This document shows positions 1 to 24,013 of a stretch of DNA of 24,013 bases, piece after piece. The translations under genes and the position numbers were made by a program. Source of the stretch: Sedimentisphaerales bacterium (GTDB taxonomy: Bacteria > Planctomycetota > Phycisphaerae > Sedimentisphaerales > Anaerobacaceae); the NCBI GenBank assembly GCA_030630905.1, contig DAOVMB010000001.1, positions 1-24,013 of the forward strand, given 5' to 3'. Within the stretch, counting starts at the first letter, position 1; each line of letters starts with the position of its first letter. A model generated the notes under the pieces. It was not told the origin of the DNA, did not search any database, and worked only from the letters and a program-made list of their open reading frames with translations.

Positions 1-189
1 GATAGTCTCAGAGTCGCGCTATTGGCAGATAAGACAGGTGGGGCAGTATCCTTAGCTCATGATTTCGATCGTTCGAATGAAAATGCGAACCGATTCGTTG
101 TTGAGTCCGTTCGGGCGGCTCTTGCGATGGCAGCAGACAAAGGTATGCGGGTACTTACTGTTTCAGAATTATTGGATCTCGGCAGGTAG
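1..189 (+). CDS. 3' end of a probable polysaccharide deacetylase (NodB/CE4-like), truncated by window edge
   Basis: Frame 1 is open from base 1 to TAG 187-189 (DSLRVALLADKTGGAVSLAHDFDRSNENANRFVVESVRAALAMAADKGMRVLTVSELLDLGR*). GGAVSLAHD and GMRVLTVSELL resemble the NodB C-terminal motifs (G.IxLxHD ... G.xFVTVSELL). Only 62 residues are visible and the ORF is absent from the ORF track. Confidence 0.55.
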   Translation, partial: DSLRVALLADKTGGAVSLAHDFDRSNENANRFVVESVRAALAMAADKGMRVLTVSELLDLGR

Positions 190-200
190 GTAAACGAAAA

Positions 201-1139
201 GTGGACGTATCCATTATCATAGTCAACTGGAATACGAAAGGACTCCTTCGAGATTGTCTTTCCTCGGTTTATGAACATGCAGGTGGTGTTGATTATGAAA
301 TTATCGTCATCGATAACGCCTCGACCGACGGTTCGGCTGGAATGGTAAAGAATGACTTCCAGCAGGTAATTCTCATAGCGAATACGGAAAACCGGGGCTT
401 TGCTACTGCTAATAACCAGGGGATGACTGTCGCTAAAGGAAGATATGTGCTCCTGCTTAATAGTGATACGGTTGTTTTGGATAACTCTATAGCTAACACA
501 GTTAGTTTTGCTGATGAGAATCCGCAGGCAGCGGTGGCAGGTTGCCGGGTATTAAATCCTGACCGAACCCTACAACGAACGTGTTTTATGTTCCCCTCGA
601 TATTGAATATGCTGTTATCAAGCACTTATCTGTACAAATTATTCCCGAAGAACAGGTTCTTCGGACGTGAGCAAATGACCTGGTGGGACAGGAGCGACAT
701 ACGCCATGTAGATGTTGTGACGGGTTGCTTTATGCTTGTCAGGCGAGAAGCAATCGAACAGGTTGGCGTGATGGATGAGCAGTTCTTCATGTACGGCGAA
801 GAAACCGACTGGTGTTATCGATTCTGGGAGAAGGGCTGGAAAGTAATGTTTGCCCCGGTTGGCGAAATTATTCATTTTGGCGGTCAAAGCGCAGCACAGA
901 AGCCTGTGGCTATGATTGTTCAGTTGAGGCTAAGCATCCTTAAATTCATTAAAAAACACTATGGCTGGCTGTCGTACCTGATCGCACGTTTTCTGACTGC
1001 CTTTTTTTTCGCCGTTCGTCTTCCGGCATGGTTAGCTGTGTTTTCTTTCCGGCCGGCTGTAAGGAGTAAAGCAGCCGTCAAAATACAAGCTTACTCCGCC
1101 GGCATTGTAGATGTTCTTTTTGGTCGGGTTGACCTGTGA
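201..1139 (+). CDS. GT2 family glycosyltransferase (WbbL/RfbF-like subgroup)
   Basis: GTG start. Motifs: VSIIIVNWN, DNASTDGS, NRGFATANNQG, LLNSD (DxD-like), VTGCFMLVRRE, FFMYGEETDWCYR. Confidence 0.92.
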   Translation: MDVSIIIVNWNTKGLLRDCLSSVYEHAGGVDYEIIVIDNASTDGSAGMVKNDFQQVILIANTENRGFATANNQGMTVAKGRYVLLLNSDTVVLDNSIANTVSFADENPQAAVAGCRVLNPDRTLQRTCFMFPSILNMLLSSTYLYKLFPKNRFFGREQMTWWDRSDIRHVDVVTGCFMLVRREAIEQVGVMDEQFFMYGEETDWCYRFWEKGWKVMFAPVGEIIHFGGQSAAQKPVAMIVQLRLSILKFIKKHYGWLSYLIARFLTAFFFAVRLPAWLAVFSFRPAVRSKAAVKIQAYSAGIVDVLFGRVDL

Positions 1140-1200
1140 AAGGGTGCCTGTGCACTGTAAATCTTGGTATTGTCTTGAAGTCAAGAGAATAGGGAATTAT

Positions 1201-2862
1201 ATGAAAAATCTATTGCAGTCGATGGCAAAAACGAATAGGAAGCGGACAAGTGCCATCTGCGTATTTTTCCTGTTGGCGATTCTGTTGTTCTGTCGGTTCA
1301 CTTATGGCGAGCAGCAAATTGTTCAATTCGGAATTACGTGGACATTCGACAAAGATTATACCGTCGGTCAATTTGCAAACGGCGATTACTGGGTGTTCGG
1401 ACCGGTGATCATAATAGGAATAAATCCGGCTTCTGTTGAGTTAAATGGTAGGATAATAAACGGTTCTATGGTAAACCCATCGCCAAAACTTGGACAAAAA
1501 CAGGGTTACGACAGTGCAATGTACGGAAGAATCGCCAGGCCCGGGGACTATGATCCGGATCTAAATGTTGCTCGTCCTGATGGCCGGGATCTCTCGGAGA
1601 GTAATCCTTTGGTTCTTCCGCCTGATTGCTCTCTGGTTTCTGCTACAAGCACTCCGCATACAAATGATCCTACGGTATTACAGACAGCGGCAATTCTGAC
1701 AGTTCTGGGCGATTCTGCCCCGGAAGGGAGCTTCAGACCTCCTTACTGCGGCACCGATAAGACAATTAGATTCAATAAAAGTCGATTGGACTACTCTTTA
1801 CTTGCCAGCTTAAGACCTGTGCCCGGTTTACCCGGCCTTTCAACGATGGAACGCACTTTTGAACGGCCGTGGCTGGACCATGTCCCCAATTGGCCGAACC
1901 GTTGTCTTCATCCGGTCGATAATATGCCCGGCTTCGGCAGGGAATTAGCCACACAGATAGGCGTTGGCGCCTTGATGCTTAACCTTAATTTCAAGAACGC
2001 GCAGAAAGAAACGCTTCTTATTCGGTATGTGCAGTTAGGTATTGACCTTTATGGAATTGTCCAGGACGGGGGAAAAAAGAACTGGATCAATAATGGTGCG
2101 CATAACAGCGGACGTAAGTGGCCGATTCTGTTTGCCGGGCTTATGCTTGACGATCCATCCATGAAGAATATCGGGAGGCCCGATATTCCGGACTATGGCC
2201 CCCTGCACCCGGAGTACGTTCATTTCGGAGAAGATGACCAGACGTTTTATGTAACTCAGGCGGATGTGGACGTGAGTCACAGCCCCCAGTGGGACCCAGA
2301 TCCGAGGGATCCTCAGCTAATTCCGTACGAACAGGAGGATATTGGCCTTCCTGAGTGGGGAATCCTATATGCGACCGGCCCACACAGGAGCAACAAGTTC
2401 TGGAATACGTCATATAGAAGGGTAAGTTGTCCATCATGGGGTGGATTTGTCCTGGCAGCGCATATCATGGGAGCGAAGGATTTATGGAACCATGATGCCC
2501 TGTTTGATTTCAAAGACCGTTATATGCAGGCCGCCGCCGATTGGAGACAGATGTCCAGGTTCGTGGAGGCCATGTGGGATACCTACCGCAAAGATTATGG
2601 TCCTGTGTGGACGATGTCTCCCACGCTAAATTTTGTCGCAGTTGGTGGCTCCGTCGCAAAAGCCCCGGATAAGGCAGCCTATACGCTTGGCGAGAGAGTG
2701 AGGCTGAGAGTTGTCGCCGATCCCGGATACGAGTTTGCAGGTTGGTCGGGTGGTTTATCCGGGACGGAAAATCCGGTGGCGATAATTATGCACGCTAAAC
2801 GAACGATCACGGCGAATTTTACCGTTGCCTCTAAATCTCCGAAGTCGACGAGCGATAAATAA
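1201..2862 (+). CDS. Secreted protein of unknown function with one C-terminal InlB-B/Flg_new-type repeat
   Basis: ATG 1201 follows a purine-rich RBS (agggaa); alternative ATG at 1222. The basic n-region and hydrophobic h-region (RKRTSAICVFFLLAILLFCRFTYG) suggest a Sec signal peptide. A ~440-aa domain that I cannot assign follows, then the repeat domain. The track start at 1111 overlaps the GT2 gene. Confidence 0.8.
   Translation: MKNLLQSMAKTNRKRTSAICVFFLLAILLFCRFTYGEQQIVQFGITWTFDKDYTVGQFANGDYWVFGPVIIIGINPASVELNGRIINGSMVNPSPKLGQKQGYDSAMYGRIARPGDYDPDLNVARPDGRDLSESNPLVLPPDCSLVSATSTPHTNDPTVLQTAAILTVLGDSAPEGSFRPPYCGTDKTIRFNKSRLDYSLLASLRPVPGLPGLSTMERTFERPWLDHVPNWPNRCLHPVDNMPGFGRELATQIGVGALMLNLNFKNAQKETLLIRYVQLGIDLYGIVQDGGKKNWINNGAHNSGRKWPILFAGLMLDDPSMKNIGRPDIPDYGPLHPEYVHFGEDDQTFYVTQADVDVSHSPQWDPDPRDPQLIPYEQEDIGLPEWGILYATGPHRSNKFWNTSYRRVSCPSWGGFVLAAHIMGAKDLWNHDALFDFKDRYMQAAADWRQMSRFVEAMWDTYRKDYGPVWTMSPTLNFVAVGGSVAKAPDKAAYTLGERVRLRVVADPGYEFAGWSGGLSGTENPVAIIMHAKRTITANFTVASKSPKSTSDK
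2626..2826 (+). other. Listeria/Bacteroides InlB-B-like (Flg_new / divergent InlB B-repeat) domain
   Basis: GGSVAKAPDKAAYTLGERVRLRVVADPGYEFAGWSGGLSGTENPVAIIMHAKRTITANF fits the pattern G.V...P....Y..G..V.L.A....GY.F.GWSG...G..NP....M......TANF. Confidence 0.8.
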
Positions 2863-2941
2863 TTTTGTGGAGAATAGTTTTTCGACGTTTTGCGGTCAAT
2901 CCGAAGAATGCAATGACTGGAAGCTCGTGCTGAGATTACAA

Positions 2942-4174
2942 ATGGATACTGAAAATAATACGGACATTTCGTTTATATGCTTTGGCGGTGAGGATTGGTG
3001 GTATCACAATCGGGCGCATATTGATATGCAATTGATGCGCCGATTTTCCCGGATAGGGACTGCGCTTTACGTAAACTCTATCGTCATGCGAAAACCGAAC
3101 ATAGGAATCAGGAAAGGCTTCACCGAAAAACTCGTCCGTAAGACCAAGAGCATCCTGAAGGGGCTCAAGCAGTCCGGCGTCGGATTTTGGGTATATAGTC
3201 CATATACCTTGCCCGTTCAGCATATCTCCTGGGCAAGACCGTTCAATGAAGCTATCTTGCGATATCAGATACGGCGCATTACGCGAAAGCTGCGTATGAT
3301 GACCCCTGTGATGTGGGTTGCCTGCCCGCCGGCTTGTGATACAGCAATCACAATGAAAAAAGGAAAACTTGTGTACCAGAGAACGGATCGATACGAGGAT
3401 GATCCTCATGTCGATAGAGAGACGGTACTAAACTATGACAGGAAATTGAAAGCCAACGCGGATATGACCGTTTATGTTAACCGAATCCTGTATGAGGAAG
3501 AGGCCGATCAATGTAAGAATGCTTTTTTCCTGGATCATGGCGTTGACTACGAAATGTTTACCTCGGCGGAAAATAACCGGGACATACCTGCCGAGATGGT
3601 CAACATAAGAAAACCGGTCGTTGGCTATTTTGGGGTGATGGCGGACCATAAGTTCGATGTTGAATTTGTCAGCAAGGTCGCCGACCTGTTGCCGGAGTTT
3701 TCCTTCGTGTTTATTGGGCGTGTTTCGCAGGAGTCTCGAGAGATGTTCGCCAGGGACAATATTCATATCATCCCAAAGCAGCCTTATGAACGAATTCCCC
3801 ATTTTGGCAAGTGTTTTGATGTGGCGGTATTGCCCTGGAGAATCAATAAATGGACCGAGGCCGCGAATCCGATTAAACTCAAAGAGTACCTGGCCCTGGG
3901 GAAACCAATCGTCAGCACACCTGCATTCTCCGAGCTGCAAAGCTACCTTGATATTGTGCACGAGGCTGCGACCCCGGAAGACTTTGCCCGCTGTATTAAG
4001 AAGGCCCACTCTGAAAACAACGTGGAGCTTGTAAGAAAAAGAAGAGAAAGAGTCGCCCAATCTTCTTGGGACAGTAAAGCGGAATTGATGCTTCGTACGC
4101 TATTTGCAGGACAGGAATCCGAACTCAAGACGATAACCGATGCGTTGAAGCGTGTCGGGGCCGATGGATGTTAG
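2942..4174 (+). CDS. GT-B (GT4) glycosyltransferase, TuaH-like
   Basis: N-terminal EDWWYHNRAH; VGYFG..., FSFVFIG; FDVAVLPW and NPIKLKEYLALGKPIVST (Ex7E-like region of GT4). Start placed at ATG 2942 because the track start 2825 overlaps the upstream gene. Confidence 0.87.
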   Translation: MDTENNTDISFICFGGEDWWYHNRAHIDMQLMRRFSRIGTALYVNSIVMRKPNIGIRKGFTEKLVRKTKSILKGLKQSGVGFWVYSPYTLPVQHISWARPFNEAILRYQIRRITRKLRMMTPVMWVACPPACDTAITMKKGKLVYQRTDRYEDDPHVDRETVLNYDRKLKANADMTVYVNRILYEEEADQCKNAFFLDHGVDYEMFTSAENNRDIPAEMVNIRKPVVGYFGVMADHKFDVEFVSKVADLLPEFSFVFIGRVSQESREMFARDNIHIIPKQPYERIPHFGKCFDVAVLPWRINKWTEAANPIKLKEYLALGKPIVSTPAFSELQSYLDIVHEAATPEDFARCIKKAHSENNVELVRKRRERVAQSSWDSKAELMLRTLFAGQESELKTITDALKRVGADGC

Positions 4175-4223
4175 TGCAGGCGGCAGCATATTAAATGCTG
4201 TCTGGTATAAAAGGTAAGTTGGT

Positions 4224-5567
4224 ATGAGCATTAAAGCAATAGCAAAGGGTGCGGCACATTTGTTCGTTAAGAGATATGCCGGGCCGTTCCGGCTGCATAG
4301 AAGATGGCTCAACAAAACACAGTGGCTTAGCTATTCGGAATTACAAAAAATCCAGCTAAAGCTGCTTAGAAGGCTTGTTCGGCATTGTTACAATTCGGTG
4401 CCGTACTACAGGCATTTGATGGATGAATTGAGGATAAGCCCGGAGAGTATTCACACTCTGGAAGACATAGAGAAATTTCCCATAATCAACAAAAAGGAAG
4501 TTTTGAAGGCAGGTGATTCAATAATTTCGACAAAATATCCGAAGTGGGCTTTGCGCAAGGGCCGAACAGGCGGCAGCACCGGGACTCCCATGATTGTATA
4601 TAGAACCTTGTTCTCGCTGGGGACCGAGCATGCGTTCGCAAGGCGGCAGTGGGACTGGGCGGGAGTTAGCATGAGGGAGAAGAGCGCCTGGATATTTCAA
4701 AGGGTGGTTGCGCTGCCGGAGAAGAAGGATGCCCGCCTTTATGATTATGATCCGATAATGAGGGAATTAACGCTCTCGGCTTATCACTGTTCTGCCGATA
4801 CGGCCCTTGATTATGCCAGGATGATACAGAAACACGGCATCAAAGTTGTCGTGGGTTATCCGAGCGCTGTTTACACGATGGCCAAAACGTGCATAAATTC
4901 AAGTTTCAAGCTTGACCTTCGCGTGGTAATAAGCACGTGGGAGGCAATGACCGAACCTATGCGACAAACTATTTCAGATGCGTTTGGCTGCAAAATCTTC
5001 GATTTTTACGGCAGCGGCGAGAGAGTCGTTGCCATACATCAATGTGAACGTGGAAGTTATCACATAGTACCTGAATATGGATTGACCGAGCTGATTCCGA
5101 TGGACGGATGCGAGGAAGGTCATTACAGAGTGGTTTCAACGGGTTTCTGGAACAAGGCGATGCCCTTGATCAGATACGATATGGGCGATGTTGTTGACAA
5201 GTCGGACGACAGTTGTTCCTGTGGCAGAGAGTTTCCGGTAGTCAAATCAATAATTGGAAAAGAAGGTGACATAATACAATCCCCGTCGGGAGTGCAGCTC
5301 GGTGTCACCGCGGTGGTGCAAATCCTATACACTATAGGCGGCACGAATAATATACTTGAGACACAATTCGTACAGGATGCGCTGGATCATATCACTATAG
5401 AATATGTTCCCGCCCCCAAATTCACCGAAGTTGATCTTGCGAATATGCGAAAAAGTGCCGCAAGGTTTCTGCCGCGTGACTTGAAGGTCGACTTTAAGCA
5501 GGTTGAAGCGGTCAAAAGAACACCGATGGGCAAAATTAGAACTATCGTCTCACAAATTGCCCGGTAG
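4224..5567 (+). CDS. Phenylacetate-CoA ligase/CapK-like adenylate-forming enzyme
   Basis: VPYYR, TGGSTGTP (AMP-binding P-loop), DFYGSGE, PLIRYDMGD, CSCGR. This family is commonly embedded in polysaccharide loci. Confidence 0.88.
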   Translation: MSIKAIAKGAAHLFVKRYAGPFRLHRRWLNKTQWLSYSELQKIQLKLLRRLVRHCYNSVPYYRHLMDELRISPESIHTLEDIEKFPIINKKEVLKAGDSIISTKYPKWALRKGRTGGSTGTPMIVYRTLFSLGTEHAFARRQWDWAGVSMREKSAWIFQRVVALPEKKDARLYDYDPIMRELTLSAYHCSADTALDYARMIQKHGIKVVVGYPSAVYTMAKTCINSSFKLDLRVVISTWEAMTEPMRQTISDAFGCKIFDFYGSGERVVAIHQCERGSYHIVPEYGLTELIPMDGCEEGHYRVVSTGFWNKAMPLIRYDMGDVVDKSDDSCSCGREFPVVKSIIGKEGDIIQSPSGVQLGVTAVVQILYTIGGTNNILETQFVQDALDHITIEYVPAPKFTEVDLANMRKSAARFLPRDLKVDFKQVEAVKRTPMGKIRTIVSQIAR

Positions 5568-5674
5568 CATCATCATTAATTGACGCCGTGATCCCATTGC
5601 CTACGCCTGTTGCGCATGGCTTGGAGAAGAAAACGTTTTAGGGCATTAAACAGCGGTTGTCACAAAGTAGAGTG

Positions 5675-6145
5675 ATGGTTAAGAATAAAGGTAAATTGCG
5701 AATCTGCCTGACTGCTTCAGCGGGAGGCCATATATCTCAATTGCTCAAGCTGGCTGCGAGCTGGAATGGATACGAAACGTTCTGTGTCACGACGACGGAA
5801 GTCGTGCGAGATAACCTGAGCAAATTAGGCGAAGTTTATGTCGTAGGAGAATGCAACAGGCAGCATCCGATACGAGTCATCACTGTATTGCTGCGATGCC
5901 TTTGTATTGTTTTCAAGGAGAGGCCTGATGTCGTGATCAGCACGGGTGCGGCGGCCGGTTGTATGTTGTGTTTCCTGGGTAAAATGTTTGGTGCAAAAGT
6001 CGTATGGGTTGACAGTATTACCAACGTGGAGCGAATCTCCCTGTCGGGAAGAATGGTTCGTTACATTGCGGATTTATTCCTTGTGCAATGGCCGGAACTG
6101 ACCGGCAGATATAAAAGTATCGAATTTGTTGGGACGGTAGTATGA
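5675..6145 (+). CDS. Alg14/PssD/Cps14F-like acceptor-binding subunit of a split glycosyltransferase
   Basis: ASAGGHISQL, PDVVISTGA, VDSITNVERISLSGR, FLVQWPEL. Its stop overlaps the next start (ATGA 6142-6145). Confidence 0.88.
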   Translation: MVKNKGKLRICLTASAGGHISQLLKLAASWNGYETFCVTTTEVVRDNLSKLGEVYVVGECNRQHPIRVITVLLRCLCIVFKERPDVVISTGAAAGCMLCFLGKMFGAKVVWVDSITNVERISLSGRMVRYIADLFLVQWPELTGRYKSIEFVGTVV

Positions 6146-6627
6146 TTTTCCTGACCGTTGGAACGCAATTTCCGTTTGACCGGTTAGTCAAAGCTGTTGA
6201 TGAAGCCGCCGGCGCAAATGGATTTAATGAACAAATTGTCGCTCAGATTGGCGATAGTTCTTATTGTCCGGAAAACTTTGAAGCAGCCCCTTCGGTGGAG
6301 AAAGCCGTCTTCGACCAACATTTTAACAAGGCGGACAGCATTGTCAGCCACGCAGGGATGGGTACAATAACAATGGCGCTGGATCATAGAAAACCATTAC
6401 TTGTTATGCCGAGATTGAAAAAATATGGCGAAGTTGTGAATAATCACCAACTTGCTATTGCAAAAAAGTTCGAGCAGCTCGGCTACCTGTTGGTAGCATA
6501 TAGTGCTGAGGATGTGCCGGGTAAAATGAAGCAGTTGAAGTGCTTTATGCCGCAGGAGCGGAAGCCGTGTGCAGATATTGTTGCGGCACGCATTTCCACA
6601 TTTCTAAATGAGTTGTCTAAAACATGA
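6142..6627 (+). CDS. Alg13/PssE/Cps14G-like nucleotide-sugar-binding subunit (Glyco_tran_28_C)
   Basis: MIFLTVGTQFPFDRLV, IVSHAGMGTI, MPRL...GEVVNNHQ. Translationally coupled to the PssD-like gene. Confidence 0.88.
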   Translation: MIFLTVGTQFPFDRLVKAVDEAAGANGFNEQIVAQIGDSSYCPENFEAAPSVEKAVFDQHFNKADSIVSHAGMGTITMALDHRKPLLVMPRLKKYGEVVNNHQLAIAKKFEQLGYLLVAYSAEDVPGKMKQLKCFMPQERKPCADIVAARISTFLNELSKT

Positions 6628-6661
6628 AGCTAATTCGGTGAAAAGGTGACGGAAGTTGGCG

Positions 6662-7288
6662 ATGGGAAACATTAAGAACAGTACGCTGTACAGAACCGTA
6701 GAGTTCATGACACCCACTTTTGTGAAGGTGATAGCCAAGAGGATATTCTGGAAAATCGTTCGCTTTTACAACAGATGCAGATATATCGAAAAGGGAAGAT
6801 TCGTGGAATTTGGGTACAGATTCAGGTTCGACCGTTCTGCCCCTTATCGTGCTCGCGTTGGCGAGAAGACCATCGCCGAGGATTTCAACGTATGGAACAT
6901 CGATCTCGGCGATATAACGGTTGGGAAAAAATGCTGGTTCGGGCTCAATAATGTTGTCATGGGCCCGGTTGAAATCGGCGATGAGCTATCTACCGGCCCC
7001 TACGTCAAAATTCTCGGGCCGAGGCACCCGGTTCCGCCGCAGGTAGCAAAGCAGAGGCAGAAGACCACGATCGGAAACAACGTATGGATAAGTACAGGCT
7101 CGATAATTCTTTTTGGAGTAGAGATAGGGGACAATGCCATAATAAGTGCCGGTTCGGTAGTGCAGAAAGATATTCCCGCCGGAGCTTTTGTCGGGGGCAA
7201 TCCGGCGAGAAACTTGTCCGGCCTTATTCAAAAGGCATGGCAATCGACCGATAATAAACAGAGTGAGAAGGCGGGAAATGAAAAATAA
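6662..7288 (+). CDS. Hexapeptide-repeat (LbH) O-acyltransferase, WcaF/maltose-acetyltransferase-like
   Basis: [49 protein letters not shown] is the canonical LbH C-terminal signature. Alternative TTG start at 6656. Confidence 0.85.
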
Positions 7289-7304
7289 GCAGAGAGGAAT
7301 TTTC

Positions 7305-7332
7305 TGGACATCAATGTTTTTATTTGTACAGT
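7305..7332 (+). promoter_or_regulatory. Possible internal sigma70-like promoter in front of the ACP cassette
   Basis: TGGACA (7305-7310), 16 nt, then TACAGT (7327-7332), in an AT-rich 90-nt intergenic gap. Weak match. Confidence 0.2.
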
Positions 7333-7378
7333 TTATAACGATTTCTTAATTGAAAACACAATTTGGTAAGAGGGTAAT

Positions 7379-7642
7379 ATGGACAATTCTGTTAAAGTCA
7401 GGGAATTCGTAGTAGAAAATTTTCTTTTCGGAGATGGCGAAAAGCTCAAAGATGACACTTCATTTATGGAGGAGGGCATCATCGATTCCACCGGGATTTT
7501 GGAGCTGGTGTTCTTTCTTGAAGAGACTTTTGGCTTAAGTGTAGAGGATGATGAGCTTGTGCCGGACAACATGGACAGCTTGCAGAATATTGCCCGGTTC
7601 ATTGACCGGAAACTGAATGCAAGTCCCGCCGCGGAAGCGTAG
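7379..7642 (+). CDS. Stand-alone acyl/peptidyl carrier protein
   Basis: 87 aa, acidic. GIIDSTGILELV contains the phosphopantetheine Ser (Ser37, codon 7487); also LVPDNMDSL. RBS-like gagggt upstream. Confidence 0.92.
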   Translation: MDNSVKVREFVVENFLFGDGEKLKDDTSFMEEGIIDSTGILELVFFLEETFGLSVEDDELVPDNMDSLQNIARFIDRKLNASPAAEA

Positions 7643-7693
7643 ATTTCGAGGAGAGTTCGAGGGAGCTGTTTTTCAAAGCGTCTGATTTTTATC

Positions 7694-9688
7694 ATGTGTG
7701 GAATAGCTGGTATCTGCCATATAGATGGTCCTGATGGTGTGTCCCTGAATAGTATCAAGAGGATGATAGGTGCTCTCTGCCATCGCGGGCCGGATGAAAC
7801 GGGGATCTATCTCGATGATCAGGTGGGATTGGGCCATGCCCGGCTGAGCATCATCGATCTGTCCTCCGGTGTGCAGCCGATTCATAATGAAGACAAAAGC
7901 CTCTGGATTGTCTATAACGGAGAAGTCTTCAACTACCCGGAATTGAAAGAAGACCTGCTGCAAAAAGGGCACCGCTTCTACACGACATCCGATACTGAGG
8001 TAGTGCTCCATCTATATGAAGAGCAGGGGCCGGATTGTCTGACACAGTTGAACGGTCAATTCGCCATAGCGATATGGGATACGAAGAAAAAAGAGCTGTT
8101 TCTGGCGCGGGACCGGGTCGGCATCAGACCATTGTACTACACGATTCTAAATAATACCGTGATTTTTGGTTCCGAAATAAAATCGATTTTTTCTAACAAG
8201 AATGTCTCTCGCCGGATTGATCCGATAGCAATGGATCAAATCTTTACTTTCTGGACAACCTTGACTCCACGAACGGTCTTCAAAGATATATATGAATTGC
8301 CGCCGGGCCACTATATGAAGACATCCGATAGCAAGGTCACCTTTAAAAAATACTGGGACATTCCTATATATCCGCGTGCCGAACAATCGGATTTGGCTCC
8401 AAAAGAAATCTGCGAGCAGGTCCGGGATCTGCTACAGGATGCAGTCAGAATTCGCCTTCGGGCTGATGTCCCTGTAGGATGTTATCTGAGCGGCGGGCTT
8501 GATTCTTCGGGGGCTGCCGCCCTGGTGGTGAGAAATTTCAATAAGGACGTTCGGACGTTCGGGATACGTTTTGATAATGACGGTTTTGATGAAGGCGAGT
8601 ATCAAAAACTAATGGTTTCGTATCTGAATGTAAATCATACTGACCTTACAGCTACAGATGAAATAATCGGAGCTTCACTTCCTGACTGCTTATGGCACTG
8701 TGAAAAGCCGCTGTTGAGGACCGGACCCGTTCCGTTGTTCTTGCTCTCGGACGTTGTGCGCAAGAGCGGTTATAAGGTCGTGCTTACCGGTGAGGGCGCG
8801 GACGAGGTCTTCGGTGGTTACAACATCTTTCGTGAGGCCAAGGTCAGGAGGTTCCTGGCGAAATATCCGGACTCACAGAGCCGAGCAGAACTTATCGGCC
8901 AGCTTTATCCATATATATTCGACAATCCAAGGCTCAAACGCACGCTGCAATCATTTTTTGCTAAGGGCCTTGATCAAATTGATGATCCGATCTTTTCACA
9001 CTTTATCAGGTGGGAGAATACAAGTAGAATCAAGACATTCTTTTCGCAGGAGCTAAACGAGGCTATCGGGCAATATGACGGTTATGAGCAGGTCAGGCAA
9101 AGTCTGCCGGAAGGTTTTGAACGAGCGGACGATTTTTCCCGAGCCCAATATCTGGAGATGGCGATATTTCTGAGCAATTATCTTCTTTCATCGCAAGGGG
9201 ACCGGGTCGCTATGGCTCATTCAGTGGAGATAAGACTGCCGTTTCTGGATACGCGTGTGATGGATTTTATGGCGAGGGTGCCTGCCAAATGGAAAATATT
9301 GGGTTTGAATGAAAAACATATCCTTAAGAAGTCCTTTGAAGGAATCCTGCCCAAAAAGATTACCAGTCGCCCGAAGAATCCTTACCGTGCCCCCATAAAG
9401 CAGAGTCTTTTAAATGAAAAGACCGCTGAATATACAAAAGAAGCATTGTCGAAGAAGTCACTAAGCAGGGCCGGTTTGTTTGATGCCGGCAAGGTAACGA
9501 AGCTGTTGCGAAAAGTTCAGGCGGTTGACAATCCGAGTGAGATTGACAGCATGGCCCTTGTAGGCCTTTTGTCCTCTCAACTCATTCATCGTCAATTTGT
9601 TCAGAATTTCCCGGCGAGACCTGATAATCCGGTTTCTCCCGCTCTTATTGTGGACAGGAGATCTGAGGCTTTAAGGGCCGTAAGTTGA
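7694..9688 (+). CDS. asnB: Asparagine synthase (glutamine-hydrolysing) family amidotransferase
   Basis: MCGIAG (N-terminal nucleophile Cys), HRGPD, GHARLSIID, YNGEVFN, SDTEV, RDRVGIRPLYY, LSGGLDSS (PP-loop), TGEGADEVFGGY, DRVAMAHSVEIRLPFLD. Confidence 0.94.
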   Translation: MCGIAGICHIDGPDGVSLNSIKRMIGALCHRGPDETGIYLDDQVGLGHARLSIIDLSSGVQPIHNEDKSLWIVYNGEVFNYPELKEDLLQKGHRFYTTSDTEVVLHLYEEQGPDCLTQLNGQFAIAIWDTKKKELFLARDRVGIRPLYYTILNNTVIFGSEIKSIFSNKNVSRRIDPIAMDQIFTFWTTLTPRTVFKDIYELPPGHYMKTSDSKVTFKKYWDIPIYPRAEQSDLAPKEICEQVRDLLQDAVRIRLRADVPVGCYLSGGLDSSGAAALVVRNFNKDVRTFGIRFDNDGFDEGEYQKLMVSYLNVNHTDLTATDEIIGASLPDCLWHCEKPLLRTGPVPLFLLSDVVRKSGYKVVLTGEGADEVFGGYNIFREAKVRRFLAKYPDSQSRAELIGQLYPYIFDNPRLKRTLQSFFAKGLDQIDDPIFSHFIRWENTSRIKTFFSQELNEAIGQYDGYEQVRQSLPEGFERADDFSRAQYLEMAIFLSNYLLSSQGDRVAMAHSVEIRLPFLDTRVMDFMARVPAKWKILGLNEKHILKKSFEGILPKKITSRPKNPYRAPIKQSLLNEKTAEYTKEALSKKSLSRAGLFDAGKVTKLLRKVQAVDNPSEIDSMALVGLLSSQLIHRQFVQNFPARPDNPVSPALIVDRRSEALRAVS

Positions 9689-9751
9689 AGGTAAATAGAC
9701 ATTGTCCGTAATCTATGACTTGCAGACATATTTTGAGTTTTGGAGATTACT

Positions 9752-10714
9752 ATGGAGTTTCACAAAGATATTCTCAAGCTTGACAGCAAAAGCGAGGTTG
9801 AACGTATTTGCGAATTCATTCAGAAAGAACTACGCGATATGAAGCGTGATGGTATTGTAGTCGGGCTAAGCGGCGGTATCGATTCTGCATTATGTGCCGC
9901 TCTTTGTGTCAAAGCATTAGGTAAAGACAAAGTGTTTGGATTGATTCTTCCTGAGAAAGAATCCAATCCTGTAAGTGCTGAATATGCAGCCAGACATGCC
10001 CAAAACCTGGGTGTAGAAACAGAGACGGTTGACATAACACCTACACTCGAAGCTTTTGGGACCTATCGTAAGAGAGATAACGTGATAAGAGAAGTCTTTC
10101 CCGAGTATGACAGTGAGTCCAAGTCGAAAATTACTCTTCCAGCCGACTTACTCTCCAAAGATTCCTTTAACTTCTTTACTCTGAGAATAGACGATGGCAA
10201 AGGCAATGTGAAATCGGCAAGACTAAACAAGAAATCGCTCAATGGAATAGTAGCTGCAACCGATACCAAGCAGAGAACAAGAATGATGCATCTTTATTAT
10301 TATGCGGAAATGAAGAATTATATTGTATGCGGCACAACCAACAAAACTGAAGTCCTGGAAGGATTCTTTGTAAAATACGGAGATGGCGGAGTGGATATTG
10401 AGCCGCTCAGTCATCTCTATAAAGCCCAGGTATATCAACTTTCGGAATACCTTGGAGTAATTCGTGAAATCATAGAAAGAGCTCCGAGTCCGGACACGTG
10501 GAGTTTCCAGGTAAGCGATGAGGAATTCTATTTTCGCATCCCCTACGAAAAACTCGATCTTCTACTTTATGCGTGGCAAAACAAAATTCCTACTGAAAAA
10601 GTCTGTGAAGTTATGGATCTAAGCGCAGAGCAGGTAAAAAGAGCTATGAGAGATTTTAATGCCAAATACAATGCGACCAAGCACCTCAGGCAGTTACCGC
10701 CGACACTTGAATAG
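9752..10714 (+). CDS. nadE: NH3-dependent NAD+ synthetase-like (NadE-fold) ATP pyrophosphatase with a large internal insertion
   Basis: VVGLSGGIDS, KQRTRMMHLYYYA, GTTNKTE, GFFVKYGDGGVDIEPL..LYK.QV, APSPD. No nitrilase/glutaminase domain. GGAG RBS at 9742-9745 supports ATG 9752. Confidence 0.85.
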   Translation: MEFHKDILKLDSKSEVERICEFIQKELRDMKRDGIVVGLSGGIDSALCAALCVKALGKDKVFGLILPEKESNPVSAEYAARHAQNLGVETETVDITPTLEAFGTYRKRDNVIREVFPEYDSESKSKITLPADLLSKDSFNFFTLRIDDGKGNVKSARLNKKSLNGIVAATDTKQRTRMMHLYYYAEMKNYIVCGTTNKTEVLEGFFVKYGDGGVDIEPLSHLYKAQVYQLSEYLGVIREIIERAPSPDTWSFQVSDEEFYFRIPYEKLDLLLYAWQNKIPTEKVCEVMDLSAEQVKRAMRDFNAKYNATKHLRQLPPTLE

Positions 10715-10751
10715 GTAGATCGAATTATTTGTAGCTAAGACGAAGGAACTA

Positions 10752-12380
10752 TTGGATTCAAAAGGATATTTACAAATGATTGAATTCGACCCGACATTAG
10801 TGCATGAGTGGCTTTCCCGCTCTGCTCGGCGTTTTCAGGATAAAGTGGCTCTCGTATGTGGCGAGCAGCGGTGGACTTATAAGGCTCTTGACCAGCGTGC
10901 CGACCATTTGGCTACGGCTTTGCTGGATGCCGGAGTTCGCCGACAGGATAGAGTTGCCGTGTTCCTGGATAATTGTGCCGAAACCGTAATTTCGTTGTAC
11001 GGCATTTTGAAAGCCGGCGGTGTATTTATTATATTAGCCGGCTCGCTCAAGGGCGCAAAATTACGCTATATCCTGGAGAACTCAGGCACCAATATTTTGA
11101 TTGCCCATACAAGCAAAGCCAGGGTAGTAAGTGATGCGTTGGGCGAAGGGATCGGGGAGCGTAAGTTAATATGGGTTGGGCCGACGAAACGAATCCCGGA
11201 ACAGTTTTCGAAATCTTCGCTGGGCTGGGACGAAATATTTTCAGACTTTGTCGATAAAATCGCAGATGGTGAAAAGGACTGCCGGTTACCTCGCTGTATT
11301 GATGTGGATTTGGCCACTCTTATTTATACATCGGGCTCCACAGGTGAGCCTAAGGGCGTTATGTCAACGCACCACAATATGATCTCGGCGGCACGAAGTA
11401 TCATTCAGTATATAGGAAACGTTGAAGATGATATTATACTGGATGTCTTGCCTCTTTCATTCGATTACGGCCTCTATCAGGTTATCATGGCCTTCATGTT
11501 TGGCGGCACAGTGGTTCTGGAGAAGTCCTTCCTCTACCTTCACAGCATTCTGGAGCGAATCGCTCAGGAGAAGGTAACCGGATTTCCCATCGTACCTACG
11601 ATTGTTGCTATGCTGCTGAAGCTACAGAATTTGAAAAAATACGATTTCAGCACGCTTCGATACATGACTAACACCGGAGCGGCGCTTCCGGTCGAGCATA
11701 TTCGCAGGCTCAGGGACATGTTCCCTCAGATGACCATGATTTCCATGTTCGGACTGACCGAGTGCAAGCGGGTCAGTTACCTGCCGCCCGAAGAGCTGGA
11801 CCGAATACCTTCGTCGGTCGGAAAAGCGATGCCGAACTGCGAGGTCTTTGTCGTCGATGAAAATGGCGGCGAGGTCGCCCCTGGCGAAACAGGAGAGTTA
11901 ATTATAAGAGGCTCGAATGTAATGCAGGGCTACTGGGCGGACCCGGAAATGACCGCCGGGACCTACCGAGACGGACAATATCCAAGTGGGAGAATTCTCC
12001 ATTCCGGCGATTACTTCCGCCAGGATGAGCGCGGCTTTCTTTATTTTCTGGGCAGAAAAGATGACATGATTAAGAGCAAGGGCGAGCGGATAAGCGCTAA
12101 GGAAGTGGAGAATAATATTTCCAGTATGGAAGGTGTTGCGGAAGTGGCGGTCATCGGAGTGCCGGACGAGATTTTCGGCCAGGCAATTAAGGCCTATATT
12201 GTGCCGGCACCGGATGTTGAGCTGCCTGAAAAGCAGGTGCTGAAATTCTGTGCTGCAAATATGGAAACCTTCATGGTTCCGAAATACATCGAGTTTATGG
12301 ACAGTCTGCCCAAAACGCCGAACGGTAAAATCGACAAGAAGCAACTCAAAGCAAAGGCCGAAGCGGGCATCTCAGATTAA
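10752..12380 (+). CDS. Class I adenylate-forming (AMP-binding) ligase, resembling the exosortase-associated acyl-CoA ligase family
   Basis: YTSGSTGEPKGVM, LPLSFDYG, MFGLTE, SVGK, LHSGD, GRKDDMIKSKGERIS, LPKTPNGKIDK (terminal catalytic Lys). Start is TTG 10752 or ATG 10776, both preceded by AGGA. Confidence 0.92.
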   Translation: MDSKGYLQMIEFDPTLVHEWLSRSARRFQDKVALVCGEQRWTYKALDQRADHLATALLDAGVRRQDRVAVFLDNCAETVISLYGILKAGGVFIILAGSLKGAKLRYILENSGTNILIAHTSKARVVSDALGEGIGERKLIWVGPTKRIPEQFSKSSLGWDEIFSDFVDKIADGEKDCRLPRCIDVDLATLIYTSGSTGEPKGVMSTHHNMISAARSIIQYIGNVEDDIILDVLPLSFDYGLYQVIMAFMFGGTVVLEKSFLYLHSILERIAQEKVTGFPIVPTIVAMLLKLQNLKKYDFSTLRYMTNTGAALPVEHIRRLRDMFPQMTMISMFGLTECKRVSYLPPEELDRIPSSVGKAMPNCEVFVVDENGGEVAPGETGELIIRGSNVMQGYWADPEMTAGTYRDGQYPSGRILHSGDYFRQDERGFLYFLGRKDDMIKSKGERISAKEVENNISSMEGVAEVAVIGVPDEIFGQAIKAYIVPAPDVELPEKQVLKFCAANMETFMVPKYIEFMDSLPKTPNGKIDKKQLKAKAEAGISD

Positions 12381-12403
12381 CGGGAGATACAACTGACAGT
12401 CTT

Positions 12404-13654
12404 ATGGCAAGCGGAATAAAATTATCCAAAGATATGAATTTGTTCGAGTCTTACGGACGCCTTATCAATCCGGCATATCCTTCATTCTTGAACAAACTGG
12501 GATTGAACAAAGTCGCTACAGGAGCACAGGGAGCTACAATCACCGATTCGGAGGGCAATACTTATATAGATTGTGTCGGAGGGTACGGTTTATTCAACTT
12601 AGGGCACAATAATCCGGATATTATCGAATCCCTCACGGATCAATTGAAAGAGCAGCAGTTGTTGACAAAACCGCTCATTAGTGAAATTCAGGTTAGATTG
12701 GCTGAGTGTATCGAGAAAATTACACCCGGTGAACTTAGCTGCTCCTTTATCCTTAACAGCGGATCGGAAGCCATAGACTGTGCCATTAAGTTAGTCAGAC
12801 TTCACAGGGGCGGAAAAACAATTATAACAGCGCAAAAGTCTTTTCACGGTCATACATTTGGTGCGCTTACAGCCTCGGGTATCCCTTCTTTCAAGAGAGC
12901 TTTTCAGCCGCTTTTGCCTGGTTTTATTAGCGTTCCTTTTGGTGATATCGAAGCCCTGAAGCAGTCAATATCAGCGGATACCGGAGCAGTCTTGATCGAG
13001 CCGATTCAACACGAAGCGGGTATACTCTTGCCCCTGAATGGCTATCTTCAAAAGGTGCGGAAACTGTGTGATGAGCACGGCCTCATTATGATATTGGATG
13101 AGATAAAAACCGGATTTGGCAAAACAGGCCGGATGTTCGCATGTGAACATTATAATGTAGTGCCTGACATACTCGTGTTAGGCAAATCCCTGGGCGGTGG
13201 ATTGATTCCAACCGGAGCGGTCATTGCCAAAAGTCATCTTTGGAAGAGATTCGGCCTGAGTTTCCCCATGTCCGCCTCATCTTATGCCGGTAATGTACTT
13301 GCCTGCCGGGCGGGCCTTTCAACAATCCGGTATATACAACAGGGTAGTCTGCTGGCCGACTGTGCAGAAAAGGGCAAGATGCTCCTGCGTTCGTTAAGAG
13401 ATTGTGTCGGTGAATACCCGAATATTCTGCGGTCTGCTGAAGGATTGGGTCTTTTGATTGGAATAGAAACGCAAAGTGGCAAGATAGCACTCGAACTGGC
13501 AAAAGAAATGATCCGGCAGAGAATTATAATGGTACCGGCTTTCGGCAATTCATCTGTCCTGATGGTCGAGCCGCCATTAGTTATATCATTTCAGCAAATT
13601 CGAGCGGTTGTAGATTCGTTTGCAGCCGCATGTGTAAATGTGAGCAATAAATAA
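12404..13654 (+). CDS. Class III PLP-dependent aminotransferase (PatA/ArgD-like)
   Basis: YIDCVGGYGLFNLGHNNP, NSGSEA, SFHG, IEPIQ.E.G, DEIKTGFGKTG, GKSLGGG (PLP Lys), EPPL. Confidence 0.9.
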   Translation: MASGIKLSKDMNLFESYGRLINPAYPSFLNKLGLNKVATGAQGATITDSEGNTYIDCVGGYGLFNLGHNNPDIIESLTDQLKEQQLLTKPLISEIQVRLAECIEKITPGELSCSFILNSGSEAIDCAIKLVRLHRGGKTIITAQKSFHGHTFGALTASGIPSFKRAFQPLLPGFISVPFGDIEALKQSISADTGAVLIEPIQHEAGILLPLNGYLQKVRKLCDEHGLIMILDEIKTGFGKTGRMFACEHYNVVPDILVLGKSLGGGLIPTGAVIAKSHLWKRFGLSFPMSASSYAGNVLACRAGLSTIRYIQQGSLLADCAEKGKMLLRSLRDCVGEYPNILRSAEGLGLLIGIETQSGKIALELAKEMIRQRIIMVPAFGNSSVLMVEPPLVISFQQIRAVVDSFAAACVNVSNK

Positions 13655-13674
13655 AAGGAGTAGGTGGTAGCTTT

Positions 13675-14670
13675 ATGCAAACATGTAAAAAATGTGTATT
13701 GAACGAACGTTTTATAGGGATTCGGTTTGATGATGATGGTATCTGTAACTTTTGCCGCTCGGCAAAGAGTCCGGATCAACAGCGATCCATCAGGGGTAAA
13801 TATGAAGCCAGATTTCAGAAACTTATTGAAGAGCACAAAGGCAAGGGCAGCTACGATGCTCTGGTGGCCTACAGTGGTGGCAAGGACAGCACATACACCC
13901 TCCACTTGTTACAGGAGCGGTACGATCTGAGACTATTGGCGTACTCCTTTGACAACTGGTTTCAGTCGGACAGGGCCAAGCTAAATATCCGTGCTGTACT
14001 GAGCAATATTAACGTGGATCATTTGACGGTAACGCCGAGCTTCGAGAGTATAAAAAAGATTGTTCTGGCTTCCATGTCCAAAGATATGTACTCGGCCAAG
14101 GCGATGACAAGGGCGTCCAGTATATGCACGAGCTGTATTTCTCTGGTACGATTTATCGGTTTCAGGCTTACTATCGAGCAGGAGATTCCCTTTCTGATAT
14201 TCGGGATGTCGCCGGGTCAGGCGCCGATGGCTACGGCAGTAGTTAAAACAAATCCCCAGATGATAAGAACAATGCAGGAAACACTGCTGCGTCCTCTGTC
14301 CGATCGGTTGGGTGATATTATCAAACCCTTCTTCCTGGAGCAAAGGCACTTTGACAAGGTAGAAGATTTTCCGTACAGCATCAATCCACTGGCGTTTGTA
14401 GACTACGATGAGGATGTGATTTATGAGACTGCGGACAAATACGGATGGAAAAAGCCCGATGACACAGACGCCAACTCCACCAACTGCCTGTTGAATGCTC
14501 TGGCTAACCAGGTTCACCTGGATCAGTTAGGCGTCAATCCTTATGCTTATGAGATAGCTGAATTGGTTCGCGTCGGGTGTATGACAAGAGAGCAGGGATT
14601 AGCCAGGTTGGCGGAACCTTTCCCGGCCGAGCAAATTGCGGCGGTGAAGAAACAGCTCGGAATCGGTTGA
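13675..14670 (+). CDS. PP-loop ATPase, N-acetyl-sugar amidotransferase (WbuX/WbpG/PseA-like) family
   Basis: N-terminal CKKC...CNFC, YDALVAYSGGKDS, C-terminal Y..IAELVRVG.MTREQGL. AGGAG/AGGTGG upstream. Confidence 0.75.
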   Translation: MQTCKKCVLNERFIGIRFDDDGICNFCRSAKSPDQQRSIRGKYEARFQKLIEEHKGKGSYDALVAYSGGKDSTYTLHLLQERYDLRLLAYSFDNWFQSDRAKLNIRAVLSNINVDHLTVTPSFESIKKIVLASMSKDMYSAKAMTRASSICTSCISLVRFIGFRLTIEQEIPFLIFGMSPGQAPMATAVVKTNPQMIRTMQETLLRPLSDRLGDIIKPFFLEQRHFDKVEDFPYSINPLAFVDYDEDVIYETADKYGWKKPDDTDANSTNCLLNALANQVHLDQLGVNPYAYEIAELVRVGCMTREQGLARLAEPFPAEQIAAVKKQLGIG

Positions 14671-14678
14671 TTCATTAC

Positions 14679-15548
14679 ATGAAGGTCAGGTCACTTCAGA
14701 TATTCATAGCTGTAGCAGCTTTCTCGGCTGTTGGGATTCTGACAATGGTTATAACAAGAATGAAAACGAGGACAGACTCTAATAAAATAGCACTGCCGTC
14801 GATTGATGATGTACCCAAAGAATATTGGGCGAAACTTGCTGAGAAGAAGATTTTCTTCGGGCATCAATCAGTCGGGTACAACATTATTGGTGGAATCACG
14901 GATATCATAAACGAGCGAGACTATATAAAACTCAATGTCATAGAAGCACGCGAACCTGCGGCTTTTGACCAACCTGTTTTTGCTCATTCCCAGGTAGGTA
15001 TGAACACGGATCCTTTCTCGAAGATCAAACGCTTTGGGGAAATAATGGATGCCGGCGTCGGGAGCAAAGCCGATATAGCGTTTTTCAAGTTCTGCTATGT
15101 TGATATTATGCGGAATTCGGATCCGCAGGAAATCTTCGATGGTTATCGTGCCGTAATGAAAGAATTGAAGGACCGATATCCCAGTACAAAGTTCCTGCAC
15201 GTAACTGTTCCGATACGTTCGGCGCCAAAGGGAGCCAAGAGAAATCTGAAACAGACAGTTAAGTCGTTAATTGGCAAACCAGGTGTTCTGGACGATAACA
15301 TGATGCGCCAGTGTTATAATAAGTTGTTAAGGAACGCTTACTCTAAAACGGAACCTTTCTTCGACCTGGCCCTGATAGAATCTATCAATCCGGACGGTTT
15401 TGGTTGTCACGTTGTAAAAGGAGCGGAGAAAGTTAATGTCATGGCGCCTGAATACACCGAAGATGGTGGACACCTTAATAGCCGGGGCGGGAAAATGGTG
15501 GCTGAGCAGTTGCTGATAATCCTCGCAGAAATGGCGAGCCGCTCTTAG
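14679..15548 (+). CDS. Membrane-anchored SGNH/GDSL-like hydrolase or transacylase (putative)
   Basis: One N-terminal hydrophobic segment (IFIAVAAFSAVGILTMVI). IFFGHQSVG sits at the block-I position (14859-14870) and EDGGHLN..G matches the block-V DxxH (15462-15473). Block III is non-canonical (KFCYVD). Start placed at ATG 14679, 8 nt after the upstream stop. Confidence 0.6.
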   Translation: MKVRSLQIFIAVAAFSAVGILTMVITRMKTRTDSNKIALPSIDDVPKEYWAKLAEKKIFFGHQSVGYNIIGGITDIINERDYIKLNVIEAREPAAFDQPVFAHSQVGMNTDPFSKIKRFGEIMDAGVGSKADIAFFKFCYVDIMRNSDPQEIFDGYRAVMKELKDRYPSTKFLHVTVPIRSAPKGAKRNLKQTVKSLIGKPGVLDDNMMRQCYNKLLRNAYSKTEPFFDLALIESINPDGFGCHVVKGAEKVNVMAPEYTEDGGHLNSRGGKMVAEQLLIILAEMASRS

Positions 15549-15595
15549 ATGTATATTACATATGTTTTTATTGTTGTATTTTTGGAAGCAAAGAA

Positions 15596-16618
15596 TTGAA
15601 CTCATTTGTTGAAAACCAAACTGTTAAAACACTGTTTCAATCGATAGCCGGAGTCAAGCCGGCGGTTGTTTCCCGACAGCCCCGGATAGCCAATATAGAA
15701 CGGTTGCGTATTGTCTCTGCGTTCGGCATTGCCTCCTTTCATACCCATGATTGGTTTCCGCGGAGCATTGGTGTGGCTGGTTTTATTATTCTGTTGCTGA
15801 GTTATTGTGCCTTTGTTGTAAACAAGCCTGAACCATACGGCATCGCCGAGGTGGCAAGACGAAAGGCGCGACGTCTTCTTAAACCATGGTTGTTTTGGTC
15901 GATCATATATGGTGGCCTCGGATTAGCAAAGATGGTTTATGAGAACGTATCGTTTTCAGATGTTTTTTCTCCGACGATGCTTTTGACCGGAACTCGAATA
16001 CATCTATGGTTTCTGCCTTTTGCTTTCGTTGCCGCTTTATTTCTCACTTTGATACATCGAAGAATAGTAGGTATTGCTGACTCATTTACGATTACAACTG
16101 CAATTTCAATCGGGGCTTTATGTATATTTGGCTGTTCAGTTATCCAGTCCCGGCTTCACCCTCCAACGCCGCTGGCTCAATGGACTTTGGGATTGCCGGT
16201 AATACCTCTTGGTTTTGCTATTGGCCGGATCAAGATTTTGCAGAGAACCGAAGACAGAAAAAAGTATTTCGTATTCGTAATTCTTTCGACTTTGACGGCA
16301 TGTGTGGGATGTATGGTGTTTGACCGGTTAAGCTATGGGATATGGTTGAATTACAGCAGCAAATTTGCGATTCGATACTTTGTTTCTTTGATAATATTCT
16401 GTTCTGCATTGCATTGGCGAGGCAAGTTGGATCTGGTTTCAGTGAATTTGGCATCGTTATCATACGGCATTTATCTTGTTCATCCCTTGGTATTGGTTTT
16501 TTTATATCGATTTGGTATAGCTATGCAGCATCCATTTTTGTTGCTGTTTATAGTATTGTCTATTTCGTTACTGATAACATTTGTTCTTAAGAAAACGCCG
16601 TTGAAACAGTTTGTTTGA
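15596..16618 (+). CDS. Acyltransferase family 3 (OafA/NodX-like) polytopic membrane acyltransferase
   Basis: RIANIERLRIVS..GI..FH (R..xD/ExLR motif), RRKARRLLKPWLFWS, HLWFLP, SYGIYLVHP, about 10 hydrophobic segments. The TTG start is uncertain. Confidence 0.8.
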   Translation: MNSFVENQTVKTLFQSIAGVKPAVVSRQPRIANIERLRIVSAFGIASFHTHDWFPRSIGVAGFIILLLSYCAFVVNKPEPYGIAEVARRKARRLLKPWLFWSIIYGGLGLAKMVYENVSFSDVFSPTMLLTGTRIHLWFLPFAFVAALFLTLIHRRIVGIADSFTITTAISIGALCIFGCSVIQSRLHPPTPLAQWTLGLPVIPLGFAIGRIKILQRTEDRKKYFVFVILSTLTACVGCMVFDRLSYGIWLNYSSKFAIRYFVSLIIFCSALHWRGKLDLVSVNLASLSYGIYLVHPLVLVFLYRFGIAMQHPFLLLFIVLSISLLITFVLKKTPLKQFV

Positions 16619-16643
16619 TATCGACAGGGCCGAAAGTATCTAA

Positions 16644-18611
16644 ATGCAGATTGCTAAAGCTATTATACTTGTAGGAAATCGTGACTTCGGGCGGTGTCCG
16701 CTTGCATCACGTTTGCCTACGGCTTTGTGGCCGGTAGCGGGGATATCTGTATTGGAACGCCTGCTGAGCCATTTAGTCGATCAGGGTATAAAAGAGGCAG
16801 TTATATGCGGCAGTGGTGCAAGTTCGTTAGTGGACAAAATGAATATTACTGATAATCGTTTGGCGTTGAGTATTTTTGATGAAACATTGCCGATGGGTAC
16901 CGCAGGATGTATTCGTGAGGTTGCCGGCGATCAAACTGAAGAATTACTTCTGGTGTTTCCCGCCGGCATAGTGTGTCCCCCGAAAATCGATATGCTGATA
17001 AAAGCACACCGTGACGGTCAGTCTGATTTAACTGTAATGTTGAATCCATGTTGTCGAAGCAAGACAGATATGGGCGAGGCATCTGGAATTTATGTTTGTA
17101 ATCCGGGTATCTTGAAACATATTCCAAAGGCAGGTTATTTTGATATCAAAGAAGGCTTGATTCCTAAGATGCTCCATGCCGGAAGAACAGTTCATGCCGC
17201 AAAGTTGCCATATCATGCCGGGAATTTTCGGAATCGGCAAGAATATTTATGTGCTGTTTCCAGTTACCTTGAAAATGTTCCAAAAATGAATGCGGATTTT
17301 AAATCCCTTAATAGCACCGATTCCGAAAATGTGTGGTTGGCGGAAAATGCAAAGGTTGATCCTAAAGCAAGAATTGATGGGCCGGTTGTTATTCTGGACG
17401 GTGCAACAGTATCGAGCGGGGCGGTTGTTCTCGGACCGGCCATCCTTGGGAAAAATGCTGCTATTAATAAAGATAGCGTTGTAATAAATAGTGTGCTATG
17501 GGATGACGCAAAAGTGGGCTCAAATTGTCAAATCCAGAGATGTGTGGTCGATTATCATGGAGTAGTTCGAGATAATGCCGTTATGGAAGATAAATCTATA
17601 TCATTCGAACCCGAGGGAGTGTTAGGACGTGTGGTCGATCTCGCCTCAATGGTTGTGAAAAATAATGCGAGTAGATTGCAGCTCGTATTGCAACCGCTTG
17701 ACAAAATTTCCGAAAAATTTCCGAATTGGACATGGTTGAGCAGAAAGAATATTCTGACATTTCTGGCATTAGGTCTTGTCTGTATCGCGTTTCTTTGGTC
17801 TTACTGGCCCGGCCTTGTTGAGCTTTGGGAATTGTGGCAACAAAGCGATGAATATTCCTCCGGTCTTTTGGTTCCTTTTCTGGCTGTTTATATCCTTTGG
17901 TCAAGGCGTCGTGATATAGCCTGTTGTCCTGTCAAGCCATCTATCTGGGGTTTGTTTGCTTTCGCGGGGGCCCAGGCAGTCAGACTTTTCGGGCTTTTCT
18001 TAATGTACAGTTCTGCAGAAAGGCTATCCGTAGTCCTGAGTATTGCTGCTTTGATATTACTGTTATTTGGCTGGAAGTTTTTCCGAAAGATATCTCCAAT
18101 ATTATTGTTTCTGTGTTTGATGCTGCCCCTGCCGAACATCATCCAGTACCATGTCGGCTTGAATCTGCAGCGTTGGGCTACTTCATCGGCGGTCTTCTGC
18201 CTTGAGGTGATAGGATATGCAGTCACACAGGACGGCCATACCATTGATATGGGTAACGTTAGTGTTGCGGTGCTTGAAGCTTGCAACGGCTTGAGAATGA
18301 TCACCGCCTTTTTTGTCATCAGCGGACTGGTTGTTCTACTGGTACAACGAACCTGGTGGGAAAAACTGGTCATTCTGGTTTCAAGCCTGCCTATTGCCTT
18401 ATTGTGTAACACTGTTCGATTGGCAATTACAGCGGTGTTTTTCACTATTCTTGAAGGTGAGTATTGGGAACAAATATTCCATGACTTCGGTGGGTATGCG
18501 ATGATGCCATTGGCTCTTGCGGCGGTAGTTGGCGAGCTTTGGCTTTTGGCAAAACTCACGGTGCTTCCAACCGAAGAAAAAGCAATAATAATTACACGAC
18601 AGGGGGGGTGA
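16644..18611 (+). CDS. Fusion protein: degenerate sugar-nucleotidyltransferase + LbH domain fused to an exosortase (EpsH/8TM)
   Basis: Residues 1-~210 resemble an NTP transferase (AIILVG..., LWPVAG.SVLERLL, MGTAGCI, SGIYV, FDIKEGLIP). Residues ~225-320 are hexapeptide repeats. From ~370 the protein is an exosortase: W....EYSSGLLVP, V.EACNGLR (Cys547), NTVR (Arg592), FHDFGG (His613). The frame is uninterrupted. Confidence 0.88.
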   Translation: MQIAKAIILVGNRDFGRCPLASRLPTALWPVAGISVLERLLSHLVDQGIKEAVICGSGASSLVDKMNITDNRLALSIFDETLPMGTAGCIREVAGDQTEELLLVFPAGIVCPPKIDMLIKAHRDGQSDLTVMLNPCCRSKTDMGEASGIYVCNPGILKHIPKAGYFDIKEGLIPKMLHAGRTVHAAKLPYHAGNFRNRQEYLCAVSSYLENVPKMNADFKSLNSTDSENVWLAENAKVDPKARIDGPVVILDGATVSSGAVVLGPAILGKNAAINKDSVVINSVLWDDAKVGSNCQIQRCVVDYHGVVRDNAVMEDKSISFEPEGVLGRVVDLASMVVKNNASRLQLVLQPLDKISEKFPNWTWLSRKNILTFLALGLVCIAFLWSYWPGLVELWELWQQSDEYSSGLLVPFLAVYILWSRRRDIACCPVKPSIWGLFAFAGAQAVRLFGLFLMYSSAERLSVVLSIAALILLLFGWKFFRKISPILLFLCLMLPLPNIIQYHVGLNLQRWATSSAVFCLEVIGYAVTQDGHTIDMGNVSVAVLEACNGLRMITAFFVISGLVVLLVQRTWWEKLVILVSSLPIALLCNTVRLAITAVFFTILEGEYWEQIFHDFGGYAMMPLALAAVVGELWLLAKLTVLPTEEKAIIITRQGG

Positions 18612-18667
18612 AGAACCATTTGTGGCGGGCCTTTTTGTGAAAGATCGCAAAATGAAGCTCGGAACCT

Positions 18668-18681
18668 GATTAGAATCACAT
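18668..18681 (+). promoter_or_regulatory. Candidate regulatory motif GATTAGAATCACAT upstream of wzc
   Basis: 13/14 identical to 21045-21058. Contains a TCACA half-site like Crp/Fnr boxes. Function is inferred only. Confidence 0.3.
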
Positions 18682-18693
18682 ATCAATATTGTT

Positions 18694-18698
18694 AGGAG
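18694..18698 (+). promoter_or_regulatory. Shine-Dalgarno site (AGGAG) for wzc
   Basis: AGGAG ends 8 nt before ATG 18707. Confidence 0.7.
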
Positions 18699-18706
18699 TA
18701 ATAGAA

Positions 18707-21040
18707 ATGAACGAATTAGATAAAATTCAAGATCCGGTGGTCGGGCAAGAAATTGTTAATATGCAAATTCCACCTGAACAAAGTGAAGATGCTACGTCGG
18801 ATATGGTGGCCGGTATTCTTCGCCGCTGGTACATTGTATTACTGATATTCTTAATAGTGTGCGGAATAGGCTTGCCTGCGATATGGCTTACTGTTAAGCC
18901 TGTGTACAATATAACCGGCGCGATAAGAGTTGCCCCTATTTTAGCGGACATCCTGAGCGGCGAACAGGACAGAGGGGAAATATCGAATTATGAAAGCTTT
19001 ATGAATACTCAGGCAGAAAAGATCACCAGCAATGCGGTAGTGCAGAGAGTTGCAGACGATTTGGTCGATAAGAATCTGTCCTTCTTTGAAGATGAACCAA
19101 CCGATCTGATCTTAAAGTGGAAGCAGAAATTATTGGGCACAAAAACTAAAACAGAGCCGGCAATGAAGTTGAAACAGGCTATTGTTGATGATGGGATTAT
19201 TATTGTTGCTGCAAACCGTCGTAATGAACTGATAAAAATCAATATGGAGAGCACGAATATTGAGGAAGCAAAGCAGATTGTGGATTCCTTTATTCGGGCA
19301 TATATGGATATCGAAGTTGTTAGTTCGGATGAGGGCGAGAACCGAAAGCTTGCTATCCTGGAAAACAGGCGTGACTTTCTTTACGAAAGGGTCGAAAACG
19401 ACCGCCAGACGATCTACCAGTTGGGGCAGGAATATGGGACTGTTGCATTGGAAGGGCGACAGGACATGATGCTGCAGCGTGTTGCGAGTCTGCTGGACAC
19501 ACTTACAGGTGTCGAGGCTGAAAGAATTAGACTCGAAGCTCGAGTCCAATTACTTGAACGCACCAGAGAGCAGGCCATCCCGGCTGAGGAGTTGCTGAAG
19601 ATGAGGCGAGATTATATAAATGAAGATCCTGCAGTCGTGGCGTTCACGCAAAATATTACGCAATTAGAGCAAGAACTTATTGTTGCCAGGCAGACGTTGT
19701 CCCCTACGAATCCGGAACTTTTACGGAAAGTTGAACTATCGAGAATATTAAAGGAACATCTGGAGAATCGAAAACAAGAGGCCAGCAATGCTTTTGATAA
19801 TTTGGTGGCTAAGGAAGCTGCGGAGGCCGGCAACAAACAGCTTGTAACTGTACGTAGTGAACTGGAGCAAACGCGAGAGTATGAAAAACGTCTCCAGGAT
19901 ATACTATCTCAACAAGACACTCAAACTATTGGAGTCGGCCGTAAGCAACTGACAATTCAGGAATTGCAGGATAGATTGAACTCGACGAAAGAAGCGTATG
20001 ATGTCGTACTCAAGCGTATCCAGGATTTGGAATTGCAGCGAAAACGTCCGACAAGGATTTCCGCGCATTATAATGCCGACATTAGCTCTATTAACGATAA
20101 GCGGATAAAATATTCGATAGGCCTGGTATTTGTCTCGCTTGTTTGTGGTATGGGATTGGCATATCTTCGAGATAAGGCTGATCAGAGTTTACGGACACCT
20201 GATGACGTAGCGAAGCGTATCGGTATTCGAATAATCGGGACTACTACAAGCTTGGACACTGTCAAGCCGGCCCTTCTTCCGGAACAGATAGTCGGAGATT
20301 ACCAGACTATTCGTGCCAACTTGGGGCTTCTTGGCGACAAAGGAATACCTAAGAAACTGGTTGTTACCAGTCCGGGTATGAAGGAGGGCAAAACTACATT
20401 TGCCGTTAATCTGGCAACAAGTCTGTCTGAGTCGGGGAAAAAGGTTTTACTCATAGATGGCGACTTGAGAAAACCTGATGTTGCTCGCCTGTTGAATCTT
20501 CCCAAGGGTTCAAGGGGACTTCATGACGTTCTCTGCGGAGTAAAATTTGACCAGGCTGTTTTCTCTGTAATTTCAACGGGCCTGGATGTGCTTGCGGCTG
20601 ATTTTCATGATGCAGCGGATGCTTACGAGTTGTTAGCCTTGTCATCGACAGCTAAACGCATAAATATAATCAGCAAAAAGTACGATCATGTGATTATTGA
20701 TACTCCTCCCGCACTGGTTTTCCCTGATGCTCTTATGTGGGCTAAGATCGGAAACGCTGTTATTTTGGTCAGCTTTGCCGGCCATACGACTTTGCCTGAT
20801 CTCAAAGAAGCGAAGGAACGACTGGCGCAGACTAATGTCAAGGTGCTGGGGACCGTACTGAGCAGCGTTCAGGCTGAGCATAGTTATTACCGCCACGGTC
20901 ATAGTTATTATGCGCAAAGTGCGGAATCAAGGGATAGCGCCAGAGTCTCCAGGAGAAAACTGATGTTCTCAATGGAAGAGAGTCCGGATTATATAGACGA
21001 CTCAGAGGCTACTGAATCTGAAGAGCCAACTGAGGCTTAA
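18707..21040 (+). CDS. wzc: Wzc/GumC-type polysaccharide co-polymerase with BY-kinase domain
   Basis: Two TM segments flank a long coiled-coil periplasmic region. Walker A VTSPGMKEGKTT, A' VLLIDGDLRKP, B VIIDTPP, Tyr cluster SYYRHGHSYY. AGGAG RBS at 18694-18698 supports ATG 18707. Confidence 0.92.
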   Translation: MNELDKIQDPVVGQEIVNMQIPPEQSEDATSDMVAGILRRWYIVLLIFLIVCGIGLPAIWLTVKPVYNITGAIRVAPILADILSGEQDRGEISNYESFMNTQAEKITSNAVVQRVADDLVDKNLSFFEDEPTDLILKWKQKLLGTKTKTEPAMKLKQAIVDDGIIIVAANRRNELIKINMESTNIEEAKQIVDSFIRAYMDIEVVSSDEGENRKLAILENRRDFLYERVENDRQTIYQLGQEYGTVALEGRQDMMLQRVASLLDTLTGVEAERIRLEARVQLLERTREQAIPAEELLKMRRDYINEDPAVVAFTQNITQLEQELIVARQTLSPTNPELLRKVELSRILKEHLENRKQEASNAFDNLVAKEAAEAGNKQLVTVRSELEQTREYEKRLQDILSQQDTQTIGVGRKQLTIQELQDRLNSTKEAYDVVLKRIQDLELQRKRPTRISAHYNADISSINDKRIKYSIGLVFVSLVCGMGLAYLRDKADQSLRTPDDVAKRIGIRIIGTTTSLDTVKPALLPEQIVGDYQTIRANLGLLGDKGIPKKLVVTSPGMKEGKTTFAVNLATSLSESGKKVLLIDGDLRKPDVARLLNLPKGSRGLHDVLCGVKFDQAVFSVISTGLDVLAADFHDAADAYELLALSSTAKRINIISKKYDHVIIDTPPALVFPDALMWAKIGNAVILVSFAGHTTLPDLKEAKERLAQTNVKVLGTVLSSVQAEHSYYRHGHSYYAQSAESRDSARVSRRKLMFSMEESPDYIDDSEATESEEPTEA

Positions 21041-21044
21041 TTCA

Positions 21045-21058
21045 GATGAGAATCACAT
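21045..21058 (+). promoter_or_regulatory. Candidate regulatory motif GATGAGAATCACAT upstream of the priming-transferase fusion
   Basis: 13/14 identical to 18668-18681 and at a similar distance from the next start codon. Confidence 0.3.
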
Positions 21059-21079
21059 CGAATTAGTAAATGCTCATAA

Positions 21080-22813
21080 ATGTTGTTCCTTAACCTATCC
21101 ATGAACATGATTCTTATACACAGGAATTCTGCAGACAGCAGCGGCGAGAGTTTGCTTCGTTTTGCTCTGGCCAGCGAGCCTGTTGCCGGCGTTGTTTTCG
21201 ATGGATTGTGTAAGTATGGAGACATGAGGAGGGATTCTATATTACGGTTATCTGCAAAATGGAATTTCGATAAGACTTTTTATGCCATCCCGGAGGAATG
21301 GGAAATTGAACCTTTCGGATCCCGGCATCAAAATCAGATGCCGCGACAGTCTTTGTATGATGTAAAGCCGAATGTAATACGTTACAAAGATAATATACCT
21401 GTCCCCTTAGAGCTTGTGGCTGGAGCTAAACGAGAGGGTAGCTTAAACTCATGGTTCGTTGTGTCCAATGGGCGATTTGCCACGAACATCAACGCCGATT
21501 TCCTCGAAAGTGTGCTTGCCGGCGTCCAGGCAGACGTAGTGGCGGTCAATGCAGAACCCGGGCTGTTGGGACAACGCGAAAAAGTGCGATTGACAGCCGA
21601 AGGCAAGGTGGCGGGTTTCTGCCGGGCCTATTCGGATTCAGCCGAATTTACATTTGTTTCTACTGAGTGGCCTCATCATCTTTTTATTAAAACCGACGTT
21701 CTCGGTCGTGTATTGGTGGATGAAGCTTTGCCTTTATCTTTTTCCGCTCTTTCAGAAATATGCCGATCAAAAGAAATAATGTTGCGGGCGATTAACGTAG
21801 GTGGAAATGTGCTGGATTTGGAAACTGAAGATGGATTGCTGGGCTTATGTGAAACGAGGCTTTCGAATATCCAGAAATCTAAATTTGAACTTCAAGATTC
21901 GAATACAATATCCGATGATGCAAGACTAAAAGGGAAGGTGCTGTTAGGAAAGAATATTCACATCGGTCCGAAGGCCGTTGTTATTGGTCCGACCATTATC
22001 TGCAATGAAGCCAGGATTGAGCGGGGGGCTGTTATAAATTCATCAATAGTTGGTCCGAAAGTATGTGTGCCCAAGAATCAATTTGTGCAGAGCCGTACTA
22101 TCAAAGGGCCACAAATTAATTGGAATCGCCCGGTTCGACACAAAAGCAGGAGAAGCTTGTTGCAGGATTCTCATGGGCCGTTTCGCGCCTGGCCGGGAAT
22201 TTCCTATGCGCGATGCTTCAAACGAATTGCCGATTGTTTTGCCGCGGCAATAGTACTGATTCTGTTTGCTCCCGTGTTGATATTTGTTGCTCTGGCAATA
22301 AAATTAACTTCGCCGGGCCCGGTGTTTTATAAGGATCGACGTCAGGGGCTGCACGGCAAGCAGTTCAACTGTCTGAAATTCAGGACGATGATTATCGGGG
22401 CTGATAAGATACAGGAGATATTGCGAATCGTCAGCCAGGTGGATGGCCCGCAATTTAAGATAGCCAATGATCCTCGAATCAATACCGTAGGCTGGTTTCT
22501 GCGGGAAACATATATCGATGAGATACCCCAGTTCTTTAATGTTCTGTTTGGCCAGATGAGTATTGTCGGTCCGAGGCCCTCCCCTAAATCGGAGAATACG
22601 TTGTGCCCGTTATGGCGTGACGCCCGACTATCGGTTCGACCGGGAATTACGGGACTATGGCAGGTTTACAGGACACGCCAGCCAATGAAAGACTTTCAGG
22701 AATGGATACATTATGACGTCGAATATGTCAGGAATCTATCGCTGTGGATGGATTTAAGTATATGTTGGAAAACAGCAATGAAACTTTTAGGAAATTTCAT
22801 TAACCAATTCTAA
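21080..22813 (+). CDS. Fusion protein: degenerate nucleotidyltransferase-like + LbH domain fused to a priming phosphoglycosyl transferase (Bac_transf; WcaJ/PglC-like)
   Basis: C-terminal KRIAD...LILFAP...IKLTSPGPVFY...G..GK.F...KFRTM, IDEIPQ (Asp-Glu dyad), GQMSIVGPRP, RLSVRPGITGLWQV. LbH at ~21908-22108. N-terminal remnants: FVVSNGRF, RLTAEGKVAGF, VLDLETEDGL. Alternative starts at 21101 and 21107. Confidence 0.87.
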   Translation: MLFLNLSMNMILIHRNSADSSGESLLRFALASEPVAGVVFDGLCKYGDMRRDSILRLSAKWNFDKTFYAIPEEWEIEPFGSRHQNQMPRQSLYDVKPNVIRYKDNIPVPLELVAGAKREGSLNSWFVVSNGRFATNINADFLESVLAGVQADVVAVNAEPGLLGQREKVRLTAEGKVAGFCRAYSDSAEFTFVSTEWPHHLFIKTDVLGRVLVDEALPLSFSALSEICRSKEIMLRAINVGGNVLDLETEDGLLGLCETRLSNIQKSKFELQDSNTISDDARLKGKVLLGKNIHIGPKAVVIGPTIICNEARIERGAVINSSIVGPKVCVPKNQFVQSRTIKGPQINWNRPVRHKSRRSLLQDSHGPFRAWPGISYARCFKRIADCFAAAIVLILFAPVLIFVALAIKLTSPGPVFYKDRRQGLHGKQFNCLKFRTMIIGADKIQEILRIVSQVDGPQFKIANDPRINTVGWFLRETYIDEIPQFFNVLFGQMSIVGPRPSPKSENTLCPLWRDARLSVRPGITGLWQVYRTRQPMKDFQEWIHYDVEYVRNLSLWMDLSICWKTAMKLLGNFINQF

Positions 22814-22833
22814 CTTTTCGAAAGGGCGAGTAA

Positions 22834-24013
22834 ATGCCGGGAAGATACTTTAACTGGAAATTGGCAATTGTTTTGGTTATCAGCCTTATTGTTTTAGGCA
22901 TAAGCGCTTTTGGACTTCGCCAATGGCGCAGGACCAATAGAGCCGATCAGGGTCTTATCCTTGGCAATAAGGCATATAACGAGCATAGGTGGGAAGATGC
23001 GGCGGAACATCTGGGAAGTTATATTACTTTGGAACGAAATAACGTGTCTATATTGCTTAAATATGCTGACGCTCAGCTTAAAATCAGGCCTGCCAAACGT
23101 AACAGAATTCAACAAGCCATCGGAGCATATCGAACTATATTAAGAGTAGATAGAAATAATTCCGAAGCTGCTATGCAGCTTACTGAAATCTACCTGGGTA
23201 TAGGCAGTCCCGGCGAAGCGGAGCTAATTGCCAGAAGACAGCTTGAAACCAATCCGGATCCCGGTCTTCGGAGGATGTTGGCCCTTGCGATGGCTGGACA
23301 AAGAAAGTTCAAAGAAGCAGCAGCGGAATTAAAGAGCATTTTACAGGGACATCCTGAGCAGGTATTAGCATACGAAACATTAGGCCGACTTATAGAGCAG
23401 CGTCCGGGAGATTTTAAGGATGTGCCGTCCCATTGGTTCAATCAGGCCGTGGAGAAAAATCCGTCTTCTGCTTTGGCATATATAATACGAGCGGGTTTTT
23501 ATCGAAGAAGTGAAGACTTATCAAGTGCTTCATCTGACCTGGAACGAGCCGAAAAGCAGGATTTGTCTGATTCATCTGTCCGTTTGCGTCTTGCACAAGA
23601 ACTTATCAATTCAAATGCTCTCGACAAGGCAGAGGTGCATCTTGTTGCAGTGCAAGAAGCCTCGCCAACTGACAAGGATCTTTGGACAACATGGGCCGGG
23701 CTTGCATTGAAATCACGATCTAAAGAAAAAATGTTAAAAATAGCCGAAACAGGATTAAAAGAGCTTTCTTCTCAGCCATGGGATTTTATGCCCCTGGCCA
23801 CTGAGTTATTTATCCGTTCCGGTAAGCTCGAAGATGCTAATGACTGTATCTCTAAAATGTACGAAAAGGATGTTTCTTCGGCGTCAATTACATTCTTGCG
23901 AGGTCTTGTGGCTTCCGGGCAGGGAAATCTGCTTGGTGCGGTCAAATATTGGCGGCAGTCAATGGAATCAGGTAACAAATCCATACATGTCCGCCTGGCA
24001 TTGGCATCGGGGC
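22834..24013 (+). CDS. Membrane-anchored tetratricopeptide-repeat protein, 5' part (runs off the window)
   Basis: My translation from ATG 22834 is open to the window end: MPGRYFNWKLAIVLVISLIVLGISAFGLRQW (TM anchor), then helical repeats with TPR signatures (e.g. QAIGAYRTILRVDRNNSEA, KFKEAAAELKSILQGHPEQ, WFNQAVEKNPSSALAY). It is missing from the ORF track because it has no stop. Confidence 0.85.
   Translation, partial: MPGRYFNWKLAIVLVISLIVLGISAFGLRQWRRTNRADQGLILGNKAYNEHRWEDAAEHLGSYITLERNNVSILLKYADAQLKIRPAKRNRIQQAIGAYRTILRVDRNNSEAAMQLTEIYLGIGSPGEAELIARRQLETNPDPGLRRMLALAMAGQRKFKEAAAELKSILQGHPEQVLAYETLGRLIEQRPGDFKDVPSHWFNQAVEKNPSSALAYIIRAGFYRRSEDLSSASSDLERAEKQDLSDSSVRLRLAQELINSNALDKAEVHLVAVQEASPTDKDLWTTWAGLALKSRSKEKMLKIAETGLKELSSQPWDFMPLATELFIRSGKLEDANDCISKMYEKDVSSASITFLRGLVASGQGNLLGAVKYWRQSMESGNKSIHVRLALASG

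Follow-up and report, generated by a model that had tools for sequence, protein, structure and literature searches.

What could six contiguous genes, none of them a glycosyltransferase, be doing together inside a slime-polysaccharide locus of a Sedimentisphaerales bacterium? The original prediction held that they assemble a nitrogen-rich substituent tethered to an acyl carrier protein (ACP). In the window, i.e., the whole stretch of 24,013 nucleotides that was analysed, all six open reading frames and their family matches were confirmed; they lie on the + strand and are separated by gaps of 20–51 bases. Their actual order is ACP, AsnB, NadE-like enzyme, AMP-ligase, class-III aminotransferase and WbuX-like protein, and not the one in which they were first listed. 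The cassette and its immediate neighbours are the following:

6656..7288, + strand: hexapeptide-repeat (LbH) acyltransferase (Pfam Hexapep; NCBIfam matches weak)
7379..7642, + strand: ACP with PP-binding domain, 87 aa (PF00550, 23.1 bits, cut-off 20.8)
7694..9688, + strand: AsnB-family glutamine-dependent amidotransferase (TIGR01536, 512 bits)
9740..10714, + strand: NadE-like NH3-dependent PP-loop amidating enzyme (NF002048, 417 bits, cut-off 313)
10752..12380, + strand: stand-alone AMP-binding ligase of the VinN type (TIGR03098, 484 bits, cut-off 592)
12404..13654, + strand: class-III (omega-type) PLP aminotransferase (PF00202, 284 bits)
13675..14670, + strand: WbuX-like PP-loop ATP pyrophosphatase (TIGR03573, 144.6 bits, cut-off 203.2)
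14679..15548, + strand: SGNH/GDSL-like membrane-anchored protein, a variable accessory (PF00657, 26 bits)
15596..16618, + strand: AT3-family membrane acyltransferase, a variable accessory (PF01757, 76 bits)

Glycosyltransferases, an exosortase, Wzc and a priming transferase surround the cassette. Our analysis indicates that the six genes probably build a small aspartate-derived unit, modified with nitrogen or sulfur, on the carrier protein.

Conservation of the cassette across genomes

The complete six-gene set is present in five independent MAG/metagenome contigs (L001–L004 and L046), all of them from close Sedimentisphaerales relatives, and partial sets occur in dozens of more distant loci. 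The arrangement is beyond chance. Linkage was counted in 39 loci, each 7 kb or longer and with a PP-loop protein of no more than 65% identity. The PP-loop gene is linked to a ligase in 32 of these loci, to an ACP in 30, to a NadE-like gene in 16, to AsnB in 8 and to the aminotransferase in 7. ACP, ligase and PP-loop gene are retained down to about 41% identity. In its 16 loci, as in rhizobial plasmids and in the planctomycete genomes G070 and G095, the NadE-like gene accompanies both ACP and ligase. The aminotransferase is confined to loci with a PP-loop protein of 49% identity or more and always lies directly upstream of the PP-loop gene; the two stand side by side only in nearer relatives.

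The cassette is a widespread asnB-ACP-ligase-nadE module to which an aminotransferase/PP-loop pair has been joined. The four-gene module is free-standing in Sinorhizobium, Mesorhizobium and other planctomycetes; at 41–57% identity, with identical ligase motifs and a gene order slightly unlike that of the cassette, it occurs on S. meliloti pSymB (L132/L133) and in L131, L140 and L141. Since the pSymB record is unannotated, L132/L133 were equated with the named S. meliloti genes by gene order and by the description given in the papers. The original statement that no biochemical description exists holds for the set of six, but four of the six correspond to an operon type already known from S. meliloti, asnB-ACP-ligase-nadE1. 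The parts also recur outside glycan loci: an AsnB-ACP-PP-loop trio is present in the non-glycan cluster L041, and a Bacillus thuringiensis plasmid cluster combines ACP and PP-loop gene with KS, FabZ, FabG and AsnB genes. In the distant locus L039 the module is coupled with a TIGR03100/03101-type fused hydrolase. No transferase accompanies the cassette in all of the loci compared.

Predicted carrier loading, amidation and transamination

The phosphopantetheine site of the ACP is Ser37, within an IDS motif, and none of 24 homologues deviates at G33, D36 or S37. Identity of the protein to its counterpart in the S. meliloti pSymB module is 56%. Its top NCBIfam match, the ornithine-lipid ACP, scores 57 bits, under the cut-off of 130.

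Over residues 222–350 of the ligase, the top PDB match is VinN (3wv4, E 1e-17; runner-up 2e-10), followed by 4-coumarate-CoA ligases and then by NRPS A domains, which come out on top when the full-length ligase is searched. The alignment with VinN contains one single-residue gap, and none within the recognition motifs. The VinN recognition set consists of D230, F231, S299, K330 and R331 (PMC11253843; PMC7756342), to which D238, Y239, T308, K339 and R340 of the ligase correspond. VinN-type ligases are further defined by a β13-β14 loop shorter by one residue (PMC11253843); here the loop (TECKR) is the same in both proteins, without a gap. Because the pocket matches VinN at all five recognition positions, the ligase is predicted to load L-aspartate, or a close analogue, onto the ACP through the side-chain carboxyl. 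Apart from a few exceptions, class-1 ligases (identity of 42% or higher) keep the pocket motifs. In about one third of cases, an ACP-linked PP-loop gene is accompanied by a ligase of a second class, which has neither the Asp for amino binding nor the Lys-Arg pair; the PP-loop step therefore cannot rely on aspartate as such.

In AsnB, both the N-terminal MCGI with the glutaminase Cys2 and the PP-loop SGGLDS are intact, and identity to the AsnB of the rhizobial modules is 43–46%. The NadE-like protein likely starts at the ATG at 9752; its homologues are 320 aa long. The gene is a second copy beside a housekeeping one, a separate glutamine-dependent NadE being encoded on contig C142 of the same genome. 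Given that an isoaspartyl unit would have a single free carboxylate and that AsnB and the NadE-like enzyme co-occur in the window as well as in rhizobia, one of the two is left without an assigned substrate. As for the aminotransferase, its structure match is PDB 4uox (E 5e-101), it is nearest to putrescine aminotransferase, and its PLP lysine sits in a VLGKS motif.

The WbuX-like protein and the proposed pathway

The WbuX-like protein aligns over its full length to TIGR03573, its top family, yet remains below the cut-off, and its relatives score 92–166 bits. The count of four nitrogen-transferring enzymes in the original prediction is thus doubtful for this protein, its basis there being a sub-threshold family match only. 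The hallmarks of the sugar amidotransferases (NASATs) are the PP-loop SGGxDS and a tetracysteine motif CxxCxn[GN]xCxxC (PMC10607449), and the protein contains both C4xxC7...G22-I-C24xxC27, an N-terminal zinc ribbon, and S67GGKDS72. Its AF2 model (pLDDT 94) superposes on LpNASAT 8wex with Z 24.5 over 306 residues and an rmsd of 3.4 (VIA-align), in agreement with Foldseek (E 6e-15, TM 0.72). The next structure matches are the [4Fe-4S] thiolases TtuA and NcsA (Z ~12), and the structural alignment to TtuA covers a region of three cysteines, C151, C154 and C271. These are invariant in 41 family members and also in homologues of just 26–30% identity. Three canonical NASATs, among them one accompanied by HisH and AglZ/HisF2, do not have these cysteines; the protein shares only 21–26% identity with canonical members. 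Family profile searches found no HisH/HisF genes in the window, and no sulfur-mobilising gene is present in it. In their layout the three cysteines resemble the iron-sulfur sites of CtaC and other thiolating PP-loop enzymes, a cluster here being putative.

Relatives of the protein occur within larger enzymes: in P0260 the PP-loop domain is fused to a VinN-type ligase, in P0380 it is inserted into an A domain, before a T domain, and in P0377, P0391 and P0371 it forms part of modules of the order C-A-(PP-loop)-T; it is also contained in a Roseovarius NRPS. The WbuX-like protein belongs to an uncharacterised sister group of the sugar amidotransferases, elsewhere fused into peptide-assembly enzymes. 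Because of these fusions to ligases and within NRPS modules, it most likely acts on a carrier-bound unit and not on a sugar.

The carrier-tethered, nitrogen-rich unit of the original prediction is still the best reading of the cassette, in view of the linkage in 30–32 of 39 loci, the VinN-type pocket, the fusions and the S. meliloti homologues, among which ligase co-expression yields acylated ACP (PMC7232532). As an explanation of the whole, a small carrier-protein (thiotemplate) pathway that assembles and tailors an aspartate-derived acyl unit is a tentative proposal, which we judge to be nearly an even call. To go by the pocket residues, the ligase would adenylate the beta carboxyl of L-aspartate or of an analogue such as 3-methylaspartate. 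Loading onto the 87-aa ACP would then give an isoaspartyl thioester, acylation of the ACP being known from the S. meliloti homologues only. The free alpha-carboxylate may be adenylated and amidated by AsnB with glutamine, by the NadE-like enzyme with ammonia, or by both. The WbuX-like enzyme, whose carrier-bound substrate is suggested by the fusions, would adenylate and then replace an amide or carboxyl oxygen of the ACP-bound intermediate. If, like those of CtaC and TtuA, the three cysteines hold a [4Fe-4S] cluster, sulfur would replace this oxygen, giving a thioamide or thioacid; otherwise nitrogen would, giving an amidine or nitrile. The aminotransferase might act on the unit at an amino or a carbonyl group, or produce the acceptor amine.

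Transfer of the unit to the exopolysaccharide or another acceptor is the speculative last step, for which the hexapeptide acyltransferase or, in this locus, the AT3/SGNH pair would be the likely agent. The Hexapep gene lies upstream of the ACP in L001–L004, L046, L048, L051, L052, L017 and L019, and its product may N-acetylate the tethered amino acid or carry out the transfer to the acceptor. The SGNH gene is absent from L005, L006, L016, L019 and L051, and the AT3 gene is found only in close relatives, several of which miss it. Altogether AT3, SGNH or both are missing from L005, L006, L016, L017, L019, L051, L052 and most distant loci. Since the presence of the pair varies among loci that keep the cassette, the export route first proposed is not supported as an obligatory one.

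The genes could alternatively serve independent sugar-tailoring steps with no common tethered intermediate. AsnB would amidate a uronic acid (WbpS-type), the WbuX-like protein would make an acetamidino sugar from an N-acetyl sugar, the aminotransferase would yield an amino sugar, and ACP and ligase would provide a separate acyl decoration. The polysaccharide genes around the cassette, the full-length TIGR03573 alignment and LpNASAT fold of the last gene product, and the AsnB homologues that adjoin canonical NASATs in glycan loci (e.g., Agrobacterium L129) are consistent with such a division of labour. What makes it quite improbable is that the linkage of ACP, ligase and PP-loop gene survives among differing glycan genes and in non-glycan clusters, and that there are ligases and NRPS modules with fused PP-loop domains of the same clade. 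In addition, HisH/HisF-type ammonia partners are absent, the TIGR03573 score is under its cut-off, canonical NASATs do not have the three-cysteine set, and the usual sugar aminotransferases are DegT-type, not class-III.

A different substrate is suggested by the C12:0 and C18:0 acyl forms of SMb20651, the S. meliloti ACP, which Ramos-Vega in 2009 reportedly found in E. coli and which would favour fatty acids over aspartate. The ligase would then load a fatty acid, and the amidating enzymes would lead to an N-acyl amide, an amino-lipid head group or a lipid anchor. The annotation of the S. meliloti ligase homologue and the acylation of the holo-ACP upon its co-expression (PMC7232532) fit this view, as do the KS, FabZ and FabG genes of the Bacillus cluster and the sub-threshold match of the ACP to the ornithine-lipid ACP, whose pathway is planctomycetal (PMC12493201). 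On the other hand, the ligase pocket retains the Asp for amino binding as well as the Lys-Arg pair known from VinN, the PDB matches are VinN, 4-coumarate-CoA ligases and NRPS A domains, the S. meliloti ligase SMb20650 is unable to substitute for FadD (PMC7232532), and the OlsH route employs a GH3-like enzyme, of which the cassette has none; a fatty-acyl pathway is thus unlikely. A Dlt-like decoration across the membrane, with the ACP-bound unit passing through AT3 and the anchored SGNH protein to the glycan or to exosortase-processed proteins outside, also appears improbable. D-alanylation has parallel parts, namely a ligase, a carrier protein, a membrane acyltransferase and an SGNH-like protein. 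The two genes directly follow the cassette, the SGNH protein is anchored in the membrane at its N-terminus (a transmembrane segment after Met35 of the long ORF), and SGNH-like genes lie near the module in the distant loci L017, L106, L108, L111, L118 and L122. Against this stand the many cassette-keeping loci that miss one or both genes, the rhizobial and Bacillus modules without the pair, and the fact that, to our knowledge, the AT3 enzymes characterised to date draw on acyl-CoA and not on a carrier protein.

Comparison with known systems

A close counterpart of the cassette is the S. meliloti pSymB operon asnB-smb20651(ACP)-smb20650(ligase)-nadE1, in which the same four families are adjacent (43–56% identity) and the ligase has the pocket motifs AFDYGLY and TECKRC in common with that of the cassette. 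SMb20651 is a proven holo-ACP that is acylated when the ligase is co-expressed (PMC7232532). Unlike the cassette, the operon adjoins minCDE and has neither aminotransferase, WbuX-like gene nor polysaccharide context. In the VinN/VinL/VinO (vicenistatin), BolO/BolC/BolN and BtrI/BtrJ/BtrK (butirosin) systems, an acidic amino acid is loaded via its side chain onto a free ACP and tailored there, as we propose for the cassette. In these pathways a PLP decarboxylase (VinO, BtrK, BolN) acts on the amino acid while it is tethered. None of the 19 ORFs of the window matched a decarboxylase family; in place of such an enzyme, the cassette offers two enzymes for amidation, along with an aminotransferase and the PP-loop protein.

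CtaC, the Fe-S PP-loop thioamide synthetase of closthioamide, accepts a carrier-bound substrate only (PMC6772006). Compared by reported positions, its S78/C154/C157/C284 and S72/C151/C154/C271 of the WbuX-like protein are similar in order and spacing (PMC6772006), although none of the representatives examined carries the exact CtaC numbering and the third cysteine lies in SSSGC (primer-derived) in CtaC but in STNC here. Both proteins are from anaerobes, and homologues of both are encoded near NRPS genes. In fold, the WbuX-like protein is a NASAT (Z 24.5, against ~12 for TtuA-type enzymes), having the zinc tetracysteine motif and SGGKDS in common with WbuX, PseA, WbpG and LpNASAT 8wex; it differs from them by the three extra cysteines, the lack of HisH/HisF and its ties or fusions to carrier-protein machinery.

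The original prediction had also pointed to the ligase and amidotransferase families of exosortase A loci (TIGR03098–03101 and TIGR03108). TIGR03098 is indeed the top NCBIfam match of the ligase, and the cassette lies in an exosortase locus, but the ligase reaches 484 of the required 592 bits and AsnB 465 of 817 for TIGR03108, which ranks second after the generic TIGR01536. Furthermore, the exosortase is not XrtA (137 bits, cut-off 208; top match XrtD, 174 bits, cut-off 400), and true planctomycete TIGR03098 ligases have the pocket loop TEAFRS and a decarboxylase neighbour, in contrast to TECKR in the cassette. Nor is this a Dlt-type system: ligase and carrier are there, but the Dlt system pairs the MBOAT protein DltB with DltD, whereas the acyltransferase here is an AT3 protein and AT3/SGNH are not conserved with the cassette.

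The tetronate set of V. cholerae O1 includes a hexapeptide acyltransferase. This pathway (Morona 1995, cited in PMC12208996) differs from the cassette in its substrate, 2,4-dihydroxybutyrate, and in using a reductase and a dehydrogenase with no PP-loop enzymes. The two resemble each other in their design, an ACP (RfbK in V. cholerae) and a ligase (RfbL) combined with tailoring enzymes in a surface-polysaccharide locus and devoted, in V. cholerae and possibly here, to an unusual acyl substituent.

The six-gene cassette in an exopolysaccharide locus

All 19 genes in the window are co-directional, and their Pfam and NCBIfam matches identify an exopolysaccharide locus with GT2/GT1 glycosyltransferases, PssD/PssE and a hexapeptide acyltransferase; an exosortase fusion, a Wzc-like kinase, a priming transferase and a PrsT-like TPR protein are encoded as well. 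The six genes of the original prediction were confirmed by open reading frames, family matches and intact motifs, while the gene order in its title was wrong and is corrected here to ACP-AsnB-NadE-like-ligase-aminotransferase-WbuX-like:

7379-7642 (+), acyl carrier protein (ACP): PP-binding; Ser37
7694-9688 (+), AsnB: TIGR01536, 512 bits; Cys2 and SGGLDS
9740-10714 (+), NadE-like protein: NF002048, 417 bits vs a cut-off of 313; SGGIDS
10752-12380 (+), AMP-ligase: TIGR03098, 484 bits vs a cut-off of 592
12404-13654 (+), class-III aminotransferase: PF00202; PLP lysine
13675-14670 (+), WbuX-like PP-loop protein: TIGR03573, 145 bits vs a cut-off of 203; SGGKDS and an N-terminal tetracysteine motif

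The catalytic motifs are intact in the ACP, AsnB, NadE-like protein, aminotransferase and PP-loop protein, and the intergenic gaps in the cassette measure 20-51 bases. The aminotransferase is of the omega type, with putrescine aminotransferase as its nearest match in a PDB search. The ornithine-lipid OlsH/OlsI pathway, which provides the best NCBIfam match of the ACP, was rejected: the match reaches 57 bits vs a cut-off of 130, and that pathway is GH3-dependent. A PaaK/F390-synthetase-like (CapK-type) adenylating enzyme is encoded at 4224-5567, amid the glycosyltransferases; in L016, one of the loci compared, a gene similar to it adjoins a GATase_7 protein.

The ligase pocket and its predicted substrate

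At full length, the ligase finds its best PDB matches in NRPS adenylation domains and in VinN, a stand-alone enzyme. For residues 222-350, VinN is by far the best match (E 1e-17 vs 2e-10 for the second), and the alignment holds a single one-residue gap, located outside the recognition motifs. VinN adenylates the beta-carboxyl of 3-methylaspartate/aspartate and loads VinL, a free ACP; it recognises the substrate through D230, F231, S299, K330 and R331, and its beta13-beta14 loop has one residue fewer than that of alpha-amino-acid domains (PMC11253843, PMC7756342). With the PDB chain's numbering offset of 16 residues taken into account, these residues align with D238, Y239, T308, K339 and R340 of the window ligase, and the loop TECKR is identical in the two proteins. 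The VinN-type motifs are also retained, with few exceptions, in ligases at least 42% identical, including rhizobial ones. Since these motifs are kept in the window ligase and its relatives, the product is predicted to be an isoaspartyl-type thioester in which both the alpha-amino group and the alpha-carboxylate stay free. Roughly one in three of the distant PP-loop genes has beside it a second class of ligase (29-38% identity), which lacks both the amino-binding Asp and the Lys-Arg pair. As a whole, an aspartate-derived, ACP-tethered tailoring mechanism is a tentative reading, which in outline we doubt slightly more than we favour.

Conservation of the cassette and of the four-gene module

Approximately 100 loci were collected by genome and metagenome scans anchored on the PP-loop gene, supplemented with look-ups of single homologues and genome regions, and their gene content was compared by tblastn and ORF clustering. 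The loci of close relatives come from Sedimentisphaerales/Phycisphaerae MAGs. The six genes co-occur elsewhere in five loci (L001-L004 and L046), all with a PP-loop protein identity of at least 91%; beyond this limit only sub-sets are found. Within the wider clade, AsnB is lost in L048 and the NadE-like gene in L005, L010, L051 and L052. The accessory SGNH and AT3 genes downstream of the cassette are confined to close relatives, and one or both are absent from several loci (L005, L006, L051, L052 and others). The aminotransferase is retained down to 49% anchor identity, always directly upstream of the PP-loop gene, and the hexapeptide acyltransferase adjoins the ACP down to 57-62%; GNAT or FemAB-like genes are present in other loci. 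Among the 39 distant loci (length at least 7 kb, anchor identity at most 65%), the ligase occurs in 32, the ACP in 30, the NadE-like gene in 16 and AsnB in 8. Their recurrent neighbours vary, namely a polysaccharide deacetylase with DUF3473, a DegT aminotransferase, FemAB-like GNATs, epimerases, methyltransferases and Wzx. ACP, ligase and PP-loop gene therefore make up the deep core, to which one amidating enzyme is usually added. For the exit step, no transferase common to all the loci compared was found.

Several loci of this set have other peculiarities. Insertions of 2-6 kb split the cassette in close relatives, at the ACP/AsnB junction (L005, L051, L052) or at the NadE-like/ligase junction (L007, L009). 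A protein of 305-376 aa without Pfam match is encoded in five loci just 5' of the aminotransferase/PP-loop pair (for instance L016:7626-8756 and L017:6460-7452), and in L017 it occupies the place of the window's NadE-like gene. Directly downstream of a NadE-like-ACP-ligase-PP-loop group, L039:7360-9333 (-) encodes two alpha/beta hydrolases fused into one protein of 657 aa, similar to hydrolases 1 and 2 of the exosortase-A-associated set (TIGR03100/03101) with scores below their cut-offs.

The core is found outside glycan loci as well. The planctomycete locus L041 (6541-14507), with the order START/cyclase-AsnB-ACP-PP-loop-DUF1330-AAA/AvrD-like-MFS-porin, contains the AsnB/ACP/PP-loop trio without ligase and looks like a small-molecule rather than a glycan pathway. 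On a conjugative plasmid of B. thuringiensis HD1002 (NZ_CP009349.1, 321017-339979), a hydrolase/esterase, an ACP and a PP-loop gene are followed by two adenylating enzymes, two carrier proteins, KS, TE, FabZ, a KS-like protein, FabG and AsnB. The PP-loop homologue of this plasmid is 36% identical and annotated as 7-cyano-7-deazaguanine synthase; its cluster offers a culturable system for work on the family.

The NadE-like gene of the cassette, always embedded in the ACP module, comes in addition to a glutamine-dependent NadE encoded on another contig of the same genome (C142:1535-2311) and so is a second copy. Its linkage to the ACP module across phyla makes the name NAD synthase doubtful here, and members of the NF002048 subfamily may be mis-named. 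When plasmids were searched by tblastn with the NadE-like protein, the order nadE-asnB-ligase-ACP was found in Mesorhizobium; on Sinorhizobium megaplasmids, AsnB, ACP, ligase and NadE-like genes lie in a row, with 44-56% identity. The quartet is also present in two complete planctomycete genomes (L140, L141). Outside the window's clade, the loci anchored on the PP-loop gene contain AsnB or the NadE-like gene and rarely both; simple alternatives would fit these metagenomic loci and are contradicted by the rhizobial and planctomycete quartets, which carry the two together. Thus, AsnB and the NadE-like protein are not simply interchangeable, and the proposed model gives a substrate to only one of them.

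The DNA of the Sinorhizobium module is also carried by pSymB of S. meliloti 1021 (1451554-1453452), a record free of annotation, and in other S. meliloti records this match is annotated as asnB, acyl carrier protein, adenylate-forming enzyme and nadE. It fits the operon of the ACP SMb20651 and the ligase SMb20650, which are co-transcribed; SMb20650 cannot replace FadD (PMC7232532). According to this source, which cites Ramos-Vega 2009 (PMID 19118366), holo-SMb20651 is acylated in E. coli upon co-expression of the ligase. The loading of the ACP by the ligase, on which the original prediction depended, is thus answered positively for these homologues. The orphan SMb20651 type of operon gains its first specific hypothesis, aspartate attached via its beta-carboxyl.

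The PP-loop protein and comparison with known systems

The PP-loop protein contains both published signatures of N-acetyl sugar amidotransferases (NASATs; PMC10607449), and its model (pLDDT 94) superposes on LpNASAT (PDB 8wex) at Z 24.5. TtuA and NcsA, both [4Fe-4S] PP-loop thiolases, come next (Z ~12), followed at Z ~10-11 by other PP-loop enzymes including NadE, TilS, YcfA and LarE. PDB entries 8weu and 8wev, considered as companions of 8wex because of their neighbouring numbering, found no support as products of the same study. Identity to canonical NASATs is 21-26%, and the TIGR03573 score lies below the cut-off. No variation is seen at C151, C154 and C271 among 41 family members, nor in homologues with as little as 26-30% identity; three PGAP-named NASATs, one of which adjoins HisH and AglZ/HisF2, have no cysteine at these positions. 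Residues 136-300 gave no sequence match in the PDB, so the three-cysteine region is not alignable by sequence to LpNASAT or TtuA.

A search among representative proteins retrieved 3520 relatives of the PP-loop protein, 115 with E <1e-30. Many are fusion proteins, and a Roseovarius plasmid NRPS also contains the domain:

P0260, P0327: fusion of ligase and PP-loop domain, with VinN motifs in P0260
P0380: A domain with inserted PP-loop domain, then T domain
P0377, P0391, P0371: C-A-PP-loop-T modules
L127:6415-14463: NASAT-fold three-cysteine PP-loop domain in-line in an NRPS or ligase fusion

In NRPSs the domain precedes the T domain and is placed inside the A domain or after it; to our knowledge, an interrupted A domain of this type has not been described. 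The fusions and the conserved adjacency argue that the clade acts on thioester-tethered substrates. A complex prediction for the ACP and the PP-loop protein scored 0.36, one control scored 0.55, and we regard the result as neutral. A literature search for NASATs together with ACPs found none.

For the atom that would be installed, precedents point three ways: CtaC, TtuA and Fe-S LarE for sulfur, the NASATs for nitrogen, and QueC and ArtA for a nitrile as the product. CtaC is an iron-sulfur PP-loop enzyme which thioamidates only a carrier-protein-bound substrate, with D77/S78, C154, C157 and C284 as its published residues (PMC6772006). By these positions, it resembles the layout of the PP-loop protein, in which a zinc ribbon, the PP-loop, a CxxC and a distal Cys follow one another, with 79 and 117 residues as the spacings. 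The primer-derived motif near the third cysteine of CtaC is unlike ours, and its residue-numbering fingerprint matched none of 150 representatives. No TtcA/TtuA homologue was found in the window's own genome (64% complete), and three complete relatives have one PF01171 gene each, probably TilS. An iron-sulfur, carrier-protein-dependent thioamide/thioacid synthetase is an unlikely identity for the PP-loop protein. If it were true, an anaerobic planctomycete would place an ACP-made, sulfur-bearing, aspartate-derived group on its exopolysaccharide or on an exosortase substrate, the first thioamidated glycan substituent, and a large sister family of the NASAT fold, including the in-line NRPS domains, would be thiotemplated O-to-S tailoring enzymes. 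More broadly, a large family of carrier-protein-dependent tailoring enzymes is probably mis-annotated as N-acetyl sugar amidotransferase, QueC or TilS, and the surface glycans of uncultured anaerobes may bear amino-acid-derived amide, amidine or thioamide groups made by natural-product logic, which would be a novel type of decoration. Since the mass of a small ACP would change by a defined amount at each step, these hypotheses are testable in vitro.

A literature search for exosortase with asparagine synthase and ACP found none. True exosortase-A-type ligases, scoring above the TIGR03098 cut-off, occur in five loci (L134-L138) of the planctomycete genomes G063, G129, G055, G173 and G108. An ACP precedes four of the five, and a PLP decarboxylase similar to TIGR03099 (409-433 bits) directly follows four. 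In the pocket of these ligases the amino-binding Asp and one Arg are retained (SFDxGLN, TEAFRS), and the sets mirror the VinL/VinN/VinO logic, which suggests that the long-unexplained XrtA cassette leads to a decarboxylated aminoacyl-ACP, for example of the beta-alanyl type. In the butirosin (BtrI/J/K) and vicenistatin (VinL/N/O) systems, an acidic amino acid is held on an ACP via its side chain. In V. cholerae, RfbK/RfbL supply a surface glycan with an acyl group built on an ACP (PMC12208996), and CtaC of closthioamide is a precedent for carrier-dependent PP-loop tailoring. The general logic of a carrier-built and carrier-tailored unit is already known from RfbK/RfbL, Btr/Vin and CtaC; what is novel is that the orphan asnB-ACP-ligase-nadE module is joined, in an exosortase locus, by an aminotransferase and by a three-cysteine PP-loop enzyme of the NASAT fold.

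Follow-up and report, generated by a model that had tools for sequence, protein, structure and literature searches.

The window, that is, the whole stretch of 24,013 nucleotides analysed here, carries on its forward strand an unbroken frame of 655 aa (16644-18611), followed by genes for a Wzc-like tyrosine kinase, a priming polyprenyl-phosphate glycosyl-phosphotransferase (PGT) and a TPR protein (Table 1). Pfam places NTP_transferase at residues 6-133 of the 655-aa protein (E 4e-5, covering the first half of the profile only), LbH_EIF2B at 228-319 and Exosortase_EpsH at 381-635 (E 7.6e-55), in agreement with the earlier note, which had read one frame as joining a nucleotidyltransferase-like (NTase-like) module and a left-handed beta-helix (LbH) to an exosortase. 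Mean identity to the reference is 53% in the exosortase, 37% in the NTase domain and 14.5% in the linker. The residues SRK stand right before the first transmembrane helix (TM1) and an acidic SDEYSSG stretch lies beyond it, an arrangement compatible with an N-in topology, and the sequence fits the cytoplasmic location that had been proposed for the module ahead of TM1.

Table 1. Positions in the window of the fused exosortase gene, its parts and the genes that follow it.
Feature	Position	Strand	Basis
Whole gene P0001, 655 aa: pseudo-NTase, LbH, linker, exosortase	16644..18611	+	Single ORF; Pfam architecture; kept full-length in >120 homologues
NTase-like Rossmann-type domain, aa 1-210, GDP-mannose-pyrophosphorylase-like, predicted to be catalytically degenerate	16644..17273	+	AF2; Foldseek; family-wide loss of catalytic positions
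Variant glycine loop G11-N-R-D-F-G-R-C-P19, in place of GGxGxRLxP	16674..16700	+	Column counts in 65-sequence alignment A1; DNA read directly
Left-handed beta-helix, aa 228-320	17325..17603	+	Pfam LbH_EIF2B, Hexapep_GlmU, Hexapep; AF2 strands
Helical linker, aa 321-366, little conserved, basic SRK stretch at its end before TM1	17604..17741	+	pLDDT 55-63; mean identity 14.5%
Exosortase membrane domain, aa 367-640	17742..18563	+	PF09721 E 7.6e-55; TIGR02602 above cut-off
Codon of catalytic Cys547	18282..18284	+	Invariant in 65/65 sequences
Codon of Arg592	18417..18419	+	Invariant in 65/65 sequences
Codon of His613	18480..18482	+	Invariant in 65/65 sequences
Wzc-like tyrosine autokinase / chain-length determinant, 783 aa, with a YY..YY cluster at the C-terminus; second gene of the trio	18689..21040	+	TIGR01007 122 bits, above cut-off
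Priming PGT P0122, 577 aa: N-terminal extension and Bac_transf core (aa 381-570)	21080..22813	+	Pfam Bac_transf E 1.9e-61, LbH_EIF2B
Second NTase-like + LbH module, putatively dead, at aa ~95-345 of P0122, kin to the exosortase module	21362..22114	+	hhalign; AF2; Foldseek
TPR protein, weakly PrsT-like, open at window end; context gene	22834..24012	+	TIGR02917 PrsT E 2.7e-19, below cut-off

Near-full-length homologues with an identical Pfam architecture number more than 120 and come from independent assemblies (ENA, JGI, NCBI, Logan), the fused length being found in about 60 clusters at 50% identity. The fusion is present in 10 of the 301 Planctomycetota genomes sampled and in 21/21 named species representatives, and its carriers are uncultured marine-sediment Phycisphaerae. 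In two studies, Logan contigs run across the junction (16583-18311 and 16400-17861) with zero indels. An assembly error or read-through artefact is ruled out by these independent homologues and contigs, and the fused homologues dispose of the possibility, raised earlier, that relatives always have two genes. A candidate split gene, an ORF of 372 aa that encodes the module alone on a TARA contig of 1.6 kb (L024), was rejected: the ORF ends where an inverted PGT-type module fragment starts, which makes a chimeric contig more likely. Since close stand-alone exosortases without an upstream module exist (P0200, 59% identity), the module appears to be dispensable for exosortase activity as such. In the metatranscriptome run X19 only fragments of a relative were found, 90-95% alike and covering both gene halves; belonging to a relative, they are no proof of transcription for this gene.

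Cys547, Arg592 and His613, a triad that to the earlier note looked intact, are invariant in 65/65 fused homologues with identities down to 24%. The protein scores 186.5 bits against PF09721 (cut-off 25.7), 127 bits against TIGR02602 (cut-off 105.55) and 53.2 against TIGR04178 (cut-off 23), and all models for named exosortase subtypes stay below cut-off (XrtD 174 vs 400, XrtW 147 vs 425, XrtA 137 vs 208, XrtV 88 vs 313). The 64%-complete MAG contains one exosortase only, the fused one, together with five canonical PEP-CTERM tails (contigs C132, C155, C268, C305 and C490), in each of which the ORF closes with [IV]PEP[ATN]T followed by a hydrophobic helix and then residues of the RKR type. The intact triad and the presence of PEP-CTERM substrates in the same genome are best explained by a gene predicted to encode a working PEP-CTERM exosortase.

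The polytopic membrane domain, the invariant Cys/Arg/His, an exopolysaccharide locus and PEP-CTERM substrates in the genome are all shared with the EpsH/XrtA exosortases (PF09721/TIGR02602; Haft 2006, PMC1569441), and neighbours of the XrtA-associated type (amidotransferase, acyl-CoA ligase, tyrosine kinase and TPR protein) match their own NCBIfam models below cut-off. The fused exosortase differs in lacking an EpsI domain and in carrying a 345-aa, probably cytoplasmic, N-terminal pseudoenzyme module; the exosortase fusions named in PMC1569441 are with EpsI and with CAAX-protease-like domains. No dedicated model for the fusion turned up in NCBIfam, and literature searches on exosortase together with nucleotidyltransferase, guanylyltransferase, pyrophosphorylase or pseudoenzyme found no relevant paper, those on Planctomycetes and Phycisphaerae returning general papers only, in line with the earlier remark that the fusion was not recognised as described.

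The AF2 model has a pLDDT of 86.4, with the NTase-like domain mostly at 80-96 and the short strands of the LbH, where G264 and P265 are invariant among the 65 fused homologues, at 92-97. The best Foldseek matches (E 1e-19 to 1e-15) are tlr0611 (8x7s), 7x8j/k, VTC1-KJC2 (8yre), GMPPA/B (7d72) and eIF2B-epsilon; against 8x7s (E 3.5e-19; target-normalised TM 0.6-0.68) a Rossmann-like NTase fold is followed by an LbH. On the predicted structure, the best relatives of the module are enzymes of the GMPP type and their pseudoenzyme partners.

We compared the catalytic motifs with those of the Leishmania GDP-mannose pyrophosphorylase 7whr, taking the residue roles from PMC9424295. The signature GGxGxR(L)xPLx5PK with its conserved Arg and Lys is absent: the phosphate-anchoring R21 of 7whr corresponds to G16, within the loop GNRDFGRCPL, and the signature K31 to T26 (LPTAL). 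The Mg ligands D118 and D226 correspond to G108 (FPAG) and N194 (AGNF), and the loop with the F(V)EKP lysine K170 spans 35 residues in 7whr (chain 146-180) and 11 here (136-146), so that neither the pair of Asp that bind Mg nor the catalytic F(V)EKP loop of active GMPP-type enzymes (PF00483) is present. The LPTAL, FPAG and AGNF replacements, the loss of the catalytic Lys and the deletion in the sugar-binding region that had been read from the sequence alone were each verified by this comparison. Throughout the family, as seen in alignment A1 (65 fused homologues, identity down to 24%), the Arg that binds phosphate, the Lys of the signature, the pair of Mg-binding Asp and the F(V)EKP loop are lost; the column of the signature Lys is unconstrained (R21, T12, P9, L6, A4 and K4 of 65) and Asp is not among the common residues at either Mg-ligand position. 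Fold and residue loss confirm the reading of the module as a GDP-mannose-pyrophosphorylase-type NTase plus LbH that is predicted to be catalytically dead.

The description of the signature as degenerate stands as far as the canonical residues are concerned and falls short otherwise, a G-x-x-D-F-G-R-C-P motif being conserved in their place (D14 45/65, F15 49/65, G16 50/65, R17 44/65, C18 42/65). The base-binding loop E80-x-x-P83-x-G85-T-A-G88 is retained and largely invariant, and G85-T-A-G88, D167, K169, E170 and Y201 are invariant or nearly so; the alignment shows the replacement motif and the base-binding loop to be under apparent purifying conservation. An active nucleotidyltransferase of non-canonical type, producing an activated sugar at the membrane, could draw on the retained GTAG loop and on R17, which lies in the conserved loop one position past the canonical Arg. 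Considering the absent Asp, the unconstrained Lys position and the deleted F(V)EKP loop, we regard such an activity as extremely improbable.

A related module lies two genes downstream. In the trio, the kinase gene directly follows the fused exosortase in 21/21 named loci, and the order exosortase fusion, Wzc and PGT fusion is kept in 18/18 named loci that extend far enough, as well as in 8 distant genomes of the 301-genome phylum sample (Pfam-confirmed in 3). The architecture of P0122 is kept among at least 120 homologues listed. Its Bac_transf catalytic core and its priming role in an EPS locus are shared with the large PGTs of the WbaP/CpsE/WcaJ type, from which it differs in that its N-terminal extension is predicted to fold as a soluble NTase-like + LbH module and matches no WbaP-type N-terminal domain in Pfam. 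This N-terminal module has a confident AF2 model with which Foldseek retrieves the same group of PDB structures (E 3e-10), and the catalytic core, at pLDDT 30-50 with the shallow alignment A2, was left out of the interpretation. Direct BLASTP of the two modules aligned the LbH part alone (E 1e-4), so that a profile comparison was needed for the NTase part; hhalign gave a probability of 99% (E 2e-18) over 218 columns. From profiles and predicted structures, the exosortase and PGT modules are judged to be homologous. The glycine loop is absent from the PGT module, and a hairpin kept there is deleted in the exosortase module. Two genomes are wired differently: in G136 and G289 an exosortase-type module (with the DIKE motif) is carried by the PGT instead, the shortened loop being read in G136, and the G289 contig also encodes a stand-alone exosortase some 2 kb from the module-bearing PGT. 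As read from sequence, these alternative wirings keep the association.

The position of the tyrosine kinase gene between both fusion genes (21/21), together with the Walker A motif and C-terminal Tyr cluster read in its product, could also mean that the modules recruit the kinase or are phosphorylated by it. Priming transferases and sugar-nucleotide enzymes are among the reported targets of BY-kinases, which phosphorylate or modulate them. The nearly invariant Y201 (64/65) is unspecific as evidence, in that it aligns with a conserved Tyr of active GMPPs, and we consider a role as adaptor or substrate of the kinase very unlikely.

Gene neighbourhood by itself is weak evidence of contact. The predicted heterodimer, which pairs the modules via their LbH faces, reached ipSAE values of 0.65/0.61/0.65 against 0.00 for the best control, with own alignments and a rough calibration in which the mark was reached by 58/80 solved complexes and 2/110 mismatched pairs. 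The score could reflect memory in the model of the solved GMPPA/GMPPB or VTC1-KJC2 complexes. The predicted interface is not clearly better conserved than the remaining residues in either module: conservation is 0.43 vs 0.41 for the exosortase module (32% of random subsets as high) and 0.77 vs 0.68 for the PGT module (5% as high). The related module on the PGT (18/18 loci) and a heterodimer prediction above controls lend indirect support to the docking half of the earlier inference, that of a docking or sensing domain; the one feature compatible with the sensing half is the retained E-x-x-P-x-G-T-A-G loop.

Being blind to hetero- versus homo-pairing of related modules, the prediction might have scored a homodimer of either module equally well, as would be expected of a scaffold in which LbH contacts assemble the exosortase into dimers or trimers and do the same for the PGT, without cross-talk between the two, as in the homodimeric bacterial GMPP. 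Bacterial GDP-MP dimerises solely via its C-terminal LbH, and the Leishmania hexamer is built of such contacts (PMC9424295). The complementary difference between the modules in the hairpin and their co-occurrence as a fixed pair speak against such a scaffold, and separate homo-oligomers seem unlikely to us.

GMPPA has been reported to bind GDP-mannose, and the exosortase module might likewise be a pure allosteric sensor: with a nucleotide or nucleotide sugar bound, it would gate the exosortase in cis by way of the linker and would not touch the priming transferase. Both the retained base-recognition loop and the G-x-x-D-F-G-R-C-P motif in the phosphate-loop position lie outside the predicted interface, which would suit such a sensor. 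The residues for phosphates, Mg and sugar phosphate are gone, however, conservation is lowest in the linker to TM1, which would be a poor allosteric conduit, and the second module, found on the PGT in strict synteny, would be left unexplained, all of which makes sensing by itself rather unlikely.

We favour a pseudoenzyme module that serves for docking, and possibly for sensing, and that would link PEP-CTERM sorting with the start of polysaccharide synthesis, a proposal that we consider about evenly poised between right and wrong. The two putatively dead modules would pair at the inner membrane face and thereby tether the exosortase to the transferase with which the lipid-linked polysaccharide begins. 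Sorting of PEP-CTERM proteins would then be tied, spatially or temporally, to the onset of exopolysaccharide synthesis. Through its retained base-binding loop the module may, in addition, sense a nucleotide or nucleotide sugar. We infer this pairing because solved NTase + LbH proteins assemble through these domains. Among them, eIF2B gamma/epsilon and VTC1/KONJAC do so in solved complexes that are among the Foldseek matches. Assembly through such domains is also described for the Leishmania enzyme and human GMPPA/GMPPB (PMC9424295).

With GMPPA/GMPPB, VTC1/KONJAC and eIF2B gamma/epsilon the exosortase module shares the two-domain fold and the loss of catalytic residues with retention of the base-binding loop; the predicted heterodimer would add the pairing of paralogous modules via LbH faces. 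The modules of the locus differ in that both partners appear to be dead, so that no active pyrophosphorylase would be regulated, in that each module is fused to a membrane enzyme of a separate pathway step, and in the outright deletion of the F(V)EKP loop in the exosortase copy.

PEP-CTERM/exosortase systems, described in 2006, have been tied to exopolysaccharide loci by gene neighbourhood only, and to our knowledge neither an acceptor for the sorting reaction nor a physical connection with polysaccharide synthesis has been described. Related, predictedly dead modules on an exosortase and a priming transferase, with conserved pairing and alternative wirings in other lineages, provide a concrete hypothesis of physical coupling that soluble domains would suffice to test. 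A further step would be a hetero-complex of the two modules by which the exosortase and the priming transferase, perhaps with Wzc, are united in one membrane machine, where cleaved PEP-CTERM proteins are passed directly onto the nascent lipid-linked glycan; we hold this handover to be decidedly unlikely, and if true it would amount to a line for conjugating protein to polysaccharide and would identify the acceptor that has long been sought for exosortase transpeptidation. The coupling itself, if true, would add a bacterial, membrane-tethered member to the pseudo-pyrophosphorylase regulators (GMPPA, KONJAC, eIF2B gamma/epsilon and GlgD). The likeness to GlgC/GlgD is by analogy only, as seen in weak matches to the glgC/glgD LbH and in ADP-glucose pyrophosphorylase structures among the Foldseek matches.

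The fusion of an exosortase to a nucleotidyltransferase-like (NTase) module is genuine, and the fused protein, whose anatomy is solid, represents a known system in a conserved form that is so far undescribed. NCBIfam finds its N-terminal part mannose-1-phosphate guanylyltransferase-like, and the single frame read in the earlier note as a transferase-like module joined to an exosortase recurs widely: with a word-indexed search, more than 120 proteins were retrieved from ENA, JGI, NCBI and Logan assemblies. They are 67-96% identical, almost always 600-680 aa long, and of identical precomputed Pfam architecture (NTP_transferase, LbH, exosortase), the named ones being called only 'exosortase'. When the representatives of 50%-identity clusters were searched exhaustively, about 60 clusters of 600-700 aa were listed that align over almost their full length. 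Among 301 genomes of the phylum the module was matched in 12 besides the window's own, and nine of these, like the window's own, carry exosortase fusions (633-677 aa); these genomes belong to several families and extend past the class. The fused gene is present in 21 named species representatives, labelled mostly Sedimentisphaerales or Phycisphaerae, with other labels on some MAGs. The domain junction, for which a check with raw reads had been proposed, is bridged without indels by Logan contigs from two cold-seep studies (2 and 14 differences); the run behind the former may be the sample from which the window was assembled. The sequence occurs in cold-seep and marine-sediment metagenomes. In a cold-seep metatranscriptome run (X19), 90-95%-alike fragments cover both module and exosortase halves; these belong to a relative, and may also reflect carry-over of DNA.

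A TARA contig (L024) has a 372-aa module-only ORF, and right at its stop begins an inverted fragment of the module type found in priming phosphoglycosyl transferases (PGT; FTVSNGRF...). This abutting fragment disfavours a true split gene, and the contig was probably assembled as a chimera or with an inversion. Another stretch (L025) encodes a stand-alone exosortase that shares 59% identity with the exosortase domain and has a cytoplasmic head of only 45 aa; the 109 bases upstream hold no module ORF, and the clade therefore contains fused and unfused members.

The triad C547, R592 and H613, already judged intact, is invariant across homologues. TIGR02602, the general exosortase family of NCBIfam, scores 127 bits (cut-off 105.55), and the C-terminal part lies under every NCBIfam subtype cut-off; the protein passes every exosortase family test made and matches no named subtype. 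It is the only exosortase in its MAG (3.0 Mb, 525 contigs, 64% complete); more complete relatives have the fused exosortase and one or two stand-alone ones. At least five canonical PEP-CTERM tails ([IV]PEP[ATN]T, hydrophobic helix, RKR) were found in the MAG, and five small proteins bearing them, none within the window, are the likely substrates.

With 65 fused homologues as input, AlphaFold2 gave a model (mean pLDDT 86.4) that is confident for a Rossmann-type domain (1-210), a beta-helix (230-320) and a helical membrane domain (367-640), with a low-confidence helical linker (326-365). The top Foldseek match in the PDB was tlr0611 (8x7s), followed by Arabidopsis VTC1, both on its own and bound to the pseudoenzyme KJC2 (8yre); human GMPPA/GMPPB (7d72) and eIF2B epsilon were also matched (overall E 1e-19 to 1e-15). 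In the sequence, basic SRK residues precede TM1 and an acidic SDEYSSG stretch follows it, a pattern that fits a cytoplasmic module, in agreement with the topology first suggested by its position ahead of TM1.

Using residue roles from the Leishmania enzyme (PMC9424295) and a HMMER alignment to its structure 7whr, we found the phosphate-anchoring R21 replaced by G16, the signature K31 by T26, and the Mg ligands D118 and D226 by G108 and N194, and the catalytic loop bearing K170, the lysine of F(V)EKP, lost by deletion (from 35 residues down to 11). The degenerate signature previously described (catalytic Lys lost, FPAG, AGNF) is thus borne out, and the losses are common to the whole fused family (S/N/A/G/T/C at 108, N/S/E/T/A/H at 194, R/T/P/L/A/K at 26). 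The fold is that of a nucleotidyltransferase and every catalytic feature considered is missing; an active enzyme is very unlikely. A G-x-x-D-F-G-R-C-P loop consensus is kept in about two thirds or more of the family, the base-recognition segment E80-x-x-P83-x-G85-T-A-G88 is largely invariant, and D167, K169, E170 and Y201 are invariant or almost so. Mean identity to the reference is 37% and 34% for the module, 53% for the exosortase domain and 14.5% for the linker, which evolves fastest by far, followed by the module and then the exosortase domain. Given these conserved elements and a rate far below that of the linker, the module is, judged by its sequence, a conserved pseudoenzyme and not decaying sequence. 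One rival reading makes it a ligand sensor acting in cis.

The PGT two genes downstream (P0122) carries its own dead NTase-like and LbH module at about residues 95-345, within some 370 residues that precede the Bac_transf core. In a profile-profile comparison its residues 94-342 and the exosortase module's residues 70-303 align across 218 columns (probability 99%, E 2e-18), a stretch that takes in the later half of the NTase fold as well as the LbH; AF2 models it confidently from 100 to 345, and Foldseek recovers the same PDB set (E 3e-10). This module is without the glycine loop and keeps the hairpin, whereas the exosortase copy has lost it, and it is conserved in at least 120 homologues among the matches listed. 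Fused exosortase, Wzc-like kinase and fused PGT follow one another in this order in all 18 named loci that extend far enough, and likewise in eight distant genomes from the phylum sample, where they share contig and strand and lie about 4.5 kb apart, three with Pfam confirmation. Another rival has the modules as a kinase adaptor. In two further lineages (G136, G289) a module matching the exosortase type is joined to a PGT, not an exosortase. The G136 copy (L029) has Y-L-D-I-K-E (exosortase type, Y-x-D-I-K-E), a shortened loop and a LAGGPGSVRMP loop nearer canonical; in G289 (L011) a stand-alone exosortase lies about 2 kb off on the same contig.

Because solved NTase+LbH proteins form oligomers through these domains (PMC9424295), pairing of the two modules was tested; a scaffold for homo-oligomerisation is a further rival. 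The predicted exosortase-module/PGT-module complex gave ipSAE 0.65, 0.61 and 0.65, whereas the highest-scoring of three controls reached 0.00. Of 80 solved complexes 58 attain this mark, as do 2 among 110 mismatched pairs, a rough calibration, as custom alignments were used. The modelled interface sets LbH face to LbH face and brings the PGT hairpin 167-180 up to the exosortase module at its truncated-loop region and the helix carrying K169/E170. Its residues show no clear excess of conservation over the rest, and the score may reflect model memory of solved GMPPA/GMPPB-type complexes. The dead modules would dock with each other, coupling the two enzymes; given the possible influence of solved complexes, rough calibration and weak interface conservation, we put this plausible but unproven docking at roughly even odds.

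In function the exosortase module would most resemble the dead partners of pyrophosphorylases; unlike in those pairs, both partners here are dead and each is joined to a membrane enzyme. When the exosortase system was described in 2006, the only fusions named were with EpsI and CAAX-protease-like domains (PMC1569441). In the library searched, no literature tying exosortase to nucleotidyltransferase, guanylyltransferase or pyrophosphorylase domains was found, and the fused protein passes no dedicated model of NCBIfam release 20, consistent with the initial impression that the fusion had not been described; hundreds of such proteins are annotated in databases as plain 'exosortase'.

Features discussed, with coordinates in the window unless another source is named
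Feature	Location	Strand	Remarks
583-aa protein	1111-2862	+	amid glycosyltransferases
Glycosyltransferases; Alg14/Alg13-like pair; acetyltransferase; AsnB-like amidotransferase; NadE-like protein		+	before fused exosortase
Acyl-CoA ligase		+	near exosortase-A-associated type; before fused exosortase
Aminotransferase; AT3 acyltransferase		+	before fused exosortase
WbuX-like protein	13675-14670	+	before fused exosortase
GDSL-like protein	14577-15548	+	before fused exosortase
Fused exosortase	16644-18611	+	one open frame, 655 aa
NTP_transferase (Pfam)	residues 6-133		first half of profile only
LbH_EIF2B (Pfam)	residues 228-319		
Exosortase_EpsH (Pfam)	residues 381-635		E 7.6e-55
Logan contig, first cold-seep study	16583-18311		2 differences
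Logan contig, second cold-seep study	16400-17861		14 differences
X19 fragments	within 16579-18557		
Wzc-like kinase	18689-21040	+	3' of fused exosortase, first
Priming sugar transferase (P0122)	21080-22813	+	second
TPR protein		+	third
Module-only ORF	L024:474-1661		
Stand-alone exosortase	L025:110-1090		
Module joined to PGT	L029:4583-6679		G136
Five PEP-CTERM-tailed proteins	G000 (window's MAG) contigs C132, C155, C268, C305, C490		221-321 aa

The window is a single-strand exopolysaccharide locus. In the 583-aa protein only an InlB-B-like repeat at the C-terminus (Flg_new_2) is matched; the main domain has no counterpart in Pfam or NCBIfam. The WbuX-like and GDSL-like ORFs overlap by 94 bases as listed, and the true start of the latter is probably further downstream. 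GMKEGKTT in the Wzc-like protein is a Walker A motif, and several Tyr residues cluster at the C-terminus of this protein (SYYRHGHSYY); its ORF is listed from a TTG, although translation may really begin at an ATG seven codons further on.

Follow-up and report, generated by a model that had tools for sequence, protein, structure and literature searches.

A catalytically dead pyrophosphorylase-like module on a priming phosphoglycosyl transferase of Sedimentisphaerales and its possible pairing with a paralogous module on an exosortase

The gene described here, from a window of 24,013 nucleotides (the whole stretch of DNA that was analysed, from contig DAOVMB010000001.1 of a Sedimentisphaerales bacterium), is best explained from its sequence as encoding an active monotopic (PglC-type) phosphoglycosyl transferase (PGT), predicted to prime exopolysaccharide synthesis on polyprenyl phosphate, and its catalytic core is preceded by what appears to be a pseudoenzyme module. 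We give roughly even chances to the fuller reading in which this active priming enzyme, through its pseudoenzyme module, pairs with a module on an exosortase of the same locus and thereby couples priming to sorting. The sequence-only reading of this DNA had viewed the PGT gene in isolation; the evidence now points to a partnership with the exosortase module. The features concerned are collected in Table 1.

Table 1. Features of the exosortase-PGT cassette in the window.
Feature	Coordinates	Strand	Basis
Partner gene: paralogous pseudo-NTase + LbH (residues 1-345) fused to exosortase (residues 381-635)	16644..18611	+	profiles, hhalign
Wzc-like polysaccharide co-polymerase / BY-kinase, always between both fusion genes	18689..21040	+	synteny
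Whole ORF: pseudo-NTase + LbH + monotopic PGT	21080..22813	+	577 aa from 21080
NTase-like (Rossmann-like) domain, residues about 8-262, putatively catalytically dead	21101..21865	+	model, alignments
Short left-handed beta-helix (LbH), GMPPB_C / LbH_EIF2B type, residues about 263-345	21866..22114	+	profiles, model
Basic linker, residues about 346-375, low model confidence	22115..22204	+	model
PGT catalytic core, residues 376-577	22205..22813	+	putative re-entrant helix, KFRTM, DE dyad, GPRP, PGITGLWQ
5' part of giant PrsT-like TPR protein, directly downstream, runs off contig end	22834..24013	+	synteny

The ORF comprises 577 codons, or 570 aa if translation starts at the ATG at 21101. The latter (M8) is more likely the true start than 21080, because more distant homologues begin MNLI or MNMI there; no Shine-Dalgarno motif was visible upstream of either ATG, and the choice of start is made from homologue N-termini only. 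The C-terminal part is matched by Pfam Bac_transf (PF02397) over residues 381-570 (E 1.9e-61, 207 bits against a cut-off of 27), a match that spans profile positions 1-178 of 179, and the HMM alignment of the core covers the whole domain of WbaP (8t53, 9s7s) and of PglC (8e37). The minimal PglC-like core proposed earlier, with DEIPQ at 22517-22531 and a GPRP motif, is thus borne out. KFRTM lies at residues 433-437, DEIPQ at 480-484 with the DE dyad at 480-481, and GPRP at 497-500; D480-E481, K433-M437 and G497-P500 are invariant across 64 homologues and align with WbaP. We take D480-E481, KFR(T/S)M, GPRP and PGxTGLWQ to be the functional PGT motifs of the PglC and WbaP literature.

With Campylobacter PglC and the catalytic domain of WbaP the protein shares the same core, with KFRTM, the DE dyad, GPRP, PGxTGLWQ and what may be the re-entrant helix, whereas the sequence ahead of it differs from both. 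In PglC the core stands without any preceding domain, while here it is preceded by a soluble pseudo-pyrophosphorylase module of 350 aa. WbaP-type large PGTs carry a four-helix membrane bundle and the nucleotide-sensing DUF PF13727, in place of which the present protein has this TM-free module. No hydrophobic segment was found in residues 1-378, the only one lying at 379-417 and including F396-A397-P398, in a part that is poorly modelled; residues 1 to about 350 are soluble. Assignment to the large monoPGTs (WbaP/WcaJ type) was rejected, as the N-terminal four-helix membrane bundle is absent and PF13727 has no Pfam match anywhere in the fusion protein; the NCBIfam WcaJ, WbaP and EPS_sugtrans models are matched over their C-terminal ~190 positions only, with scores below their cut-offs.

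Some 370 aa ahead of the core had been read as a degenerate, non-catalytic NTase with a beta-helix. The region stands as described, but the module itself occupies about 350 aa and the remainder is a basic linker of ~25 aa. An AlphaFold model built on an alignment of 64 homologues has a pLDDT of 85-94 across most of residues 100-345, and its residues 7-354 match whole NDP-sugar pyrophosphorylase chains (Foldseek E about 1e-10), with VIA Z of 15.1-15.4 against residues 1-357 of the VTC1/GMPPB chain and Z of 14-15 for the eIF2B fold. The best structural matches are of the GMPPB/VTC1/eIF2B-gamma,epsilon/AGPase type, the GMPPA structure 7d72 being among the top ones, and the language-model neighbours of the module are NDP-sugar synthases. 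The beta-helix that had been proposed is present from residue 277, with short strands at 282-337 setting its register in the model, and the insertion at 47-95 of the NTase-like domain, which contains a conserved AIPEEW motif, is modelled poorly.

Profile searches against Pfam, NCBIfam and the PDB detected only the junction and the LbH. The NCBIfam models rmlA_long and man1P_GTase are matched by these parts only, NTP_transferase (PF00483) gave no Pfam match in the fusion protein at E <= 1, and the single-sequence Pfam scores of the LbH fall below the cut-offs (Hexapep 22.5 against 27; LbH_EIF2B 25.8 against 54), while the family profile of the module matches the LbH of GlmU at E 1.5e-15. Because sequence-only searches miss the NTase part, the fold assignment rests on the model together with a profile-profile bridge through the exosortase module; at the level of the model, an NDP-sugar-pyrophosphorylase fold composed of an NTase domain and a short LbH is confirmed. 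When 1.84 billion representatives were searched exhaustively with HMMER, 182 proteins matched at E <= 0.001; the full-length matches sampled among them are PGT fusions, and the list is not flooded by canonical pyrophosphorylases.

The strings that had been quoted as NTase remnants are genuine: FVVSNGRF (126-133), VRLTAEGKVAGF (169-180) and VLDLETEDGL (244-253) align with the NSD, the VxxFxEKP hairpin and the WxDxG of true enzymes. The reference alignment for the catalytic motifs was that of the exosortase-type sister module with Leishmania GDP-MP. As had been noted, there is no GGxGTR loop; what remains at residues 10-38 is the beta-1 strand, a 23-residue loop and PVAG, the loop being replaced by HRNSADSSGES at unchanged length and PKPL, with the catalytic Lys, by ALAS ahead of PVAG. 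NGD/NSD has become NGR, whose R132 is shared by at least 90% of homologues, and the EK of EKP has become RA, so that D246, at the WxDxG position and invariant, is the only retained ligand or catalytic residue. With EKP, the G-rich loop, its following Lys and the Asp of NGD all replaced, the module is unlikely, judging from these alignments, to have inherited the parental nucleotide and sugar-phosphate site. Identity as an NDP-sugar pyrophosphorylase was rejected on these same grounds (no PF00483, no GGxGTR, no PKP Lys, NGR for NGD). Membership of the Bi-PGT class was likewise rejected; this class too carries an extra globular domain on a minimal PGT core, but there the partner is catalytic, whereas here it is a seemingly dead NTase and LbH of GMPPB/eIF2B type rather than a PglD/GlmU-type acetyltransferase, so that a second domain is fused yet lacks a catalytic signature.

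The partner gene encodes a recognizable exosortase domain (PF09721, 186 bits; TIGR02602, 127 bits against a cut-off of 105.55) in which C547, R592 and H613 do not vary among 45 homologues. Its N-terminal module aligns with that of the PGT across both the NTase and the LbH (hhalign probability 98.9%, E 1.7e-17), LbH_EIF2B is the best Pfam LbH model for both, and in both the catalytic motifs are lost and the residues replacing them conserved. The two modules are shown by these comparisons to be paralogues, each with the sequence of a catalytically dead domain. Related loci were retrieved with an alignment of 15 closer sequences, and the order module-exosortase, Wzc-like kinase, module-PGT, giant TPR protein was found in 54/54 species-level loci with enough upstream flank; the cassette was also retained in all five of the metagenome contigs with enough flank, even at 25-31% identity in the N-module. 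Within a sample of 401 genomes from the phylum, every genome with a full-length PGT module (10/10) has the exosortase fusion 3.5-4.3 kb upstream, and every genome with an exosortase-type module (15/15) has it beside or fused to a PGT with an N-terminal LbH or NTase + LbH. The exosortase-type module is free-standing in other Planctomycetota and adjoins the PGT fusion there; in one such fission variant a 431-aa protein of this type lies directly upstream of the PGT fusion (hhalign 99.9%, E 4e-34). Conserved synteny by itself would be expected of any two genes within one EPS/exosortase operon. All carriers of the module-PGT architecture are uncultured MAGs (Planctomycetota).

The locus otherwise resembles the PEP-CTERM/exosortase EPS loci (EpsH, XrtA/XrtD), with which it shares the exosortase Cys, Arg and His, a chain-length determinant/BY-kinase, an acyl-CoA ligase and amidotransferase of the exosortase-associated kind, and secreted proteins ending in P-x-P, a TM helix and a basic C-terminus; a TPR protein that is tentatively PrsT-like is present as well. 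The giant TPR protein is about 1400 aa in relatives; in the window the PrsT model TIGR02917 scores 68.6 bits against a cut-off of 312, as measured on a truncated piece of 393 aa. Two ORFs of the source genome have an IPAPGA-type C-terminal tail and are predicted exosortase substrates, and a related locus holds five tandem genes with the same kind of tail (locus L006). The sorting signal consists of a Pro-rich motif, a TM helix and a basic cluster, with P-A-P rather than the canonical P-E-P. Exosortase fusions to a C-terminal EpsI and to a CAAX protease were described by Haft et al. 2006 (PMC1569441), where an N-terminal cytoplasmic NTase-like exosortase module goes unmentioned, as does a matching module on the PGT.

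Pairing is common in this fold family, as in GMPPA/GMPPB, eIF2B gamma/epsilon, AGPase small/large and VTC1/KJC. The N-module of the PGT may accordingly form one half of a pair with the dead paralogous module on the exosortase. The two would associate at the cytoplasmic membrane face through their LbH faces and a conserved beta-hairpin, and the pairing would hold the priming PGT and the exosortase together, or allow one to regulate the other, so that exopolysaccharide initiation might be coupled to the sorting of proteins with IPAPGA-type C-terminal signals. Physical pairing is inferred from the predicted complex of the two modules, which reached an ipSAE of 0.63 compared to 0.00 for the best control, a mark attained by 58/80 solved complexes and 2/110 mismatched pairs; the purpose of the pairing is likewise inferred. 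The pass by the predictor may reflect memory of solved relatives, because the fold family includes solved homo- and hetero-oligomers. The interface predicted on the PGT module is conserved above random subsets (64/10000) in a test made lenient by the contiguity of its residues, and that on the exosortase module is no more conserved than average (3013/10000 random subsets). Mirror-tree analysis, based on partial correlations of pairwise distances for six segments in 49 loci and the window, did not single out the two modules as co-evolving (partial r 0.25); this value ranks in the middle of all pairs, and the test was uninformative and was left out of the support. A more far-reaching version of the pairing, to which we attach a low probability, has the dead modules forming a cytoplasmic heterodimeric clamp that ties the exosortase to the PGT, with the exosortase using the polyprenyl-diphosphate-linked sugar made by the adjacent PGT as acceptor for cleaved IPAPGA-signal proteins. 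If true, this would represent a Gram-negative counterpart of the use of lipid II by sortase and would explain the presence of exosortases in EPS loci.

Several accounts compete with the paired-module reading. That the N-terminal region is a decaying remnant without function is barely credible: it evolves faster than any other part of the cassette (mean distance 0.86 compared to 0.27 for the PGT core) and its catalytic residues are lost, yet >500 proteins and 64 species-level genomes keep it at full length, at identities as low as about 25%, it has a confidently predicted fold and invariant or near-invariant motifs (SNGR, AGFRRxYSDS, WPHH, GGxxLDL), and its dN/dS stays well under 1, at 0.22-0.47 in the NTase-like part and 0.20-0.58 in the LbH (0.05-0.13 in the PGT core). 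By these sequence measures the N-module is a pseudoenzyme domain kept by purifying selection and not debris. A true bifunctional enzyme, in which the N-module would perform a divergent NDP-sugar synthesis or the LbH would act as an acyltransferase as in Neisseria PglB or in GlmU, is very improbable. Bi-PGTs that carry an acetyltransferase or glycosyltransferase form a recognized class (PMC11626204), the GlmU LbH profile matches to E 1e-15 and there is a weak match to NeuD/PglB/VioB of 29 bits; however, the NeuD-family cut-off is 160.8, the LbH is only about 80 residues long and of the non-catalytic GMPPB_C/eIF2B type, every NTase catalytic signature is replaced with no Pfam NTP_transferase match, and the N-module has a dN/dS 3-6x that of the catalytic core. 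When a catalytically intact NTase-LbH-PGT ancestor was sought, only four PGT fusions with a recognizable NTP_transferase came to light, not one of them keeping GGxGTR, Lys and Asp together (0/4), and no living bifunctional relative was therefore found.

Two further accounts grant the module a regulatory task of another kind. It could be a self-associating domain of the PGT, analogous to the PF13727 DUF, that dimerises or trimerises and/or senses a nucleotide or NDP-sugar, the exosortase module doing the same job independently, and we consider this possible but doubtful. In essence it restates the earlier proposal that the module senses or channels the NDP-sugar donor. GMPPA, a catalytically dead member of the same fold, is an allosteric sensor of GDP-mannose, homo-oligomerisation is common among LbH domains, and the conserved polar residues R132, R170, R182, D186, H199, H200 and D246 could line a new pocket. 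The DUF of WbaP, moreover, mediates dimerisation, binds UMP/UDP and regulates activity (PMC10942596). Self-regulation has nevertheless to contend with the replacement of the G-loop, Lys, NGD Asp and EKP, by which the parent fold binds nucleotide and sugar phosphate, and it leaves unexplained why a free-standing exosortase-type module sits beside the PGT fusion where it is unfused to an exosortase. Alternatively, the N-module may be a docking site or substrate of the Wzc-like BY-kinase, and tyrosine phosphorylation of the modules would switch the activity of the PGT and the exosortase. In its favour, all loci examined have the PCP/BY-kinase gene between both fusion genes, Y102 and Y184 hardly vary, and kinase activation has been described for the small PGT CapM of S. 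aureus (PMC10942596); but PCP/BY-kinases are standard in EPS loci irrespective of PGT architecture, and in the mirror-tree analysis the PCP shows low or negative partial correlations with either module, so that we rate this account as quite improbable.

Returning to the paired-module reading, several known systems resemble it. GMPPA/GMPPB, VTC1/KONJAC and the plant AGPase large and small subunits share the two-domain fold of the N-module, and in these systems an impaired paralogue pairs with another copy and regulates it (structures 7d72 and 8yre). Those complexes are soluble and have at least one active subunit, whereas in the present locus neither paralogue looks active, and the two are fused to different membrane proteins. 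In eIF2B gamma/epsilon, two paralogous non-catalytic NTase + LbH chains form a heterodimeric scaffold; eIF2B is however a eukaryotic translation factor unrelated to membranes or glycans, and nothing points to direct descent.

It is the priming transferase that fixes the flux into each Wzx/Wzy polysaccharide pathway, and the control of these enzymes is only now emerging, through the WbaP DUF and EpsW-EpsZ. In the EpsW-EpsZ system of Myxococcus xanthus a cytoplasmic partner has been proposed to control a monoPGT by promoting its oligomeric state (PMC12802240), although there a phosphorylated single-domain response regulator plays this part and its target is a PGT of the large type, unlike here. 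The present module would add a third solution for the accessory domain of a priming PGT, namely a recycled and inactivated sugar-nucleotide enzyme. The earlier reading was to fall if the architecture had already been characterized; we found no paper describing a pseudo-NTase + LbH-PGT architecture, and the census of O'Toole et al. 2021 (PNAS), which is said to have surveyed monoPGT fusions and defined their partners, may list it. The association of exosortases with polysaccharide loci has been seen in gene neighbourhoods since 2006 without explanation so far, and a recycled module on both the exosortase and the PGT of one operon offers a first concrete, testable candidate for a physical link between sorting and priming. 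Both soluble modules are small enough for co-expression, though their carriers are uncultured Planctomycetota. For annotation, the names 'sugar transferase', 'NDP-sugar pyrophosphorylase' and 'exosortase' hide the apparently dead pyrophosphorylase part of these proteins, and the LbH repeats could lead automatic annotation to file the module-PGT as an acetyltransferase fusion.

The C-terminal third of the PGT fusion appears, by its sequence, to be a normal monotopic phosphoglycosyl transferase. Pfam Bac_transf matches residues 381-570 with 207 bits (cut-off 27), the core aligns over its full length with the WbaP (8t53, 9s7s) and PglC (8e37) catalytic domains, and 64 homologues show no variation in KFRTM (433-437), the D480-E481 dyad, GPRP (497-500) or PGITGLWQ; the dyad occupies bases 22517-22522, where an earlier sequence-only reading had located it. 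The NCBIfam models EPS_sugtrans, WcaJ, WbaP and EpsZ match through their last ~190 positions only, all under their own cut-offs, indicating that the fusion shares their catalytic core without their N-terminal halves. Its sole hydrophobic segment (residues 379-417, with a conserved FAP) coincides in position with the PglC re-entrant helix; the N-terminal 375 residues are thus expected to be soluble and, from the known monoPGT topology, cytoplasmic. The start codon is ambiguous (21080 or 21101), with ATG 21101 (MNMILIH...) favoured by homologue N-termini and no Shine-Dalgarno-like sequence upstream of either ATG.

Features of the exopolysaccharide/exosortase locus and of related loci
Feature	Locus	Coordinates	Strand
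Glycosyltransferases	window		+
Exosortase-associated AsnB-type amidotransferase and acyl-CoA ligase	window		+
Aminotransferase and WbuX-like protein	window		+
SGNH and AT3 acyltransferase genes	window		+
Exosortase fusion	window	16644..18611	+
Wzc-like co-polymerase/BY-kinase	window	18689..21040	+
PGT fusion (577 residues)	window	21080..22813	+
PrsT-like TPR protein (start of gene only)	window	22834..24013	+
GerE regulator and secreted-protein genes	L006	16678-21665	
Variant cassette	L013 (G289:C74)	6570-9529	-
PGT with recognisable NTP_transferase and LbH	L015 (G136:C20)	6583-8676	

The N-terminal 350 residues are, as judged from a predicted fold and motif comparison, a catalytically dead NDP-sugar pyrophosphorylase. 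Sequence models detect in this N-module only the beta-helix (LbH_EIF2B, Hexapep) and the preceding junction (rmlA_long positions 210-312; man1P_GTase 232-316), and Pfam NTP_transferase has no match in the PGT fusion. AlphaFold modelling on 64 homologues gave a structure that is confident for the greater part of residues 100-345; it retrieved NTase+LbH proteins as the top 47 of the best 50 PDB entries listed, including VTC1, GMPPB/GMPPA, Leishmania GDP-MP, ST0452, AGPase and eIF2B gamma/epsilon, with alignments spanning model residues 7-354 and nearly the whole target chain (Foldseek E ~1e-10; VIA Z 15.4 to 13.3); NDP-sugar synthases are its language-model neighbours too. Motif equivalences were derived from two alignments, of the sister module on the exosortase against Leishmania GDP-MP (HMM) and of module against module (profile-profile). 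The loop after strand 1 is of canonical length and carries RNSADSSGES...ALAS in place of GGxGTRLxPL...PKPL, N(S/G)D is replaced by NGR (R132 in >=90% of homologues), the hairpin VxxFxEKP by VAGFCRAY, and the WxDxG aspartate is retained as the invariant D246. The sequence-only reading had thus been right that the glycine loop is missing and had correctly placed its three NTase remnants (NGR, the hairpin and the D246 region), and its proposal of a degenerate NTase and LbH preceding a minimal PGT is borne out by fold match and motif loss. The NTase-like domain also contains a length-variable, low-confidence insertion (residues 47-95, window 21218-21364) with an invariant A-x-P-E-x-W (P71, W74), which may represent a short linear interaction motif.

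The N-module is maintained, not decaying. Its dN/dS against six relatives is 0.22-0.47 in the NTase-like part and 0.20-0.58 in the LbH, low yet above the 0.05-0.13 of the PGT core, which indicates constraint on the module, though of a looser kind than expected for an active site. The architecture is common to >500 proteins (90% identity clusters), and 182 proteins reached E <= 0.001 when 1.84 billion representatives were searched exhaustively with HMMER. Bac_transf was present in all nine sampled full-length members (24 to 40% N-module identity) and an NTP_transferase match in none, and SNGR, AGFRRxYSDS, WPHH and GGxxLDL persist in a 79-sequence alignment with a mean column identity of just 23%. 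Among the cassette segments compared in 49 loci, evolution is fastest in the PGT-side module (mean distance 0.86), followed by the exosortase-side module (0.67), TPR (0.54), exosortase (0.33) and PGT core (0.27). The module is carried by 64 species-level genomes, every one a MAG from an uncultured organism; their labels are Phycisphaerae, Sedimentisphaerales, 'Pirellulales' or Planctomycetota, apart from one Aegiribacteria and one Lentimicrobiaceae label that may be binning errors.

The MAG that contains the window is 64% complete, and the window makes up one of its contigs (24 kb) from end to end, with all large genes on one strand; the exosortase encoded there likewise begins with an NTase+LbH module. 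This sister module is hit by man1P_GTase (whole exosortase protein 93 bits, strongest in residues 5-134), NTP_transferase (23.7 bits against a cut-off of 21.2) and LbH_EIF2B (49 bits). In both of its domains it is a paralogue of the N-module, columns 42-324 aligning with 46-321 (hhalign 98.9%, E 1.7e-17). Relative to GDP-MP, GGFGTRLRPL has become GNRDFGRCPL, PKPL PTAL, NSD PAG and WMDVG HAGNF, with N194 at the WxDxG Asp position. In 45 homologues three of the replacement residues (D14, R17, N194) never vary and a fourth, T26, hardly does; ~730 homologues share the architecture. Replacement of its catalytic motifs suggests that the sister module is also dead, while the exosortase, with Cys547, Arg592 and His613 invariant in the same 45 homologues, looks active.

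The gene order [module-exosortase]-[PCP/BY-kinase]-[module-PGT]-[~1400-aa TPR] is kept in all metagenome contigs with sufficient flank, even at 25-31% N-module identity, and in 54/54 species-level loci with sufficient upstream sequence; in the remaining ten, which lack a complete exosortase fusion, the sequence ends too early. Of 401 genomes sampled evenly across the phylum, ten carry the full-length PGT module; in each of them the exosortase fusion is found on that contig, 3.5-4.3 kb further upstream. The exosortase-type module occurs in 15 of the 401 and is exosortase-fused in 11, namely those ten and a 700-contig assembly with PGT-module fragments; it is free-standing (~420-440 aa) in three, and in one an A-like module is fused straight to a PGT. 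Profile comparison clearly groups the free-standing protein with the exosortase-type modules (hhalign 99.9%, E 4e-34; 328 columns at 31% identity), and in the genome inspected closely its gene lies directly upstream of one for a PGT fusion. Its occurrence beside the PGT fusion identifies the latter, by Rosetta-stone logic, as the constant partner of the exosortase-type module, the exosortase fusion being an addition within one large lineage. In variant cassette L013 a free-standing exosortase-type protein (pseudo-NTase and LbH, 431 aa) immediately precedes a 584-aa LbH-PGT fusion, and DUF3485/EpsI, a PCP/kinase of 983 aa and a TPR protein come next; G348 and G387 contain ORF pairs of corresponding size (417-425 aa next to 622-631 aa).

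The sequence-only reading had proposed that the module senses or channels the NDP-sugar donor, a putative role that is less likely given that residues for ligand binding have been lost. Control of PGTs through cytoplasmic partners (EpsW-EpsZ, PMC12802240) and through the WbaP DUF (PMC10942596) provides precedents which make a regulatory or scaffolding function of the accessory domain plausible. In the best-supported model, the pseudoenzyme module on the PGT would bind the paralogous module of the exosortase, or in other lineages the free-standing paralogue, and this pairing would couple or regulate polysaccharide priming and protein sorting. Complex prediction with exosortase protein residues 1-345 and PGT fusion residues 8-360, using family alignments, gave an ipSAE of 0.63 (runs 0.62, 0.65, 0.63), a mark attained by 58/80 solved complexes and 2/110 mismatched pairs; the highest of three controls scored 0.00. 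The predicted interface involves the LbH faces and a conserved hairpin (PGT fusion residues 167-181), and conservation of its residues exceeds that of random subsets on the PGT-fusion side (64/10000), with no such excess on the exosortase side. As the fold family is rich in solved homo- and hetero-oligomers, the score may reflect recall of solved relatives rather than evidence, and a mirror-tree analysis gave no signal specific to the two modules; physical pairing is therefore given about an even chance.

The association of exosortase and EPS genes is established and unexplained (Haft et al. 2006, PMC1569441); the exosortase fusions described there are EpsI and CAAX-protease, an N-terminal NTase-like fusion not being among them. 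PGTs are classed as small, large (four TM helices and a nucleotide-sensing DUF) or bifunctional (PMC11626204, PMC10942596), and the PGT fusion strictly fits none; its architecture was not found described in the searchable literature, whose coverage excludes the key monoPGT fusion census. The exosortase of the window scores best with the VPLPA-CTERM XrtD model. In the related locus L006 the TPR gene is followed by a GerE regulator and five tandem small secreted-protein genes, whose products end in a P-x-P motif, TM helix and basic cluster, a P-A-P variant of the PEP-CTERM signal, and two ORFs of the source MAG (contigs C434 and C490) have the same tail. Together with the XrtD-like exosortase, these substrate tails indicate a complete exosortase/EPS locus.

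Some further observations concern the kinase and related fusions. At the C-terminus of the Wzc-like protein (window 20930-21040) the sequence SYYRHGHSYYAQS is rich in Tyr, as is typical of BY-kinase autophosphorylation sites, and the nearly invariant Y102 and Y184 of the PGT module could be BY-kinase targets. In P0233 (482 aa, metagenomic) an AAA_31/BY-kinase domain and a segment similar to PGT-module residues 122-229 are combined in one protein, which could be another kinase-module fusion or an error of gene calling. In L015 the NTP_transferase domain (46.9 bits) fused to the PGT is degenerate too (GGPGSVR; NGD Asp absent), and the neighbours of this gene, one of ~4 such found, encode a thioesterase and ABC transporter, not an exosortase.
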